Positions 1 to 64,000 of a stretch of 64,000 bases of DNA are shown one piece after another; position 1 is the stretch's first letter, and every line of letters begins with the position of its first letter. Source of the DNA: Bradymonadia bacterium (lineage in GTDB: Bacteria > Myxococcota_A > Bradymonadia > UBA7976 > UBA1532); contig JBKAGE010000075.1 in the NCBI GenBank assembly GCA_046290225.1, positions 32,001 to 96,000 of the forward strand. The letters run 5' to 3'. Made by a program: the position numbers and the translations under genes. The notes beneath the pieces are model-generated. The model saw only the letters and a program-made list of their open reading frames with translations, was not told the origin of the DNA and ran no database searches.

Positions 1-1
1 G

Positions 2-1096
2 CGGTGCCCCTACTGCGATTTCAACGTCGCAGTTCAGGCGAGCATCCCCCACGCGCAGTATCGAGAAGCCATCCTCGCCGAGCTCGCGATACGCGCCCCA
101 CAGTTCTCCGGGCCCTCAGTCAGCCTGTACTTCGGAGGCGGCACACCCGCGCTGTGGCCTGCGGAAGAGATCGGTCGGGTGATCGAGGGGGTGAGGGCGA
201 GCACTGGCCTCGTGGACAACGCCGAGATTACGGTGGAGTGCAACCCCGGTGAGATACGCCCAGAGGGCTTTGCTGCCCTGAGAGCGGTCGGGGTGAACCG
301 ACTCAGCCTCGGCACCCAGTCCTTCGACGATCAAACCCTCGCAGCTCTGGGGCGTCGTAACCGGGCCGAAGACAATCGTCGTGCCGTGATGGCCCTGCAG
401 GCGGCGGGGTTCGAGAACTTCAGCCTCGATCTCATACAAGGCATCTCGGGACAGACCGTTGAGGGCGCCCTCGAGGACGTCGAGCGTACCCTCGAGCTCG
501 GCCCCGCTCACATCTCCACCTATCAGCTGACGATTGCACCACAGACCCCCTTTGGCGCCCGGGCGGCCCGAGGCGAAGTGCTCACTGTGCCCGACGATGC
601 CCAGCTCGCCATCTACGAGGGCACCAGGGACAAGCTCGCCGAGGCGGGCATCGAACCCTATGAGATCGCCAACGCAGGCCGAGCGGGCTGGCAGGCGGTG
701 CACAACAGCGCCTATTGGGTCGGGTTGCCGTATATGGCCCTCGGTGCCGGGGCCCACGGCTTCAACCATGGCGTCGGCGCTGAAGGCAGGTGGGGGGTGC
801 GATGGGAGAACACCAGACACCCCAGTCGTTACATGGAGGCTGCGCTCTCTGGAGAGCCCGGCGAGACATTTCGGGAGCTGCTCACCGAAGAGCAGCTCGA
901 CGTCGAACGGATCATGACGGGGCTCAGGCTTGATCGTGGCCTGCGCACCACAGAGCGCTTGAGGGCGCGATATGGGACCGGGGCAGAGGCTGCCGAGCGA
1001 CGCGGCTGGCTCTGGAGAGACGAGGGCCTGTGGCGCCTGAGCCCCCGTGGCAGGGCCCTGCTCGACACTGTCTTGCTGACAATTGTCGATGTGTAG
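2..1096 (+). CDS. hemW: Radical SAM heme chaperone HemW (HemN-like), 5'-truncated by the window edge
   Basis: Frame +2 is open from base 2 and reads RCPYCDFNV (end of the CxxxCxxC motif with HemW-type YCDF), then YFGGGTP, EITVECNP, HISTYQL, HNSAYW and LGAGAH. It lies upstream of grpE-dnaK-dnaJ, as is common. Confidence 0.9.
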   Translation, partial: RCPYCDFNVAVQASIPHAQYREAILAELAIRAPQFSGPSVSLYFGGGTPALWPAEEIGRVIEGVRASTGLVDNAEITVECNPGEIRPEGFAALRAVGVNRLSLGTQSFDDQTLAALGRRNRAEDNRRAVMALQAAGFENFSLDLIQGISGQTVEGALEDVERTLELGPAHISTYQLTIAPQTPFGARAARGEVLTVPDDAQLAIYEGTRDKLAEAGIEPYEIANAGRAGWQAVHNSAYWVGLPYMALGAGAHGFNHGVGAEGRWGVRWENTRHPSRYMEAALSGEPGETFRELLTEEQLDVERIMTGLRLDRGLRTTERLRARYGTGAEAAERRGWLWRDEGLWRLSPRGRALLDTVLLTIVDV

Positions 1097-1179
1097 GGTA
1101 GTGTAAGCAGGACGATGGCGTCGAGATCAGCTAGAGTGCATCGCGGTCGTCATGAGTGTGGGTCACATCGGATCAAGGG

Positions 1180-1207
1180 TTGACAAAACCTTCTTTGGAT
1201 CCCATCT
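1180..1207 (+). promoter_or_regulatory. Candidate heat-shock (sigma32/RpoH-type) promoter for grpE
   Basis: TTGACA (1180-1185), 15 nt, then CCCATCT (1201-1207). This resembles the RpoH-type TTGAA-N13-15-CCCCATNT pattern and sits upstream of chaperone genes. Motif match only. Confidence 0.4.
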
Positions 1208-1267
1208 GCCTATGCCGAAGACTGATCAGAGAGAGGCTGCGCCGACCAAGGACGCGTAGAGGAGCCC

Positions 1268-1837
1268 ATGTCAGAGGAAGAAAAGACGCTCGATGAAGCC
1301 GTGAACACCCCCACTGGTGCAGCAGAGGCTGCTGCGGGGGAGGCTCAAGGGCTCGACGACAGCCCCACCGTGGCCGAAAGCGGCACCGAGCAGGCCATGA
1401 AGCACGAGCTCGACCAGTGGAAGGCCAAAGCCTATCGCGCTGCTGCAGATCTCGACAACAGCCGCAAGCGTATGCTCCGGGAGCTCGAAGAGGCGCGCAA
1501 GTTCGCCATCGACGGAGTGTTGAGGGATCTGTTCCCCGTGTCCGACAACCTCGACCGGGCTGTCAGCGCCGCTGATGACGACAACGATCCTGTGGTGCAG
1601 GGGGTGAAGATGGTGCTCAACCAGCTCGCCGAGATGCTCAAGCGCCACGGCGCAACGAGCTTCGACCCCAAAGGCTCGCCCTTCGATCCCCAGTTCCACG
1701 AGGCCATGAGCCAGATGCCCACCGCCGATGCCGAGCCCGGCACTGTGGTCGAGGTGTTTCAGAAGGGGTGGATGTTGCACGACAGGCTTGCACGCCCCGC
1801 CATGGTGATCGTCGCCTCAGCGCCTCCCGAGGAATAA
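1268..1837 (+). CDS. grpE: Nucleotide exchange factor GrpE
   Basis: ADLDNSRKR, DNLDRA, FDPQFHEAM and GWMLHDRLARPAMVIV motifs; GAGGAG RBS. Confidence 0.95.
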   Translation: MSEEEKTLDEAVNTPTGAAEAAAGEAQGLDDSPTVAESGTEQAMKHELDQWKAKAYRAAADLDNSRKRMLRELEEARKFAIDGVLRDLFPVSDNLDRAVSAADDDNDPVVQGVKMVLNQLAEMLKRHGATSFDPKGSPFDPQFHEAMSQMPTADAEPGTVVEVFQKGWMLHDRLARPAMVIVASAPPEE

Positions 1838-1867
1838 GTCCGAGGCGAGAGACCAGGGCACGAGACA

Positions 1868-1899
1868 GAAAAATCACCTCTCCCAGAGGTGCTTTTTTC
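1868..1899 (+). terminator. Intrinsic terminator-like hairpin between grpE and dnaK
   Basis: GAAAAAT-CACCTCT-ccc-AGAGGTG-CTTTTTTC: a 7-bp stem with an A-tract before and a T-tract after. Confidence 0.55.
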
Positions 1900-1979
1900 A
1901 CGGGCTGCGCTTTCGCGGGCAATGTGTGGTAGACCGGAATTGTGCCTCCTGAAGGGGGCGTCGAGACAAGAGGACCTAC

Positions 1980-3803
1980 GTGTCGCGGATCATCGGCATT
2001 GACCTGGGCACCACCAACTCCTGCGTAGCGGTGCTCGAAGGGGGGGAGGCGGTGGTCATCCCCAACACTGAAGGCAGTCGCACCACCCCTTCGATGGTGG
2101 CCATCACCGAGAGCGGCGAGCGACTCGTCGGGCAGATCGCCAAACGTCAGGCGGTGACCAACCCCGCCGACACGGTCTTCGCGGCCAAGCGCCTCATCGG
2201 TCGCAAGATCGATACGCCCGAGCTGGAAGATCACCTCGATCGCTACCCCTACAAGATCGTCGCTGCCGACAACCAGGATGCCTGGGTCGAGCTTCGCGGT
2301 GACACGTACAGCCCCATCGAGGTGTCGAGCTTCATTTTGGCCAAGATGAAGCAGGTCGCCGAAGACTACCTCGGCGAAGAAGTGACCGACGCGGTGATCA
2401 CCGTGCCGGCCTACTTCAACGATCATCAGCGCCAGGGCACCAAAGATGCCGGGCGGATCGCCGGCCTGAACGTGCTCCGCATCATCAACGAGCCCACCGC
2501 TGCCGCCTTGGCCTATGGGCTCAACCGGGACGACGTCCGCCACATCGCCATCTATGATCTCGGCGGGGGCACCTTCGACATCTCGGTGCTCGAGGTCGGT
2601 GACGGCCTGTTCGAGGTCCGCTCCACCAGCGGTGACACCTACCTCGGCGGTGAAGATTTCGACATGCGTCTGCTTGATCACTTCATCGACGACTTCAAGG
2701 CCGCCGAGGGCATCGATCTCAAGCAGGACAAGATGGCGCTCCAGCGCCTCAAAGAGGCCGCCGAGCGGGCCAAGCACGAGCTGAGCTCTGCCCTCGAGAC
2801 CGACATCAATCTGCCCTTCATCACCGCCGACGCCACAGGGCCGAAGCACCTCGAGGCCACGCTCACCCGGGCCCAGTTCGAGTCCATGGTGTCCGACCTC
2901 GTCGAGCGCACCTTGACGCCATGCCAGGCGGCCTTGGACGACGCCAACCTCTCCATCGACGACATCGACGCGGTGGTGCTTGTGGGCGGCATGACCCGCA
3001 TGCCCCTGGTGCAGCAGAAGGTCGAAGCCTTCTTCAATCGCGCGCCGAGCAAGGGGGTGAACCCCGATGAGGTCGTGGCGGTGGGCGCTGCGATCCAGGG
3101 CGGGGTGCTCTCCGGTGAAGTGGAAGACGTCATCCTGCTCGACGTCACCCCGCTCTCTCTCGGTGTCGAGACCCGAGGTGGGGTCTTCACCCGCATGATC
3201 GAGCGGAACACCACCATCCCGTACAGCTACAGCCAGGTCTTCAGCACCGCCGTCGACAACCAGCCCATGGTGTCGGTGCACGTGCTGCAGGGCGAGCGTG
3301 AGATGGTGGATGACAACCAGTCGCTCGCCCGCTTCGAACTCCACGGTATCCCGCCGGCCCCTCGGGGGATCCCCCAGGTCGAGGTGACCTTCGAGCTGGA
3401 TGTCGATGGCATTTTGCACGTGGCCGCGAAGGATCTGGGCACCGGCCGTGAGCAGCGGGTCGAGGTGCGCATCTCCAGTGGCCTGAGCGAGTCGGCCATT
3501 CAGGACATGATCTCTGACGCCGAGGATCACCGCCAGCAAGACGCCACGCGCCGGGAGCTCACTGAGCTGAAGAACCAGGGCGAGGGGCTCATCTACACCA
3601 CCGAGCGATCCCTCAACGAGTACAGCGATCTCATCAGCGCAGCCGATCAGCAGGAGATCATCAGCGACATCAGCACGCTGCGAGAGTGCCTGCAAGAGGG
3701 TGACGTCGAAGAGCTCAAGCTCGCGATCCAGAACCTCGAGCAGTCGGCCTACCGCATCGCCGACGCCATCTACGCCGGGGTGGGTGGGAACTCCGAGGGG
3801 TGA
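1980..3803 (+). CDS. dnaK: Molecular chaperone DnaK (Hsp70)
   Basis: [40 protein letters not shown] and [10 protein letters not shown] motifs; GTG start after a GAGG RBS. Confidence 0.97.
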
Positions 3804-4924
3804 GCGACAAGGCCGATTATTACGAGCTGTTGGGCGTCTCGCGCGACGTGGGGCCCAACGAGCTGAAGAAAGCCTATCGCAAGCTCGCCTTGCGGTATCA
3901 CCCTGATCGAAACCCCGACGACCCTTCTGCAGAAGAGCAGTTCAAGGCCCTCGGTGAGGCCTATGCCGTGCTCTCTGATCCAGAGAAGCGCCGCCTCTAC
4001 GACACCTATGGCCACGAAGCCACCGATCGGGCGAGCCCATTTGGCGCCAGTGGTGGTTTTGCCATGGACCCCAACGACATGCGGTCCATCTTCGGCGATC
4101 TCTTCGATGAGATCTTCGGTGGCTTCTTCCGGCGCTCTTCCACCCAACATGGTCGGGACATCCGCAGCCGGATTACGCTCACCCTCGAAGAGGCCGCCAC
4201 TGGGGTGGAGAAAGATCTGACCTTCCAGCGCGCGGCACCGTGCAAGGCCTGTGATGGCTCCGGCAGCGATCCCCGGGGGGCGCCGCCCAAAAAGTGTCCC
4301 ACCTGTCGCGGGATGGGCCAGGTGCGGGTGAGCCAGGGCTTCATCGCCATGGTGCAGAGCTGCCCTGACTGCCACGGCGTCGGCACCCTCATCGTCGATC
4401 CGTGCACAGTGTGCGGCGGCACTGGCCAACGTCGTGAAGAGCACACGCTGCACCTGCCGATTCCACCTGGGGTGGAGTCGGGGGTGAAGCTGCGCGTTGA
4501 CGGTGAAGGCGAGCAGGGCCGCTCAGGGGGGATGGCCGGTGATCTCTACGTGGAGATCGAGGTGGAGCCGCACCCATTCTTTCAGCGCGATGGCAGCGAC
4601 GTGCTCTGTGAGGTGCCCATCTCGTTTCCCCAGGCGGCTCTGGGCACCCAGATCGAGGTGCCCACCCTCGACGGCAAGGTGAAGGTGAAGGTGCCTTCAG
4701 GCACGCAGTCAGGCCGCATCTTGAGGCTGAGGGGCAAGGGCATCAAGCATGTGCAGGGCCGTGGTCACGGTGACCAGCTCGTGCGCCTGCAAGTGGAGAC
4801 ACCGAGCAATCTCTCCGCTCGCCAGAAGCAACTGTTGCAGGAGTTCGAGTCGCTCAGCGGCAGCGGCGCTGGTCAGCCCCAGCGCAAAGGCTTCCTCGAC
4901 AAGCTACGTGACTTCTTCGACTGA
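3800..4924 (+). CDS. dnaJ: Molecular chaperone DnaJ
   Basis: J domain with HPD, four CxxCxGxG repeats and a C-terminal domain; GTGA overlap with dnaK. Confidence 0.97.
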
Positions 4925-5087
4925 GAAGCGGCCCCGAGCGGGCCACCATTCGGCGATTCAGCCGCAACCAGAACACCACCTGAATATCTGTGCAGAGTGA
5001 AGAGCAACGAGGCGTTGATCCTGTGGGATCTCTCGTTATCGTCATGCACGGTAGATTTTCGCACAGCCGAAACACTGGAGATTCCAG

Positions 5088-5867
5088 ATGCGCACTCACT
5101 CGTTTCTGATGGCCTTCGGCCTGCTCACATGTGCCGCGACCGCGGCGCTCGCCGGTACGCCCGAGGAGCGGGGGCTCGAGATCGCCAAGCAAGCCGACGC
5201 CGCCAACGAGGGGTTCAAGTCCGAGGCGTCGACCCTCGCCATGAAGCTGATCAACGCCCACGGCGATGTCACCGAGCGCAAGATGGAGTCGAAGATCCTC
5301 GAAGGAGATGGAGATGGTGATCGCTCCTTCATCGTCTTCGAGGCCCCCGCCGACGTGAAGAACACCAAGATGCTCACGTGGAGCCACAAAAAAGGCACTG
5401 ACGATCAGTGGCTCTACCTGCCCGCCATCAAGCGCATCAAGCGCATCAGCTCGAGGAACAAGTCGGGCTCGTTCATGGGCAGCGAGTTCGCCTACGAAGA
5501 TCTGTCGAGCCCCGAGGTGGAGAAGTTCACCTACAAGTACCTCGCCGACGTCACCGAGAAGGGTCGCGACTGCTGGCAGATGGAGCGCTACCCCATCGAC
5601 AAGAACAGTGGGTACTCCAAGCAGGTGGTGTGGTTGGACAAGCAATACCAGACCCCCGTGCGCATCGACTTCTACGACCGCAAGGGTGAGCTGCTCAAGG
5701 TGGGCACCTACAGCGGCTACAAGCAGTACGGGAAGTTCTGGCGTTGGGGCGCCATCGAGATGGACAACAAGCAGACCCGGAAGAAGTCGATCATCACCTG
5801 GAATGACCGAAAACTCGGCGTCGATCTCGACACTGATGACTTCGAGCGCGACGCCCTCGAAGAGTAA
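5088..5867 (+). CDS. Outer membrane lipoprotein-sorting (LolA-like) periplasmic protein
   Basis: Signal peptide; FEAPADVKNT, DDQWLYLPAIKRIKRI, SFMGSEFAYEDL and FYDRKGELLK motifs typical of the LolA-like family found beside MMPL genes. Confidence 0.85.
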   Translation: MRTHSFLMAFGLLTCAATAALAGTPEERGLEIAKQADAANEGFKSEASTLAMKLINAHGDVTERKMESKILEGDGDGDRSFIVFEAPADVKNTKMLTWSHKKGTDDQWLYLPAIKRIKRISSRNKSGSFMGSEFAYEDLSSPEVEKFTYKYLADVTEKGRDCWQMERYPIDKNSGYSKQVVWLDKQYQTPVRIDFYDRKGELLKVGTYSGYKQYGKFWRWGAIEMDNKQTRKKSIITWNDRKLGVDLDTDDFERDALEE

Positions 5868-6026
5868 GAGGTCCTAACACAACGGCGGACCGAGTCAGGA
5901 AGATGAGGCGCGAGTGAGGCAGTCGAAAGATCCACAGGCGGGCCCGAAGGCCCGTCGAGGACGCTTTCGGCTGTATCGCGAAGTGCATCATCTTCCTGGC
6001 GACGGGAGCAGTTGTGTTAGGACCTC
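5868..6026. mobile_element. MITE-like non-autonomous element (159 bp) with 16-bp terminal inverted repeats and a TAA target duplication
   Basis: GAGGTCCTAACACAAC (5868-5883) and GTTGTGTTAGGACCTC (6011-6026) form a perfect inverted repeat, flanked on both sides by TAA (5865-5867, 6027-6029). The interior is also palindromic (CAGGAAGATGA/TCATCTTCCTG). Confidence 0.8.
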
Positions 6027-6073
6027 TAAGACTTCACCCACCTACTCCACTTTCAGCCCTACCGGAACGAGCC

Positions 6074-7375
6074 ATGTCTGCTCAGGCCCACGGCCGGATG
6101 CTGGCGATCTGCGCCACGCTCTTGAGTCTCACCACCTCTGCCCATGCCGATCTCAAGAAAGACCTGCGCTTCAAAAGCCGGGGAGAGCTGGCATTGGAGA
6201 GCAGGGTGTTTCCCGATGACGACAATGCCGACACCATCGACCAGGCCATCGGCCTGTTCGGGCGCCTCGAGGCCAAGGCCAAGCAGAAGCCATTTCGTCA
6301 GAAGCTCAGAGTCTTCGGCCGGGTAGACGAGCGCGATCGACAGCGGAGCACCTTCGTCGTGGAAGAGGCCTGGGCGGAGATGCGCCTCAAAGATTTTCGC
6401 CTCAAGATCGGCGTCGACATCGTCAACTGGACCGCCACCGAGGCGTTCCACCCCGCCGACGTACTCAACAGCAGGAACCTCGACAGCGACATCGAGAACT
6501 TCGAGAAGGTGGGCGAGCCCATGGTGACGGCGTCGTACGGCTGGAGCGGGGGTCGCCTGTACCTCTACTTCATGCCCTTCTTCGTCAAACCCATCTTCAC
6601 CAGCCCCAACAGTCGGCTGGCCTTTGGCGCTGGGGAGCCCAATTTCGGCGGCTTCGATCTGCGACGCCCGATTCGGACCGATCGAGACGGTGAGCTGACC
6701 GACGAGCCCCTGGTGCCTCAGGGGGCTGCGCGCATCGTGCAGACCATCGGCAGTGCAGACATCTCGGTGCACGCCCTGCATCAGGCCGATCGCAGCCAGC
6801 CCTACTTCACCTTCGACCCTCAGGCCATGCAGCCCAGGCTGCTGTTCCAAGAGGTCTTCCAGGTGGGTGGCACCTACCAGCAGGTCTTCGAATTCGGGCT
6901 CATCACCAAGCTCGAAGCGGCCCATCGCATGTTCTACACCGGCGACGCCATCATCGGCACAGGCCCTGTGGAAGATCGTGATCACACCCAGGTGGCCGTG
7001 GGCCTGGAGTATGGCATCCCCCACGAATTTGGGGGGGAGTCGACGCTCATCGTTGAGGGCCAGTCCTACTTCGGCGTGTCTGAGGAGATCAGGCAGTTTC
7101 AGCTGGGCATCTTTCAGCGAGACGCCCTCGTGGGGTGGCGCCTGGCCCTGAACGACGAGGACTCCACGGAGATCTTCGCCTCGGTCATCGTCGACGTCGA
7201 GCGCGAGGAGGAGATCCTTGCCAACCTCAGCTACAAGCAGCGTTTCTTCGACACGTGGTCGGCGGCCCTCGCTGTGCGCTGGTATCACGCGCCCCAAAAA
7301 GAAGAGACCCCCATCGGCCTCGAGCTGCTCGACCGGGCAGATCACCTGCGCCTGAACATCACCCGTTATTTCTGA
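6074..7375 (+). CDS. Putative outer-membrane beta-barrel protein
   Basis: Signal peptide after ATG 6074, alternating beta-strand-like segments and a C-terminal LNITRYF with terminal Phe; lies between the LolA-like and MMPL genes. Confidence 0.7.
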   Translation: MSAQAHGRMLAICATLLSLTTSAHADLKKDLRFKSRGELALESRVFPDDDNADTIDQAIGLFGRLEAKAKQKPFRQKLRVFGRVDERDRQRSTFVVEEAWAEMRLKDFRLKIGVDIVNWTATEAFHPADVLNSRNLDSDIENFEKVGEPMVTASYGWSGGRLYLYFMPFFVKPIFTSPNSRLAFGAGEPNFGGFDLRRPIRTDRDGELTDEPLVPQGAARIVQTIGSADISVHALHQADRSQPYFTFDPQAMQPRLLFQEVFQVGGTYQQVFEFGLITKLEAAHRMFYTGDAIIGTGPVEDRDHTQVAVGLEYGIPHEFGGESTLIVEGQSYFGVSEEIRQFQLGIFQRDALVGWRLALNDEDSTEIFASVIVDVEREEEILANLSYKQRFFDTWSAALAVRWYHAPQKEETPIGLELLDRADHLRLNITRYF

Positions 7376-7403
7376 CCCTGATTCTGATGTCCGAGAGGCA
7401 GCC

Positions 7404-9752
7404 ATGAACGACGATCTCAAGGTCCCCGCCATCGCCCGCGCGCTGGTGGGGTTCATCGGCCGAAAGCCCTGGGTGGCGCTGTTGCTGGGCCTGGCGACGG
7501 TCTTCGCCATGGGGCCGGGCTTTGCGAAGCTCACCGCCGACTTCACCCACAAGGGCTTCTTCTACGAGGAAGATCCGATGATGGTGAACCTCGAGGCTCT
7601 TGAGCGTCGCTTTGGCAACGACGACTCGGTGGTGGTGGCGGTGCACAGCCCCTCGGGGGTCTTCGACAAGGAGACCGTGGAGCTGTTGCAGAAGCTCACT
7701 GAGGCCATGTGGCTGGCCCCGGACGTGATTCGGGTGGACTCTCTGGCCAACTATCAGTGGGTGCACGCGGAAGAAGACGACATCCTCGTCGAGCCCTTTT
7801 TGCCCGATGACGTGGAGATCACCCCGGAGTTCCTCGCTGCCCGGAAGAAGATCGCCCTGGCCCACGAGACCTTGCCTGACTATCTGGTGAGCGCCGACGC
7901 CAAAACAGCCATGCTCTTCGCCAAAACGAAGCCGGGCTTCGAGAACCCCCCTGATTCACCTGTGGTGGTGAACGCCACTCGCAAAATCATCAAAGAGCTC
8001 GAAGCGGGCGATCACACTTTCTTCATCAGTGGCGGCCCCGCCATCAACACCGCCTTCATGGAGGCGGCGCAGATGGACATGCAGCGTATCATGCCGGTGG
8101 TGCTCGGCCTCACGGTGTTGTTGCTCATCGCGCTGTTCCGCCGCGCAGGGGGCGTGTTCTTGCCTCTGTTGGTGGTCATCCTCGCGGTGATGGGCACCAT
8201 GGGCTTCTCGGGTCTCGTGGGCCTCGAGATCACCAACATCACCGCCATCCTGCCCCAGGTGCTGCTGGCCATCGGCATCGCCGACGGGGTGCACATCATG
8301 GTGACGTTCTATGGCGCGATTGGCAGAGGCGCCACCAAACGCGAGGCGGCAGACTACACGCTGCTCAAGAACTTCCTGCCTACGCTGTTGACCAGCCTCA
8401 CCACTGCGGTGGGCTTTTTCAGCTTCATCACCGCAGATCTCAAGCCGGTGAGCGGGCTGGGCCTCATGGCGGGCCCCGGCACCCTGCTGGCGTGGTACGT
8501 GACCTACTTCGTGCTCGGGGCCCTGCTCTACATCCTGCCCTTCAAGGAGAAGGCCCGGCCTGCAGAGGCCATCGAGGCCCGCAAGCGCAGGGCTCTGGAC
8601 TTCACCAGAATGCTGCAGACCAACCGCTCAGGGATCCTGTGGGTGTTTGGGATTCTGTCGGTGAGCGCAATCGCCATCGCGGCTCAGAACACGGTGAACT
8701 CTGATCCATTCAAGTACTTCGAGGAAGGTTTCCCCGCCCGTGTGGCCAACGAGTTCATCGAGGCTGAAGTGGGGGGCGCCCGAGGGGTGGAGCTGGTGGT
8801 GGACTCTGGCAAGGCAGAGGGCATCAAAGATCCAGCCTTCCTCAAGAAGGTCGAAGCGCTTCAGATCTGGCTCGAAGACATGCCACGTGTGACGCGCACC
8901 CTGTCGATCGTCGACATCCTCAAGTCGACGCACCGATCGCTCCACGGAGACGATCCAACGAAGTACGCCCTCGCGGAGACTCAGGAGGCCATCGCCCAAG
9001 AGCTGTTGCTCTACACGATGAGCCTGCCCCAGGGCATGGATGTGAACGATCGCATCTCCGTGAAGAACGACACGCTGCGCATCACAGTGCTCTGGACGAT
9101 TCCCACCTCTTCGGAGAACGTGGAGGCCTTCGCGCACATCAGAGGCAAGGCCAAGCAGCTGGGCCTCGACGTGACGGTTACGGGCAAGAACGTCCTGTAC
9201 CAAAGCATGAACGGCTATGTGGTGAACTCCTTCCTGGTGTCGTTCACCGCGGCGGTGGTGCTCATCAGCCTGCTGCTGGTGATCTTCTTCAAATCGGTGA
9301 AGCTGGGCCTCATCGCCATGATCCCCAACCTGATCCCACTCATCGCCGGCGGCGCGGTGCTGTACCTCATCGGTCAGCCCCTGGACATCGGCACGGTGCT
9401 GGTGGCTTCGGTCTGTCTGGGCATCGCCGTGGACGACACGATCCACATCCTGGCGAACTTCAACCGTGCTCGACTCGAGGGTAAGAGCCGACAACAGGCG
9501 GTGACGGAGGTTTTGGCCTACACGACGCCGGCGCTGCTGGTGACGACGTCGATCCTGGTGCTGGCCTTCGGCAGCTTCCTGGCGGCCACCTTCATGCCCA
9601 ACCTCTACTTCGGCCTGATGGTGGCGGTGATTCTGCTGGTGGCGCTGATTACGGACGTGACCTTCCTGCCGGCGATGGTGATGGGGCGGGGGGATGATGG
9701 GGATACACCCCAGAAGTCTGGATCTGTTCGTCGGGTGCCTCAGGAAGTGTGA
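7404..9752 (+). CDS. MMPL/RND-superfamily transporter
   Basis: Two repeats of TM + periplasmic loop + 5 TMs, with AIGIADGVH and GIAVDDTIH motifs. Confidence 0.9.
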   Translation: MNDDLKVPAIARALVGFIGRKPWVALLLGLATVFAMGPGFAKLTADFTHKGFFYEEDPMMVNLEALERRFGNDDSVVVAVHSPSGVFDKETVELLQKLTEAMWLAPDVIRVDSLANYQWVHAEEDDILVEPFLPDDVEITPEFLAARKKIALAHETLPDYLVSADAKTAMLFAKTKPGFENPPDSPVVVNATRKIIKELEAGDHTFFISGGPAINTAFMEAAQMDMQRIMPVVLGLTVLLLIALFRRAGGVFLPLLVVILAVMGTMGFSGLVGLEITNITAILPQVLLAIGIADGVHIMVTFYGAIGRGATKREAADYTLLKNFLPTLLTSLTTAVGFFSFITADLKPVSGLGLMAGPGTLLAWYVTYFVLGALLYILPFKEKARPAEAIEARKRRALDFTRMLQTNRSGILWVFGILSVSAIAIAAQNTVNSDPFKYFEEGFPARVANEFIEAEVGGARGVELVVDSGKAEGIKDPAFLKKVEALQIWLEDMPRVTRTLSIVDILKSTHRSLHGDDPTKYALAETQEAIAQELLLYTMSLPQGMDVNDRISVKNDTLRITVLWTIPTSSENVEAFAHIRGKAKQLGLDVTVTGKNVLYQSMNGYVVNSFLVSFTAAVVLISLLLVIFFKSVKLGLIAMIPNLIPLIAGGAVLYLIGQPLDIGTVLVASVCLGIAVDDTIHILANFNRARLEGKSRQQAVTEVLAYTTPALLVTTSILVLAFGSFLAATFMPNLYFGLMVAVILLVALITDVTFLPAMVMGRGDDGDTPQKSGSVRRVPQEV

Positions 9753-9755
9753 AAA

Positions 9756-9838
9756 GAGAGTTTCGGGCACGGGCACGGGCACGGGCACGGGCACGAGTTG
9801 ATACATACGCGGACCCGTGGTCCTGTCTGGGCTCAGGT
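9756..9838 (+). repeat. (GGGCAC)5 repeat module, copy 1
   Basis: GAGAGTTTC-(GGGCAC)x5 (9765-9794)-GAGTTGAT-N-GGACCCGTGGTCCTGTCTGGGCTCAGG, starting 3 nt after the MMPL stop. The flanks are shared with the copies near 44.0, 44.3 and 56.0 kb. Confidence 0.9.
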
Positions 9839-9889
9839 TGTGGGTCAGCGACCTTTTCTGAATGATTCCGACCAGTGTCCATGTGAGAC

Positions 9890-10061
9890 GGCCCCGCGGA
9901 GCGCCGCAGGTGGCGACAGTCGTCGTGAGCGTGGTGAGTTTGCGTGCAGATGCGGGTTTTCACCCGCAGGGGTAGCAGCGCTACCCCGAGGAAGGAAAAG
10001 TCGCAGCTGTGCGTGAAATCGCCGCGCTCACGGCGGCTGGCGCCGCCGAAGGCGCGGAGCC
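9890..10061 (+). repeat. ~172-nt long imperfect hairpin element, copy A (structured RNA or REP-like ssDNA element)
   Basis: Nested stems GCGCC/GGCGC, GGTGGCG/CGCCGCC, GTGAGCG/CGCTCAC, TGCG/CGCA and GGGTAGC/GCTACCC. Homologous to 55572-55744 in inverted orientation with compensatory changes. Confidence 0.85.
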
Positions 10062-11900
10062 CTAGTAAACGTCTTTGAGGTAGCGGCCGTTCTTGCTCAT
10101 CCATTTGAGCAGGGCCTTGGCGTCGCCTTCCGAGTAGCGGCCGTAGGTCATGATCACCTTCATCAGCGCCGCGTGTACATCCTTCGCCATGCGGCTCGCG
10201 TCGCCGCAGATGTAGATGTGGGCATCAGCGTCGATCCACTCCCAGAAGTCCTCGCCGTTCTCGAGGATGCGATCCTGCACGTAGATCTTGTGCTCTTGAT
10301 CACGAGAGAACGCCAGATCGAGGCGTGAGATCAGGCCGCTCTGGTACCAGCGCTCCACCTGCTCTTGATAGAGGTAGTCGCAGTGGGCGTGGCGGGCGCC
10401 GAAGAAGAGCCAGTTGTAGCCCTGAGCGCCGCGGGCCTCGCGCTCTTCGAGGAAGGCGCGGAAGGGGGCGATCCCCGTGCCTGGACCGATCATGATGATC
10501 GGTGCGTCGTCGTCATCGGTGATCTTGAAGTTGGGGCTGCGGTGCAGATACACCGGCACCCGACTGCCCGGTGGGCAGCGCTCACCGAGGAAGCTGCTCG
10601 ACACGCCTTTTCGGTTGCGGCCGTACATGTGATAGCGCACCACGTCCACGGTGAGGTGAACCTCGCCGGGGTGGGCCTTGGGGCTCGAAGAGATCGAGTA
10701 GAGCCGGGGGGCCAGGGGCTTGAGCGCTGCAGCGAAAGATGCCGCGTCGGGGCGGATGCCCGCGAGGCTGAGCAGATCGCCCACATGGTGCTTGCCGATG
10801 TACTCCTTGCGGGCGTCGGCGCTGTTGGCGATCGGCTGGAAGAGATCTCCGGCGTAGCGGCTCTCTGCCGCGAGCTTGAGCAGCCGGGCGTCGATCTTGA
10901 TGATGTCCAGCCGATGGGTGAGGGCGTCCAGCAAGGTCATGGCCTGACCCTGGACTTCCACCACCTCGTCGCCCCGCAAGCCCACGTTCTGCAGCGTCCA
11001 GCGGACGAGATCCGGACAGTTCTGAGGGAACAGCCCCAGGGCATCGCCCACCTTGTAGTCGATGCCGGAGCCGCGCAGCGACAGCGCCACGTGGCGGGTC
11101 TCTTTGTCGGAGTCGGCGCCGTTCAGGTTGTGGTTGACCAGGATGGTCGACATGAACGGGTTCTTGCGGGAGCCGATCTCCGGCTCTTTGGGTGCCTTGG
11201 CCGGGGTGGGCCTGGGACGCGCTGTGGGCTGTGGGCGGGCTACGGGCCGCGGTGGGGTCAGAACCTCGGCGGGCTCGTCGTACTGAGAGTCTTCGTACTC
11301 GGACTCGTCGTATTCGGACTCGTCGTACTGGGACTCTTCGTACTGGGACTCTTCGTACTGGGATTCTTCGTATTGGGATTCATCGTACGCTGACTCGTCG
11401 TATTCAGACTCGTCGTATTCCGATGCGTCTGGAGCCGCAGCGTCAGCGGAGAGATCGAGCTTGCCCAGACCGGCGATGACCTGACCCAGCCAAGCCTCGA
11501 AAGGCTCTTCGAAGTCGACGTCGCAGTCCTGTCTGGGGGCGAAGCGCTTTGCCCCCAGGGCGGCGAGGCGGCTGTCGAAGTCCTTGGCGCACTGGCAGAA
11601 CTCGTCATAGCTGGTGTCGCCGAGGCCACAGACGCTGAAATTCACGCCGGAGAGGCTTGGTGCGTCGTCGTCCATCAACGCCGCATGAAGATCTTCTGCG
11701 TTCGAGGGAGGCTCGCCATCACCGAACGTGCTGGTGACGATGAGCAGCACCTGAACGTGCGGCAGGTTGTCGGGGTCGAAGTCGTCCATATCGAGGACTT
11801 CAGCTGTGTAGCCCCGACCTGTGAGTGCCTCGCCGGCCTGCTCGGCGCAGCCCTGGGAGTTGAAGGTCTCGGTGCCATACAAAATGTAAATCGTCGACAT
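10062..11900 (-). CDS. Diflavin (FMN/FAD) NADPH oxidoreductase, CysJ/cytochrome P450 reductase-like
   Basis: N-terminal flavodoxin (TSTFGDGEPP, GLGDTSY), RLYSISSS, MIGPGTGIAPFR, FSRDQEHKIYVQD, YICGDASRMAKDV and a C-terminal RYLKDVY. The likely start is ATG 11900 (MSTIYILYG). Confidence 0.9.
   Translation of the reverse strand: MSTIYILYGTETFNSQGCAEQAGEALTGRGYTAEVLDMDDFDPDNLPHVQVLLIVTSTFGDGEPPSNAEDLHAALMDDDAPSLSGVNFSVCGLGDTSYDEFCQCAKDFDSRLAALGAKRFAPRQDCDVDFEEPFEAWLGQVIAGLGKLDLSADAAAPDASEYDESEYDESAYDESQYEESQYEESQYEESQYDESEYDESEYEDSQYDEPAEVLTPPRPVARPQPTARPRPTPAKAPKEPEIGSRKNPFMSTILVNHNLNGADSDKETRHVALSLRGSGIDYKVGDALGLFPQNCPDLVRWTLQNVGLRGDEVVEVQGQAMTLLDALTHRLDIIKIDARLLKLAAESRYAGDLFQPIANSADARKEYIGKHHVGDLLSLAGIRPDAASFAAALKPLAPRLYSISSSPKAHPGEVHLTVDVVRYHMYGRNRKGVSSSFLGERCPPGSRVPVYLHRSPNFKITDDDDAPIIMIGPGTGIAPFRAFLEEREARGAQGYNWLFFGARHAHCDYLYQEQVERWYQSGLISRLDLAFSRDQEHKIYVQDRILENGEDFWEWIDADAHIYICGDASRMAKDVHAALMKVIMTYGRYSEGDAKALLKWMSKNGRYLKDVY
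11274..11423 (-). repeat. Ten tandem 15-bp coding repeats encoding an acidic Tyr pentapeptide, S-(E/Q/A)-Y-(D/E)-(E/D)
   Basis: CTCGTCGTACTGGGA-like units on the + strand; they translate to SEYDE SEYDE SAYDE SQYEE SQYEE SQYEE SQYDE SEYDE SEYED SQYDE in the interdomain linker. Confidence 0.95.
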
Positions 11901-12090
11901 AACGCTGTGTATGGGTCGTTGGCAGGGTGTGCTGGAGAGATGAGCTTTGATGGTTGCGGGTCGCACCTTCTGTCGAGCAACCCTATGGCCCCATCATAAG
12001 GGCAGGTGCCTCGATGCCACCAGAGTCTAGAACAGGATTGGGAGAGAACCGATGGAGCGGCCCGTGTCCACACTGCTCCAGCAGCGGCCT

Positions 12091-12537
12091 TCAGAGCTGA
12101 GCGAGGTTGGCGATGACTTGCTCCAGCCAGGCCTCGAAGGGCTCTTCATATTCGACGTCGCAGTCCTGCCGAGGGGCAAAGCGGTGGGCGCCGAGCTCGG
12201 CGAGGCGGGCGTCGAAGTTCTTTCCACACTGGGCGAAGGTCTCGTAGCTGGTGTCGCCGAGGGCGCAGACGCTGAAGTGCACACCCTCGAGCCGCGGGGC
12301 ATCGTCACTCATCAGTGCGGCGTGGAGTTCCTGAGCGTTCGAGGGGGGCTCACCGTCGCCAAAGGTGCTGGTGATGACCAGCACGACCGGTGCTTGAGGC
12401 AGCTGCGCTGCGTCCACATCGTCCATGTCGAAGACTTGAGCGGCGTGACCACGTGCATTGAGGACCTCGCCTGCGCGCTCAGCGCACTCTTGGGCGTTGA
12501 AGCTCTCGGTACCGTACAAGATGTGAATCGTCGCCAT
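12091..12537 (-). CDS. Stand-alone flavodoxin, a paralog of the N-terminal domain of the neighbouring reductase
   Basis: ILYGTES, TSTFGDGEPPSNA, CALGDTSY and FAPRQDCDV; colinear with roughly the first 148 residues of the 10062-11900 product. Confidence 0.9.
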   Translation of the reverse strand: MATIHILYGTESFNAQECAERAGEVLNARGHAAQVFDMDDVDAAQLPQAPVVLVITSTFGDGEPPSNAQELHAALMSDDAPRLEGVHFSVCALGDTSYETFAQCGKNFDARLAELGAHRFAPRQDCDVEYEEPFEAWLEQVIANLAQL

Positions 12538-12649
12538 CGAGCGTCAACCTCGCGTGTGAAGGGGGTGTGAATGGGATGTTCGCCGTCGTCTGTCAGTCGC
12601 ACATCATAGAAGAAGATGTGGTGCGCCGTGGCTCGAGTCAAAAATCAGC

Positions 12650-13588
12650 TCAGAGGGGGACTGGCACCTGAGCCACCAGAGACTCGATGAGTTGAGCCGC
12701 TTCGTCGACTTGACCCTGTAGATGATCCGCACCGCCGAGCCTTTGAACGCGGTGGGCCAGGACCGGCACGGCGAGGCGCTTCACGTCATCGGGGATGGCA
12801 TAGCCTCGGCCTTCGAGGAGAGCCCTGGCCTTGACCGCCTGCAAGAGCGCCTGGGCGCCGCGGGTGCTCACCCCTAGGCTGAGCTGCGGGCTGTTGCGGG
12901 TGCCCTGCACGATGGCCAGCAGGTAGTCGATGACCACATCCTCGACCTTGATGGCGTCCACCGCGGCCTGGAGCGCCAGCACCCCCTCACCGTCAGTGAG
13001 GGCTTCGACATCTGCTCTGAGGCCGCCGCGCCCTTTGAGAATGTCACGCTCCACAGCGAGGGCAGGGTAGCCGAGTTTGAGCCGCACCAGGAACCGGTCG
13101 AGCTGGCTCTCGGGCAGAGTGTAGGTCCCCTGATGATCCAGGGGGTTCTGGGTGGCGATGACCAGAAAGGGCGAGGGCAGGGGATATGTGGTGTTGTCGA
13201 CGGAGACCTGCCGCTCGTTCATGGCTTCGAGCAGACTGGATTGCGTCTTGGGCGTGGTGCGGTTGATCTCGTCGGCGAGCACGATCTGGGCAAAGATCGG
13301 CCCTCGCTTGAACTCGAAGGTGCTGCTGCTCTGGTCGAAGATGCTGACGCCCGTGATGTCTGCGGGGAGCAGATCACTGGTGAACTGGATGCGACGAAAC
13401 TGACAGCCCAGGGCTTGGGCCATGGCGTGGGCCAGGGTGGTCTTGCCCACCCCGGGCACGTCTTCGAGCAGGATGTGACCTCGGGCGAGGATCGCCACCA
13501 GCGCCAGATCGATCACCTCGGTCTTGCCGAGGATCACCGCGCTCAAGCGCTGTCGCAGTCGTTGAACCAGGGCCATGGCCTCAGACAC
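12650..13588 (-). CDS. moxR: MoxR-family AAA+ ATPase
   Basis: LLEDVPGVGKT, RIQFTSDLLPADITG, LADEINR, ATQNP, LPESQLDRF and VLAHR motifs. The GTG start at 13588 was chosen from an AGGAG RBS and is uncertain. Confidence 0.9.
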   Translation of the reverse strand: MSEAMALVQRLRQRLSAVILGKTEVIDLALVAILARGHILLEDVPGVGKTTLAHAMAQALGCQFRRIQFTSDLLPADITGVSIFDQSSSTFEFKRGPIFAQIVLADEINRTTPKTQSSLLEAMNERQVSVDNTTYPLPSPFLVIATQNPLDHQGTYTLPESQLDRFLVRLKLGYPALAVERDILKGRGGLRADVEALTDGEGVLALQAAVDAIKVEDVVIDYLLAIVQGTRNSPQLSLGVSTRGAQALLQAVKARALLEGRGYAIPDDVKRLAVPVLAHRVQRLGGADHLQGQVDEAAQLIESLVAQVPVPL

Positions 13589-14891
13589 GTCGATGCTCTC
13601 CTGTGTTTCGACTCTGCCCTGCCTTGGACGCATAGCCTGGCAGGATCACTTTGATCTCTTCGATGGCCCGAGGCGAGACGCGGCTCACCTCGAGCACGAT
13701 GCCGCGCTCGGTGGTCACCGACTCGCCCCGCCGTGGGATCCGCTTGAACTGCTCGAGCAGGTGGCCGGCGAGGGTCTCGTAGTCTTCGCTCTCCGGCAGA
13801 TCGAGGCTCAGCTCTTCGTTGAGGCGGCTCACCGGAGCCCGGGCCTGCACCAGGTATACCCCTTCGCTCACCTGGCGCCACACATGATCACCATGATCGA
13901 ACTCGTCGTTGATCTCGCCCACGATCTCCTCGAGCAGATCTTCGAGGGTCAGGATGCCCACGGCGCCGCCGAACTCATCCACCACGATGGCGAGGCTCGC
14001 TGCGGATCGCTGCAGGATGATCAAGATGTCGTCGAGGGCCTGGGTCTCGGGTACGAAGTGGGGCGGCCGCATGATGCGCTCGACGGTCTGGGCGCCGTCG
14101 TCAGCGGAGAGAAGATCGGTGTGGTGCAGCACGCCGACCACATCGTCGATGCGCTCGTGGAACACGGGCAGGCGAGAGTAGCCCTCTTTGACCAGCAGCG
14201 CCGCGGCTTCTCGGATGGTGCTCTCCTGGGAGATGCCGCACACCTCCACGAGGGGGATCATCACCGCTCGGGCGTTGAGATCACCAAAAGACATGATCCG
14301 GGCGATCATCTCCCGCTCGCCCTCTTCGATCTCCGAGTGTGGATCTTCCTGCTCCATGAGCAGCACGAGCTCCTCTCGAGAGATCATGGCTCGGGGCACA
14401 CCCTCGAGACCCAGCCATCGATAGAGCAGCCGAGCGTACCCGCGGATCACCCAGATGGGCACCGTGAGCAGCCGGTGCACGAGCATCAACGGGCCAGAGA
14501 GGCGAGGAGCCAGGGTGGTGGCCTGGGCCTGAGCGATGGTCTTGGGGATGATCTCGGCGCCGATGAGCACCAGGGGCGACATCAAGGCCAGGGCGTAGAG
14601 CTCCCCGTAATCCGGATCGATCTTCATCATCGTGAGGCTGGCCACTGTAGAGCCGGTCACTGTACTGAAGTTGGTGCCCAACAGCGTGGTGGCGAAGAGT
14701 CGATCCGGGTGTGAGCGGAACCACAACGTGCGCTCGGCGGCGCTCTGCTCACCCTTGCTGCCAGAGCGGGTGCGCTCCTCGAGTCGGATCGTATTCGCCG
14801 AGATGATGGAGAGCTCCGAGGCGGCGAAGAACGCCTCGGAGATCAAACAGGCCAGCACCACGAGCCAGGGGGCGAGCACTTCGAAGGTCAC
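13581..14891 (-). CDS. CNNM/CorC-HlyC hemolysin-family protein (DUF21 + CBS pair + CorC domain)
   Basis: AFFAASE, EIIPK, YSRLPV, VDEFGG-GILTLEDLLEEIVGEI and YETLAG. The true start is probably GTG 14891, overlapping the upstream stop. Confidence 0.9.
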   Translation of the reverse strand: MTFEVLAPWLVVLACLISEAFFAASELSIISANTIRLEERTRSGSKGEQSAAERTLWFRSHPDRLFATTLLGTNFSTVTGSTVASLTMMKIDPDYGELYALALMSPLVLIGAEIIPKTIAQAQATTLAPRLSGPLMLVHRLLTVPIWVIRGYARLLYRWLGLEGVPRAMISREELVLLMEQEDPHSEIEEGEREMIARIMSFGDLNARAVMIPLVEVCGISQESTIREAAALLVKEGYSRLPVFHERIDDVVGVLHHTDLLSADDGAQTVERIMRPPHFVPETQALDDILIILQRSAASLAIVVDEFGGAVGILTLEDLLEEIVGEINDEFDHGDHVWRQVSEGVYLVQARAPVSRLNEELSLDLPESEDYETLAGHLLEQFKRIPRRGESVTTERGIVLEVSRVSPRAIEEIKVILPGYASKAGQSRNTGEHRRV

Positions 14892-15907
14892 AGCTGCGCC
14901 TCCTCGCCCTTGCGCTCCGAGGCGGTGTCGGTGATGGGCCCGAAGACCTCTTCGAGCAGATCTTCCATGGTGCACAGGCCCACGGCGAGGCCGAACTCGT
15001 TCACCACCACCGCCATGTGCGTGCGTCGTTTGCGCAGCTCTTCGAGCAGGGCCTCGGCCTGCATGTGAGGGGGCACGAAGTAGGGCCGCCGCATGAGCCC
15101 CCGGATGTTCCGGGCAGGGGTGAGCCCCCAGCGTTGAGCCAGCAGATCTTTGGCGAAGACCACCCCCACGATTTTCTGGGGATCCCGATCCCACACTGGG
15201 ATCCGGCTGTATTGATGCGTCTTCGCCAGCTCGATGATCTCGTGGATGGGGCTCTGGATCGACACCGCGCAGATGCGATCGCCGGGGGTCATGATTTGCC
15301 CCACGGATCGATCGCCGAAGTCGAGCACGTTGATGATCAGGGCCCGCTCCTGCCGTTCGATGATGCCGGACTCGGTGCCCACCTCCACGAGGGTGCGCAG
15401 CTCTTGCTCGTCGATGGTGTCGTCTGCCCCCGGGTGATTGTGTCCCAGACGCTTGGTGAGGGCGTCGGTGAAGCCCTGGATCAAGATGCGGAACGGGGTC
15501 ACGGCCCGGGCGAAGATCGACAGAGGGCCCGCCACCACGCGCCCCACCGCCTCGGGCTTGAGGGCGGCGATGGTCTTCGGGGTGATCTCACCGAAGATGA
15601 GGACCGCGGGGATCACGATGACGGAGGAGAGCAGCGCCTGCTCGGCGAGAGGCCGATCGGGGGTGAGTCCACTGACGATGGTGGCGCTCACGATGGACAA
15701 CGCCACATTGGTGAGCTCGTTGCCGAAGAGCACCACCACCAGCAACTGACGAGGACTCTCGATGAGCTGGGCCAGCATCCGATCGAGTCGCCGGTCGGAC
15801 TGCCCGAGGCGGGTGCGGGCCACCTTGCCGATGCTGAAGAGGGCGGTCTCGGAGGCGGAGAAGAATGCAGAGAGGGCCATGAGGCCACAGAACAGTGCGA
15901 TGTCCAT
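14888..15907 (-). CDS. CNNM/hemolysin-family protein (DUF21 + CBS pair)
   Basis: SAFFSASETALFS, FGEITPK, YSRIPV and VNEFG-MEDLLEEVFG motifs. Confidence 0.9.
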   Translation of the reverse strand: MDIALFCGLMALSAFFSASETALFSIGKVARTRLGQSDRRLDRMLAQLIESPRQLLVVVLFGNELTNVALSIVSATIVSGLTPDRPLAEQALLSSVIVIPAVLIFGEITPKTIAALKPEAVGRVVAGPLSIFARAVTPFRILIQGFTDALTKRLGHNHPGADDTIDEQELRTLVEVGTESGIIERQERALIINVLDFGDRSVGQIMTPGDRICAVSIQSPIHEIIELAKTHQYSRIPVWDRDPQKIVGVVFAKDLLAQRWGLTPARNIRGLMRRPYFVPPHMQAEALLEELRKRRTHMAVVVNEFGLAVGLCTMEDLLEEVFGPITDTASERKGEEAQL

Positions 15908-16903
15908 TCAGGGCCCGTGCTCGAAGTGATCGAAGCCGGCACCGCGTGCAGGCGCGCCGTCGAGGGTGAGCCCCGTACCCGCTGAACAGCGCCCGATGGG
16001 CCAGGCCCTGCACGGCGGCGTCAGCTCGGGATCAGCGGTGAAGAGCAACACATAGTCTTCGCCACCGGTGAGTGCTGCGGAGAGATCATCGCCCATCACC
16101 GCTCGATGATCGGCGCTCACGGGGATCGCGTCGCTCTGGAAGTGCATCGCCAGTCCGCTGGCGAGGGCCATACGCTCGGCATCTTTGAGCAGCCCGTCGC
16201 TCACGTCCATCGCCGCCGTAGTGCCAGGCCACCGGGCGAGGGCTGCGGCCTCTCTCAGGTGAGGGCGCCAGCGGTGGCGGAGCATGCGGGTGTGAGGGCT
16301 CGGACGCATCCAGCCGAGGGCCGCCTCGCCGAGGGGGCCGGTGACATAGATCCGATCGCCTGGGCGGGCTCCACTGCGTGTCAAAGCTCGGGGCCCTGCC
16401 AGCGGACCTCCGACGGTGACATTGATCACCGCAGGCCCTCGGGTGCTGCTCAGGTTGCCCCCTACGAGGGTGGCGCCGGCGCGGCTCAAGGTCTCGACGA
16501 AGCCCTCAGTGAGGGCGACAAGCTCGTCGAGCGACCATGAGGTGGGGAGGCTCAGAGCCCAGGTCACCCAGCCCGCGGCGCCGCCAGATCCTGCGAGATC
16601 GCTCAGGTTGCTCACCGCCGCCTGGGCGCCGATCTGATGCAGAGTGTCGAGTGACCGGTCGAAGTGCACGCCCTCGACGAGGGTGTCACACGACACAAGA
16701 TCGGTTCGGCGATGGAGGCGGGCACAGTCGTCGGAGAGGTCAGGCCGCTGACCGTATCGTCGGAGGACCGCAGCGATGGCGTCGATGCGCTGCGATTCTG
16801 TCGGTGCAGCGTGCGTCGTCGGGGTGGGGCTTTCTGATGTGGCCACCAGACACTCGGGCCCAGGAGGCTCGGGATCGGGCGGCTCGGGGGTGTCGTCGCC
16901 CAT
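15908..16903 (-). CDS. thiL: Thiamine-monophosphate kinase
   Basis: [45 protein letters not shown] and GFDHF motifs. Confidence 0.9.
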
Positions 16904-16904
16904 C

Positions 16905-17282
16905 TCAGCCCATCTCGGTGACCGCCTTCACCACATCGAGGAGCTTGGAGCGGGTGAAGGGTTTGGTCAGATACAACACGCCGCCGGTGGCGAAGCCCTC
17001 GCTCATGCTCTCGGCGTCGGCTCGAGCGGTGACGAAGATGACATAGGGCTGCCCGTACTTCGGATCGCGCTGTACGCGCTCGGCGACGGTGAAGCCGTCG
17101 ATGTCGGGCATGTTCACGTCGAGGATGGCCAGATGGAACGAGCCGTCGCTGAGCTTCTCAAGGGCTTCGCTGCCGTTGTGAGCGATCTCGCAGGTGTAGC
17201 CCTGATCGGTGAGGATCTTGTGCTCGAGCTTGAGGATGTCCTCGTGATCGTCCACGAGCAGGATCTTGTGTTGTGCGGTCAT
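16905..17282 (-). CDS. Single-domain response regulator
   Basis: [16 protein letters not shown] (phosphoacceptor Asp), FVTA and KPF; no output domain. Confidence 0.92.
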
Positions 17283-17311
17283 CTTCTCTTCACTTCACAG
17301 GCCCTGGGTGA

Positions 17312-18712
17312 TCACCGCAGGGGGTTGAGATCGTCATCCTCAGCCACGGGTGGGGGCACCAGAGGCAGGTCGAAAGCGAATGTGGAGCCCCGGCCGGGCT
17401 CGCTGGAGACCTTCACCTCACCGCCGTGGGACTCGACGAAGTTCTTCACGATGGCGAGGCCGAGGCCGGTGCCGCCGTACTCCCGTGTCGAAGAGTTGTC
17501 GACCTGGAAGAAGGTTTCGAAGATGCGCTCGAGCTTGTCGCCGGGGATCCCGATGCCCGTGTCGGTCACGCTGAAGAACACTCGGGCCTCGGGTACGCCG
17601 GGGGCACCCTGGGCGGTGACCTGCACCTGGATCTGACCCGCCGCGGGGGTGAACTTCACGGCGTTGCTGAGCAAATTGATGAGCACCTGCCTGATCTTGT
17701 AGGTGTCGACCTTGATCTCGGGCAGCTGATCCGCGTACCGCACGGCGACGTCGAGGCGCTTCTTCTGCGCCTGAGGCCGCACCGCGGAGAGGGCGCCTTC
17801 GACGAGCTGCTCTGGCCGGGCCCGCTGCAGCACGATGTCGTGGGCGCCGTTCTCGATCTTGGAGATGTCGAGGATCCCGCTGATGAGGTGCAGCAGGCTC
17901 TCGCCCTTCTCCATGATGATGGAGACATATTCCTGCTGCTCACCGGAGAGATCGCCGGCGAGGCCTTCGAGGAGCATCTCGCTGTATCCGATGACCGAGG
18001 TCAGGGGCGTGCGCAGCTCGTGGCTCACCGTGGCGAGGAAGTTGCTCTTCATGCGGTCGAGCTCGCGCAGGCGCTCGTTGCTTTCTTGAAGCTTGCGGTT
18101 CTTGCGCTGCAGCTCGTTGTAGGCGTTGGTGATCGACTCCAGGTGCATGTGGCTCGTGAGCACGGCCTTGTACCCGGCATGGCAGTTGATGTTGATGGTG
18201 GCCAGCAGGGCGTCCACCATCTGCAGCAGGGGGCCATGGGTGATATGAGTGAGCACCTGTCGAGGCCCCGGGGCGCCCATGTGCTCGCTCAGTGCCGCAT
18301 TGCCGTCGTCGAAGAGATGGGCCAGCGGGGAGACGTCGCCTCGGGCATCATCGAGGATGAAGGGGCCCACCACCACTCGACCGAGGATGTCGCCCTCGTA
18401 GGTGATGGGCGCCGTGAGGCAGGTGATGCCCGTGCTGGGCTCCTCGCGGATCAGACGCTCTTCCAGGCCGATGGGCAGCCGGATGAGGTTCGATGTGAAG
18501 CCGGCGAGGGCCCGCATGGCCTGCCGATCGGCGCCGGGCCACTGCCCGAGGGCGCCCCGCGGCTGCAGATCGACGATCTTGGTGTGCTCGTGGTCGAAGA
18601 CCTTGATGCCCGCACGGAGCAGCTGCATGTATGTGCCGCACAGCTCTCTGAGCAGACCCGTGTCGAAGACTTCCGAGAGAACGACGGCCCGATCGAGGAT
18701 GGAGTCGCTCAC
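17312..18712 (-). CDS. Cytoplasmic sensor histidine kinase with a PocR-like N-terminal domain
   Basis: SHELRTPL H-box, [16 protein letters not shown] and GGTGLGL. No TM segments; the N-terminal [18 protein letters not shown] resembles PocR. Confidence 0.9.
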
Positions 18713-19392
18713 AGGTTGACACCCTCTCGCACCTTCTGGGGATCCCAGTGGTTGAAGAGCTGTTCGAGGAACTCGGTACGATCAGTGCCAAGCTTGTCGC
18801 TGACGCCGTAGAGCTTCTCGAGGTGATCCCAGGTGAGCGAGAGCAGGCTCTTGAGGGTCTCCAGCACGCCGACACCGTAGATGGCCACCGAGCGATGGAT
18901 CGGCGTATTGCGGATGGCCGCCAGAGAGTTCAGCTCCGCGTCGGTGCGGATGTCGGGGAGATCGCGCTTGTTGAACTGCACCACCAGCGGGATCTGCTCG
19001 GGGTCGAGCTGATTGCGTACGAGGTTGGTGAGCAGGTTGTCGTACGACTCCTGGTTCTCTTCGGTCTTGGCGATGCGGCTGTCGGCGATGAAGGCCACCG
19101 CGTCGGCTTTCTGCAGCACGATCTGTCGAGTGCTGTCGTGGAAGACCTGACCCGGCACCGTGTACAGCTTGAGCTTGATGCGGAAGTTGTTCCGCGTGCG
19201 GAAGTGCACCGGCAACAAGTCGAAGAAGAGCGTACGGTCGTCGCGGGTCTCGAGGTTCATCAACCGACCCGCGCTGCCGGGAGCCACCATGTTGTGGATG
19301 GCCTGCAGGTTGGTGGTCTTCCCGCTGCGTGCGGGACCGTAGTACACGACCTTGAGCGTCAGCTCTCGCTGGCTCATGTTGAATTGGACCAT
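18709..19392 (-). CDS. MglA-family small Ras-like GTPase
   Basis: KVVYYGPARSGKTTN (G1), DRTLFFD (G2), YTVPGQ (G3) and NKRD (G4). Confidence 0.92.
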   Translation of the reverse strand: MVQFNMSQRELTLKVVYYGPARSGKTTNLQAIHNMVAPGSAGRLMNLETRDDRTLFFDLLPVHFRTRNNFRIKLKLYTVPGQVFHDSTRQIVLQKADAVAFIADSRIAKTEENQESYDNLLTNLVRNQLDPEQIPLVVQFNKRDLPDIRTDAELNSLAAIRNTPIHRSVAIYGVGVLETLKSLLSLTWDHLEKLYGVSDKLGTDRTEFLEQLFNHWDPQKVREGVNL

Positions 19393-19559
19393 GTAGGGGC
19401 GCCTTGAGCGATCTGATCTGCGTCACGTGCAGAGCGGTCGGCAAACAACAAAGCCATGTGCTCTGAAGCGAAACATAGTGCCTTTACAGCCCCCTCGCAA
19501 TGGCCCTGCATGCCCCCAATCGGCCTTTGAGGGGGCGGGGCTTGAACCGACCTGCGTCG

Positions 19560-20024
19560 TCACTGGAGCCAGGACTGCTCCATGGCCCTGCCGGCGTAGT
19601 AGATGCCTGCGGTGAATGCCAGCAGAAGCACGGCCCCGAAGAGCATGAGCAACAACACCCGCAGGCGATCTTTTCGAGGATCTCGATCGGAGCTGAGGGG
19701 GGCGAGGCGGGCGAGGGCGACGTTGAGCACGCGCTGACGATATGCGTTCACTCGAGCATCGAGACCCTGAGGATCGAGATCGCGATAGCGCTGGCCGGCG
19801 AATTCGAGCTGGCCGGCGATGGCGCAGGCCTTGATGAAGGCTTCGTGACCTTCAGCGTCGTCGAGGCGTGTGGACAACTGCTCCCACTGGGCTTCGAGCC
19901 CCTGGTGCCCGTCCGCAGACCCGCGATCGGGGGCAGGGTGCTTTTCGAAGTCGAAGCCACATCGGTGACAGGGCGCCGGGGCCGACTGGGTGTGCCCGCA
20001 CTTGGAACAGGTGTGTGTGGTCAT
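19560..20024 (-). CDS. Small membrane protein with an N-terminal zinc ribbon
   Basis: CSKCG...CHRCG, a helical middle region and a C-terminal TM helix; ATG 20024 lies just after the upstream stop. Confidence 0.65.
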   Translation of the reverse strand: MTTHTCSKCGHTQSAPAPCHRCGFDFEKHPAPDRGSADGHQGLEAQWEQLSTRLDDAEGHEAFIKACAIAGQLEFAGQRYRDLDPQGLDARVNAYRQRVLNVALARLAPLSSDRDPRKDRLRVLLLMLFGAVLLLAFTAGIYYAGRAMEQSWLQ

Positions 20025-20031
20025 GGGTGGA

Positions 20032-21696
20032 TCAGTTCCCTGCAGGTCGATCTCCACGGCGGGGGACCACCCCCTCTTCGGGCTGCACCGTGAACACGAA
20101 GAGCCCGAAGACCGCGTCGCCATTGCCATTGAATCGGGTGGTGCCCACCACACCTTCATAATCTCTCAGAGCCAGCAAACGCCTGCGGATCGTGTCCCTG
20201 CCGCCGGCCCGCTTGAGCTCGTCGCACATGATGCGTGCAGCGTCGTAGGCGTGGGCGGCGAGGGCCCCCGGGGCCTTGCCTGTGACGGTCTCGTACGCTC
20301 GGGCGAACCGGGTGCTCCTGCTGTACTCCGGGCGCCAGCCGTCGACGAAGATGGCGTTGTTGGCCTGCTCGATTTGTCGCTCCACGAGCTTGGGATCGCC
20401 AAAACCCGAGGCGCCGAGGATCTGGACCAGCTGAGGCGTCTTGCCGCTGTATTTGCCCCGCAGATCGCTCGCCAGCATGTCTCGATCGGTCTTCAGCTCG
20501 ATGTCCCAGTAGGTCAGATAGGGCAGCAGGGTGCGCAGCCGCCGGCCTCGATCAGGGATGAACAGGGCTTCGAAGTCCACCTCGGGGGCCACGTGGAGAG
20601 CGCGATCCCGGGCCTTGCGGTTGAGCTTCACCCAGCGGGGATCCTTCTTGCGGATCGAGAGCTCATAGCGGCCGATCAGCTTCTTGATGGGATCGCTGAA
20701 GTCCACATCGTTCGGACCATATGCCTGGGCTCCCCTGATCTGCCCGCCGAGGGCCTCGACGGTGCGCCAGAAGGCGCGGGTCATGGCCCGGCCGTGATCA
20801 GTGTCGGGGTACAGGATGGCGAAGCGACGGTGTCCCATGCGCTTGACGGCATAGCGGGCGAGGGTCTTCGCCTGTGCTTCGGGGGTGAGCCGGTGCCTGA
20901 AGATGAAGCTGCCCATGCGGGTGACGTCGGCCCGTGAGGTCAGCGTCATCAGAGGCACCTGAAGTCGCTGAGCCACCTGAGCGGCAGAGGCGCTCTCCAG
21001 GGCGCCGATGGGCCCCACGATGGCGGGGACCTTGTGCTCGTAGACCAGGCGCTCCACGGCGAGGGCGGCCTGCTCTGCCTTGCCTGCAGTGTCTTCGATG
21101 ACCAGCTTGATGCCGGCCCGTTTCGCCGCGATCTTGATCGAGGGCAGGGCGCTCTTCCCGATGGCGCCAAAGGGCCCGGAGAGGGGCAACACAACCCCGA
21201 GTCGGCCCCTCTGCACTGCTGCGAAGGCCTCCATTCGAGCCCTCACCTGTTCGATGCGCGCCGCCGCCGGGTGCCCGGCGCTCCGGGCCACGGCGTCCGC
21301 GAGGTGCTGACGCGCCTCTCGGGGCTTGCGCTGGTGCTCGGCGAGCAGAGCCAGACGCAGCCGGGCCCAGGGGAGGGCCGCCGGGGGCAGCTTGGGCAGC
21401 AGCTTCTGGAGCACGTCGCCGGGCAGGCCCTCGATGAGGGGGGCGTGATCTGCAGGGGGCAGGGTGCCCAGATGCTTCACCAGGGCCTCGAGCTCCTCCG
21501 CCCGGGTGGCGGGTCGCTGAGGGCTCTCGGTGAGCCCTTCGGGATCAGCCTGCGCCTCTCGCGGATCTGTGACGGGATCGTCGTCAGGGGGCGGCAAGCG
21601 CTGCTGGCCACCACACCCCATCAACATCGACAGAGCAAAGACCGAGAGCGCCCACCACATGGGGCGGTGATCACAGTGAGGTCGGGGTGATCGCAT
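20032..21696 (-). CDS. Penicillin-binding protein activator LpoA/LppC-like lipoprotein (periplasmic binding-protein fold)
   Basis: Lipobox LMGC, GVVLPLSG, IVGP, FAILYP, FEALFIPD and AYDAA. The start is either 21696 or 21660. Confidence 0.8.
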   Translation of the reverse strand: MRSPRPHCDHRPMWWALSVFALSMLMGCGGQQRLPPPDDDPVTDPREAQADPEGLTESPQRPATRAEELEALVKHLGTLPPADHAPLIEGLPGDVLQKLLPKLPPAALPWARLRLALLAEHQRKPREARQHLADAVARSAGHPAAARIEQVRARMEAFAAVQRGRLGVVLPLSGPFGAIGKSALPSIKIAAKRAGIKLVIEDTAGKAEQAALAVERLVYEHKVPAIVGPIGALESASAAQVAQRLQVPLMTLTSRADVTRMGSFIFRHRLTPEAQAKTLARYAVKRMGHRRFAILYPDTDHGRAMTRAFWRTVEALGGQIRGAQAYGPNDVDFSDPIKKLIGRYELSIRKKDPRWVKLNRKARDRALHVAPEVDFEALFIPDRGRRLRTLLPYLTYWDIELKTDRDMLASDLRGKYSGKTPQLVQILGASGFGDPKLVERQIEQANNAIFVDGWRPEYSRSTRFARAYETVTGKAPGALAAHAYDAARIMCDELKRAGGRDTIRRRLLALRDYEGVVGTTRFNGNGDAVFGLFVFTVQPEEGVVPRRGDRPAGN

Positions 21697-22774
21697 CGAG
21701 GAGCGCGTCTCCGTCATGAGGAAAGCCGATGAAGTTGGGCTCGGGCACGAGGCGGATGCCGAAAGTCTCGTGTACCCGTCGTCTGATGCCAGCGGCGAAG
21801 CAGGCGACATCGTCGGCCTTCGCCCCCGGTGAGGTGACGATGGCCAGCGTGTGCCGCGCGGAGAGCCCCACGGGCCCCCGACGCAAACCCTTGTGCAGCC
21901 CCGCCCGTTCGATGAGCCAGGCCGCTGAGAGCTTGATGCGATCTGCGGCGTCGCTCATGGGCCACTGTGGTGGATCTTCGCCGACGATGCGAGCGATCGC
22001 TTCTACCTGAGCAGGGCCCGTGATGGGGTTGGTGAAGAACGAGCCTGCAGACCGGCTGTTCGGATCATTGGGGTCGAGGACCATCGATTTGCCCCGACGC
22101 AGATCGAGCACGGTCGCTCGGGCCTCGGCGACCGAGACGTGGCTCGAGCCGGCAAACCTGCGGGCGAGCTCTCCATACGCGAGAGTGGCTGGGGCGCCAG
22201 GCCGAAGTCGCAGGGTGACGGCGGTGATGATCCAACGGCCGGGGCCGTGTTCGAGGAGATCTGCCTTGAATCGGCTGTGTCGGTAGCCAAAGGCGCAGGC
22301 TGCAGCGTCGAGGGTGACCAGACATTGTCGCATCGCGTCCCAGGCCTGGACCTCCACCAGTGTGTCTTCGAGGGCCTGACCGTAGGCGCCGATGTTCTGA
22401 ATCGGCGCCGCGCCCACCTGTCCGGGGATGCCCGAGAGACACTCCAGCCCGGCCAGATCTGCCTCCACCGTGGCCGCCACGAGGGCATCCCAGTCATGGC
22501 CGGCTTCCACCGTGAGCCACACCTCACCATCGGCCGCCTGTCGCCGTACGCCGGAGAACCCCAGGCGAACCACGAGGCCAGGGAAGCCCTCGTCGGCGAC
22601 GACCATGTTGCTGCCTCCGCCGAGGAGCAGCACCGGCAGATCTCGAGTCTGAGCCCATCGCAAGGCCGGCTCGAGGCCTTCAGGGGACTCGACCGTGACA
22701 CCCCAGCGGCCGGTGCCGCCGACCTGCAACGTGGTGTGGGCGCCCAAAGGCACATCGGGCGTAGGGTCGATCAT
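21671..22774 (-). CDS. murB: UDP-N-acetylenolpyruvoylglucosamine reductase
   Basis: LGGGSN, GIPGQVGAAPIQNIGAYG, FGYRHSRFK, SAGSFFTNP and LVPEP motifs. Confidence 0.95.
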   Translation of the reverse strand: MIDPTPDVPLGAHTTLQVGGTGRWGVTVESPEGLEPALRWAQTRDLPVLLLGGGSNMVVADEGFPGLVVRLGFSGVRRQAADGEVWLTVEAGHDWDALVAATVEADLAGLECLSGIPGQVGAAPIQNIGAYGQALEDTLVEVQAWDAMRQCLVTLDAAACAFGYRHSRFKADLLEHGPGRWIITAVTLRLRPGAPATLAYGELARRFAGSSHVSVAEARATVLDLRRGKSMVLDPNDPNSRSAGSFFTNPITGPAQVEAIARIVGEDPPQWPMSDAADRIKLSAAWLIERAGLHKGLRRGPVGLSARHTLAIVTSPGAKADDVACFAAGIRRRVHETFGIRLVPEPNFIGFPHDGDALLDAITPTSL

Positions 22775-23427
22775 GGCGCACCGTGGTGAGCATCGGCGAT
22801 CTTCGTCGCCTGGATGTCTGCCTGCTCCAGCACCCTCTGGGCCGCGACGAAGGTGGGGCCGAAGGCGAGGAAGCCATGCTCGTGGCCCGTCATCTTGATG
22901 AGCGGCTGGGCAAAGCCTGCGTCGAGCAGACGTTCTACCTCGCGACCCATCTGAGGGGTGCCGTAGGCCACGCCGGGGGCTGTGACCATCACTTCGAGGT
23001 GATCGCTGTGGGCCCAGAGGAGGGGCCCGTGGATGTGGATGATGGCGCTGGCCTCCGGGGCGGCTTCATAGAGGGCGCCGTGGGTCATCGATTCCGAGGA
23101 GGGGGCTACGGGGCCGGTGCTGGTGACGCTGTTGCTTTCGAGATCGAAGTCGATGATCTCACAGAGGTGCTCTGGCCCCAGGGTGTCCAGCCCTCCGGTG
23201 CCGGTGCCGGTGACGAGGAAACCCCCACCAGGCAGACGACAGCTCAGGTTGCCGTAGCCCACGCCCCCATATCGAGCGGGGTCCAGGCCCACGAGACCCC
23301 TGGCGTACATGCGCTGGCGACAGGCGATCAAGCCAGGGGCGAGTGCGCTGGCCTCAGGGCTCAGGGGGCCAGGGGTGTGGTGAGGGGTGAACTTGGTCAC
23401 CCCCTCGATCTCGTCGAAGGGTGCCAT
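22771..23427 (-). CDS. Class II aldolase/adducin family protein
   Basis: GNLSCR, PSSESMTHGALY, IHIH and GHEHG metal-binding motifs. Confidence 0.85.
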   Translation of the reverse strand: MAPFDEIEGVTKFTPHHTPGPLSPEASALAPGLIACRQRMYARGLVGLDPARYGGVGYGNLSCRLPGGGFLVTGTGTGGLDTLGPEHLCEIIDFDLESNSVTSTGPVAPSSESMTHGALYEAAPEASAIIHIHGPLLWAHSDHLEVMVTAPGVAYGTPQMGREVERLLDAGFAQPLIKMTGHEHGFLAFGPTFVAAQRVLEQADIQATKIADAHHGAP

Positions 23428-23456
23428 GGCGGTCTCTCGCCCGATCGAGTCGGGGT

Positions 23457-25637
23457 TCAGGCGGCGTCCAGGGCCGCCTTGAGTGCTTTGAGCGTGGCAG
23501 ATGCTGATCGGCGCTGCTCTGGGCTCATGGCCGCACCACCGAAGCGGGCTTCTTCATACATGGAGATGATCTCCCGGGCCAGAGGGAGCCCCGGGGCCCC
23601 CCGTGATTCGAGGAGATCGAGATACTCCCGCACCGTCAGGTGAGCGGGCCGGGTGATCCCGTGGCGGGCATAGAGCGACTCGAGGTTGCTGATGACGCCG
23701 ATGGTGGCTCGGGCCCGCGGATCTGCATCGCCGCCTCGGGGGCTCGACAGGCCAGGCCAGCGCCGCCAGGCCCAGCCGCCGAAGAAGACCAGGGCGAGAG
23801 CGCCGCTGATCCACAACGTGGTGTCCCCCGGGCGCCACTGCATGAAGTCTTTGGCGCCACGAAACGCCGAGCGCAGCCCCTGAGCGAAACTGCGGAGGGC
23901 CTCGATCTGAGCACCGAGATCGTACTCGATGACCCATTTGTACCAGCGCAGCTTGAGGGCATCGATGCTCTGGGCGAACCAGCTCGGTGTCTCCATGGCG
24001 ACGGCGCTCTGATCCGCCGCAGGGGTCGGATCCTGCAGCCACCACGCCCGAGGAGACTGGCCCGCCCCAGGCAACCAGATCTCGACCCAGGCGTGGGCTT
24101 CACCCTGGCGCACTGCGATGTACTCACCCACGCCGTTCCAAGTGCCACCGTGAAAGCCGTTCACGGTGCGGGCTGCGACCCCCTGGGTACGCAGGAGCAC
24201 CACCATGGCCGTGGCGAAGTACTCGCAGTGCCCCTTACGCCGGGCGAAGAGGAAGTCCTCCAACGGGGGGCGGCTGGGATCACGTTCGAGATCGAGGGTG
24301 TAGCTGTAATCCGACTTCAGGTGTCTACGGAGCCTGTGGACCACTTCGGCCACAGTGTTGGCGTCGCCAACAACTTCGTCGGCGAGGGCCTCGATCTCAG
24401 GTGAGAGATCGTCGGGCAGTTGCGTGAAGCGGCGCGCAAAGTCCTCCATCTTCGGGCGGCTCAGCGCTCTGCGGTAGTCCTCGAGGGACATCGACGCGGT
24501 GTCGGGCGCCCTCGGCGGGGCGCTGAAGGCGTCGTAGCGAAAGGCGAGGGCCCCTGTCTGGCTGTAGAAGACGTCACCGTTCTCATCGAGATCGAGGCCG
24601 CTCTGTTTGAAGGGCTGGCGCTCGTCGGTCAGGGTGATCGAGAGGAGCGGTGAGAGGCCGAAGATCACCTGCTGCTCCATGGGCTCGAGATAGATCTCCT
24701 GCCGGACCAGCCCCTCAGTTGCGTCGCGTGGTGCCCAGGGCATCGAGACGCTGCCGTCGAAGGCGACAGGCAGGCCGCGGCGGCGACGTTGCGTCTTCTT
24801 CCAGCGCTCTCCGTCGTAGTGATCGAAGCTGATGCCCCTCCAGTACAAGGGCATGGTCTGCCGGGCTTCAGGTGGATCGAGGTGCACCCGCATCACCACG
24901 GTCTTGTCCTGCTTGATGCGGCCGTGGCCGCCGAGCTCGATCTGATCGCTGAACCCCGTCATTTGCACCCCATCTCGGGCGCCCTGAGAGAGCCAGCCGA
25001 AGCCCACCCGGGGGAACAGGAAGAAGACCACCGTGGAGCCCGTGAAGATGACGATGGCGATGAGGCTGGTCATGGCCAGGAACCGTCGGGTCACGAGCCT
25101 GCGGGAGTTGAGCACGCGCTCGACCTGAACGGGGCGACCTTTCTGTGGGCCCTGCTCGTACTTGAGCAGGAAGTTCTCCTCTACCTCTCGCCGCAGGTGA
25201 AACAGCATCAGGGTCCAGGTGGCGAAGATGATGTAGCCCACAAAGGCCACCGCGAAGAGCAGCCCCGTGTTCATCGCCGTGCCGGCCACCATCTGCAGGA
25301 ACGACAGCAAGTAGAGCTGCTGCAGATCTCTCAACGCGCTGCGGTTGAAGAGCTTGTTGATCACCAGGCAGGTGAGAAAGTTCGCCCCTACAGGCAGCAG
25401 GGGGGCCCCCGAGAGCCCCTCGAGGATCGCCCAGGCCAGGGCGCCGAGGGTGAGCAGGTTCCAGACGATCGGGCTGCCGGGCTCACCGTCGGCGCGGCCC
25501 CATCGCCAGCTGAGAGGGAACGCCAGCAAGGCTGCGCCGCTGACGATGGGGTTGAGCCCGCCAGAGGTCACCAGGACCAGCGTGCTGGTGAGCACCAGCA
25601 GATAGCTCACGGTCTGATGGATGTGCCGAAAACGCAT
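23457..25637 (-). CDS. DUF3488 + transglutaminase-like membrane protein (TgpA-like)
   Basis: Multi-TM N-terminus, FPR...TGFSD, YWRG, and the catalytic triad motifs GHCEYFA, AHAWVE and DPTP. Confidence 0.9.
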   Translation of the reverse strand: MRFRHIHQTVSYLLVLTSTLVLVTSGGLNPIVSGAALLAFPLSWRWGRADGEPGSPIVWNLLTLGALAWAILEGLSGAPLLPVGANFLTCLVINKLFNRSALRDLQQLYLLSFLQMVAGTAMNTGLLFAVAFVGYIIFATWTLMLFHLRREVEENFLLKYEQGPQKGRPVQVERVLNSRRLVTRRFLAMTSLIAIVIFTGSTVVFFLFPRVGFGWLSQGARDGVQMTGFSDQIELGGHGRIKQDKTVVMRVHLDPPEARQTMPLYWRGISFDHYDGERWKKTQRRRRGLPVAFDGSVSMPWAPRDATEGLVRQEIYLEPMEQQVIFGLSPLLSITLTDERQPFKQSGLDLDENGDVFYSQTGALAFRYDAFSAPPRAPDTASMSLEDYRRALSRPKMEDFARRFTQLPDDLSPEIEALADEVVGDANTVAEVVHRLRRHLKSDYSYTLDLERDPSRPPLEDFLFARRKGHCEYFATAMVVLLRTQGVAARTVNGFHGGTWNGVGEYIAVRQGEAHAWVEIWLPGAGQSPRAWWLQDPTPAADQSAVAMETPSWFAQSIDALKLRWYKWVIEYDLGAQIEALRSFAQGLRSAFRGAKDFMQWRPGDTTLWISGALALVFFGGWAWRRWPGLSSPRGGDADPRARATIGVISNLESLYARHGITRPAHLTVREYLDLLESRGAPGLPLAREIISMYEEARFGGAAMSPEQRRSASATLKALKAALDAA

Positions 25638-26791
25638 CAGGGCGTCTCCTCGACCGGGGGCTTCTGAGGCTCGAGGCGAAGGTCGAAGGTGGCGGACATC
25701 GGCGTGTTCAGGGGGGTGGTGAGGAGGATGCGCCCACCGGAGAACCCGCCGGCGAGCTCGGGCAGGGGTGAGCCTGCAGGGCGTGTGCTCATACGCGCCA
25801 GAGCGGTCATCGCCGAACGCCAGCCGCGACGATCGGCGGTGACGAGGAACCGGTCTTCACCCAGAAGCATCGTCACCTCAGCCCCTTCGTCCACCAGATG
25901 GGCGAGCACCGAGGCGGCGAGGGTGGCCAGGGCGTCGGTCAGAGAGGCCGGGGCCATGCCCACACCTTCAGCGAGCACGTCGTGCACCACGAGCAGGATC
26001 GTCCGTGCGTGATCTGCCGCCCGCTCCCGCACGATGAGCTGTCCGGTGCGGGCGGAGCGTTTCCAGTGCACTGATTTGATGTCGTCCCCCGGGCGGTGGG
26101 CCCTCAGGCCGTGGAACTCCTGCCCGTGGCCACGGGCTTGGCGGGGTTGCTGCCCCTGGCGCCCGCTCATTTGATGCAGCAAGGGGCTCACGGGCTCGAT
26201 GGCGGGGTACACCAGCAACGTGGTCGACACATCGGCCCGCTTGAGCTTGCGGAAGAAGCCAAAGGGGAAGCGGGTGCTCAGGGTGCTGCTGGTGAGATGG
26301 TGCTCGCCTCGCCGGGGGCACGTCATGCGATAGCTCGTCTGCAGGGTGGATTCTGGGGGGAGCTTCAAGAAAAAGCATTTCTTGGCGGTCTCCTGCCCTT
26401 CGAGGTGGTCTTCCACTTCGAGGCTGAAGCTGGGCACCCGGCGCTTGTTGTTGGTGAGGGTGATCTGCGTCAGGAACGGCACCCCCGCGTAGATCTCCCC
26501 GGGGGGCTGTCGGGTGAGGGAGAGGCTGCGCAGAGCGAGTTCAGAGAGCACCCCGCTCACCACGATCATCGACAACTGCATGCCCAGGAGCAGATAGAGC
26601 AGGTTGTTGCCCGTGTTGATGGCGGCAAAGCCCACGGTGAGTGTGAGGCCCACGAAGGCCTGACCGGTGCCGGTGAACTTGAGGCGCGTGCGTCGACCCC
26701 CACGTCGCCGGCGGCGCCATCGGACGAGGCGGACCACCGCCACAACCACCAACAAGAGCAGGATCACAGGGAACCAGTGCATGCTCGTCAT
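25637..26791 (-). CDS. DUF58 domain protein
   Basis: AAINTGNNLLYL, TRFPFG and EFHGLRAHRPGDDIKSVHWKRSAR. The start is ATG 26791 or 26782. Confidence 0.9.
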   Translation of the reverse strand: MTSMHWFPVILLLLVVVAVVRLVRWRRRRRGGRRTRLKFTGTGQAFVGLTLTVGFAAINTGNNLLYLLLGMQLSMIVVSGVLSELALRSLSLTRQPPGEIYAGVPFLTQITLTNNKRRVPSFSLEVEDHLEGQETAKKCFFLKLPPESTLQTSYRMTCPRRGEHHLTSSTLSTRFPFGFFRKLKRADVSTTLLVYPAIEPVSPLLHQMSGRQGQQPRQARGHGQEFHGLRAHRPGDDIKSVHWKRSARTGQLIVRERAADHARTILLVVHDVLAEGVGMAPASLTDALATLAASVLAHLVDEGAEVTMLLGEDRFLVTADRRGWRSAMTALARMSTRPAGSPLPELAGGFSGGRILLTTPLNTPMSATFDLRLEPQKPPVEETP

Positions 26792-26875
26792 GATGCCCGC
26801 TGAGGGGTGATCGGCGCGAACTTGCCGCACAGGGCGACGGCAGGTATCACAGGGGGCGCTCCAACTGAGGAAGAG

Positions 26876-27640
26876 ATGCAGGTACTCTACAACGACGGGG
26901 TACAGGTCGGGCGAATCACCTTTGATCCTCGACGCAGAGTCCCCGTGGCCTTCTGGACCCACCGGCCGGCGAAACGCCCCGCCGGGGGTCGGATTCTCAC
27001 CAGCGACGGTCTTGCTCGCCGATGGCCCGGCACCATCGGGCTGCCCATCGGTCACAGCGGCGTGGCCATGGGGTTGCGTCTCGAGCTGCTCGCCTCAGGT
27101 TATGGGGCCTCCGGGGTGGCGGTCATGGCCACCCGGGCCGGCCTGCGCACCCTGGTTGTGGGCCCCACGAGCACTCGGCTGGTGCCCAGAGCTGCGGAGC
27201 GCATGGTTTTGTGGGTGCCGCCCGTGCGGGATCCGAAGGGACCTCACGCCGGCAACCTGATCCACTGGCTCAAGGCGCACTTGACCACAGCGCACGACGA
27301 TCGCCTCGTGGTCCCCGATGGCGCCACCGCCGAGGTGGTGTGTCAGGTCCTCGCCCAGGCTGGGGTGCCCTCTGTGGCCCCCAAGTGGCTCGGCGGCGGG
27401 CGCTGGCGCCCGGGGGCGCTGCGCATCAGCACCGCCGGTGAGGGCCTCCTCGTCGACGCCCGGCCCCAGGCGGACTGGCCGTGGCTCGCCGATCTCGTCG
27501 AGGCCGTGGCCCCAGAGCAGCTCTGGCTTCACGGCCCGGGCGCCGCGGACTTCGGTGCCGCGCTGAGCGCCGAGGGCTGGCCTGTGCACTTGCTCACCTC
27601 GCCGGCCCAGCTGCCCCTCGTACCTGTGCCCGTGCGCTGA
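26876..27640 (+). CDS. Hypothetical protein, probably a degenerate metallo-beta-lactamase-fold nuclease homolog
   Basis: GAGG RBS. The C-terminal ADWPWLADLVEAVAPEQLWLHG resembles the RMMBL motif, but the canonical His motifs are missing. Confidence 0.55.
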   Translation: MQVLYNDGVQVGRITFDPRRRVPVAFWTHRPAKRPAGGRILTSDGLARRWPGTIGLPIGHSGVAMGLRLELLASGYGASGVAVMATRAGLRTLVVGPTSTRLVPRAAERMVLWVPPVRDPKGPHAGNLIHWLKAHLTTAHDDRLVVPDGATAEVVCQVLAQAGVPSVAPKWLGGGRWRPGALRISTAGEGLLVDARPQADWPWLADLVEAVAPEQLWLHGPGAADFGAALSAEGWPVHLLTSPAQLPLVPVPVR

Positions 27641-27719
27641 CCCCAGCGCTGACGATTGGCGCCCTCGATCCGGGTCATCAGGAGACTGGGCCTTCGGGGC
27701 CTGCTACACTGCGCCGCCT

Positions 27720-30215
27720 ATGAGTACCCCCCGCCCACTGCTCATCACCAACCGCCGTAAAGGCGGCTTCCTGCGATGGATCCCCCGGTTGATTTTCATG
27801 CTGGGCGTTGCGGGCACCCTCGCCGGCGGCCTCGCCGGGGTGTGGGCGTACATCTACTTCGCCGAAGGGCTGCCCGGTCCCCCCACCATCGAAGGGTACG
27901 ATCCGCCCACGGTGAGCGCGTTCTTCGCCCGTGACGGCCGGCAAGTGGCGGAGCTCACCACCGAGCGTCGCCTCGTGGTGCCTCTCGAGCAGATGCCCAC
28001 GCACCTCATCGAGGCGTTCCTCGCCAGTGAGGACAAGAGCTTCTTCCAACACAGCGGGGTGGACTTCAGGGGCATCGCCCGGGCGGCGGTGGCCAACTTC
28101 CAGGCGGGGCGCATCGTCGAGGGGGCGTCGACGATCACTCAGCAGCTGTGCAAGACCCTGCTGTCGACCGAGAAATCCTTCGTGCGCAAGGCCAAGGAGG
28201 CGATCCTGGCCCGGCGCACCGAGCACGTGCTCAGCAAGCTCGACATCTTGTACCTGTACCTGAACCAGATCTACCTGGGCCACGGCGCCTATGGGGTTCA
28301 AGCGGCGGCGCAGAACTACTTCGACAAAGATGTCTCAGATCTCACCCTCGGCGAGTCGTCCATGATCGCCGGCTTGCCCCCTTCGCCGGGGCGCATCACG
28401 CCCATCCTGAATTGGGAGAAGGCCCGTGAGCGTCAGCGCAGGGTGCTCGATCGCATGGTGCAGGAAGGCTTCATCGAGTCCGAGCAGGCTGACGCTGCTT
28501 TCGCCCAGCCCCTGAAGCTGCATCGAAATCGACCGGATCTCTTCGGGGATCATACGCCGTACTACACCGAGCACGCCCGCAGGGCAGTACAGGGCCGGTA
28601 TGGTGAAGAGAAGATGTACCGCAAGGGCCTGAGGGTACATCTCGCTGTGGATGCTGATCGGCAGACCGCAGGTCAGGGCAGCTTGCGGGAAGGCTTGCTC
28701 TCTCTGGGGCAGCGGCATGGCTTCGTCGGTGTCTTTGCGCATCTGGGGGCGTCGGAGCAGGGCGAGTTTGCCCAGAAGGCGGCAAAGCACTACGGCGAAG
28801 GCCCCCTGGAGGCCGATCGGTACTACCTCGCTCTGGTCAAAGATCTCGAGGCCGGAGAGGCCACCGTCCAGGTGGGAGTGCACGAGGCGCGTCTGCCCCT
28901 CAAAGAGGGCATGGCCTGGGCTGCACCCCACCAGACCGACGCCCAGGCCAAAGCAGATGGTAAGCGGCACGCCAAGAACAACCGCCGCATCAAAGATGCA
29001 GGCGAGGCGCTCCGCGTGGGCGACGTCATCTCGGTGCGGTTGATCCGGGGCCGAAAGGCCGAGAACCCTGCGGATACAGTACCCACAGTGGTCCTGTCTC
29101 AGGTGCCCAAGGTCCAGGGCGCGCTGGTGAGCATGGATCCGTGGACGGGCTACGTCGAAGCCATGGTGGGTGGCCTCGACTTCGATCAGTCAGAGTACAA
29201 CCGCGCTTTTCAGGGCTGTCGCCAGCCGGGCTCGGTCTTCAAGCCCCTCGTCTACAGTCGGGCCGTCGATCTCGAGTACACCCTCGCCACCCTGATCTCC
29301 GACGTGCCCGTGGCCCGCTTCGACGATTTGCGAGGCGAGCTGTGGAAGCCCAAGAACATCAGCCGGGAGTACGAAGGAGAGATCCTGCTCTGGCGAGCAC
29401 TCATCAACTCGAAGAACATCCCCGCCATCAACGTGTTCGAGTACGTCACCGGCGACGAAGTGGTGCGCTGGGCCAACTCTCTGGGCATCACCACCCCCCT
29501 CGATCCGGGGCCGGCGCTGGCTCTGGGCAGCAGCTGTGTCTACCCCTGGGACATGGTACAGGTGTATGGCCTCTTCGCTCTGAGGGGCCTGCAGCCCAGG
29601 CCCGTCTTCATCACCCGGGTCGAGGATCGTTGGGGCGGCATCTACGAAGATCACACCGCCCTCGGTGATCCGTGGGCGCCCACGGGGCCCAAGCTCGATG
29701 CCATGTTGCGTCGGGCCGGCGAGCCTCGGGTGCGTCTCGTCTCTGCCGATACCGCCTTCCTTGTGCAGCATCTCTTGAAGAGCGTCGTCGACGCAGGCAC
29801 TGGGGCAAAGGCCCGAAGCTTGAAGAAGGTGGCCGGCGGAAAGACCGGCACCACCAACGCGTACGACGTGTGGTTCGTAGGCTTCACCGAGTCGCTCATC
29901 ACCGGCGTCTGGCTCGGCGCAGACGTCAATGCGCGGCGGCTCGGAGACGAGGTCACTGGCAGCCGGGTGGCGCTCCCGGTGTGGTTGGCATATATGAAGC
30001 GGGCGCTCGCGGGGATCCCCCAAGGTGACTTCACCGCTGATCCCCCCGAGGGCGTCGTGTTTGAGCAGATCGACATCGAGACCGGGCTGCTCGCAGCGAA
30101 AGGCCGTCGCTCGGTGCGGCTCCCCTTCAAGGCGGAGACCGCCCCCACAGAGAAGGCCAAGGCTGCGGGTACGTTCGATACCAGCGATCTCGATGACGTC
30201 GAAGGCAGGTTCTGA
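27720..30215 (+). CDS. mrcA: Penicillin-binding protein 1A (class A PBP)
   Basis: Transglycosylase motifs EDKSFFQHSG, GASTITQQ and YLNQIYLG; transpeptidase motifs SVFK, SKN and KTG. Confidence 0.93.
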   Translation: MSTPRPLLITNRRKGGFLRWIPRLIFMLGVAGTLAGGLAGVWAYIYFAEGLPGPPTIEGYDPPTVSAFFARDGRQVAELTTERRLVVPLEQMPTHLIEAFLASEDKSFFQHSGVDFRGIARAAVANFQAGRIVEGASTITQQLCKTLLSTEKSFVRKAKEAILARRTEHVLSKLDILYLYLNQIYLGHGAYGVQAAAQNYFDKDVSDLTLGESSMIAGLPPSPGRITPILNWEKARERQRRVLDRMVQEGFIESEQADAAFAQPLKLHRNRPDLFGDHTPYYTEHARRAVQGRYGEEKMYRKGLRVHLAVDADRQTAGQGSLREGLLSLGQRHGFVGVFAHLGASEQGEFAQKAAKHYGEGPLEADRYYLALVKDLEAGEATVQVGVHEARLPLKEGMAWAAPHQTDAQAKADGKRHAKNNRRIKDAGEALRVGDVISVRLIRGRKAENPADTVPTVVLSQVPKVQGALVSMDPWTGYVEAMVGGLDFDQSEYNRAFQGCRQPGSVFKPLVYSRAVDLEYTLATLISDVPVARFDDLRGELWKPKNISREYEGEILLWRALINSKNIPAINVFEYVTGDEVVRWANSLGITTPLDPGPALALGSSCVYPWDMVQVYGLFALRGLQPRPVFITRVEDRWGGIYEDHTALGDPWAPTGPKLDAMLRRAGEPRVRLVSADTAFLVQHLLKSVVDAGTGAKARSLKKVAGGKTGTTNAYDVWFVGFTESLITGVWLGADVNARRLGDEVTGSRVALPVWLAYMKRALAGIPQGDFTADPPEGVVFEQIDIETGLLAAKGRRSVRLPFKAETAPTEKAKAAGTFDTSDLDDVEGRF

Positions 30216-30872
30216 ATGTCATTCTTCGGGCTCGGGTTCACCGAGCTGGTGGTCATCGCCATCGTCACCCTCGTCGTGGTCGGGCCCAAGCGCCTGCCCG
30301 CCGTGGCCCGGACCCTCGGCCAGGGCATCCGTATGTTGCGACGCGCAGGGCAGGAGCTCCGAGACGCCGTGGACATCGACGAGGTCCGGGACCAGATTCA
30401 GCGAGAAACCCGCGAGATGTGGCGGGAGGCGGAGTCGATCCTCGACGTAGAGCCTGAGCCGGCAACTCAAAAGCCGGAGAAGAAGGCACCCGACAGCGAG
30501 ATCGCCGGCGAAGCTGACGCAGAGCCACCCATGATGACCGGCCCCACCCCCGAGGTGAACCTCGCCAAGGCCGCTGACGCCTCAGCCACCGAGGGCGAGT
30601 CAGCCGAAGAGGCTCAGGCGGACACGAGTGGCACCTACGATCACAACGCCCCTGTAGACGACGTTGCCGCTCCAGAGGCAGGCAAGATCTCGCTCTCCGA
30701 GGAGATCCCCACGAGCGAAGAGGCCCGCGCCCTGGAAGAGAGCGCCGCCCCGGTGGCCCGTGCCGAGGCACCGAGCATCGGACCCTCAGCGGCCCTCAAA
30801 GCAGCCCTCGGTGAGGGGGCCATCGACGATGACGCCGGTGAGGGTGAGGCAGAGCGGGGAGGGGCAGCGTGA
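30216..30872 (+). CDS. tatB: Twin-arginine translocase TatB (TatA/B family) with a long acidic tail
   Basis: FGLGFTELVVIAIVTLVVVGPKRLP; directly upstream of tatC. Confidence 0.85.
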   Translation: MSFFGLGFTELVVIAIVTLVVVGPKRLPAVARTLGQGIRMLRRAGQELRDAVDIDEVRDQIQRETREMWREAESILDVEPEPATQKPEKKAPDSEIAGEADAEPPMMTGPTPEVNLAKAADASATEGESAEEAQADTSGTYDHNAPVDDVAAPEAGKISLSEEIPTSEEARALEESAAPVARAEAPSIGPSAALKAALGEGAIDDDAGEGEAERGGAA

Positions 30873-31759
30873 GCGCGAACCCAACCAATCCGGACGAGCT
30901 CGAGGACAGCCGCGCCCCCTTCATGGAGCACCTCGAGGAGCTGCGCACCCGTCTCGTACGGTGTCTGCTCGCCATCTTCATCGGCGGGGCGTTGTGCTGG
31001 CTCGTCAAAGAGGAGCTGTACCAGCTCATCACCGGACCCATCAACGAAGCCCAGGGCGACCTGGGCCTGAAGCGGGAGATGATCTTCCGGACCCCTCACG
31101 GGGCCTTCGTGCTCTATCTGAAGCTCGCCGTCTTTGGTGGCTTGTTCCTGGGCATCCCCGTGATCCTCTATCAGGTCTGGCAGTTCGTCGCCCCAGGCCT
31201 CTACAAACACGAGCAGCGGGTGGTGTTGCCCTTCGTGTTCTTGAGCACGGCCTGCTTCGCTGGGGGCACCATCTTTTGCTACAACCTGATCCTGCCTGAA
31301 GTGTTCACCTTCCTGCTTGGATACGGGCAGGACTTCGGCAGTCCGATCATCACCCTCGCCAAACACACCGTCGTCGCCGCAGGGCAACCAAACGTGGACG
31401 TCGGCGCAGCGGTGCTCAAGGCCGACATCGCCATCGAAGACTTCATGGGGATCACCACCCGGCTGTTGCTGGCCTTCGGGTTGGCGTTCGAACTGCCCGT
31501 GGCCCTGGGCTTCTTCGCCCTCGTGGGGCTCATCACGCACCACAGCCTCATCAAGTTCTGGCGCTATGCCGTGGTGATCGCCTTCGTGGTGGCCGCCATC
31601 CTCACGCCCCCGGATCCATACAGTCAGGCCATGCTGGCGATCCCGCTGTTGGCCCTGTACGGCCTGAGCATCGGCCTGGCGTGGATGGTCCACAAACGGC
31701 GCAGCGATGCTGAAGCCAAGGCGGAAGCCGACGCTGACACAAAGGCCGGCGAAGGCTGA
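30869..31759 (+). CDS. tatC: Twin-arginine translocase TatC
   Basis: HLEELRTRL, QFVAPGLY, AFELP and LTPPD motifs. Confidence 0.95.
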   Translation: MSANPTNPDELEDSRAPFMEHLEELRTRLVRCLLAIFIGGALCWLVKEELYQLITGPINEAQGDLGLKREMIFRTPHGAFVLYLKLAVFGGLFLGIPVILYQVWQFVAPGLYKHEQRVVLPFVFLSTACFAGGTIFCYNLILPEVFTFLLGYGQDFGSPIITLAKHTVVAAGQPNVDVGAAVLKADIAIEDFMGITTRLLLAFGLAFELPVALGFFALVGLITHHSLIKFWRYAVVIAFVVAAILTPPDPYSQAMLAIPLLALYGLSIGLAWMVHKRRSDAEAKAEADADTKAGEG

Positions 31760-31768
31760 GGGGGCCAA

Positions 31769-33340
31769 GTGATCACCGAAGTCCAGATCGACGTGCACCC
31801 CGACGAGGCCCTGCCCGAGCGTCTCGGGGCCACCGTGGCTCGAGCGCTGAAGATCGACGCCAGCCGGATCACTGGCGCTGAGATCACTCGAAAGGCCATC
31901 GACGCGCGCCATGGCAAGGTGAGACTCAAGATCACCGCCCGGGTGGCTGTGGACGAGCCTTTTGCCCCCCTCGATGCGCCAGTGGTGCCCGATCTGCCCA
32001 CCTTGAGTGGGCCGCCTCGAGTGGCGGTGGTGGGCGCTGGCCCTGCGGGCTTGTGGGCGGTGTGGCAGCTCGCTCGAGCGGGGGTGAAGCCGGTGGTCTT
32101 CGAGCGGGGCCAGGCGGTGCGAGGGCGTCGGCGAGATCTGGCTGTGCTCAACCGCGAGGGGGTGCTCAACCCCGAGTCGAACTATTGCTTCGGCGAGGGT
32201 GGGGCGGGGACCTTCAGCGACGGAAAACTCTACACCCGGGCCACGAAGCGAGGGCCCGTGCGGGCGGTGTTCAACCTGCTCGCCGCCTGTGGCGCCCCGG
32301 GGCGGATCCTCGTCGACGCCCGGCCCCACATCGGGACCAACCGACTGCCCAAGGTCATCGGGGCGTTGAGGGCACGGCTCGAAGCTGCCGGCGCCGAGGT
32401 GTGTTTCGACACCCGCGTCGATGATCTGGTCTTCGACGGGCGTACGCTCACGGGGGTGGTCCTTGGTGATGGCACGACTGTGCCCGTGGAGGCGGTGGTG
32501 GTGGCCACGGGGCACTCCGCCAGAGACGTCTATCGCATGCTGCATCGACACGGCGTGGCCATGGAGGCCAAGGCTTTCGCCGCCGGCGTGCGCATCGAGC
32601 ACCCGCAGGCCCACATCGATCGCATTCAGTATGGCCCCCTCGGGGGTCACCCCATGCTCGGCGCAGCGCCCTATGCCCTCAAGAGCACCCGATCAGGCAT
32701 TGGCGTGTACAGCTTCTGCATGTGCCCAGGTGGCTTCATCGTCGCCGCGGCCACCGAAGATGACGGTGTGGTGGTCAACGGCATGAGCCCATACGCTCGG
32801 GGATCACGCCACGCCAACTCCGGCATGGTGGTCACCATCGGGCCGGAAGACTTCGGCGAGGGCCCCTTGGACGGCCTCGCGTGGCAGGCCCGGTTGGAGC
32901 AGATGGCCTTCACCGCCGGTGGGGGCAAGTTCAAAGCCCCCGCCCAACGCATCACGGACTTCCTCAGGGGTCGAGTCTCCACAGAGCTGCCCGTGTGCAG
33001 CTATCGACCGGGCCTCAACGCCGTCGATCTCAAAGAGGCGTTGCCTGAGCGGATCACCGGCCCCCTCGATCAGGCGCTCCGCTGGTTCGACAAGGCCCGT
33101 ATGCGCGGCTACGTCACCGACGAGGCGGTCATGGTGGGGGTGGAGAGCCGATCGAGCGCCCCGGTGCGGATCGTGCGCAGCCGCGAGAGTCTGGAGAGCC
33201 CGAGCCACTCGGGCGTGTTCCCCTGCGCCGAGGGGGCGGGCTATGCCGGGGGCATCGTCAGCGCCGCCCTCGACGGGATGCGGGTCGCCGATGGGGTGCT
33301 TCAAGCCCTGGGCGTGCCCGTACCACCACCTGCGGCCTGA
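31769..33340 (+). CDS. NAD(P)/FAD-dependent oxidoreductase of unknown substrate
   Basis: VVGAGPAG, FGEGGAGTFSDGKL, PHIGT, SFCMCPGG and EGAGYAGGIVSAA motifs. Confidence 0.9.
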   Translation: MITEVQIDVHPDEALPERLGATVARALKIDASRITGAEITRKAIDARHGKVRLKITARVAVDEPFAPLDAPVVPDLPTLSGPPRVAVVGAGPAGLWAVWQLARAGVKPVVFERGQAVRGRRRDLAVLNREGVLNPESNYCFGEGGAGTFSDGKLYTRATKRGPVRAVFNLLAACGAPGRILVDARPHIGTNRLPKVIGALRARLEAAGAEVCFDTRVDDLVFDGRTLTGVVLGDGTTVPVEAVVVATGHSARDVYRMLHRHGVAMEAKAFAAGVRIEHPQAHIDRIQYGPLGGHPMLGAAPYALKSTRSGIGVYSFCMCPGGFIVAAATEDDGVVVNGMSPYARGSRHANSGMVVTIGPEDFGEGPLDGLAWQARLEQMAFTAGGGKFKAPAQRITDFLRGRVSTELPVCSYRPGLNAVDLKEALPERITGPLDQALRWFDKARMRGYVTDEAVMVGVESRSSAPVRIVRSRESLESPSHSGVFPCAEGAGYAGGIVSAALDGMRVADGVLQALGVPVPPPAA

Positions 33341-36219
33341 GCCGCCCACTGCGCGGCCCGAATCCGGGCGTCTTCCAGCTCGACGCCGTGTCGTTGATCC
33401 CCTGCCTCGAGACGAGTGAGTACGTCGAGATGAGCGATCGCCTTCTCGCAGGCCTGAGCGGCTTTGTGCCATTGCCCCTTCGATGCTGCGAGATCCCCCT
33501 GGCGGCTCCAGGCCACCGCCCCTGCTCGGTGTTGGTGTGCAGGCAGACCCTCACCAAGGCCGTACCAGCGAAGCAGGCTCCGACACACCTTCAGGCAGGT
33601 GCCTTCGTGCCCCAAGGCCAGGGCTGCATCAGCGAGGGCGGCTGAGGTGTCGATCCAGGCATCGCGGGGATTAAGGCCGTCCAGAGGGGCATCACCATGA
33701 TCACTGGCGAGCCAGGCCATCCAGAGGCGCCAGCTCAACTGCAGGCGCTCGAAGGCCAGGGTGGGCTTCTGACGAGACTGGATCGCCAGGGCAAAGCGGA
33801 GGGCGCCAGCGAGCCTGAGGGCCCAGGCCCACCAGGGCACGAGCTGGGCGGCCATGCCGAGATCGCGCAGCAGCGTGAAGATCTCGGCCACATAGGCCAG
33901 ACCCTGATCGAGGCGCCGAGCAGCGAGCTCCACCTCCACCAGCAAGATCAAGCTGCGGACGGCCGCAGCGGCACCCCAGGGTCGGTGGGCCCAGCGCTCG
34001 GCGAGGTGGAGGGCCCCGGGCATCATCGACCGGGGGGTCTCCAGATCACCTGCCCCCAGAGAGAGGGTGCCCAGACGATGCTCAAGCTGCCAGGCCATCT
34101 GCGCGATGTGCTCGTCGAACGGCTGAGCGGTGAGCATGCGGCGGCCGATGGTTGCGGCCTCTCGGTAGGATCTCAGCCCGCTCGACCAGCCCCCACCGTG
34201 AATCTCGAGCTCGCCGAGCCGGGTCAGGGCCACGAGCAGATCGTTCACGAGGCGAGTGTCGTCAGGGTGGGCCTCGGCGAGGCCCGCGCGCATTTTACGT
34301 ACGGTGGTGAGGGCCTGGTGCGCAGAGGGGAGATCATCCTGTAAGAGGTACAGATCGCTCATGCGTTCGAGGGCGACGGTGAGATCTCGGGCATACACCA
34401 CTGCCTCTGGCCGGGCAGTGGCGAGGGATGATCTGATCTCCAGGGCCTCTTCGTGCACGCTCAGCGCTTCAGGGAAGGCGTCCAGCTCCAGGCAGAGATC
34501 CCCGAGCATCAGCAGCGCCCGGCTGAGCGTACGTGCAGGCTCAGGCTCTTCCGGGCGCAGGCGCACGAGGGCTCGGGCCACGTCCACCGCGCGCCGTGCC
34601 TGCCGGCGGGCCTCGTCGAGATCGTGTCGCCGGCGAGCCTGCTGGATCGCTTGCCAGTGACCATCGAAGGCCCCTGAGAGATGTCCACCCTCTGGATCGT
34701 CACCGAGGGCCTGGCGAAGAGTGATCAGGCTCTCTATGGCGCCTCGGAGTGTCGGGGCCTCGTGGGGCAGACGCGTGCGCAAGCGCACGAGCGCTGCGTG
34801 GGCGGCCTGAGCCAGCTCTTGAAGATGGCCCTCCGCAGGTGCAGGCTGCCCAGAGGCCAAGGCGGCGTCGCTGTGAAGTGTGGGCCAGAGTCGCCACCAC
34901 GACCAGTGATGATCGGCGAGCGGGGCCTCTGGCCGGCCCGGGCGCATACGGCCGCCACCCAGGGGCAACAAGGCGTTGTCTGCGAGGACGACCCGGGCCT
35001 GAGAGAGGGCCTCGGGCTCGATGTGGGCGCTGGGATCCGGGCCGCTCTCCGGGCCCCGACTCCGCCAGAGGCTCAAGCAGGCCCGCGCAGCTTTTCGGGG
35101 GAGCGCCTCAAGCCAGAGGTCGAGGGCTTCGGCGAGACAGGGGCTCTCTGGTCGCGGCAACACCCCTTCAGGCGTCACCCTGCGTTGGGCATTGTGGGTC
35201 AGCCATGCCAGCTCTGCGAGAGGGGCGGCGGTGCGCATGGCTTCAGTGACGATGTACTCCACTGCCCCGGGGGCCCACTTGAGGCCGGCGATCTGCGCTC
35301 GGTGTTCGAGGCTCGCTGCGAGGCCCTCTGAGCCAGGCGAGGGCATGAAGACAATGCGTTTTTGCAGCCACCGCCCGAGCTCACCCAGCTGTCCGAGGCG
35401 GGCGGCGTGGGCCACGTCGAGGGTGCCCACGACGGCGATGGGGCGCCCCGACTCCAGCCAGCCCGTGAGCGCTGCTGAGGCGGCGAGGCTCTGAGCGGGG
35501 TGAGCCAGCCAGCGGTCCAGGGCCTCGATGGCCACCAGGATCGGCCCTCGAGCGTCGCGTCGGGCAAAGGCCTCGTCCACAGCGGCGAATTCTGGCTTCA
35601 CTTTCAGGGCGCGGCCCAGGGCGGCCAACAAGGCCTCCATCGGGGGCAGGCCCGGCGTGCACACCGCCAGAGACCACGGGGGCCCGCCGCCAGGGGGGCA
35701 AAAGGCCATTCGAGGTAGGCATTTGCTGTAGAGCCAGGTGCTGCGGCCTGATGCCGGCGCACCGGCGACGAGGAGCCCTTCACCGAGCCCTGGCCAGCGA
35801 TCAGCGGGGGGCCACGCAGAGAGCGGATCATCCTGCACCCAGACGGTGTGAGCCCAAGAGGGCGTCGTGAGCCCCGAAAAGGGCGCGAGGCGCCAGTGTT
35901 GTGGAGGCGGGAGCGTCGCGAAGATGCTCTGCAGTTGAGTTGCAGAAGTAGAGAGTGGCAGGGCCGGGCAGGGTGAGGCCCACCGAGGCGGCACGGGCCC
36001 GCCGTCTTCGGTGAGGCAGATCGTAATCTGCGGTCGCTCGAGGTGATCACGGTAAGCCGCAGCGAGGGCGGCCCCCATCCACTGGTAGGCCGTACCCCTG
36101 GGCAGCGTGATCAGGCAGCGTGCAGGCCCCTCTGAGTCGTCATGAGAGGCGAGGGCCTGCGCGAGGGCAGGCCCGAGTCGGTCATGAGGCGGGTGAATCA
36201 GCTGGGGCATCGTCGTCAT
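33301..36219 (-). CDS. Large protein with a degenerate STAND-like NTPase region and C-terminal TPR repeats
   Basis: LLVAGAPASGRST (Walker A-like), ILVAIEALD (Walker B-like) and TPR-like repeats such as ARDLTVALERMSDL. The start is 36219 or 36210. Confidence 0.6.
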   Translation of the reverse strand: MTTMPQLIHPPHDRLGPALAQALASHDDSEGPARCLITLPRGTAYQWMGAALAAAYRDHLERPQITICLTEDGGPVPPRWASPCPALPLSTSATQLQSIFATLPPPQHWRLAPFSGLTTPSWAHTVWVQDDPLSAWPPADRWPGLGEGLLVAGAPASGRSTWLYSKCLPRMAFCPPGGGPPWSLAVCTPGLPPMEALLAALGRALKVKPEFAAVDEAFARRDARGPILVAIEALDRWLAHPAQSLAASAALTGWLESGRPIAVVGTLDVAHAARLGQLGELGRWLQKRIVFMPSPGSEGLAASLEHRAQIAGLKWAPGAVEYIVTEAMRTAAPLAELAWLTHNAQRRVTPEGVLPRPESPCLAEALDLWLEALPRKAARACLSLWRSRGPESGPDPSAHIEPEALSQARVVLADNALLPLGGGRMRPGRPEAPLADHHWSWWRLWPTLHSDAALASGQPAPAEGHLQELAQAAHAALVRLRTRLPHEAPTLRGAIESLITLRQALGDDPEGGHLSGAFDGHWQAIQQARRRHDLDEARRQARRAVDVARALVRLRPEEPEPARTLSRALLMLGDLCLELDAFPEALSVHEEALEIRSSLATARPEAVVYARDLTVALERMSDLYLLQDDLPSAHQALTTVRKMRAGLAEAHPDDTRLVNDLLVALTRLGELEIHGGGWSSGLRSYREAATIGRRMLTAQPFDEHIAQMAWQLEHRLGTLSLGAGDLETPRSMMPGALHLAERWAHRPWGAAAAVRSLILLVEVELAARRLDQGLAYVAEIFTLLRDLGMAAQLVPWWAWALRLAGALRFALAIQSRQKPTLAFERLQLSWRLWMAWLASDHGDAPLDGLNPRDAWIDTSAALADAALALGHEGTCLKVCRSLLRWYGLGEGLPAHQHRAGAVAWSRQGDLAASKGQWHKAAQACEKAIAHLDVLTRLEAGDQRHGVELEDARIRAAQWAAQAAGGGTGTPRA

Positions 36220-36733
36220 CTGAACCCATCGGGCCGATTCGGACCAGTTTTGCCTGCCCCTCGACGAGATCACCTGCAGAGACCTCCACGGAGATCACCA
36301 CCCCGGCCTCTTCGGCGCGGAGCTCGTTCTCCATCTTCATGGCCTCGACGATGACCACGCCCTGGCCTGCCTCGACGGTCTGGCCGGGCTCCACCAGGAC
36401 CGCTACCACCTTGCCGGGCATCGGCGAGCTGATGAGCTGCTCGCCGGAGCTGCCACCGGCGCCGGTGGCGAGTCGGCGGCGCATGGTCTTGGGATCCACC
36501 ACTTGCACCACCTGATCGAAGCCTTCGCAGGTGACGTGGGTGCGATCACCCCGGGCGCCACGGCGCAGGGCCAGGGAGCGGTGCCCGATGACCACGTGGA
36601 TCTCGGTGGCGCCCACATGCACGTGAGCGTGCTTGGGGGGCGCGTCGCCGATCTGGATGAGGTGACCGCCCTCTGGGTGAGCGGAGAGCTGAACGTCGAC
36701 GGGGCCCTCGGGGCCTTCAATGGTGTAGCGCAT
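36182..36733 (-). CDS. Biotin carboxyl carrier protein
   Basis: SPMPGKV and the EAMKM biotinylation motif; ATG 36733 follows a GAGG RBS. Confidence 0.92.
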   Translation of the reverse strand: MRYTIEGPEGPVDVQLSAHPEGGHLIQIGDAPPKHAHVHVGATEIHVVIGHRSLALRRGARGDRTHVTCEGFDQVVQVVDPKTMRRRLATGAGGSSGEQLISSPMPGKVVAVLVEPGQTVEAGQGVVIVEAMKMENELRAEEAGVVISVEVSAGDLVEGQAKLVRIGPMGSDDDDAPADSPAS

Positions 36734-36743
36734 CACCCCTCCC

Positions 36744-38237
36744 TCACAGCGCGCGGCGGCGGCCCTCGAGCCGCCAGGGGCTCGGGCCCCCTTCAGTGGA
36801 CGCAGGGCCTTGAGCCCCACGGGTGGACGCGGCCTGCTCCTGGGCCACGGCGAGGGCGCCGTACACAGCCTCGGGCCACTCCTCAGAAGGGGTGGCTGGA
36901 TCGGGCAGCTGCGTGTCGAGAATGCCCGTGTCGTACTGGCCGGCGACGAAGTCGGCGTGCTTCAGGATCCGATGGTGCAGCTCGATGTTCGTGGAGATAC
37001 CCAACACCACCGTCTCCGAGAGGGCGCGGTGCATGCGGCTGATGGACTGCGCGCGGGTACGACCGTACGTGCACAGCTTGGCCACCATGGGATCATACGC
37101 CATGGGCACCACGGAGTTCTCGTCGATGCCGGCGTCCACTCGGACCCCGGTCCCCTGCGGCCAGCGCACACCGGAGATGGGCCCCGGACTGGGCATGTAG
37201 GTGCGCGGATCTTCTGCGTAGAGGCGGCACTCGATGGCATGGCCCCGAGGCTGCAGATCGGCCTGGGTGTAGGGAAGCGGCTCCCCAGCAGCAACGCGGA
37301 CCTGAGCTTCGACGAGATCCACCCCGTACACCAGCTCGGTGACAGGGTGCTCCACCTGCAGGCGGGTGTTCATCTCGAGGAAGTAGAAGTTGCGATCAGC
37401 CCCCACCATGAATTCCACGGTGCCGGCGCCGCTGTAATTGCAGGCCCGGGCCGCGGCGACGGCCACCTCGCCCATCTGGGTGCGGAGGTCGTCGTCGATG
37501 AAGGGGCTGGGGCACTCCTCGATCACCTTCTGGTGACGGCGCTGCACCGAGCACTCGCGCTCCCCCACGTAGACCGCGTTGCCGTGATCGTCACACAACA
37601 GCTGGATCTCGATGTGGTGAGGGCCCACGACGAACTTCTCGATGTAGACCGCGTCGTTGCCGAAGGCCCCAGCGGCCTCGCGGCGGGCGGCCTCGAGGGC
37701 GGACATGAAGCGGCTGGGATCGTCGACGCGGCGCATGCCCTTGCCCCCGCCACCAGCGGAGGCCTTGATCATCACCGGGAAACCCACCTCGGTGGCCACA
37801 GCGAGGGCGTGCTCCGGATCTGCGACCGGATCAGAGGTGCCTGGGACCACAGGCACCCCAGCGGCGGTGACCGTGCGGCGGGCGAGCAGCTTGTCGCCCA
37901 TGGTCTCGATGGCTTCGGGGGGCGGCCCGATCCAGGCGAGGCCTGCCGCCTTCACCCGACGGGCGAAGGTGGCGTTCTCCGACAAGAAGCCGTACCCGGG
38001 GTGGATCGCCTCAGCGCCGACGGCCCGTGCGGCGTCGAGGATGGCGTCCATGTTCAGGTAGCTCTCGGAAGAAGCTTCGGGGCCTACACACACGGCCACG
38101 TCGGCCATTCGGACGTGGAGGGCGTGGCGGTCGGGCTCGGAGTAGATGGCCGCGGGGGAGATGCCCATGTCCCTGAGGGTGCGGGCGACCCGGACGGCGA
38201 TCTCTCCACGGTTGGCGATCAAGACGCGCTTGAACAT
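36744..38237 (-). CDS. accC: Biotin carboxylase subunit of an acyl-CoA carboxylase
   Basis: IANRGEIA, HPGYGFLSEN, GGGGKGMR, ERECSVQRRHQK and EMNTRLQVEHPVTE motifs. Confidence 0.93.
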   Translation of the reverse strand: MFKRVLIANRGEIAVRVARTLRDMGISPAAIYSEPDRHALHVRMADVAVCVGPEASSESYLNMDAILDAARAVGAEAIHPGYGFLSENATFARRVKAAGLAWIGPPPEAIETMGDKLLARRTVTAAGVPVVPGTSDPVADPEHALAVATEVGFPVMIKASAGGGGKGMRRVDDPSRFMSALEAARREAAGAFGNDAVYIEKFVVGPHHIEIQLLCDDHGNAVYVGERECSVQRRHQKVIEECPSPFIDDDLRTQMGEVAVAAARACNYSGAGTVEFMVGADRNFYFLEMNTRLQVEHPVTELVYGVDLVEAQVRVAAGEPLPYTQADLQPRGHAIECRLYAEDPRTYMPSPGPISGVRWPQGTGVRVDAGIDENSVVPMAYDPMVAKLCTYGRTRAQSISRMHRALSETVVLGISTNIELHHRILKHADFVAGQYDTGILDTQLPDPATPSEEWPEAVYGALAVAQEQAASTRGAQGPASTEGGPSPWRLEGRRRAL

Positions 38238-38266
38238 CGGCGCTCCCTGGAGGTCAATCGGCGGGG

Positions 38267-38295
38267 ACGTTAGACCAGGGCCGGCTCAAGGGCAA
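38267..38295 (-). promoter_or_regulatory. Candidate sigma70 promoter for the biotin carboxylase gene
   Basis: Minus strand reads TTGCCC-17 nt-TAACGT, about 30 nt upstream of the ATG. Confidence 0.45.
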
Positions 38296-38353
38296 GGCGC
38301 AGTACGATCGCCGCGCGATCACTGCAAAAAGGAGGGGGCGGAGGCCGCTGGGA

Positions 38354-40885
38354 TCACTCCCCGCGGAAGCCGGCAAGGCAGTTGAGGTAGGCTTCGTTCG
38401 GGTCCCAGCCGCAGCTGCCGTCTGCCTGCACACCACAGCGGGTCAGCTCGAGGCACTCATACTCCGGCAGGAACACACAGAGCGAGTTCACGGGCTCAGG
38501 GGCACAGATCTCGCTGCTGCAGCCCGTGGCAATGCAGATGCCAGGCTCCGGGGGCGGAGGCGGCGGAGGGCCACCGGGGATGCATTCGCCGTCGATGCAG
38601 ATGAAGCCCTCCTCGCAGAGGACCGCCGCGCAGTCCCCACCAGGGGGCGGGAAGTCGTCGTCGGGCACGCACTGATCAGGGGCGCCGTCTTCGCACCAGC
38701 AGATTTCTTCGCCGTTCTCGTCGATCTCGCAGCCGCAGTCGCCGCCGCCGAAGCCCTCTTCCACGCGGCACTCGGGGTGCAGGTCGCACAGCGCCACGTC
38801 GAGGCCCCAGCAATCATCTACGGGCCAGCAGGCGAAGGCGCCCTCATCAGGGCCCTCGAGCGTGACGCAGGCGTCGTTCTCGGCGCAGGCCTCGGGATCG
38901 AGGTTCACGCAGCCATTGGGGGCCGCGACACACTGGCGCACCACCTCGCAACCACCGCCGAAGTCACAGTCCTCCTGACCCGGAGGGCAGGGGGGCACAG
39001 GCTCAGGGCAGTCCTCACCCTCAGGGCAGGGGAAGGGCAGATCGTTGCAGATCTCGAACTCTTCGAAGTTGCACCGAGGATCAGCCTCACAGGCGTCATC
39101 AGCGAGGTTCTGACAGAACTGCCAGACGGGCACACATTGGTCGATGGGGAAGGGCTCAGGGCAAGGCTCACCGGGAGGACAGTCGATGTCGCCAGGGCCT
39201 TCGAGCAGGGCACACTCGCCGTTCTGCTCACAGAGATCGGGGGGCAACTCGAAGCAGGGATCCACGGGAGGCTCGCGGCGCTCCTGGCAGAAGCCTTCAC
39301 CCGGGAAGGGCTCCTCACAGAAGCAGATCTCTTCGCCGTTCTCGTCGATGAAGCAGTCGCAGAAGCCGCCGCCACCGCCGCCCTCGAACCACTCACAGCT
39401 CGGATCGGACCAGCAGGCCTCGGCGTCGCCATAGTCCCAGCAACCCTCCACCACGGGGCGACCAGGCACGCAGATCAGCTGCACCTCGCAGCCACCGCGC
39501 TCGTCACAGATCTCGATGTCCTGAACCTCGCACTCGGGGCTGAACTCGCAGCGCTCGATGTCGAGGTCGAAGCAGTTCCCAGGATCGCGGACAGGCTCAC
39601 ACACCAGCTCCACAAAGCAGGGCTCGCCGGGCTCCACAGGCTCACCGGGCTCCCCAGGCTCACCAGGGAACGGCGGTGGGGGATCCTCACCGGGCACACC
39701 GCCCTCGCCGCCGTCTTCGCCGGCGCCCCCACCAGGGGCCGCGCCGCCACCACCCTGGCCAGGCTCATCGCCGCAAATCACGCGCTCGTTGAGCTGGCAG
39801 CGGGGGTTCTGGCCACAGAGGTTGGGGTCGAGATCGAAGCAGCCTTCAGGGTCTTGGCGCTCGACACACTGCAAGGGCACCTCGACGTCAGGGCAGTCAC
39901 ATTCGCAGTCGTCCTGGTCCGGAGCGCAGGGCAAGCAGTTGCAGGGATCTTCCCCGCCGATGAGTTCACAGCGGGGGTCCGCGCTGCAGGCCTCGGGCTC
40001 GAGATCTTCACAGTCACCCCCAGGCTGGTTCGGCTCACCGCACCCCACGAAGACCGGCTCGCATCCGTCACAGACGCAATCCTCTGCCTCGGGCTCACAG
40101 TCGCAGTTGCAGGGGGGCTCGGCGTACTCAGCTTCGCAGTCCGGGCGGGCGAGGCACTGGCTCTCGTCCAGCTCGGCGCAGGCGCCATCAGGGCGGTCGA
40201 CGCAGACGTCGTCCTGCCAGAGGCACCGGGCCATCATGGCGCAGTCGCGCATCTCGAGCTCGGCGCAGGGCAGGCCGCTGGGATCAGTCTCACAGGCCTG
40301 GTTGCGCCAGCGGCAGTCGTCGCGGGCGCCGCAGGCGGGCTCGGGGAGCTCTTCACAGGCAGGCTGGAAGGCGCGGCAGCCGTCGGGGGTCCACTCACAG
40401 CCCGCGGCGATGCAGAGATCGGCCCGGGGCTGATCACAGCCCATGGGCGGGGGCACATCCTGGCAGACCTCGGCCCACCAGTAGCAGCCATCTTGATCAG
40501 CGCAGCTCGCCTCGTCTTCGTGGGTGTTACACTGAGGGGTGATGGGCCGAGCGCACTCGTCGCCGGTCCATACGCACTCTGGGAGCGCCTCGCAGCTGTC
40601 CTGGCTCATGGCCTCTTCGCAGCTCTCGGGCACGACGCCACCGGCGCCGCCTTCACCGGCATTTCCGCCCTGACCGCCTTCACCGGCGTTGCCGCCCTGG
40701 CCGCCTTCGCCAGCGTTGCCACCGGCACCGGCCTCGCCGCCTGCGCCGCCTTCCACGCCGCCACCGGCGCCAGCGACTACACCGCCCTCTCCGCCGGCAC
40801 CGCCGCCGCCCTCGGACTCCTCGTCATCACAGCCGTAGGCGCTGAATGCCAGCGCCCCGACCACCATCAACCACTGCATCTTCAT
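38354..40885 (-). CDS. Very Cys-rich acidic repeat lipoprotein with a C-terminal Cys-cluster domain
   Basis: GGAGG RBS, lipobox AYGC, a Gly-rich linker, many C-x6/7-C-x5-C modules, and a C-terminal CIATGCSSEIC...CGW resembling the eight-cysteine-cluster domain. Confidence 0.8.
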   Translation of the reverse strand: MKMQWLMVVGALAFSAYGCDDEESEGGGGAGGEGGVVAGAGGGVEGGAGGEAGAGGNAGEGGQGGNAGEGGQGGNAGEGGAGGVVPESCEEAMSQDSCEALPECVWTGDECARPITPQCNTHEDEASCADQDGCYWWAEVCQDVPPPMGCDQPRADLCIAAGCEWTPDGCRAFQPACEELPEPACGARDDCRWRNQACETDPSGLPCAELEMRDCAMMARCLWQDDVCVDRPDGACAELDESQCLARPDCEAEYAEPPCNCDCEPEAEDCVCDGCEPVFVGCGEPNQPGGDCEDLEPEACSADPRCELIGGEDPCNCLPCAPDQDDCECDCPDVEVPLQCVERQDPEGCFDLDPNLCGQNPRCQLNERVICGDEPGQGGGGAAPGGGAGEDGGEGGVPGEDPPPPFPGEPGEPGEPVEPGEPCFVELVCEPVRDPGNCFDLDIERCEFSPECEVQDIEICDERGGCEVQLICVPGRPVVEGCWDYGDAEACWSDPSCEWFEGGGGGGFCDCFIDENGEEICFCEEPFPGEGFCQERREPPVDPCFELPPDLCEQNGECALLEGPGDIDCPPGEPCPEPFPIDQCVPVWQFCQNLADDACEADPRCNFEEFEICNDLPFPCPEGEDCPEPVPPCPPGQEDCDFGGGCEVVRQCVAAPNGCVNLDPEACAENDACVTLEGPDEGAFACWPVDDCWGLDVALCDLHPECRVEEGFGGGDCGCEIDENGEEICWCEDGAPDQCVPDDDFPPPGGDCAAVLCEEGFICIDGECIPGGPPPPPPPEPGICIATGCSSEICAPEPVNSLCVFLPEYECLELTRCGVQADGSCGWDPNEAYLNCLAGFRGE

Positions 40886-41014
40886 GGGCCAACCTCCAGG
40901 TGAGCAACATCGACGACCGGGGGGAATAGCAAAACTCGTGCTCATGTTCAAAAGGCCCCATCTGTTCACGAACGGGACAGATACCTGCAGCAGGCCTTCA
41001 AAAATGCGGGGTGG

Positions 41015-41067
41015 TGCTCAGAAATCTGAGCAGGGGCTGGCTGGAAAATCTGAACTGAGCAATCTGA
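41015..41067. promoter_or_regulatory. Palindrome plus direct repeats, a candidate regulator-binding site upstream of the Cys-rich gene
   Basis: TGCTCAGA-AA-TCTGAGCA (41015-41032); AATCTGA at 41023, 41047 and 41061. Confidence 0.4.
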
Positions 41068-41087
41068 AAAGTGAGAGCAGGCGGGCT

Positions 41088-41372
41088 TCAGCGCTCTCGC
41101 TTGAAGCGGTCAGCCTCTTCGAGGGCCGCTTGGATGCATTCGGACATGCAGATCCGGGCCATGCCTTCGAGCTGATACTCGTCGGAGGCCTCCTTGGCGT
41201 GGACCTTCGCCTTCTGGTTGCACTGGGTGTAGCACAGGCGATCCACCGCCCGACGCTGAGCGATATTGCTGCGTCCGGTCTTCGGCGGGTTGATCACCTT
41301 GGTATAGATGACCGCCCCCACCATCAGACCGCTCACCACCCCCATGAGGGTGAACAACATGCGCAGCGACAT
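41088..41372 (-). CDS. Small membrane-anchored protein with two CxxxC motifs
   Basis: N-terminal TM, CYTQC and CMSEC; GGAGG RBS. Confidence 0.65.
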   Translation of the reverse strand: MSLRMLFTLMGVVSGLMVGAVIYTKVINPPKTGRSNIAQRRAVDRLCYTQCNQKAKVHAKEASDEYQLEGMARICMSECIQAALEEADRFKRER

Positions 41373-41387
41373 CTCGCCTCCGTCAGA

Positions 41388-41612
41388 TCAGGCCTCGGGC
41401 CAGACCTGCTCACCGGTCTCGTCATCGATGATGACGATGGCGTCGGTGGGGCAGCCCTGGGCGGCGGCAAGTATGTCGTCCGGCGTGTCACCGGCAGGAT
41501 CGGTGATGACGGCGATGTCTTCGTCATCGAGGTCGAAGGTGCTCGGCGCCTCGGCGACACAGGTGGCGGCGCCAATGCACATGTCCCGGAGGACCTTGAT
41601 CTGATAGCCCAT
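41388..41612 (-). CDS. Single-cluster ferredoxin, probably [3Fe-4S]
   Basis: CIGAATC...CPTDAI, with the second cluster Cys replaced by Ala; GAGGAG RBS. Confidence 0.88.
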   Translation of the reverse strand: MGYQIKVLRDMCIGAATCVAEAPSTFDLDDEDIAVITDPAGDTPDDILAAAQGCPTDAIVIIDDETGEQVWPEA

Positions 41613-41707
41613 CAGTACTCCTCGGCCTGTCGGCCACATGCCGGTCACGGGCCGGCCCTATGGGGTGAGGATACCCGGTCGCTGCAGTGGTTGCAGCAGG
41701 GGTATGC

Positions 41708-42262
41708 TCAGGGAACCTCTACGTCGGGGATCTCCGCGTCGCCCAACTCTGCGTCAGGCGCCTCCATGTCGAGCAGCTCCGCATCGGGCAGCTCCGCGTC
41801 GGGGATCTCCATGTCAGGGATCGAAGCGTCACCAAGTGCTGCGTCGTCGAGGGCTGCGTCGTCGAGGGCTGCGTCGTCGATCTCCGCATCGGGCAGCTCG
41901 GCGTCGGGGATCTCCACATCGGGGATCTCCGCGTCAGCCATCTCTGCATCTGGGGCGGCGGCATCTTCAAGGCCAGCGTCAGAGGCCTCGGCGTCGACGG
42001 ACATGTTCATGTCCGACAACGCAGCGTCGGTGTCGGTCTGTAAAGGCGCCACACACTGTCGTTGAAAACACGTGGGCGTCTCTGCCGGGCATTCGCTGTC
42101 GTCGAAGCAGAGGATCACGCACGAGTTGGAGACACAGCGCGAACCGTTCTCGCAATCGCGATCGGCGATGCACTCGCTGATCTGGGAGCTCCCGAGGAAG
42201 TTGGTGCACCCCGCAATCAGGGCGGGGGCAGCACAAAACAACAGTGGGACGAGACGACGCAC
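41708..42262 (-). CDS. Cys-rich lipoprotein with an acidic pentapeptide repeat tail
   Basis: Lipobox IAGC, two small Cys modules, then about 15 D-x-E/A-I/L-P/D units ([15 protein letters not shown]). The GTG start is inferred. Confidence 0.7.
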
Positions 42263-42463
42263 GGAGAAACCCTTCGAAAGGTGTCGCTGCCGGCGGGGAC
42301 AGCGCCAGGGGGGGTAGGTACACCAGACGACGGCCCAGCGTCTACCTCCAGACTTGTGAATCGACCCCACCCCGGGCACAATCCGCCGCCCGAGCGAGAA
42401 GGGGACTCCTGGGGTGGATCCCCGAGTCCTTGCTTGAACGTCCAGCCCGAAGGAGGCCTTCAG

Positions 42464-43978
42464 ATGACCGTGCGTACTCGAGTTGCGCCATCACCCACCG
42501 GCGATCCCCACGTGGGCACCGCCTACATGGCCCTGTTCAACCTGGCCTTCGCCCGCAAGCACGGCGGCCAGTTCATCCTGCGCATCGAAGACACCGATCG
42601 CGCCCGCTCCACTCCGGAGTCGGAGGCCATGATCCTGGAGTCGCTGAAGTGGTTGGGCCTCGAGTGGGACGAAGGACCTGACGTCGGCGGCCCCCACGGC
42701 CCCTACCGCCAGAGCGAGCGGGGTGACATCTACGGGCAGTACGCTCAGCAACTGCTCGACGCGGGCCACGCCTTCCGGTGCTTCCACACGCCGGAGGAGC
42801 TGGCGGCGAAGCGCAACGCCAAGCACGACGGGCCCATCAGCCCCGATTCGGATTACGTCGATCTGTCTCGGGCTGAGTCGGACGCCAAGGCTGCGGCAGG
42901 TGAGCCCTTCGTGATTCGCATGAAGGTGCCCCGTGAAGGGGAGTGCGTCTTCGAAGACATGCTCCGGGGGGAGACCCGCATCGAGTGGCGTCAGGTGGAC
43001 ATGCAGGTGTTGCTCAAGAGCGACGGCATGCCCACATACCACCTGGCCAACGTGGTGGATGATCACCTGATGGGCATCACCCACGTGATCCGTGGTGAGG
43101 AGTGGATCAGCTCAGCGCCGAAGCACATGCTGCTCTACCAATACTTCGGCTGGGAAGCACCCAAGCTCTGTCACATGCCGCTGCTGCGGAACCAGGACAA
43201 GAGCAAGCTGAGCAAGCGGAAGAACCCGACGAGCATCATGTACTACCGGGATCTCGGCATTTTGCCCGAGGCCCTGATCAACTACCTGGGCATGATGGCG
43301 TGGTCGATGCCCGACGGTGAGGAGAAGTTCACCCTCGAGGCGATGAAGGCAGCCTTCACCCTCGATCGTATCTCGTTGGGTGGTCCGATCTTCGACATCG
43401 ACAAGCTCAGCTGGCTCAACGGTCGGTACATCCGTGAAGACTACGACGCCGCGGGGGTGGCCAAGCTGCTCATCGATTGGGCGTTCAACGCTGATCGTCT
43501 CGCCGCTCTGGCGCCGCTGGTGCAGACCCGTATGAACACGTTGGGCGAGTTCGGCCCCAAGGTGTCGCACTTCTTCGCTGGTAGCATCGCCCTCACCGCC
43601 GACGATCTGGTCGTGAAGGGGAAGACGCCCGACGAGGTGAAGCAGGCCCTCACCTGGGGGTGGTGGCGTCTCGAAGCGCTGCCGGCATGGAACGCCGATG
43701 CCATCAGCGAGAGCATGCGGGCCACGGCGGGCTTCTCGGAGATGAAGCTCCGTGATTTTCTGAAGCCATTCTTCGTGGCGCTGAGTGGTCAGGCCGTGTC
43801 CACCCCGCTCTTCGATACGATGGAGCTGCTGGGCAAGGACATCAGCCGCGCTCGGGTGAAGGCGGCCATCGATGCCCTCGGTGGGGTGGGGAAGAAGCTG
43901 GAGAAGCGGTGGCGGAAGGCGCTTGATGCTGCTGAGGTTGCGGCTGCTGCGGGCGCTGGCGCGGGCGCTGACGAGTAG
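42464..43978 (+). CDS. gltX: Glutamate--tRNA ligase
   Basis: [12 protein letters not shown] (HIGH), [15 protein letters not shown] and KLSKR; AGGAGG RBS. Confidence 0.96.
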
Positions 43979-43990
43979 CCCTGCTCATCC

Positions 43991-44311
43991 CTCGCAGAGA
44001 GAGTTTGTCGGGCACGGGCACGGGCACGGGCACGGGCACGAGTTTTACGGGTGTTGACCCGTGGCCCAGCATGACTCCGCTCGTAGGCTTTTAGTGGTGG
44101 AGGCTTTCCTTGGCCTTGCACTGTTCTAAGCGAAGGCTCTGACCTCCTCCATACCCCCCAAGACCTGAATTCTCAGGCTGCGCTGAAGCGCATCAACTCA
44201 GCATCAATGACAACTGTCGTCCTGAGTTCAGGCAGGGCCACGGGTCCAGGGCCGAATCAACTCGTGCCCGTGCCCGTGCCCGTGCCCGTGCCCGAAAACT
44301 CTCTCTGCGAG
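43991..44311. repeat. Inverted pair of (GGGCAC)5 modules (copies 2 and 3), a REPIN/MITE-like doublet between convergent gltX and pccB
   Basis: CTCGCAGAGAGAGTTTGTC(GGGCAC)5GAGTT..GACCCGTGGCCC on + (array 44010-44039) and CTCGCAGAGAGAGTTTTC(GGGCAC)5GAGTTGAT..GACCCGTGGCCC on - (array 44264-44293). Confidence 0.9.
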
Positions 44312-44357
44312 CGTCAGCGAGACCGCAGCGAGAGCACCGCAAGGCGAGCCACAAGCC

Positions 44358-45935
<1,578 letters not shown>

Positions 45936-45961
45936 GCGGATCTTTCCCTGTTCGAGTGCTT

Positions 45962-47401
45962 TCAAACGGAGCGCTTAACACCAGATGGGGCGCTCAGCAA
46001 CTCCGAATACAGACCGTGATAACTGCGGACCGGTCCGGCCCATGACCAGTCCTGGGCCATACAGCGGGCCTGCATGGCACGCCAGGCCGTGCGATCGCCG
46101 AAGTGTTTCACTGCGGCGTCGGTGGCGGAGAGCAGCGCCTCCGGGGTGGCGTCGTCGAAGGTGAAGCCGGTGACGCCGTGCTCCACTGTGTCGGCGAGGC
46201 CCCCCGTGGCCCGGACGATGGGCACCGAGCCATAGCGCATGCCGATGAGCTGCGTCAGGCCGCAAGGCTCGAAGCGGCTGGGCACCAGCACACAGTCAGA
46301 GCCTGCGTAGATGCGTCGCGCCAGCCCGTCGTCGAAGCCGACATAGAGGGCCACGGCGTCAGGGTGCTCCACTGCGAGACCCCGCACCCGCTCCACGAGG
46401 CTCGGCTCGCCGGCCGTGAGGACCACCAGCCGTACACCCTGAGCCACCAGCGTGGGCGCCGCGTCGACGAGGAGATCGAAACCTTTTTGATACGTGCCTC
46501 GGGCCACCACCCCCATGATGGGGCGCTGGAGCTGTGGATCCGGGCTGAAGGACATCATCTTCAGCAGGGTCTCACGACAGGTGGCGCGGCCCTCGGGGGC
46601 CTCGAGGCTGTAGGGCGCCGCCAGGGCTGCGTCGTTCGCCGGATCCCAGGCCACCTCGTCGATGCCGTTCAGGATGCCTCGCACCGCGGCGCCGCGGTGG
46701 GCCAGCAGCCCCGAGAGGCCCTGACCTCCGGGCTCACCCTGGATCTCCTGGGCATAGCGAGGGCTCACCGTGGTGATCATGTCAGCGCAGACCAGACCCG
46801 CCTTGAGCATGCTCAGTTGTCCGTGAAATTCCATGCCCTGCCAGCCGCGCAGGTGCTGGGGGATCTCCAGGCGGTCGGCCCAAGCGGGATCACACAGACC
46901 CAGGTAGGCCATGTTGTGAATCGTCTGGATGGTGGGCACCTTGCCCTGCAGATACGCCGCCGCCAGCCCCGCGTGCCAGTCGTGCAGGTGCACCACGTCG
47001 AAGTCGTCGGCGAGATCAGCGGCCACCTTGCACATCACTGCAAAGCGCAGCGGGTTGTCGGCGTAGGGTGGCTGGCCGGGGGCGCCGTAAGGCGTGGGGC
47101 GATCGAGCAGACCAGGGCAGTCGATGAACCAGGTGTGATCCTCGGCGTCGGCCCACAGCCGGGCCTTGAAGATCTGCCCACCGAGGCGGATGTAGCGCTC
47201 GGCAGATTTCACCTTCAGACCCCAGCGAGCAGGATCGATGAAGCCGTACAGCGGGGTGAGCACCCGAGCGTCGATGCGCTGATAGCCCTCGAGCCCGCGC
47301 TGCTCCGGGGGCAGGGCGCCAGCGACGTCGGCGAGGCCGCCGGTCTTGCTGAAGGGCACCACCTCGGCGCTGAGGTGCAGCACACGGATCGGGGCGGTCA
47401 T
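45962..47401 (-). CDS. glgA: Glycogen synthase
   Basis: [38 protein letters not shown] and TGGLADTV motifs. Confidence 0.93.
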
Positions 47402-48423
47402 GGGCTCACTCCACGGAGAAACTGCGCCGCAGACTCTGGGGCCACAGGGTTGATGTAGGTCCCCGTGCCGCGCTCGAAGCCCGCCACCTGGGTCAGCTTG
47501 GGCTGGATCACCACATGCCAGCGGTACCAGGGCAGCGCCTGATCACCCGGACCCCTCAGGGCATAGGGGGTCGTGTGCAACATCAGGTTCCAGGCCGGAT
47601 CGCCGAGGCCCACCTCCAGCCGGCCGAGGGCCTGCTGGAGCGCGTCGGCGAGGCCCGACAGGTGGCCCTCGTCGGTGCAGTCGAAGTGGCTCTGGGGCGC
47701 CCGAGGGATCACCCACATGTCGAAGGGGTGCATGCTGGCGTAGGGCGTCACCACCACGAAGGTGCCGTTGTCGTAGACGAGACGATCGCCCTGGCTTACT
47801 TCCTGGCGGATCAGATCGTCGAAGACGTTCCGGCCGCGGACCTCGAACCACGACTTGCTGCCGTCGAGGCGCAGCTGCACCTCCGGGGGCACCACAGGGA
47901 GCGCCACCAGCTGGGCGTGGCCATGGGCCACCGAGGCCCCGGCGGCGGCGCCCTGGTTGCGAAAGAGGCAGCTGTACTTCAAGCGGAAGTCACCGCGCAG
48001 GTCCGCCATGCGATCGCGATACACCCGCAGCGCCGAAACCAGGTGCTCAGAGGGTAGACGATGCAGCTTGAAGGCCGGATCAGGCGACTCGATGATCACT
48101 TCGTGGGCGCCGAGGCCGTTCATACGGTCGTACAGGCCCTCGGGCTGGGGGTCGAGGCCACCCTCTACGGCGAGCACTGGATACTTGTTGGGGATCACCC
48201 GCACCTGCCAGCCCGGCGTGTTCGGCGCCGAGCCGTCGGGGCGCAGGGCGTAGATCTCTTCCGGCGTCAGGTGCTCATTGCCCGGGGCAAAGGGGGAGGG
48301 GCGGCGCGTGTCGACCTCGGCGGTCCCTCTCGGGTCGTGCACGAAGTCTCTGGGCCGCCAGGCCCGCTCGGTGGCGATGATGGTCCACCGTCGAGTGATG
48401 GGGTCCCGCCGAAGCTCTGGCAT
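47398..48423 (-). CDS. galT: Galactose-1-phosphate uridylyltransferase-family nucleotidyltransferase
   Basis: ELRRDP, NKYP, GAHEVIIE, AGAS-xHGHAQ (HxHxQ) and AGFE-GTG-YINPV-PE motifs. Confidence 0.85.
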   Translation of the reverse strand: MPELRRDPITRRWTIIATERAWRPRDFVHDPRGTAEVDTRRPSPFAPGNEHLTPEEIYALRPDGSAPNTPGWQVRVIPNKYPVLAVEGGLDPQPEGLYDRMNGLGAHEVIIESPDPAFKLHRLPSEHLVSALRVYRDRMADLRGDFRLKYSCLFRNQGAAAGASVAHGHAQLVALPVVPPEVQLRLDGSKSWFEVRGRNVFDDLIRQEVSQGDRLVYDNGTFVVVTPYASMHPFDMWVIPRAPQSHFDCTDEGHLSGLADALQQALGRLEVGLGDPAWNLMLHTTPYALRGPGDQALPWYRWHVVIQPKLTQVAGFERGTGTYINPVAPESAAQFLRGVSP

Positions 48424-48590
48424 GCGTGCTCCTCGCCTGGAGTGGGCCGGCGGGGCTCAGAGCGAACCTCGACGGCCGACAGCGTGTTCGGAGCGGTTGT
48501 TATAGGGGGAGGCAGGGGGGGGTGGGAAGCCCCAATCGACGTTGTGTACGTCGGGGCGTCCAGGGAGGTGGGCTCAGGTGAGCGCCGTGA

Positions 48591-49154
48591 TTACTCGGCG
48601 TTGCGCTCGGACTCGGCGTCGAGCTCCTCGAAGGCCTTCTTGGCGTTGGCGCGGATGATCTGCTTGGCGCGGTTGCTCAGCTTGGCCATGCGGTCGAGCT
48701 GGGCCTCGAAGGCGTCGGGATCGAGACGGGACAGGCTGTACTGCACGCCCTGCTCGTTGTCGTAGTAGCGGTCGACGATCTGGGCGCCGGTGAGCTCCAT
48801 CTCGGTGAAGGCCTTGGTGGCCTCCTGGCGGTGGGCCTCGTAGGCCTCCTTCTCACCGTCGTTGGTGCTGGCCTCGTAGCTCTTGATGAGGTTCTTCACC
48901 TTGGTGGTGAACACCTTGGCGAGCTCGGTGCGGGCCGAGGCGTCGGCGGTGGAGCGGCGCAGGCTGATGGAGCTCACGCCCTGGGCCACGCCAACCCCAT
49001 AGAAAGCCTTGTCCTTCATGGCGCCGCCGCCCTGGTTGACCCAAGCGGGGGTGCCATCTTTGCCACCTTCGTAGACCTTGCCGCCGCCGCAGCCAGCGAA
49101 GGCGAAGAGGGAGATCGAGACGAGAATGGCGAACATCTGTGCGCGCTTGAACAT
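48591..49154 (-). CDS. LPP20-family lipoprotein
   Basis: Lipobox FAGC, PAWV, FYGVG and ADASARTELAK; AGGAGGAG RBS. Confidence 0.8.
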   Translation of the reverse strand: MFKRAQMFAILVSISLFAFAGCGGGKVYEGGKDGTPAWVNQGGGAMKDKAFYGVGVAQGVSSISLRRSTADASARTELAKVFTTKVKNLIKSYEASTNDGEKEAYEAHRQEATKAFTEMELTGAQIVDRYYDNEQGVQYSLSRLDPDAFEAQLDRMAKLSNRAKQIIRANAKKAFEELDAESERNAE

Positions 49155-49421
49155 GGTGTACTCCTCCTGGCGGTGTGCGCCAAAAACCCCACGTCAGTTC
49201 AATCCGTGGGCCGTGGGGCGTTCGGGATCCGCGATCCCCCTGGGTAGAAAATTCAGTCTGCGCTTATGCCCACGGTCAATTCAAGGTGAGGGCATGAGCG
49301 AAAGTGAAAGGTCATCTTCCTCGCAGCCTCAAACGCTCCGGGAAGGGGACCATTCAAAGAATCGACGGAGAAGCGCACAAAACGTCGAAGGGCGCTTCAC
49401 GTCGACCCGTGTCGAGATGAA

Positions 49422-49583
49422 TTACATCTCTTCTTTGTTGCGGTCGGACTCGCGATCGATGTCGCGATCGGCAGCATCGGCGTTGTCGCGGATGCTCTCT
49501 TTGTCCATCTGCTTCGGGGCACTGCCGCAGCCGATCATGGGGAGCATCAGGGCGGCGGCGATCATCATGGCCAGCAATTTCAT
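49422..49583 (-). CDS. Small (53 aa) lipoprotein not in the ORF track
   Basis: MKLLAMMIAAALMLPMIGCGSAPKQMDKESIRDNADAADRDIDRESDRNKEEM*: signal peptide, MIGC lipobox, GC3-rich codons and AAGG upstream. Confidence 0.8.
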   Translation of the reverse strand: MKLLAMMIAAALMLPMIGCGSAPKQMDKESIRDNADAADRDIDRESDRNKEEM

Positions 49584-49900
49584 GGAGCTTACCTTAGCCT
49601 CTGTCAGTGGGCCTCTGTCAGTGGCACCGCGGCCGAGTTCGGCTCGGTCGAATGCCGGTGATTGAGCGGTCGAACGTTGTTGACCTGATCCTCATGGACG
49701 CCCCGTCGACGCCCTGGATCGGGGGCATATTCCCAGAGATTGCACTTCGGCGCATTTTCTGGGCATCGCCGGGCTGCACTGCTGCATCTGCCACATCGTT
49801 CCAGGGCAACGCAACACACACGTCGAGTCCTCGCTACAACTCAAAAGAATCTTGCGTCTCGAGTGGCGTCGAAGGCAACGTCTCGGCGCCGGAGGTGATC

Positions 49901-51007
49901 ATGCACAGCTCGCTCGTACAGTCCTTCAAAGCAAACCGCTTCAAATCGACCCGTCCGCTGCTCTCGGCGGCGCTCTTCACTGCTGTAGCCCTGGTCTCTG
50001 CAGGGTGCGGCGGTGCCGCTGGCGGTGGTGGAGGCGGTCAGGGCGTACAGTCGAGCAACACCATCCCCGAGGACAAGCTGCCCCCGGCACCGAGCGGCAG
50101 CCTGTGGGGTGACGGCTTCGGCGACACCCAACAGCGGGCCGTGCTCGACGCCCGCCGGGCGGTGTCGGAGCAGATCACGGCCAAGGTCACGGCCACCGTC
50201 GAAGCGCAGACCAGCGAAGACGCCACGGGCATCGACCAGAAGATCGACCAGAAGATCAAATCCCAGACCGACTTCGAGCACGCCGAGCTGATCAAGGTGA
50301 TCGGGTTCCGCCGCGAAGAGGGTGGCTGGACGGCACGGGCGGCTCTGGATCGCCGTGAGGCCGCCGACGTGTACGAGAAAGAGCTCCAGGCGGATCTCGA
50401 GCGTTTGAAGAAGCTCTCTCCGGTGGTCTCCGAGTCCCTCAAGACCTTCGACACCTCGATCCTGCTGTCCAGCGAGCAGTCCCCCGGCGTGCTCATGGCG
50501 GAGATGTCCCGCAAGGCCCGCATCCTGGCCATCCTCGGCGGTCGCGGTGACGCCTCGGGCGGCCAGCAGGTGAAGTCGGTGGAGCGCAAGGCCTCTGCTG
50601 CCCGCCGACGGGCGGTGCTGCGGCTCTCGGTGACGGGCTCGGCGAGCGAGGGCCTCAAGCGCGCCGCGGTGCAGCACGTGGCCCGCATGTTCAAGCAGCG
50701 GGGCTGCACCCTCAGCGAGGGCCTCTCCGGAGCCCCCAAGGCGAAGGTGCCCACGGCAGACGTCAAGCTGAAGGTGGTGAGCCGGGATCACAAAGAGGGC
50801 GACGTGAAGTATCGCTACGTGGGCCTCGAGGTGGTGGCCGCCGACGCCCGGAGCAAGCGCAACATCTTCCGCTTCAGCGCCATGCCCGACTTCGCTCACG
50901 GCGGCGGGGCCACCTGGGCTCAGGCTGACAAGAGCGCGGCTCGGAAGATGGGCAAGAAGCTCAAGGGGGCCGGTGGGAAGGCCTTCGAAGGCATTACGTG
51001 CCGTTGA
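49901..51007 (+). CDS. LPP20-like lipoprotein with a C-terminal extension
   Basis: GGAGG RBS before ATG 49901, lipobox SAGC and WGDGFG...AVLDARRAVSEQI. Confidence 0.7.
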   Translation: MHSSLVQSFKANRFKSTRPLLSAALFTAVALVSAGCGGAAGGGGGGQGVQSSNTIPEDKLPPAPSGSLWGDGFGDTQQRAVLDARRAVSEQITAKVTATVEAQTSEDATGIDQKIDQKIKSQTDFEHAELIKVIGFRREEGGWTARAALDRREAADVYEKELQADLERLKKLSPVVSESLKTFDTSILLSSEQSPGVLMAEMSRKARILAILGGRGDASGGQQVKSVERKASAARRRAVLRLSVTGSASEGLKRAAVQHVARMFKQRGCTLSEGLSGAPKAKVPTADVKLKVVSRDHKEGDVKYRYVGLEVVAADARSKRNIFRFSAMPDFAHGGGATWAQADKSAARKMGKKLKGAGGKAFEGITCR

Positions 51008-51034
51008 GCGGACGATCGCCCGCGCCCCACACGC

Positions 51035-52444
51035 TCAATCCGGCAACGTCTCGTCGTCCCCCCGTACCACCTCTTCAGGCTGAGGACTCCCACACTCCGA
51101 GCAGAACTTCGCCTTGAGGGAGATGCTCGCGCCGCAGCGGACACAGGGCCGCTTCAAGTTGTGACCACAGTTGCTGCAGAACCGCGCTGACATTGGCACC
51201 GGGTGACTACATTGCGGACAGGGATAGAGCGCCTGACCCGTGGTGCGCTTCGACGTCGTCGTGCCGAGGCTCGAGCCTGTGAGGGCCGCCAGCTGACCGT
51301 GGGTGGCGTGGGTCATGGGCTGGATAGCCACCCGTTGCTGCACGCTCGCCGGGGCGGTGATGTTCTCGAGGTAGAGGCGGCTCAGGGTGAGCCCTGCGTC
51401 GGCGAGGCGGGCGTCCATGAGGGGCTTCGTCGATGCCACCACATGTTGAGGATCACTGAGCAGCTCGATGAGATCGCCATGATCTTTGAGGACCTGCTTG
51501 AACGCTTCGCCGAAGCGGCCCGCGACGATGCGCCGGATGCGGCGTTCGAACTCTTCCGCGGGCAGTGGCCCCTGGCGACCGAAGCGGCGCCAAGCGGCGA
51601 GGGGATCTTTGATGCGGAGGCTGAAGCGGCCGAAGGCCCGCAGCGGCACCACACCATGATCAGCGTCACTCACCTGAATCGGATCAGTGGTGCCCCAGCG
51701 CATCAGCGAGGATGACATCATCGAGAGGAAGATGAAGTCGGGGCGGATCGGGCCACCCTGCCATTGAACGCGGGCGCTCAGGCCCGGGAGGTGGGCAGGG
51801 GTGGCGTGGTAGTCACCGGCTTCGAGTACATCGGTGATCTCCCCTTCGTGAAGGACCAGCACGCCCTGACCGCGGCTCACCTCGATGCGGGCATCGTAGG
51901 CCAGCAGGTGGTCCGAGTGAGGGAACACCCAGAAATAGCCTGGCTGAGCCTCGTCGTCCCAGCTCACATGATCGACAGGTTGCTCGGCGATCCAGCGGGC
52001 GAGATCCGGGTCCGCCTCGCCGTGCTCGGGGATGCGGGGGAGAGCCTCCTGGGTGATGAGCTGCTCCCCGAGGCCCAGAGCCGCGGCGATGGAGCGCATG
52101 CAGTCCCGCTCAGCCTCGGTGATCTTGCCGTCGGCGAGGACCACGGCGCGGCACGCGCTGAGGAACATGCGCCGCAGCCACATACTGTTCAGGCCGCGGG
52201 CGGCCTCGGCATAGTCGAAGGTGGCGTTGGCGAGGGGGGTGAGGTCGTCTGGTAGCCCCACCTGACGCAGGAACTGACGGATGACCTCTTCTTCACGTGG
52301 GTCGACGCCGTCGCAGGCGGCCACGTGATACAGACCCCGAGCGAAGAGCTGGGTGCGCTCCGGCGTCCAGGTCCGGCGGTCGAGCAGGGGCGGAGGTGTG
52401 GGCACTGTCTCGGGTGTCGTCTTGGGTGCTGTGTCGTCGCTCAT
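51035..52444 (-). CDS. TerB-like + SPFH (band-7-like) + double zinc ribbon fusion protein
   Basis: VAACDGVDPREE and VLADGKITEAE (TerB-like); WGTTDPI...PLRAFGRFSLRI (YdjI-type SPFH); four CxxC pairs at the C-terminus. Confidence 0.75.
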   Translation of the reverse strand: MSDDTAPKTTPETVPTPPPLLDRRTWTPERTQLFARGLYHVAACDGVDPREEEVIRQFLRQVGLPDDLTPLANATFDYAEAARGLNSMWLRRMFLSACRAVVLADGKITEAERDCMRSIAAALGLGEQLITQEALPRIPEHGEADPDLARWIAEQPVDHVSWDDEAQPGYFWVFPHSDHLLAYDARIEVSRGQGVLVLHEGEITDVLEAGDYHATPAHLPGLSARVQWQGGPIRPDFIFLSMMSSSLMRWGTTDPIQVSDADHGVVPLRAFGRFSLRIKDPLAAWRRFGRQGPLPAEEFERRIRRIVAGRFGEAFKQVLKDHGDLIELLSDPQHVVASTKPLMDARLADAGLTLSRLYLENITAPASVQQRVAIQPMTHATHGQLAALTGSSLGTTTSKRTTGQALYPCPQCSHPVPMSARFCSNCGHNLKRPCVRCGASISLKAKFCSECGSPQPEEVVRGDDETLPD

Positions 52445-52550
52445 CGGGTTTTAAGCATACCTGATTCCCTGTCGTGGCCCAGAATCGTACCGTGACACGG
52501 TACACAGAGTGTACGTGGACCATCGGCACAGCCCCCCAGGAGAGATGAGC

Positions 52551-54758
52551 ATGGTGAGAGCAGCGGCGTCGTGGATCGCGCTGTGGTGCGGATTTTTCTT
52601 CACCTCGGCCGTGGCCTCGGCCCAGCCCCTCGTGGTGGTGGATCCCGGTCACGGCGGGCGTGATCCAGGCGCCGTGGGGTGTGGCCTGCAAGAGGCCGAC
52701 GTGGTGCTCGATCTCTCCCTCCGCTTCTCGGAAGCCTTGAGGGCCCGGGGGGCTGCGACGGCCCTCACCCGAGAAGACGACCGCTTCATCGAGTTGAGAT
52801 CCCGGGCCGCTTTTGCCAACGAGCGCGGCGCTGAAGCCTTTGTGAGCGTGCACGCCAACGCCAACGAGGGTCAGCCAGCCACGGGCTCGGAGACCTATGT
52901 GTCCTTCGGCGCTGGTGCCGCGGCACGAACTCTGGCGCAGGCTGTTCAAAACGCTCTGCTGCAGACGTGGGGACTTCGAGATCGAGGGGTGAAGCAGGCG
53001 AACTTCTCGGTGCTGGTGAACACGGCTATGCCCGCGGCCCTGTTGGAGCTGGGCTTCATCAACCGGTGTGACATCGACGCGACCCTGCTTGCCGATGCCC
53101 AAGCGCGACAACGTATGGCAGAGGCCCTCGCTGACGCCGTGGCTGTCGAGGTCGGGGCGATCCCGCAGGAGGCCGAGCCTGGCGGGCTTGTGGGGGTGGT
53201 TTTCGAAGACAGAGGGGCCGGCCTCGCTGATCCCTCAGTGCGGGTGCATGGGGCCACTGTGCGGGTGGTCGAGACGGGCGACATGAGCGCCGCCGATGGC
53301 GCAGAAGCCATCTGGCGCTTCGATGTTGCCCCAGGGGCCTACACCGTGGAGGCCCGGGCCCCAGGCTTTGAAGTCGCTCAGAGGCGCTGTGACGTGAGAG
53401 CCGGCCAGCGGGTGTGGTGCTCTGTGGGCATGATGCGGGCCCAGGAGGGCGCTGAAGACGCCGGGGTGCCCCCCGATATGTCTCTCGCAGACGCAGAGGT
53501 GTCAGACATGGGCGTCGAAGAGCCCGTGCCTGTAGACATGGGCCTCGAGCAGATCGACGCAGAGACGCCAGAGGTGACAGACATGGGGGCAGAGATGCCA
53601 GATGCTGTCGCGCCTGAAGATGCGGAAGTCAGCGAAGTCGATGGTGGGGCGATCAGCGATGCTCAGATGCAGATGCCTGCGCCTGATGATGAGGGGGTGC
53701 CTGCAGATATGTACCCCGAGCCACAACCTGATGATGGCGGCCCCACGAACCCGTTCCACTCAGACGGCGGGCTCGTAGGAGCTGATGGCGGCAGCCTCGG
53801 GGCCCTGACGCCGGGCTCAGTGACGCGAAAATCCACCACAAGCAGCGGGTGCGGCGTCGGGCAGCGGGCGGGCACCATGGGCTGGCTGTGGGTGCTGGTG
53901 GTGTGCATGGGCTTCTTCATGAGCCGGCGGTCTGCAGAGGGCCACACCCCAGACGCACCTTCAGAGGGCACCACGGCGGTGGGTCAGGAGGTCGCTGAGC
54001 CCTGGGCTCGCCTCGGCAAGCCCGAGCCCCTCGTCGCCGGCGCCTTCGACCACCCGCTGCTCTCACCTGATGGCGCCCATGTGGCGCTCTCCGGGCCTGG
54101 AGGACGCGGGCTCTCAGTCATGGCCAATACACCGGGCGCACCTGTGCGCGTGCTCTCCACCACACCGGGGGCTGGGATACGGCCGGAGTGGTCGCCCGAT
54201 GGTGGCGTTCTCGGGTGGAGATCACCCGAGCAACCCGTCGGCGCTGTGCCCATGCTGGGCCAGCGGGTCGTCGATGGTGAGGCTGTCGTACCGCATAAGA
54301 TCTCCGCGGGTCATGTCTGGGTAGAGGGGGACGCGATCTTCTGGCGGGGGGCGTCAGGCCCTGTCCAGGTGAGCCCCGCCGATCTGAGCGATCGGTTCTT
54401 CGGGCCGCAAATCGCTCCGGATGGCGCCCACGTGGTCTTCTCGGGGTTGCGGACGGGCCTCTTCATCTATCGCGTGGTGGACGGCACGCTCATGGCCCTG
54501 GGATCGGGGGCGCATCCCACCTTCGGCCCCACAGGGCGCTACCTGCTCTTTGAGCGCACCACGGATGAAGGCGCCACCCTCACCGGGGGCGATCTCTTCA
54601 TCACAGATCTACAGGGTGCGTTCCTGCCGACGATCCCGCTCACCCACACCGACGATCGCATCGAGCTGTCACCGACGATGGCGGGCGGGTGGGTGGTCTA
54701 CGTCGCCGACGGCGTGGTCTACCGGGCCCCCATCCGCTTCACCGCACAAACCCCTTGA
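52551..54758 (+). CDS. N-acetylmuramoyl-L-alanine amidase (Amidase_3) multidomain protein with a TolB-like propeller
   Basis: Signal peptide, DPGHGG, SVHAN and LELGF; then a beta-sandwich, an acidic linker, an internal GC-x-TM-RR segment, and SPDG/APDG propeller repeats. Confidence 0.85.
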   Translation: MVRAAASWIALWCGFFFTSAVASAQPLVVVDPGHGGRDPGAVGCGLQEADVVLDLSLRFSEALRARGAATALTREDDRFIELRSRAAFANERGAEAFVSVHANANEGQPATGSETYVSFGAGAAARTLAQAVQNALLQTWGLRDRGVKQANFSVLVNTAMPAALLELGFINRCDIDATLLADAQARQRMAEALADAVAVEVGAIPQEAEPGGLVGVVFEDRGAGLADPSVRVHGATVRVVETGDMSAADGAEAIWRFDVAPGAYTVEARAPGFEVAQRRCDVRAGQRVWCSVGMMRAQEGAEDAGVPPDMSLADAEVSDMGVEEPVPVDMGLEQIDAETPEVTDMGAEMPDAVAPEDAEVSEVDGGAISDAQMQMPAPDDEGVPADMYPEPQPDDGGPTNPFHSDGGLVGADGGSLGALTPGSVTRKSTTSSGCGVGQRAGTMGWLWVLVVCMGFFMSRRSAEGHTPDAPSEGTTAVGQEVAEPWARLGKPEPLVAGAFDHPLLSPDGAHVALSGPGGRGLSVMANTPGAPVRVLSTTPGAGIRPEWSPDGGVLGWRSPEQPVGAVPMLGQRVVDGEAVVPHKISAGHVWVEGDAIFWRGASGPVQVSPADLSDRFFGPQIAPDGAHVVFSGLRTGLFIYRVVDGTLMALGSGAHPTFGPTGRYLLFERTTDEGATLTGGDLFITDLQGAFLPTIPLTHTDDRIELSPTMAGGWVVYVADGVVYRAPIRFTAQTP

Positions 54759-54783
54759 CCCTCGGCTCTTCTGGGGGCATTCT
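54755..54783 (+). promoter_or_regulatory. Candidate sigma70 promoter for rplC
   Basis: TTGACC-17 nt-CATTCT, about 110 nt upstream of the rplC ATG. Confidence 0.55.
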
Positions 54784-54893
54784 TCCGCGCCGCCTGTCTC
54801 GTGATGTCTCTACTCCGGGACCGCTCACCGCAACAGCCGTCAGATGGCGGTGTTGCAGAGAAGACAGCGCACTCAAACTGGAAGGAGTCCCCC

Positions 54894-55568
54894 ATGAAGG
54901 GCATTCTCGGCCGCAAGATCGGCATGACCTCGATTTTCCGCGAAGATGGCACCCAGGTCCCCGTGACCGTGCTCGACGTCACCGGCAACACCGTCGTGGG
55001 CAAGCGCACCCAGGAGACCGACGGCTACACCGCCGTGACCCTCGGCTTCGGCGAGCAGCGCATCAGCCGCATGAACAAGCCCCGCCGCGGCTTCTTCGAG
55101 AAGGCCGGCCTCGTGGAGGAGCGTGACGGCAAGCAGTACGCCAAGCGTCACATCCAGGAGTTCCGCGTCTCCGGTGAAGAGCTCGACGGCTTCGAGACCG
55201 GCAACGGCATCAAGGCCTCCGACGTGTTCATGGAGAACGAGCGGGTCGACGTGACCGGCACCTCCAAGGGTAAGGGCTTCTCCGGTGTCATGAAGCGTCA
55301 CAACTTCAAGGGCACCAAGGCCAGCCACGGTGTGCACGAGTACTTCCGTCACGGTGGTTCGATCGGTATGTGCGCCTGGCCTGCCCGCGTCTTCAAGAAC
55401 AAGAAGATGCCCGGTCAGTACGGCAACGAGCGCTCCACCGTGCAGAACGTGCAGGTCATCGAGATCATGGAAGAGGAAGGCCTCATGCTCATCAAGGGCG
55501 GCCTCCCCGGTGCCAACGGCGCCATCGTCCGCATCCAGCACGCCGCCAAGGGCCGCAAGACTCGTTAA
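54894..55568 (+). CDS. rplC: 50S ribosomal protein L3
   Basis: GILGRKIGMT, VPVTV, DGY, SKGKGF-GVMKRHNF, GSIG and KKMPG motifs; AAGGAG RBS. Confidence 0.97.
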   Translation: MKGILGRKIGMTSIFREDGTQVPVTVLDVTGNTVVGKRTQETDGYTAVTLGFGEQRISRMNKPRRGFFEKAGLVEERDGKQYAKRHIQEFRVSGEELDGFETGNGIKASDVFMENERVDVTGTSKGKGFSGVMKRHNFKGTKASHGVHEYFRHGGSIGMCAWPARVFKNKKMPGQYGNERSTVQNVQVIEIMEEEGLMLIKGGLPGANGAIVRIQHAAKGRKTR

Positions 55569-55571
55569 TTT

Positions 55572-55744
55572 TGCTCCGGCGCTCCGGCTCTGTGGCCCGC
55601 ACTCAGGGCGGCGATTTGGCGCACATCTGCGGCGCTTCCGTCCTCGACGATGCCATGGCATCGCCTGCGGGTGAATCACCACAGCTGCACACCAACTCAC
55701 CACCCTGAGCACGAGCCCCAGAGCCTCCACACCTCCGCGGGGCA
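55572..55744 (-). repeat. ~173-nt long imperfect hairpin element, copy B
   Basis: Minus-strand stems GGTGT/GCGCC, GGCTCTG/CAGAGCC, CTCAGGG/CCCTGAG and CGATGC/GCATCG; homologous to 9890-10061. Confidence 0.85.
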
Positions 55745-55954
55745 CGTGCACGACACTTCTCTGACTTATATGACGGCAGTGTTGGGGCCCTCGTTCTTCT
55801 GGCCTTCGGTTACGACTACGCGTTCTTCACGACGTCTGCACCAAGGCTCATGAACCTCACGACGGCTGTACTACTGCGTGAACACGCTTCGCTGCCCAAT
55901 ACACCCCAGGCCCGACGCGCCTGAACACTCATCCCAGAATTCAGGACTGTACGA

Positions 55955-56001
55955 CTCGTGCCCGTGCCCGTGCCCGAAACTCTCTCGCGAGCGACAGCGA
56001 G
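55955..56001 (-). repeat. (GGGCAC)3 repeat module, copy 4
   Basis: Minus strand reads CTCGCTGTCGCTCGCGAGAGAGTTTC(GGGCAC)3GAG immediately after the dapF stop. Confidence 0.85.
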
Positions 56002-56844
56002 TCAGCCATCCTTCCCCCAACACCCGCTGAACACGTACTCCGCAGGCCCGGTCATCCAGACCGGGTACAGCCCCGCCTCTGACTCCACCTCGATCACCAA
56101 GTCTCCCCCCGGCTGTCGAAGCGTCAGCGTGCCCGAGGTGCGCTCCTCTGCGATCAGCTGAGCTACGGCACCCGCGCAAGCACCCGTGCCGCAGGCCCCC
56201 GTGAGCCCGCTCCCGCGCTCCCAGACCACAAAGGGCTGCGGATCGAGATCCCGCGCTCCGAGGAAGCCCACGTTCGTGCGGTGGGGGAACGCCTCGTGTA
56301 CCTCGAGCCCCGGACCGTGCGTGCAGGCCAGATCGGTCAGATCGCCTTCACCGAAGGCCATAGACCACTCAGAAGTCGTCATCACAAAGTGAGGGTTGCC
56401 CACGCTCAACCGCCGACCGGAGATCGAGCGCCCTGCGTGCTCGATCGTCAGGGCACCATGATCGGTTACGGCGCCCATCTGCACCCGCACCCGGCGATCA
56501 GCTGCAGGATGAATCGTGAGCACCCCGGCGCCGGTCTCCACTGCGGTGGGTGCCTCCTCGACGCCGCCCAGATCCCACGCATAACGCGCCACGCACCGCA
56601 GCCCGTTTCCGCACATTTCTGACACAGAGCCGTCGGCATTGAACACTTTCATGCCGATGGGGGAAACGTCAGAGTTTTCAGGTGTGTAGACGAGCAGCAC
56701 GCCGTCGGCACCCACCCCTGTGGCCCGATTACATATCCGGCGAGTCGTTTCTTGGTTCAAGGTCTGCGTATCGAATGCCGACCCAAGACGTGCATCGACA
56801 ATTACGAAGTCGTTGCCCAGGCCATGGTACTTCACGAAATCCAT
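56002..56844 (-). CDS. dapF: Diaminopimelate epimerase
   Basis: KYHGLGNDF, GVGADG, NADGS-SEMCGNG, GNPH and WERGSG-T-ACGTG, with both catalytic Cys present. Confidence 0.95.
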   Translation of the reverse strand: MDFVKYHGLGNDFVIVDARLGSAFDTQTLNQETTRRICNRATGVGADGVLLVYTPENSDVSPIGMKVFNADGSVSEMCGNGLRCVARYAWDLGGVEEAPTAVETGAGVLTIHPAADRRVRVQMGAVTDHGALTIEHAGRSISGRRLSVGNPHFVMTTSEWSMAFGEGDLTDLACTHGPGLEVHEAFPHRTNVGFLGARDLDPQPFVVWERGSGLTGACGTGACAGAVAQLIAEERTSGTLTLRQPGGDLVIEVESEAGLYPVWMTGPAEYVFSGCWGKDG

Positions 56845-56891
56845 GGCCCGAACACTAGCCGAGGGCGCCTCGAAATGGCCAGCTCTCGACC

Positions 56892-57902
56892 ATGTTGAGG
56901 GAGCAGATGGCGCTTGACCCCATGGCACTCGACCGGCCGATCATCGGCGCTGATCCCGCCATCCGTCGGGTATTCAAGCTGATCGACAAGGTGGCCCCCA
57001 CCGACAGCACCGTGCTGGTCCTCGGTGAGAGCGGGACTGGTAAAGAGCTCGTGGCCCGGGCGATTCACCACGCCAGCGATCGACACAAGAAGCCGCTGAT
57101 CCCGGTGAACTGTGGAGCGATCCCCGCCAATTTGCTCGAGAGCGAGCTCTTCGGCCACGTGAAGGGGGCCTTCACCGGCGCCTCCGGCAGCCGCCAGGGG
57201 CGCTTCGAACTCGCCCACGGGGGCACCATCTTCCTCGACGAGGTCGGTGAGATGGAGCCGCAGCTGCAGGTGAAGTTGCTGCGCGTGTTGCAGGAGCGCT
57301 GCTTCGAGCCTGTGGGCGGCAGCCGCAGCATCGAGGTGGACGTGCGGGTCATCGCCGCCACCAATCGCGAGCTCGAAGAAGAGGTCGCCGCAGGGCGCTT
57401 CCGCGAAGATTTGTACTACCGACTCAACGTCGTACCCGTGGAGCTGCCGGCGCTGCGAGAGCGTCAGCAGGACATCCCCGTGTTGATCCATCACTTCAAC
57501 GATCGCCTCGCGCAGAAGCGCGGTCGCTGTGTAGAGGGCTTCAGCGACGACGCCATGCGTCGGCTGACGGCCTACCCCTGGCCCGGCAACGTCCGGGAGC
57601 TGGAGAACATCGTCGAGCGACTCTCGGTGTTCTGCCAGGACGAGGTGGTCCAACTCGACGACCTGCCCAGCAAGATCTTGAACCGCGCCCGCAAGCAAGA
57701 TGGCTTCTGCCTCGACCTGCCCGACGAAGGCCTCGACCTCAAGGGCATGCTCACCGACATCGAAGATCATCTGATCCGACAGGCCCTGGAGCGCACCGCC
57801 TGGAACAAGAACCAGGCGGCGAGTCTGCTCGGGCTCAACCGGACCACCCTGGTGGAGAAGCTGAAGAAGCGCGGCATGCTCTCCCCAGGGGATGCTGCCT
57901 GA
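56892..57902 (+). CDS. Sigma54-dependent enhancer-binding protein without a receiver domain (FleQ/FlrA-like by context)
   Basis: [35 protein letters not shown] and a Fis-type HTH ([13 protein letters not shown]); upstream of the flagellar operon. The start is uncertain (56892, 56907 or 56922). Confidence 0.92.
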
Positions 57903-57904
57903 TC

Positions 57905-60397
57905 GTGGCCACTTCGGGGCCGCAGCAGGGTCCCATCTGGCGATCGAGCCTGTGGGTGTTGCTCGCGGTGTGTCTTCTGCCCGCGGCGTCGCACGGCCAG
58001 GGGCTCACCCGACCCGTCGACATCTTCGAAGCGCCCTTGCGCGACTACCGACGCCTCGAGCTGGTGGTCCCCGCAGACTTCCAATCCACGTGTACGCCGA
58101 ACCTGCCCCCTGACGCCCTGCGTCCGCTGGGCCCCAACCCGGTGTGTGCCATCACGGGGGCGCCCAGAGGGCTGTACCGGTTGTTGGGCCCGCTCCACGA
58201 CGGCCTGCTCGCCGAGGTCTCCATGGGCAAGGCCGATGGCAAGGACACGGTGACCTTCACCCTCACCGCTGAAGATCTCATCTTCCGATCCGCGGTCTTC
58301 GATCTGCCCCGACGATGGGTCATCGAGATCGGCCGCCCCACCACCATGAGCGCCACCATCGAGGATGAGCTGCCGTTTCGGCCGTATCCGATGAAGATGG
58401 GGGAGTTCAACCCGCCGCTCCCAGTGAGTCAGATCTCGGGGCTGGACGAAGAGGAAGACACCCTGGGCGAAGCGTTCAATGCCTGCCTCGACGAGTGGCG
58501 TCAGGGCAGGGTGGTGAAGGCTATGCGCATGTGCGAAGCCCTCATTGCCAGATGGCCTGTGAAACGCGCCCCCGTCGAAGCCGTGCATCGCGCGTGGCGG
58601 GTGGTGGCCGAGGCGCGATATCGCTTGTCCCTGAGGGGGCGTGGCAAGGAGGAGGCGCTGCTCAAGGCGTTGCTGCAGGCCGAGGCCAGCCACGACGATC
58701 CTCAGGCGTCGTTTCGCTATGTGGCCATGGCCATCCGGTTCATGGCCAACCGCACCCCGGGCAAAGCCACCAAGTGGCTCAGGGAGCGGGAGAAGAAGTA
58801 CATGAAGACCGCCGCAGAGCCTGACTTTCGAGCCTCTCGCGCGGGGTTGTTCATTCAGAACGACGAGTTCGACAAGGCGCTGCCCGTTCTCGAAGAAGCA
58901 GGCAGGGCCTCCTTCGACGATCCCCATCGTCGTCGTTTTGTAGGGTACGCCAAGCTGTCTCTCGCGGCGCTGGCCTACGAGTCCCGACGGTATGGCAAGA
59001 GCCTGATGATTTATGAGCGCCTCTCCAAGGACTGGCCGGGGCTGCTCATGGAAGACGCAGCCTCGATCTTTCGTTTCGCTGAGCTGCTCAATCAGGTGGG
59101 GCGTCACGACCAGGCCCGCAGGCTTTACGAGGCCTTCCTGGAGCACACGCCGGAGGCCCATCCGTTCTTCATGGTGCGGGTGAGGCTCGCGCAGATGATC
59201 GGCCTCACCGACATCGAGGCTTCAGAGGAGGCCCTCAACGCGCTGAAGACCACCCTGCCGGGCACCCAGGCCCAGAACCTGGCCTTGTTGCACCAGAGCC
59301 GGCTGACCAACAGGCCCGAGTGGCGGAAGCGGATTCTGCGTAGGGTGAGTCGCACGGCACAGACGGACTATATCCGTGGGGCCGTACTCGTGGAGCAGGC
59401 GCGCCAGGCCATCAAGGAAGGGGATCTGCGGCAGCACTATGAGGTGCTCAAGACCCTGCGTAAGCAGATCCCCGAAGAGCCCACGCTGTTGAGTGCACCG
59501 TATATGTGGCCTCGAGCGGTGTACCTGCTGCTGACCAACTATATCTACCATGACCGCCCGTTGGCAGCTCTGAGCCTCTTCTATTCGGAGCGCAAGGTCA
59601 TCGAAGGCCACCCTCAACGGGCGGAGCTTCACCTCAGGGTGGGGCAGGCGCTCCGGGGCCTTGGTGCTCTGGAAGAAGCCCTCGTGGTCTTGCAGGGCGG
59701 GCTGAGCCCTGACAGCGAGATCGCCGAGAAAGATGCCGTGGCGCGGATCTACCTCGAGATGGCTGGGGTGCTGCGCGACTCTGGCGATCAGTTCCGCACG
59801 GCCCGAGCCCTCGACTACCTCGATCGCAGCTACCCCAACCGCTTTGACAACTTCGAGTACTGGATGTCCCAGGGCACTCGGGCTCGGTGGGAGGGCCGGC
59901 TGGAGGAAGCCAGAGACATCTTCCGCTATGCCATCAACGGCCCGGTCTCCGTGAAGGAGCGCACGGATCTCACCGAGGCGCTGGCTGAGGTCTACGAAGA
60001 GATGGAGGCCTGGGCCCTCGCCGTGAGAGCCTGGGACGCCGTGGCCGCGTTCCACGACGAGGGGCAAGGTAAAAAGGCGGACCCACGCCGCCGAGGTGCC
60101 CGATGGCGGGTGGCAGAGATCGAGTTCGAGCAGGGTGAATGGCTCAGCGCCGTCGCCGCCCTCGATCGCTTCGTACAGGAGTACCCCACCGATTATGCCG
60201 TGCAGGAGGCCCGCTTCCTCATGGCGAAGTCCCTGATGAAGATCGGGAGCACCCGCTCCGCTGTGGAGGTCCTCGACGGGTTGAGCCGTCAGCGGCCACA
60301 GGGACCCTACAACCGCATGGCCCAGCAAGAGCTCGACTTGCTGGCGTGGTCCAAAGGCTCACGGGGCGACATCTTGAAGGCCGCCGGCCTCGACTGA
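57905..60397 (+). CDS. Exported tetratricopeptide-repeat protein
   Basis: Signal peptide and helical TPR-like repeats (e.g. AVAALDRFVQEYP, EARFLMAKSL); lies between the activator and flgB. Confidence 0.75.
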   Translation: MATSGPQQGPIWRSSLWVLLAVCLLPAASHGQGLTRPVDIFEAPLRDYRRLELVVPADFQSTCTPNLPPDALRPLGPNPVCAITGAPRGLYRLLGPLHDGLLAEVSMGKADGKDTVTFTLTAEDLIFRSAVFDLPRRWVIEIGRPTTMSATIEDELPFRPYPMKMGEFNPPLPVSQISGLDEEEDTLGEAFNACLDEWRQGRVVKAMRMCEALIARWPVKRAPVEAVHRAWRVVAEARYRLSLRGRGKEEALLKALLQAEASHDDPQASFRYVAMAIRFMANRTPGKATKWLREREKKYMKTAAEPDFRASRAGLFIQNDEFDKALPVLEEAGRASFDDPHRRRFVGYAKLSLAALAYESRRYGKSLMIYERLSKDWPGLLMEDAASIFRFAELLNQVGRHDQARRLYEAFLEHTPEAHPFFMVRVRLAQMIGLTDIEASEEALNALKTTLPGTQAQNLALLHQSRLTNRPEWRKRILRRVSRTAQTDYIRGAVLVEQARQAIKEGDLRQHYEVLKTLRKQIPEEPTLLSAPYMWPRAVYLLLTNYIYHDRPLAALSLFYSERKVIEGHPQRAELHLRVGQALRGLGALEEALVVLQGGLSPDSEIAEKDAVARIYLEMAGVLRDSGDQFRTARALDYLDRSYPNRFDNFEYWMSQGTRARWEGRLEEARDIFRYAINGPVSVKERTDLTEALAEVYEEMEAWALAVRAWDAVAAFHDEGQGKKADPRRRGARWRVAEIEFEQGEWLSAVAALDRFVQEYPTDYAVQEARFLMAKSLMKIGSTRSAVEVLDGLSRQRPQGPYNRMAQQELDLLAWSKGSRGDILKAAGLD

Positions 60398-60442
60398 CGC
60401 TTCCCTGACACGCCCATGTCAACGCCCTGACGATCCTCTGAC
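60395..60442 (+). promoter_or_regulatory. Candidate enhancer (activator-binding array) for flgB
   Basis: TGAC at 60395, 60406, 60428 and 60439 plus TGTC at 60417 (11-bp period), including the palindrome GTCA-N6-TGAC (60418-60431). Confidence 0.6.
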
Positions 60443-60484
60443 GACATCGACGGTTTCTGGCGCTTCTTCAGGCGAACACAGGGC

Positions 60485-60500
60485 TGGCACGGTCCATGCT
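60485..60500 (+). promoter_or_regulatory. Sigma54 (-24/-12) promoter of the flgB operon
   Basis: TGGCACGGTCCATGCT has exact GG-N10-GC spacing and ends about 75 nt upstream of flgB. Confidence 0.8.
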
Positions 60501-60574
60501 CCTTACGCGAGGCAGGGCCCCTGGCGCTCGCTGCGAAGGTGCAGCGCGTCGCTCGAGGCGAGAGGAGACCGCGT

Positions 60575-60988
60575 ATGACCATCTTGTTCGACAACCTGGA
60601 TCGCACTCTCGAGGCCCACCTCGACTACCGCCTCGAGAACCAGAACCTCATCGCCGGGAACATCGCCAACGTCGACACCCCGGGATACACCCCCGTCACT
60701 CTGAAGTTCGAGCGACAGCTCAACGAGGTGCTTCAGGGCGAGACTCCACCGGAGTACGCCGGAGGCGCCACGGCCGGGTCGAAGATGTCCTGGCGAGGCC
60801 CGGCTTATCCCAGAGCAGACGTGGAGTTCGATCCTCGCGTGCTCCCCGACGCCGACGGCAACAGCGTCGATCTCGACCACGAGATGGCCAAGCTCGCGGA
60901 AAACACCCTGATCTATCAGGCGGTCACCAAGGCCTACACCCGTCGGGCCGCCATGATGAAGTACGCGATTCTGGAGGGTAACGGCTGA
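60575..60988 (+). CDS. flgB: Flagellar basal-body rod protein FlgB
   Basis: NIANVDTPGY and DGNSVDLDHEM; AGGAG RBS before ATG 60575. Confidence 0.95.
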   Translation: MTILFDNLDRTLEAHLDYRLENQNLIAGNIANVDTPGYTPVTLKFERQLNEVLQGETPPEYAGGATAGSKMSWRGPAYPRADVEFDPRVLPDADGNSVDLDHEMAKLAENTLIYQAVTKAYTRRAAMMKYAILEGNG

Positions 60989-61425
60989 TGGACTTCTTCT
61001 CTGCCATGCGCATCAGCGCCTCGGGCCTGACGGCCCAGCGCACTCGGATGAACGTCACCGCGAGCAACCTCGCCAACGTGGACACCACGGCCCCCAATGG
61101 CGAGCTCGGTTACAAGCGCCGCTCGCCGGTGATGAGCGCCGTGCCCCTCAGTCAGGCCTTCGGTGAAGTGCTCGGGGATCAGATTCACGAGCAGACCCAC
61201 ACCGTCGAGGTCTCGGAGATCGCCGAGCTGGACGTCGAGCGCCTCGAATACCAGCCTGACCACCCCCACGCAGACGAGCAGGGCTATGTGCACAAGCCCG
61301 ACATCAGCGTGATCCAGGAGATGGTGAACATGGTGACCTCGTCGAGAGGGTACGAGGCCAACGTCACCGCCATCCAGACCATCAAGAACATGGCCAATCA
61401 GGCCCTCACCATCGGGGAACGGTGA
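60988..61425 (+). CDS. flgC: Flagellar basal-body rod protein FlgC
   Basis: ISASGLTAQR-RM, NLAN, YQPDHPHAD and EMVNM...YEAN motifs. Confidence 0.96.
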   Translation: MDFFSAMRISASGLTAQRTRMNVTASNLANVDTTAPNGELGYKRRSPVMSAVPLSQAFGEVLGDQIHEQTHTVEVSEIAELDVERLEYQPDHPHADEQGYVHKPDISVIQEMVNMVTSSRGYEANVTAIQTIKNMANQALTIGER

Positions 61426-61808
61426 TGTCGGGCCTGATGTTCCCAGATATGCGGGGTGTGGGCGCCGCGGTGAGCGGTGTCGCCGGCGCCCGCGTCAACA
61501 GCGGGGTGAACGGCGCGCTGAACAACGTCGTCGGCGCGCGCTTCAACGGTGGTGTGGGCCCCGCCTCCATCAACCCCGGGAGCACCGGCAAGCCCTTCGC
61601 CGAGTTCCTCTCGGAGCAGATCGACACGGTGAACCAGGCACAGATCGACGCCGACACTGCCGTGGCCGCCGTGGCCACCGGAAAGAGCAAGAACCTGCAC
61701 GAGATGATGATCGCCCTCGAGAAGGCCGACATCAGCCTCAAGGCCCTCACCAAAGTGCGCAGCAAGGTGATCGAGGCCTACCAGGAAGTCATGCGGATGA
61801 ACCTCTAG
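61425..61808 (+). CDS. fliE: Flagellar hook-basal body protein FliE
   Basis: LHEMMIALEKA...VRSKVIEAYQEVMRM at the C-terminus; TGATG overlap with flgC. Confidence 0.93.
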   Translation: MSGLMFPDMRGVGAAVSGVAGARVNSGVNGALNNVVGARFNGGVGPASINPGSTGKPFAEFLSEQIDTVNQAQIDADTAVAAVATGKSKNLHEMMIALEKADISLKALTKVRSKVIEAYQEVMRMNL

Positions 61809-61820
61809 GCCTGGTTGTAG

Positions 61821-63452
61821 ATGAACACCCTACTCTCACGGATCAAGCAGCAGCTCGCGAAGCTGAACCAACGCCTGACGGGCCCGCAGAAGACGGCCAT
61901 CGGCATGATGTTCTTTTTGCTGCTGCTCATGGTGGGCTTCCTGGCCTACGACGCCTACGACGCCGACTACAAGGCCCTGCCGGCGGAGTACGCCGCGGAG
62001 CAGCTGGGCGGCATCGAGAGCTTCCTGCAGGACAAGGGCATCGACTATCAGATGAGCACCGACGGCACCATCAAGGTGCCGGCCCACATGAGAGACACGG
62101 TGGTGGCGGGCCTCGCCAGCGAGGGCATCATCGGCCGCATCAGCTACGACATCAATCAGATGAGCACCTCGCTCTCGGCGAAGGCACAGGCCGAGTTCCT
62201 GCGGCGTCACCGCGAAGAGGTCCTCGGCCACACCATCGCCGCCTTCGAGCCCGTGCGCAAAGCCCGGGTGAGCCTCGCCCTGCCGAAGGAGAGCGTGTTC
62301 CTCAAGGAAACCCGGCCCCCCTCGGCCTCGGTCATGGTGACGCTGAAATCGAACCAGTCGCTCAGTCAGGCCCAGGTGAAGGGCATCACGCGGCTGGTCT
62401 CCGGTGCGGTGCCCAACCTCAACCCCGACAACGTCGTGGTCATCGACCAGCACTCCAACATCCTCACCGAGACCACCGACAACGTCTTCGGTGTCGGCGG
62501 TGACATCCAGAGCTTCCGGGCGAAAGAAGAGGCCCGCCTGATTCAGGCCATCAGCCGCCAGCTGGAGCGCATCGTAGGCCCCGGGAACTACGAGGTGGCG
62601 GTGCAGGCGGAGATGGACACCCGAACCCTCGAGATCGAACACAAAGACGTGGATCCCAAGCGGGTGGTCTCGGTGAACGAGCAGAGCGTGGTGGAGACCC
62701 AGAGCAACAAGGCCCCCAACGTGGGCGGCAACGCTGGGGCGGCGGCCAACGCCGGCGCCAACGGCGTGGTGCGGACCGGGAGCGCCAGCGATCGCAACCG
62801 CGAAGCCACCTCGACGGTCTCGGAGCCCAGCCGCAAGACCACCCGGACCAAGCGCACCCAGCCCGAGCTCAACCGCCTGTCGGTCTCGGTGCTGGTGAAC
62901 GGTCGCTACGAGGTGCCCAAGCTCAAGCCCGGAGAGAAAGAGCCCAAGGTCGACGACGACGGCAACCCCATCAAGGCCTACACCCCGCTCACCCAGGCTG
63001 AGCTCGACAACATCCGCAAGGTGGTCATCGCCGCGGCGAGCATCGATCTCAAGCGCGGTGATCGTCTCGAGCTGGTGAACTCCAAGTTCACCGAGCCCGC
63101 CATGGCCTCGGAGGACGAGCCCCTCGACGTGATCAGTCGAGAGCGCCTCATGGACAACGCCTTCAAGTACGGCGTCATCGGTGCCATCTCGCTGATGCTG
63201 ATTCTCTTCGTGTTCCGCCCCGGCGTGAAGTGGCTGGTGGCGCCCCCAGAAGACGTGGAGATCCTCGCCGAGGGCGCCCTGCCGGCCCCTGACGAAGACG
63301 AGGCCGCCCTGCCGGGCAACGAAGAGGTGACCAAGTACATCGCCGAGGGCACCCCCCTCGAGCAGGTGAGACAGATCGCCGTCGAAGACCCAGAAGCTGC
63401 CGCCGCCGTGCTCAGAGCCTGGCTGCGGACCGCCTCGGGCAAGATGGTCTAG
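61821..63452 (+). CDS. fliF: Flagellar M-ring protein FliF
   Basis: Two TMs, ARVSLALPKESVF, PSASV, LVSGAVPNL, RLSVSVLVNG and RGD; gene order flgC-fliE-fliF. Confidence 0.92.
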   Translation: MNTLLSRIKQQLAKLNQRLTGPQKTAIGMMFFLLLLMVGFLAYDAYDADYKALPAEYAAEQLGGIESFLQDKGIDYQMSTDGTIKVPAHMRDTVVAGLASEGIIGRISYDINQMSTSLSAKAQAEFLRRHREEVLGHTIAAFEPVRKARVSLALPKESVFLKETRPPSASVMVTLKSNQSLSQAQVKGITRLVSGAVPNLNPDNVVVIDQHSNILTETTDNVFGVGGDIQSFRAKEEARLIQAISRQLERIVGPGNYEVAVQAEMDTRTLEIEHKDVDPKRVVSVNEQSVVETQSNKAPNVGGNAGAAANAGANGVVRTGSASDRNREATSTVSEPSRKTTRTKRTQPELNRLSVSVLVNGRYEVPKLKPGEKEPKVDDDGNPIKAYTPLTQAELDNIRKVVIAAASIDLKRGDRLELVNSKFTEPAMASEDEPLDVISRERLMDNAFKYGVIGAISLMLILFVFRPGVKWLVAPPEDVEILAEGALPAPDEDEAALPGNEEVTKYIAEGTPLEQVRQIAVEDPEAAAAVLRAWLRTASGKMV

Positions 63453-63504
63453 TGACTGCTGAGAGCGCGCTCGGAGCGCACGTTGAGTCGAGAGAGGAGC
63501 CCTG

Positions 63505-64000
63505 ATGCCACCCCCAGGCAAGACCGTCGACATGGAGCCAGACGCCAAGGCCGCCATGGTGTTGATCATGCTCGGCGAGGAGATCGCCAGCGAGCTCTTC
63601 AAGCATCTCAGCGTCGATGAGATCAAAGCCCTCAACGACGGTATGGGCAAGGTGAGGCTCTCCGAGGTGGACGACGACACCCAGGAGCTGATCATCGAGG
63701 AGTATCACGAGATGCTCCAAGGCGACGATCCGCTCATGCTCTCCGACGGCCGGGCCTACCTGCGCAACCTCGTGGAGCGGGCCATGGCGGAAGACGAGGC
63801 CAAGCGGCTCATCGAAGAACTCAACGCCGAGCAGGATCTCAAGATCACCGTGCTCGACCCCATCGATCCCAAGACCATCGCCAACGTGGTGGCCAAGGAG
63901 CACCCGCAGACCATCGCCCTCATTCTGGCTTACACGCAGCCCGACAAGAGCGCCCAGGTGCTCTCGCAGCTGCCCCTGGAGACCCAGGTGGAGGTCTGCT
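63505..64000 (+). CDS. fliG: Flagellar motor switch protein FliG, 3'-truncated by the window edge
   Basis: Manual translation gives MPPPGKTVDMEPDAKAAMVLIMLGEE...KEHPQTIALILAY (EHPQ motif); GAGGAG RBS. It is not in the ORF track because it has no stop within the window. Confidence 0.93.
   Translation, partial: MPPPGKTVDMEPDAKAAMVLIMLGEEIASELFKHLSVDEIKALNDGMGKVRLSEVDDDTQELIIEEYHEMLQGDDPLMLSDGRAYLRNLVERAMAEDEAKRLIEELNAEQDLKITVLDPIDPKTIANVVAKEHPQTIALILAYTQPDKSAQVLSQLPLETQVEVC

Follow-up and report, generated by a model that had tools for sequence, protein, structure and literature searches.

Genomic context of two hairpin loci

The window, a 64,000-nt stretch of contig JBKAGE010000075.1 (positions 32,001 to 96,000), belongs to the Bradymonadia draft assembly GCA_046290225.1 (8.58 Mb, 83 contigs, 99% complete). 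A preliminary description placed two mutually inverted, about two-thirds identical intergenic segments at 9890-10061 and 55572-55744; these coordinates are correct, and the identity over the hairpin core is 67% (110 of 165 columns). Both segments belong to a repeat that we refer to as family A.

The hairpin core of copy 1 (GC-GGA to GGAGC, 9896..10060) has its strongly folding sequence on the + strand, as judged from the sequence, from folding, and from a score of 168.9 bits against model R1, which is not independent because copy 1 was included in building the model. Within it, positions 9962..9992 (+) form an apical module (CC-GCA-GG, a 7-bp stem and a GA loop) that is common to a wider superfamily. 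The 5' neighbor is an ORF for an MMPL/RND-type transporter (7404..9752, +; below family cut-offs), and a (CGGGCA)n array, which belongs to a separate repeat family, lies upstream of the copy at 9755..9800 (+). The stop codon of a CysJ-like sulfite reductase flavoprotein ORF (10062..11966, -; 585 bits, below the cut-off of 668) is found 1 nt past the 3' end.

Copy 2 (core 55573..55738, identified by sequence, folding, and model) folds strongly on the - strand and is preceded by an unpaired 5' leader (55739..55772, -) that is common to other copies. Four nucleotides past its 3' end is the stop codon of rplC, encoding ribosomal protein L3 (54801..55568, +; above the TIGR03625 cut-off), so the reported spacing of no more than about 4 nt from a stop is right for both copies. 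The 5' neighbor is dapF (56002..56928, -), with a second (CGGGCA)n array upstream of the copy at 55955..55985 (-). A diverged left-arm fragment of another family A copy lies at 55807..55868 (-; C75:87868-87807, E 5.6e-5) and stops at the apex. This rplC is the sole one in the assembly; an amidase-like ORF and dapF flank it, and the usual S10 operon surroundings are absent. [quoted passage not shown]

A repeat family with a strand-specific fold

Iterated nhmmer searches of this genome (converged, E<=1e-4) recovered 115 family A hits, 82 of them full length and about 33 partial, extending the dispersed family that had been proposed from two segments. The copies are short (~166-180 nt), non-coding, intergenic, and dispersed, as MITEs are. 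In 57 of the 82 the core is 165-167 nt, and most of the others have a short apical insert. Pairwise identity ranges from 40% to 95% of aligned columns (median 63%) and nearest-neighbor identity reaches 98.8% (median 91%); the family comprises subfamilies, with fixed helix lengths.

Both window copies fold as a single unbranched rod on one strand. From the foot, the rod consists of GC, a GGA/GGA loop, 5 bp, a GNA/GNA loop, 7 bp, and two long stems with single bulges, followed by the apical CC-GCA-GG/GA loop and a 7-bp tip. Folded as RNA, the G·U strands have z-scores of -10.1 (copy 1) and -9.7 (copy 2), against -4.5 and -3.3 for the opposite strands. The same strand folds better in all 82 copies with either RNA or DNA parameters, and the pair cells of the family hold 737 G·T against 26 C·A, which bears out the strand specificity claimed from the two copies. 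The one-sided fold implies that the selected state is single-stranded.

The compensating stem pairs quoted previously are all present in the sequence, and the family extends the pattern. In a 22-copy alignment, 95.9% of cells pair and double changes occur at 46 of 64 pairs, whereas slid partners pair in 29-49%. With all 82 copies, 13 of 58 pairs exceed a self-built, R-scape-like tree-aware null at E<0.05, so covariation is significant in the larger alignment as well; three further covarying pairs lie outside the consensus structure, two of them on a helix diagonal. Compensatory double changes map to 43 base pairs of the 82-copy alignment. Loop motifs that had been described as invariant are so between the two window copies; across the family, the letters that stay constant are G and A in the G-N-A loops (mean conservation 97.6%, against 77.5% for paired columns), and TTCACC, one of the motifs named, covaries with its partner. 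The motif CGNAG, found at five loop positions with high conservation, is present 515 times on the strong strand and 86 times on the weak one. Covariation and loop conservation together support selection on a single-stranded fold with conserved loops.

The two ends of the element differ. Upstream sequence is shared with another copy in 48 of the 82 copies; this is an intron end in four of them and otherwise an unpaired, A/C-rich leader that fades upstream. No IS-type terminal inverted repeat was found outside the hairpin, the ends being the unpaired leader and GGAGC. No target-site duplication was detected, as 3-5 nt flank identity never exceeded 12% at 13 offsets, although the 5' boundary is imprecise and a duplication could lie farther upstream. 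Mini-copies retain both ends and have the middle deleted, and tandem partial copies are present at both ends of elements. In 43 pairs of copies the outer stem is shared and the inner stem differs, and two paralogous genes have the same junction but different element bodies.

Position at gene ends

Genes were called with a simple self-written ORF caller (6223 genes). Of 80 copies scored, 74 have their 3' end facing a stop codon on the opposite strand (40.5% expected); two further copies without a clear end were left out. In 53 of the 82 copies the 3' end is located -1 to 9 nt from such a stop, compared with a uniform expectation of 2.8%, and six more abut a stop behind a duplicated 3' tail, giving 59 stop-abutting copies. 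Other 3' ends are at a terminator T-run (four copies), a tRNA 3' end (two), a possible start codon (five), or a stop-like triplet without a called gene (three), and nine have no assignment. This gene-end rule suggests that the 3' junction is set relative to functional boundaries.

The orientation of the 5' neighbor is random (36 versus 32 among 68 scorable copies). A position between convergent genes, as initially described, therefore applies to both window copies but to just 36 of 68 across the family, the rule being that the 3' end faces a stop. No neighboring gene transcribes the strong strand in 32 of the 68 copies. In every stop-abutting copy the mRNA of the abutting gene bears the weakly folding strand, which argues against the suggested role as a 3'-UTR element of that gene. 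No replication-strand bias was detected in this genome (32 versus 26, with 20 undetermined, among 78 scored copies); orientation goes with genes rather than with replication.

Several copies are located just before a start codon with GGAG at ribosome-binding distance (C4:39523, C46:54970, C56:53354, and others); by eye, the genes behind such copies include pyruvate carboxylase-like and Obg-like ones. Family A also flanks tRNA gene clusters (C20:180-1260 and on C24), one of which is interrupted by an IS-like element.

A sister family and relatives in other genomes

Family B, with 22 copies of 159 nt in this genome, has the terminal repeats that define a MITE together with the apex of family A. 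Identical 3-nt flanks are kept in 13 of the 22, and the duplications read TNA. Its inner boundary, GC-GGA...GGA-GC, is the outer end of family A. The 5' flank of family B is a stop codon in four copies and the 3' flank in none, a polarity opposite to that of family A. Longer (~280-290 nt) and mini (~50-65 nt) variants of family B are present as well.

The apex pattern was found in at least 118 stretches of a species-wide collection, of which the named ones (80) are mostly from Desulfobacterota; other named carriers among the matches listed are Myxococcales, Gammaproteobacteria, Planctomycetota, and Clostridia, with some of the matches being chance ones within coding sequence. The pattern also occurs in four viral-contig stretches; BLAST searches gave short chance hits only among plasmids and none among phages. 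A looser version matches 44 of 113 genomes of the class, compared with two matches in all for the controls. Among 106 distinct foldable apex hits in other genomes the same strand folds better in 103, and stop-abutting polarity is weak (16 versus 6), with noisy boundaries. Model R1 gives hits, all weak, in 7 of the 27 other genomes of the taxonomic family. Those present in several copies carry terminal repeats; one copy, from another genus, is laid out like family A and lies against a terminator. In the complete chromosome of Desulfosarcina alkanivorans, the superfamily model R2 gives 77 hits at 76 places. The strong strand is the C-rich strand at 63 of these 76, unlike in the present genome; the replichores were assigned from noisy skew in 20 sampled windows of 20 kb. 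Tandem arrays of apex hairpins are also found at other loci (L106, L089, L114, L137, L149, G008:C115, and G071:C45), including four at a 183-nt period in L106.

Insertions into the hairpin

Family A serves as landing site to two other elements, a group II intron and an IS-like one. The 5' end of the intron is present at six contig ends, in each case on the weak strand and following the [CG]CTCCG of family A. Its 3' end is found at six contig ends and one inner remnant, with a match to RF00029 (49.1 bits) in the four 3'-end contig ends tested. A terminus of the IS-like element is carried by 21 contig ends, in every case preceded by GTAGCC and a further 3 nt, which is mostly the tip of a family A arm. 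Insertions into family A account for many contig breaks of the assembly, from which the bodies of both elements are missing. Group IIC introns are described as inserting behind DNA stem-loops (PMC10190682), and by analogy the resident intron may be explained as a guest of the hairpin. Metagenome pattern scans for the family A 5' end and the IS-like terminus gave no matches; class-wide near matches to that terminus were rejected as chance.

Comparison with known repeats

The closest published relative, Gmet_R1001-R1024 (24 copies), was described in Geobacter metallireducens as a "predicted short RNA element" (Aklujkar et al. 2009, PMC2700814, Fig. S1). Like family A, it is intergenic and multicopy. 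Its central palindrome, GRCGTAGCGCTGCTACGCC, is the reverse complement of the family A apex, including the GCA/GA loop (rows of supplement S4), and R1003, R1010, R1015, and R1021, among other rows, also bear flanking TCCTCG / CCTGCGG. By this sequence match the apical tip of family A is not new, so that of the earlier suggestion of an undescribed element the lack of a matching Rfam family stands, but the apical module had been published. G. bemidjiensis alignments may also hold the apex. The Geobacter element differs in being a ~113-nt BLAST alignment with a variant loop in most rows, whereas family A measures ~166 nt and has a 5' leader and two outer GNA/GNA loops; the available portions of PMC2700814 state no structure, strand asymmetry, mobility, or gene-end rule for it.

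The features of MITE, ERIC, RPE, and REP repeats are those given in PMC2229807, PMC3184786, PMC10969869, and PMC3733652. As described there, REP/REPIN sequences resemble family A in being palindromic, downstream of genes, and targets of IS elements (PMC3733652), but they are 20-40 bp long and tagged by GTAG or CGTC, and a RAYT gene is often linked to them, whereas family A is a ~166-nt rod with none of these properties. Long-hairpin MITEs (ERIC, RUP, Correia, Chunjie, and RPE) are likewise, in the same sources, non-coding, dispersed sequences of 100-200 nt with a long stem-loop, and ERIC in particular is reported at gene 3' ends with orientation-dependent effects on mRNA (reviewed in PMC2229807, PMC3184786, and PMC10969869). 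Family A departs from them in that its hairpin is not enclosed by terminal inverted repeats and is not accompanied by a duplication. Neither the apex pattern nor model R2, the latter run with strict filters, gave a hit in Escherichia coli K-12, and BLAST of one relative was negative; these searches indicate no detectable link to ERIC, although remote kinship may exist. RPE-1 (TIGR01045 profile) gave no hits in this genome at E<=1, and it is an in-frame insertion in genes, unlike the intergenic copies of family A.

Integron attC sites fold on one strand, conserve structure over sequence, lie directly behind a stop codon, and are targets of group II introns. Family A shares the one-strand fold, the conservation of structure above sequence, the position behind a stop codon, and the intron, but has no R boxes or cassette arrays and neighbors core genes such as rplC and tRNAs.

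Our literature search, which reached few subscription papers or bioRxiv supplements, found no account of a shell-less, stop-abutting form, and the family A motif strings matched only primers in paper texts. What was not found in print is the joint occurrence of conserved G-N-A loops and a 3' end at an opposite-strand stop (59 of 82 copies) in an element that has neither a terminal repeat nor a duplication. Family A is a well-supported structured repeat family, kin of widespread miniature mobile hairpins. The tip is published and long-hairpin MITEs are familiar; what stands out is a polar gene-end rule without terminal repeats, beside a conventional sister family.

Proposed mode of spread

Of the two readings offered in the preliminary description, a non-autonomous mobile element is the better one. 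We propose, with confidence that is about evenly balanced, that family A is mobile foldback DNA whose copying is carried out in trans by an enzyme recognizing the folded strand. The pattern of copies implies mobility, and the presence of the apex in family B and in terminal-repeat elements of relatives counts in the same direction. Family A would then be a shell-less form of a widespread group of hairpin MITEs, since the core that lies inside terminal repeats in family B and the relatives is the outer boundary here. The enzyme would be encoded elsewhere, most likely as the transposase or recombinase of a multicopy element absent from the draft, and would bind the folded strand at the G-N-A loops and copy the element. 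The GGAGC(AAAG) end may be joined just past a gene end by targeted one-ended insertion; alternatively, it may come to lie there through repeated one-sided loss of the 3' flank, with selection halting the loss at a stop codon, terminator, tRNA, or start codon. Covariation would then reflect selection on copies able to be copied rather than a host RNA function. That host selection alone bars the strong fold behind a stop codon was also considered and is weakened by family B, which has that arrangement in four of four stop-overlapping copies.

DNA rather than RNA is modestly favored as the folded state by the CGNAG enrichment, the stability of GNA loops as DNA, the internal-deletion mini-copies, and transcription of the weak strand. 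GNA mini-hairpins are described as more stable as DNA than as RNA (PMC13037366), and mini-copies that keep both ends would be expected if the hairpin forms in single-stranded DNA. Against mobile DNA are the lack of an enzyme or empty site in our searches, the absence of replication-strand bias in this genome, the weak stop polarity elsewhere, and the ~16% of G·U-type pairs and the GA loops, which suit structured RNA equally. Paralogue searches, the metagenome scan, and public sequencing runs yielded no empty site and no transcript (the runs contained at most 11% of words, as fragments only, and none of four examined crossed the element), so movement is inferred from dispersion. No autonomous partner with the same ends was detected in an assembly from which multicopy IS bodies are missing, and the absence of multicopy enzyme genes is for the latter reason weak evidence. 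Searches of this 99%-complete draft, which lacks those bodies, gave no hits to Y1_Tnp, IS110, IS630, or PD-(D/E)XK; the single GIY-YIG and single DDE_Tnp_1 hits are not beside a family A copy. No transposase is among the matches listed for the DNA between back-to-back copies, where ordinary ORFs are found, and no protein family recurs beside the apex at 140 loci of other genomes.

The G·U-rich stems and GA loops, typical of RNA, could instead point to a host-useful structured RNA or antisense insulator, an explanation we think unlikely. A strong-strand RNA, from its own start or from opposing read-through, would be produced, and the C/A-rich leader and hairpin would stop or buffer antisense transcription before the gene end. 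The 50 nt upstream of family A are 36% C and 15-18% G, a C-rich, G-poor composition like that of a Rho loading site; the orientation with genes rather than replication agrees with this explanation, as does the annotation of the Geobacter relatives as predicted short RNAs. However, Rfam yielded no gathering-score match in the window, only chance hits at E 0.33-9.9, and left the hairpin unmatched in 20 loci of relatives. No promoter- or terminator-like site was detected near either window copy, and no neighboring gene transcribes the strong strand in nearly half of the scorable copies. Near-identical copies at unrelated genes, a patchy distribution in relatives, and an apex inside plain MITEs are parasite-like, and the 0-9 nt spacing is left unexplained. 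Comparable in probability, and likewise not favored, is a decayed MITE that was spread earlier by a DDE transposase, lost its terminal repeats, and no longer has an enzyme, gene conversion and hairpin-templated repair having since maintained the similarity of its copies. A MITE of this kind, sharing the core boundary, exists in family B, and the copies look mosaic, given the 43 copy pairs with differing inner stems and the paralogous genes with one junction and different bodies. Yet templated repair predicts perfect pairs or balanced mismatches and not the observed excess of G·T over C·A, no remnant of a terminal repeat or duplication was found in family A, and the stop polarity of family B (four versus none) is the reverse.

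Two further mechanisms appear still less probable. Retroposition in the manner of a SINE, using the resident group II intron's reverse transcriptase and primed at the element 3' end on DNA nicked near a gene end, would fit the fixed 3' end, the fading 5' end, the lack of a duplication, and the tandem partial copies at both ends, and the intron does reside within the family, with all six of its 5' ends behind a family A motif. No clear stand-alone 5'-truncated copies were found, though, the short copies being internal deletions, and an intron on the weak strand just behind the hairpin is accounted for as a guest, in line with the stem-loop targeting of group IIC introns (PMC10190682). The only assembled reverse transcriptases are two convergent genes at C79:177218-182477, of which the one scanned is retron-like and below family cut-offs; no family A copy is near this pair (C79:178-181 kb), unlike what a retron msDNA-like repeat linked to its reverse transcriptase would show. 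There is an equally slim chance that family A is a REP/REPIN-type substrate of an HUH (RAYT or IS200-like) transposase, as had been proposed. A strand-specific hairpin without duplication, at gene 3' ends and targeted by IS elements, has properties attributed to REP in PMC3733652. The G-N-A-G before the long stem is GTAG in 10 of 82 copies and GGAG in 65. Family A is far longer than REP, though, and the missing Y1_Tnp hits here are matched in five other apex-carrying genomes by the absence of the apex motif within ~1.5 kb of 30 Y1 loci (of 38 matches). A single loose apex match near Y1 loci was rejected because it is not complementary. Moreover, IS200/IS605 elements follow a lagging-template rule, and the strong strand in D. 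alkanivorans, on the C-rich strand at most places, runs opposite to it.

An old open question is by what route repeats with long hairpins, such as ERIC and RPE, spread, and why they retain an internal fold for which a cut-and-paste transposase has no need. The present genome bears on it, for it holds both forms of one core, family B with terminal repeats and a duplication and family A with neither, at opposite stop polarity, which provides a built-in comparison. A mechanism that homes to gene ends, if true, would be a harmless-insertion strategy of a new kind. Going further, and rather speculatively, family A might be bacterial mobile DNA of a new class, which has lost its IS-type ends, is read as a ruler-like single-stranded rod with G-N-A knobs, and is actively homed by its enzyme to the ends of transcription units (stop codons, terminators, and tRNA ends). 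The cross-phylum apex would then be where the enzyme binds, and the terminal repeats seen in relatives would be no more than the hairpin's foot.

Associated repeats

The (CGGGCA)n family comprises 120 arrays genome-wide. Of 83 family A hits scored, 14 have an array within 1.5 kb, invariably on the upstream side and with matching orientation. The arrays are also where about 30 contig ends are concentrated, many of them carrying ends of another inserted element. An ORF for a 403-aa DDE transposase with short terminal repeats and a 9-bp duplication (C50:54446-57895) lies inside a long palindrome that is bounded by (CGGGCA)n arrays.
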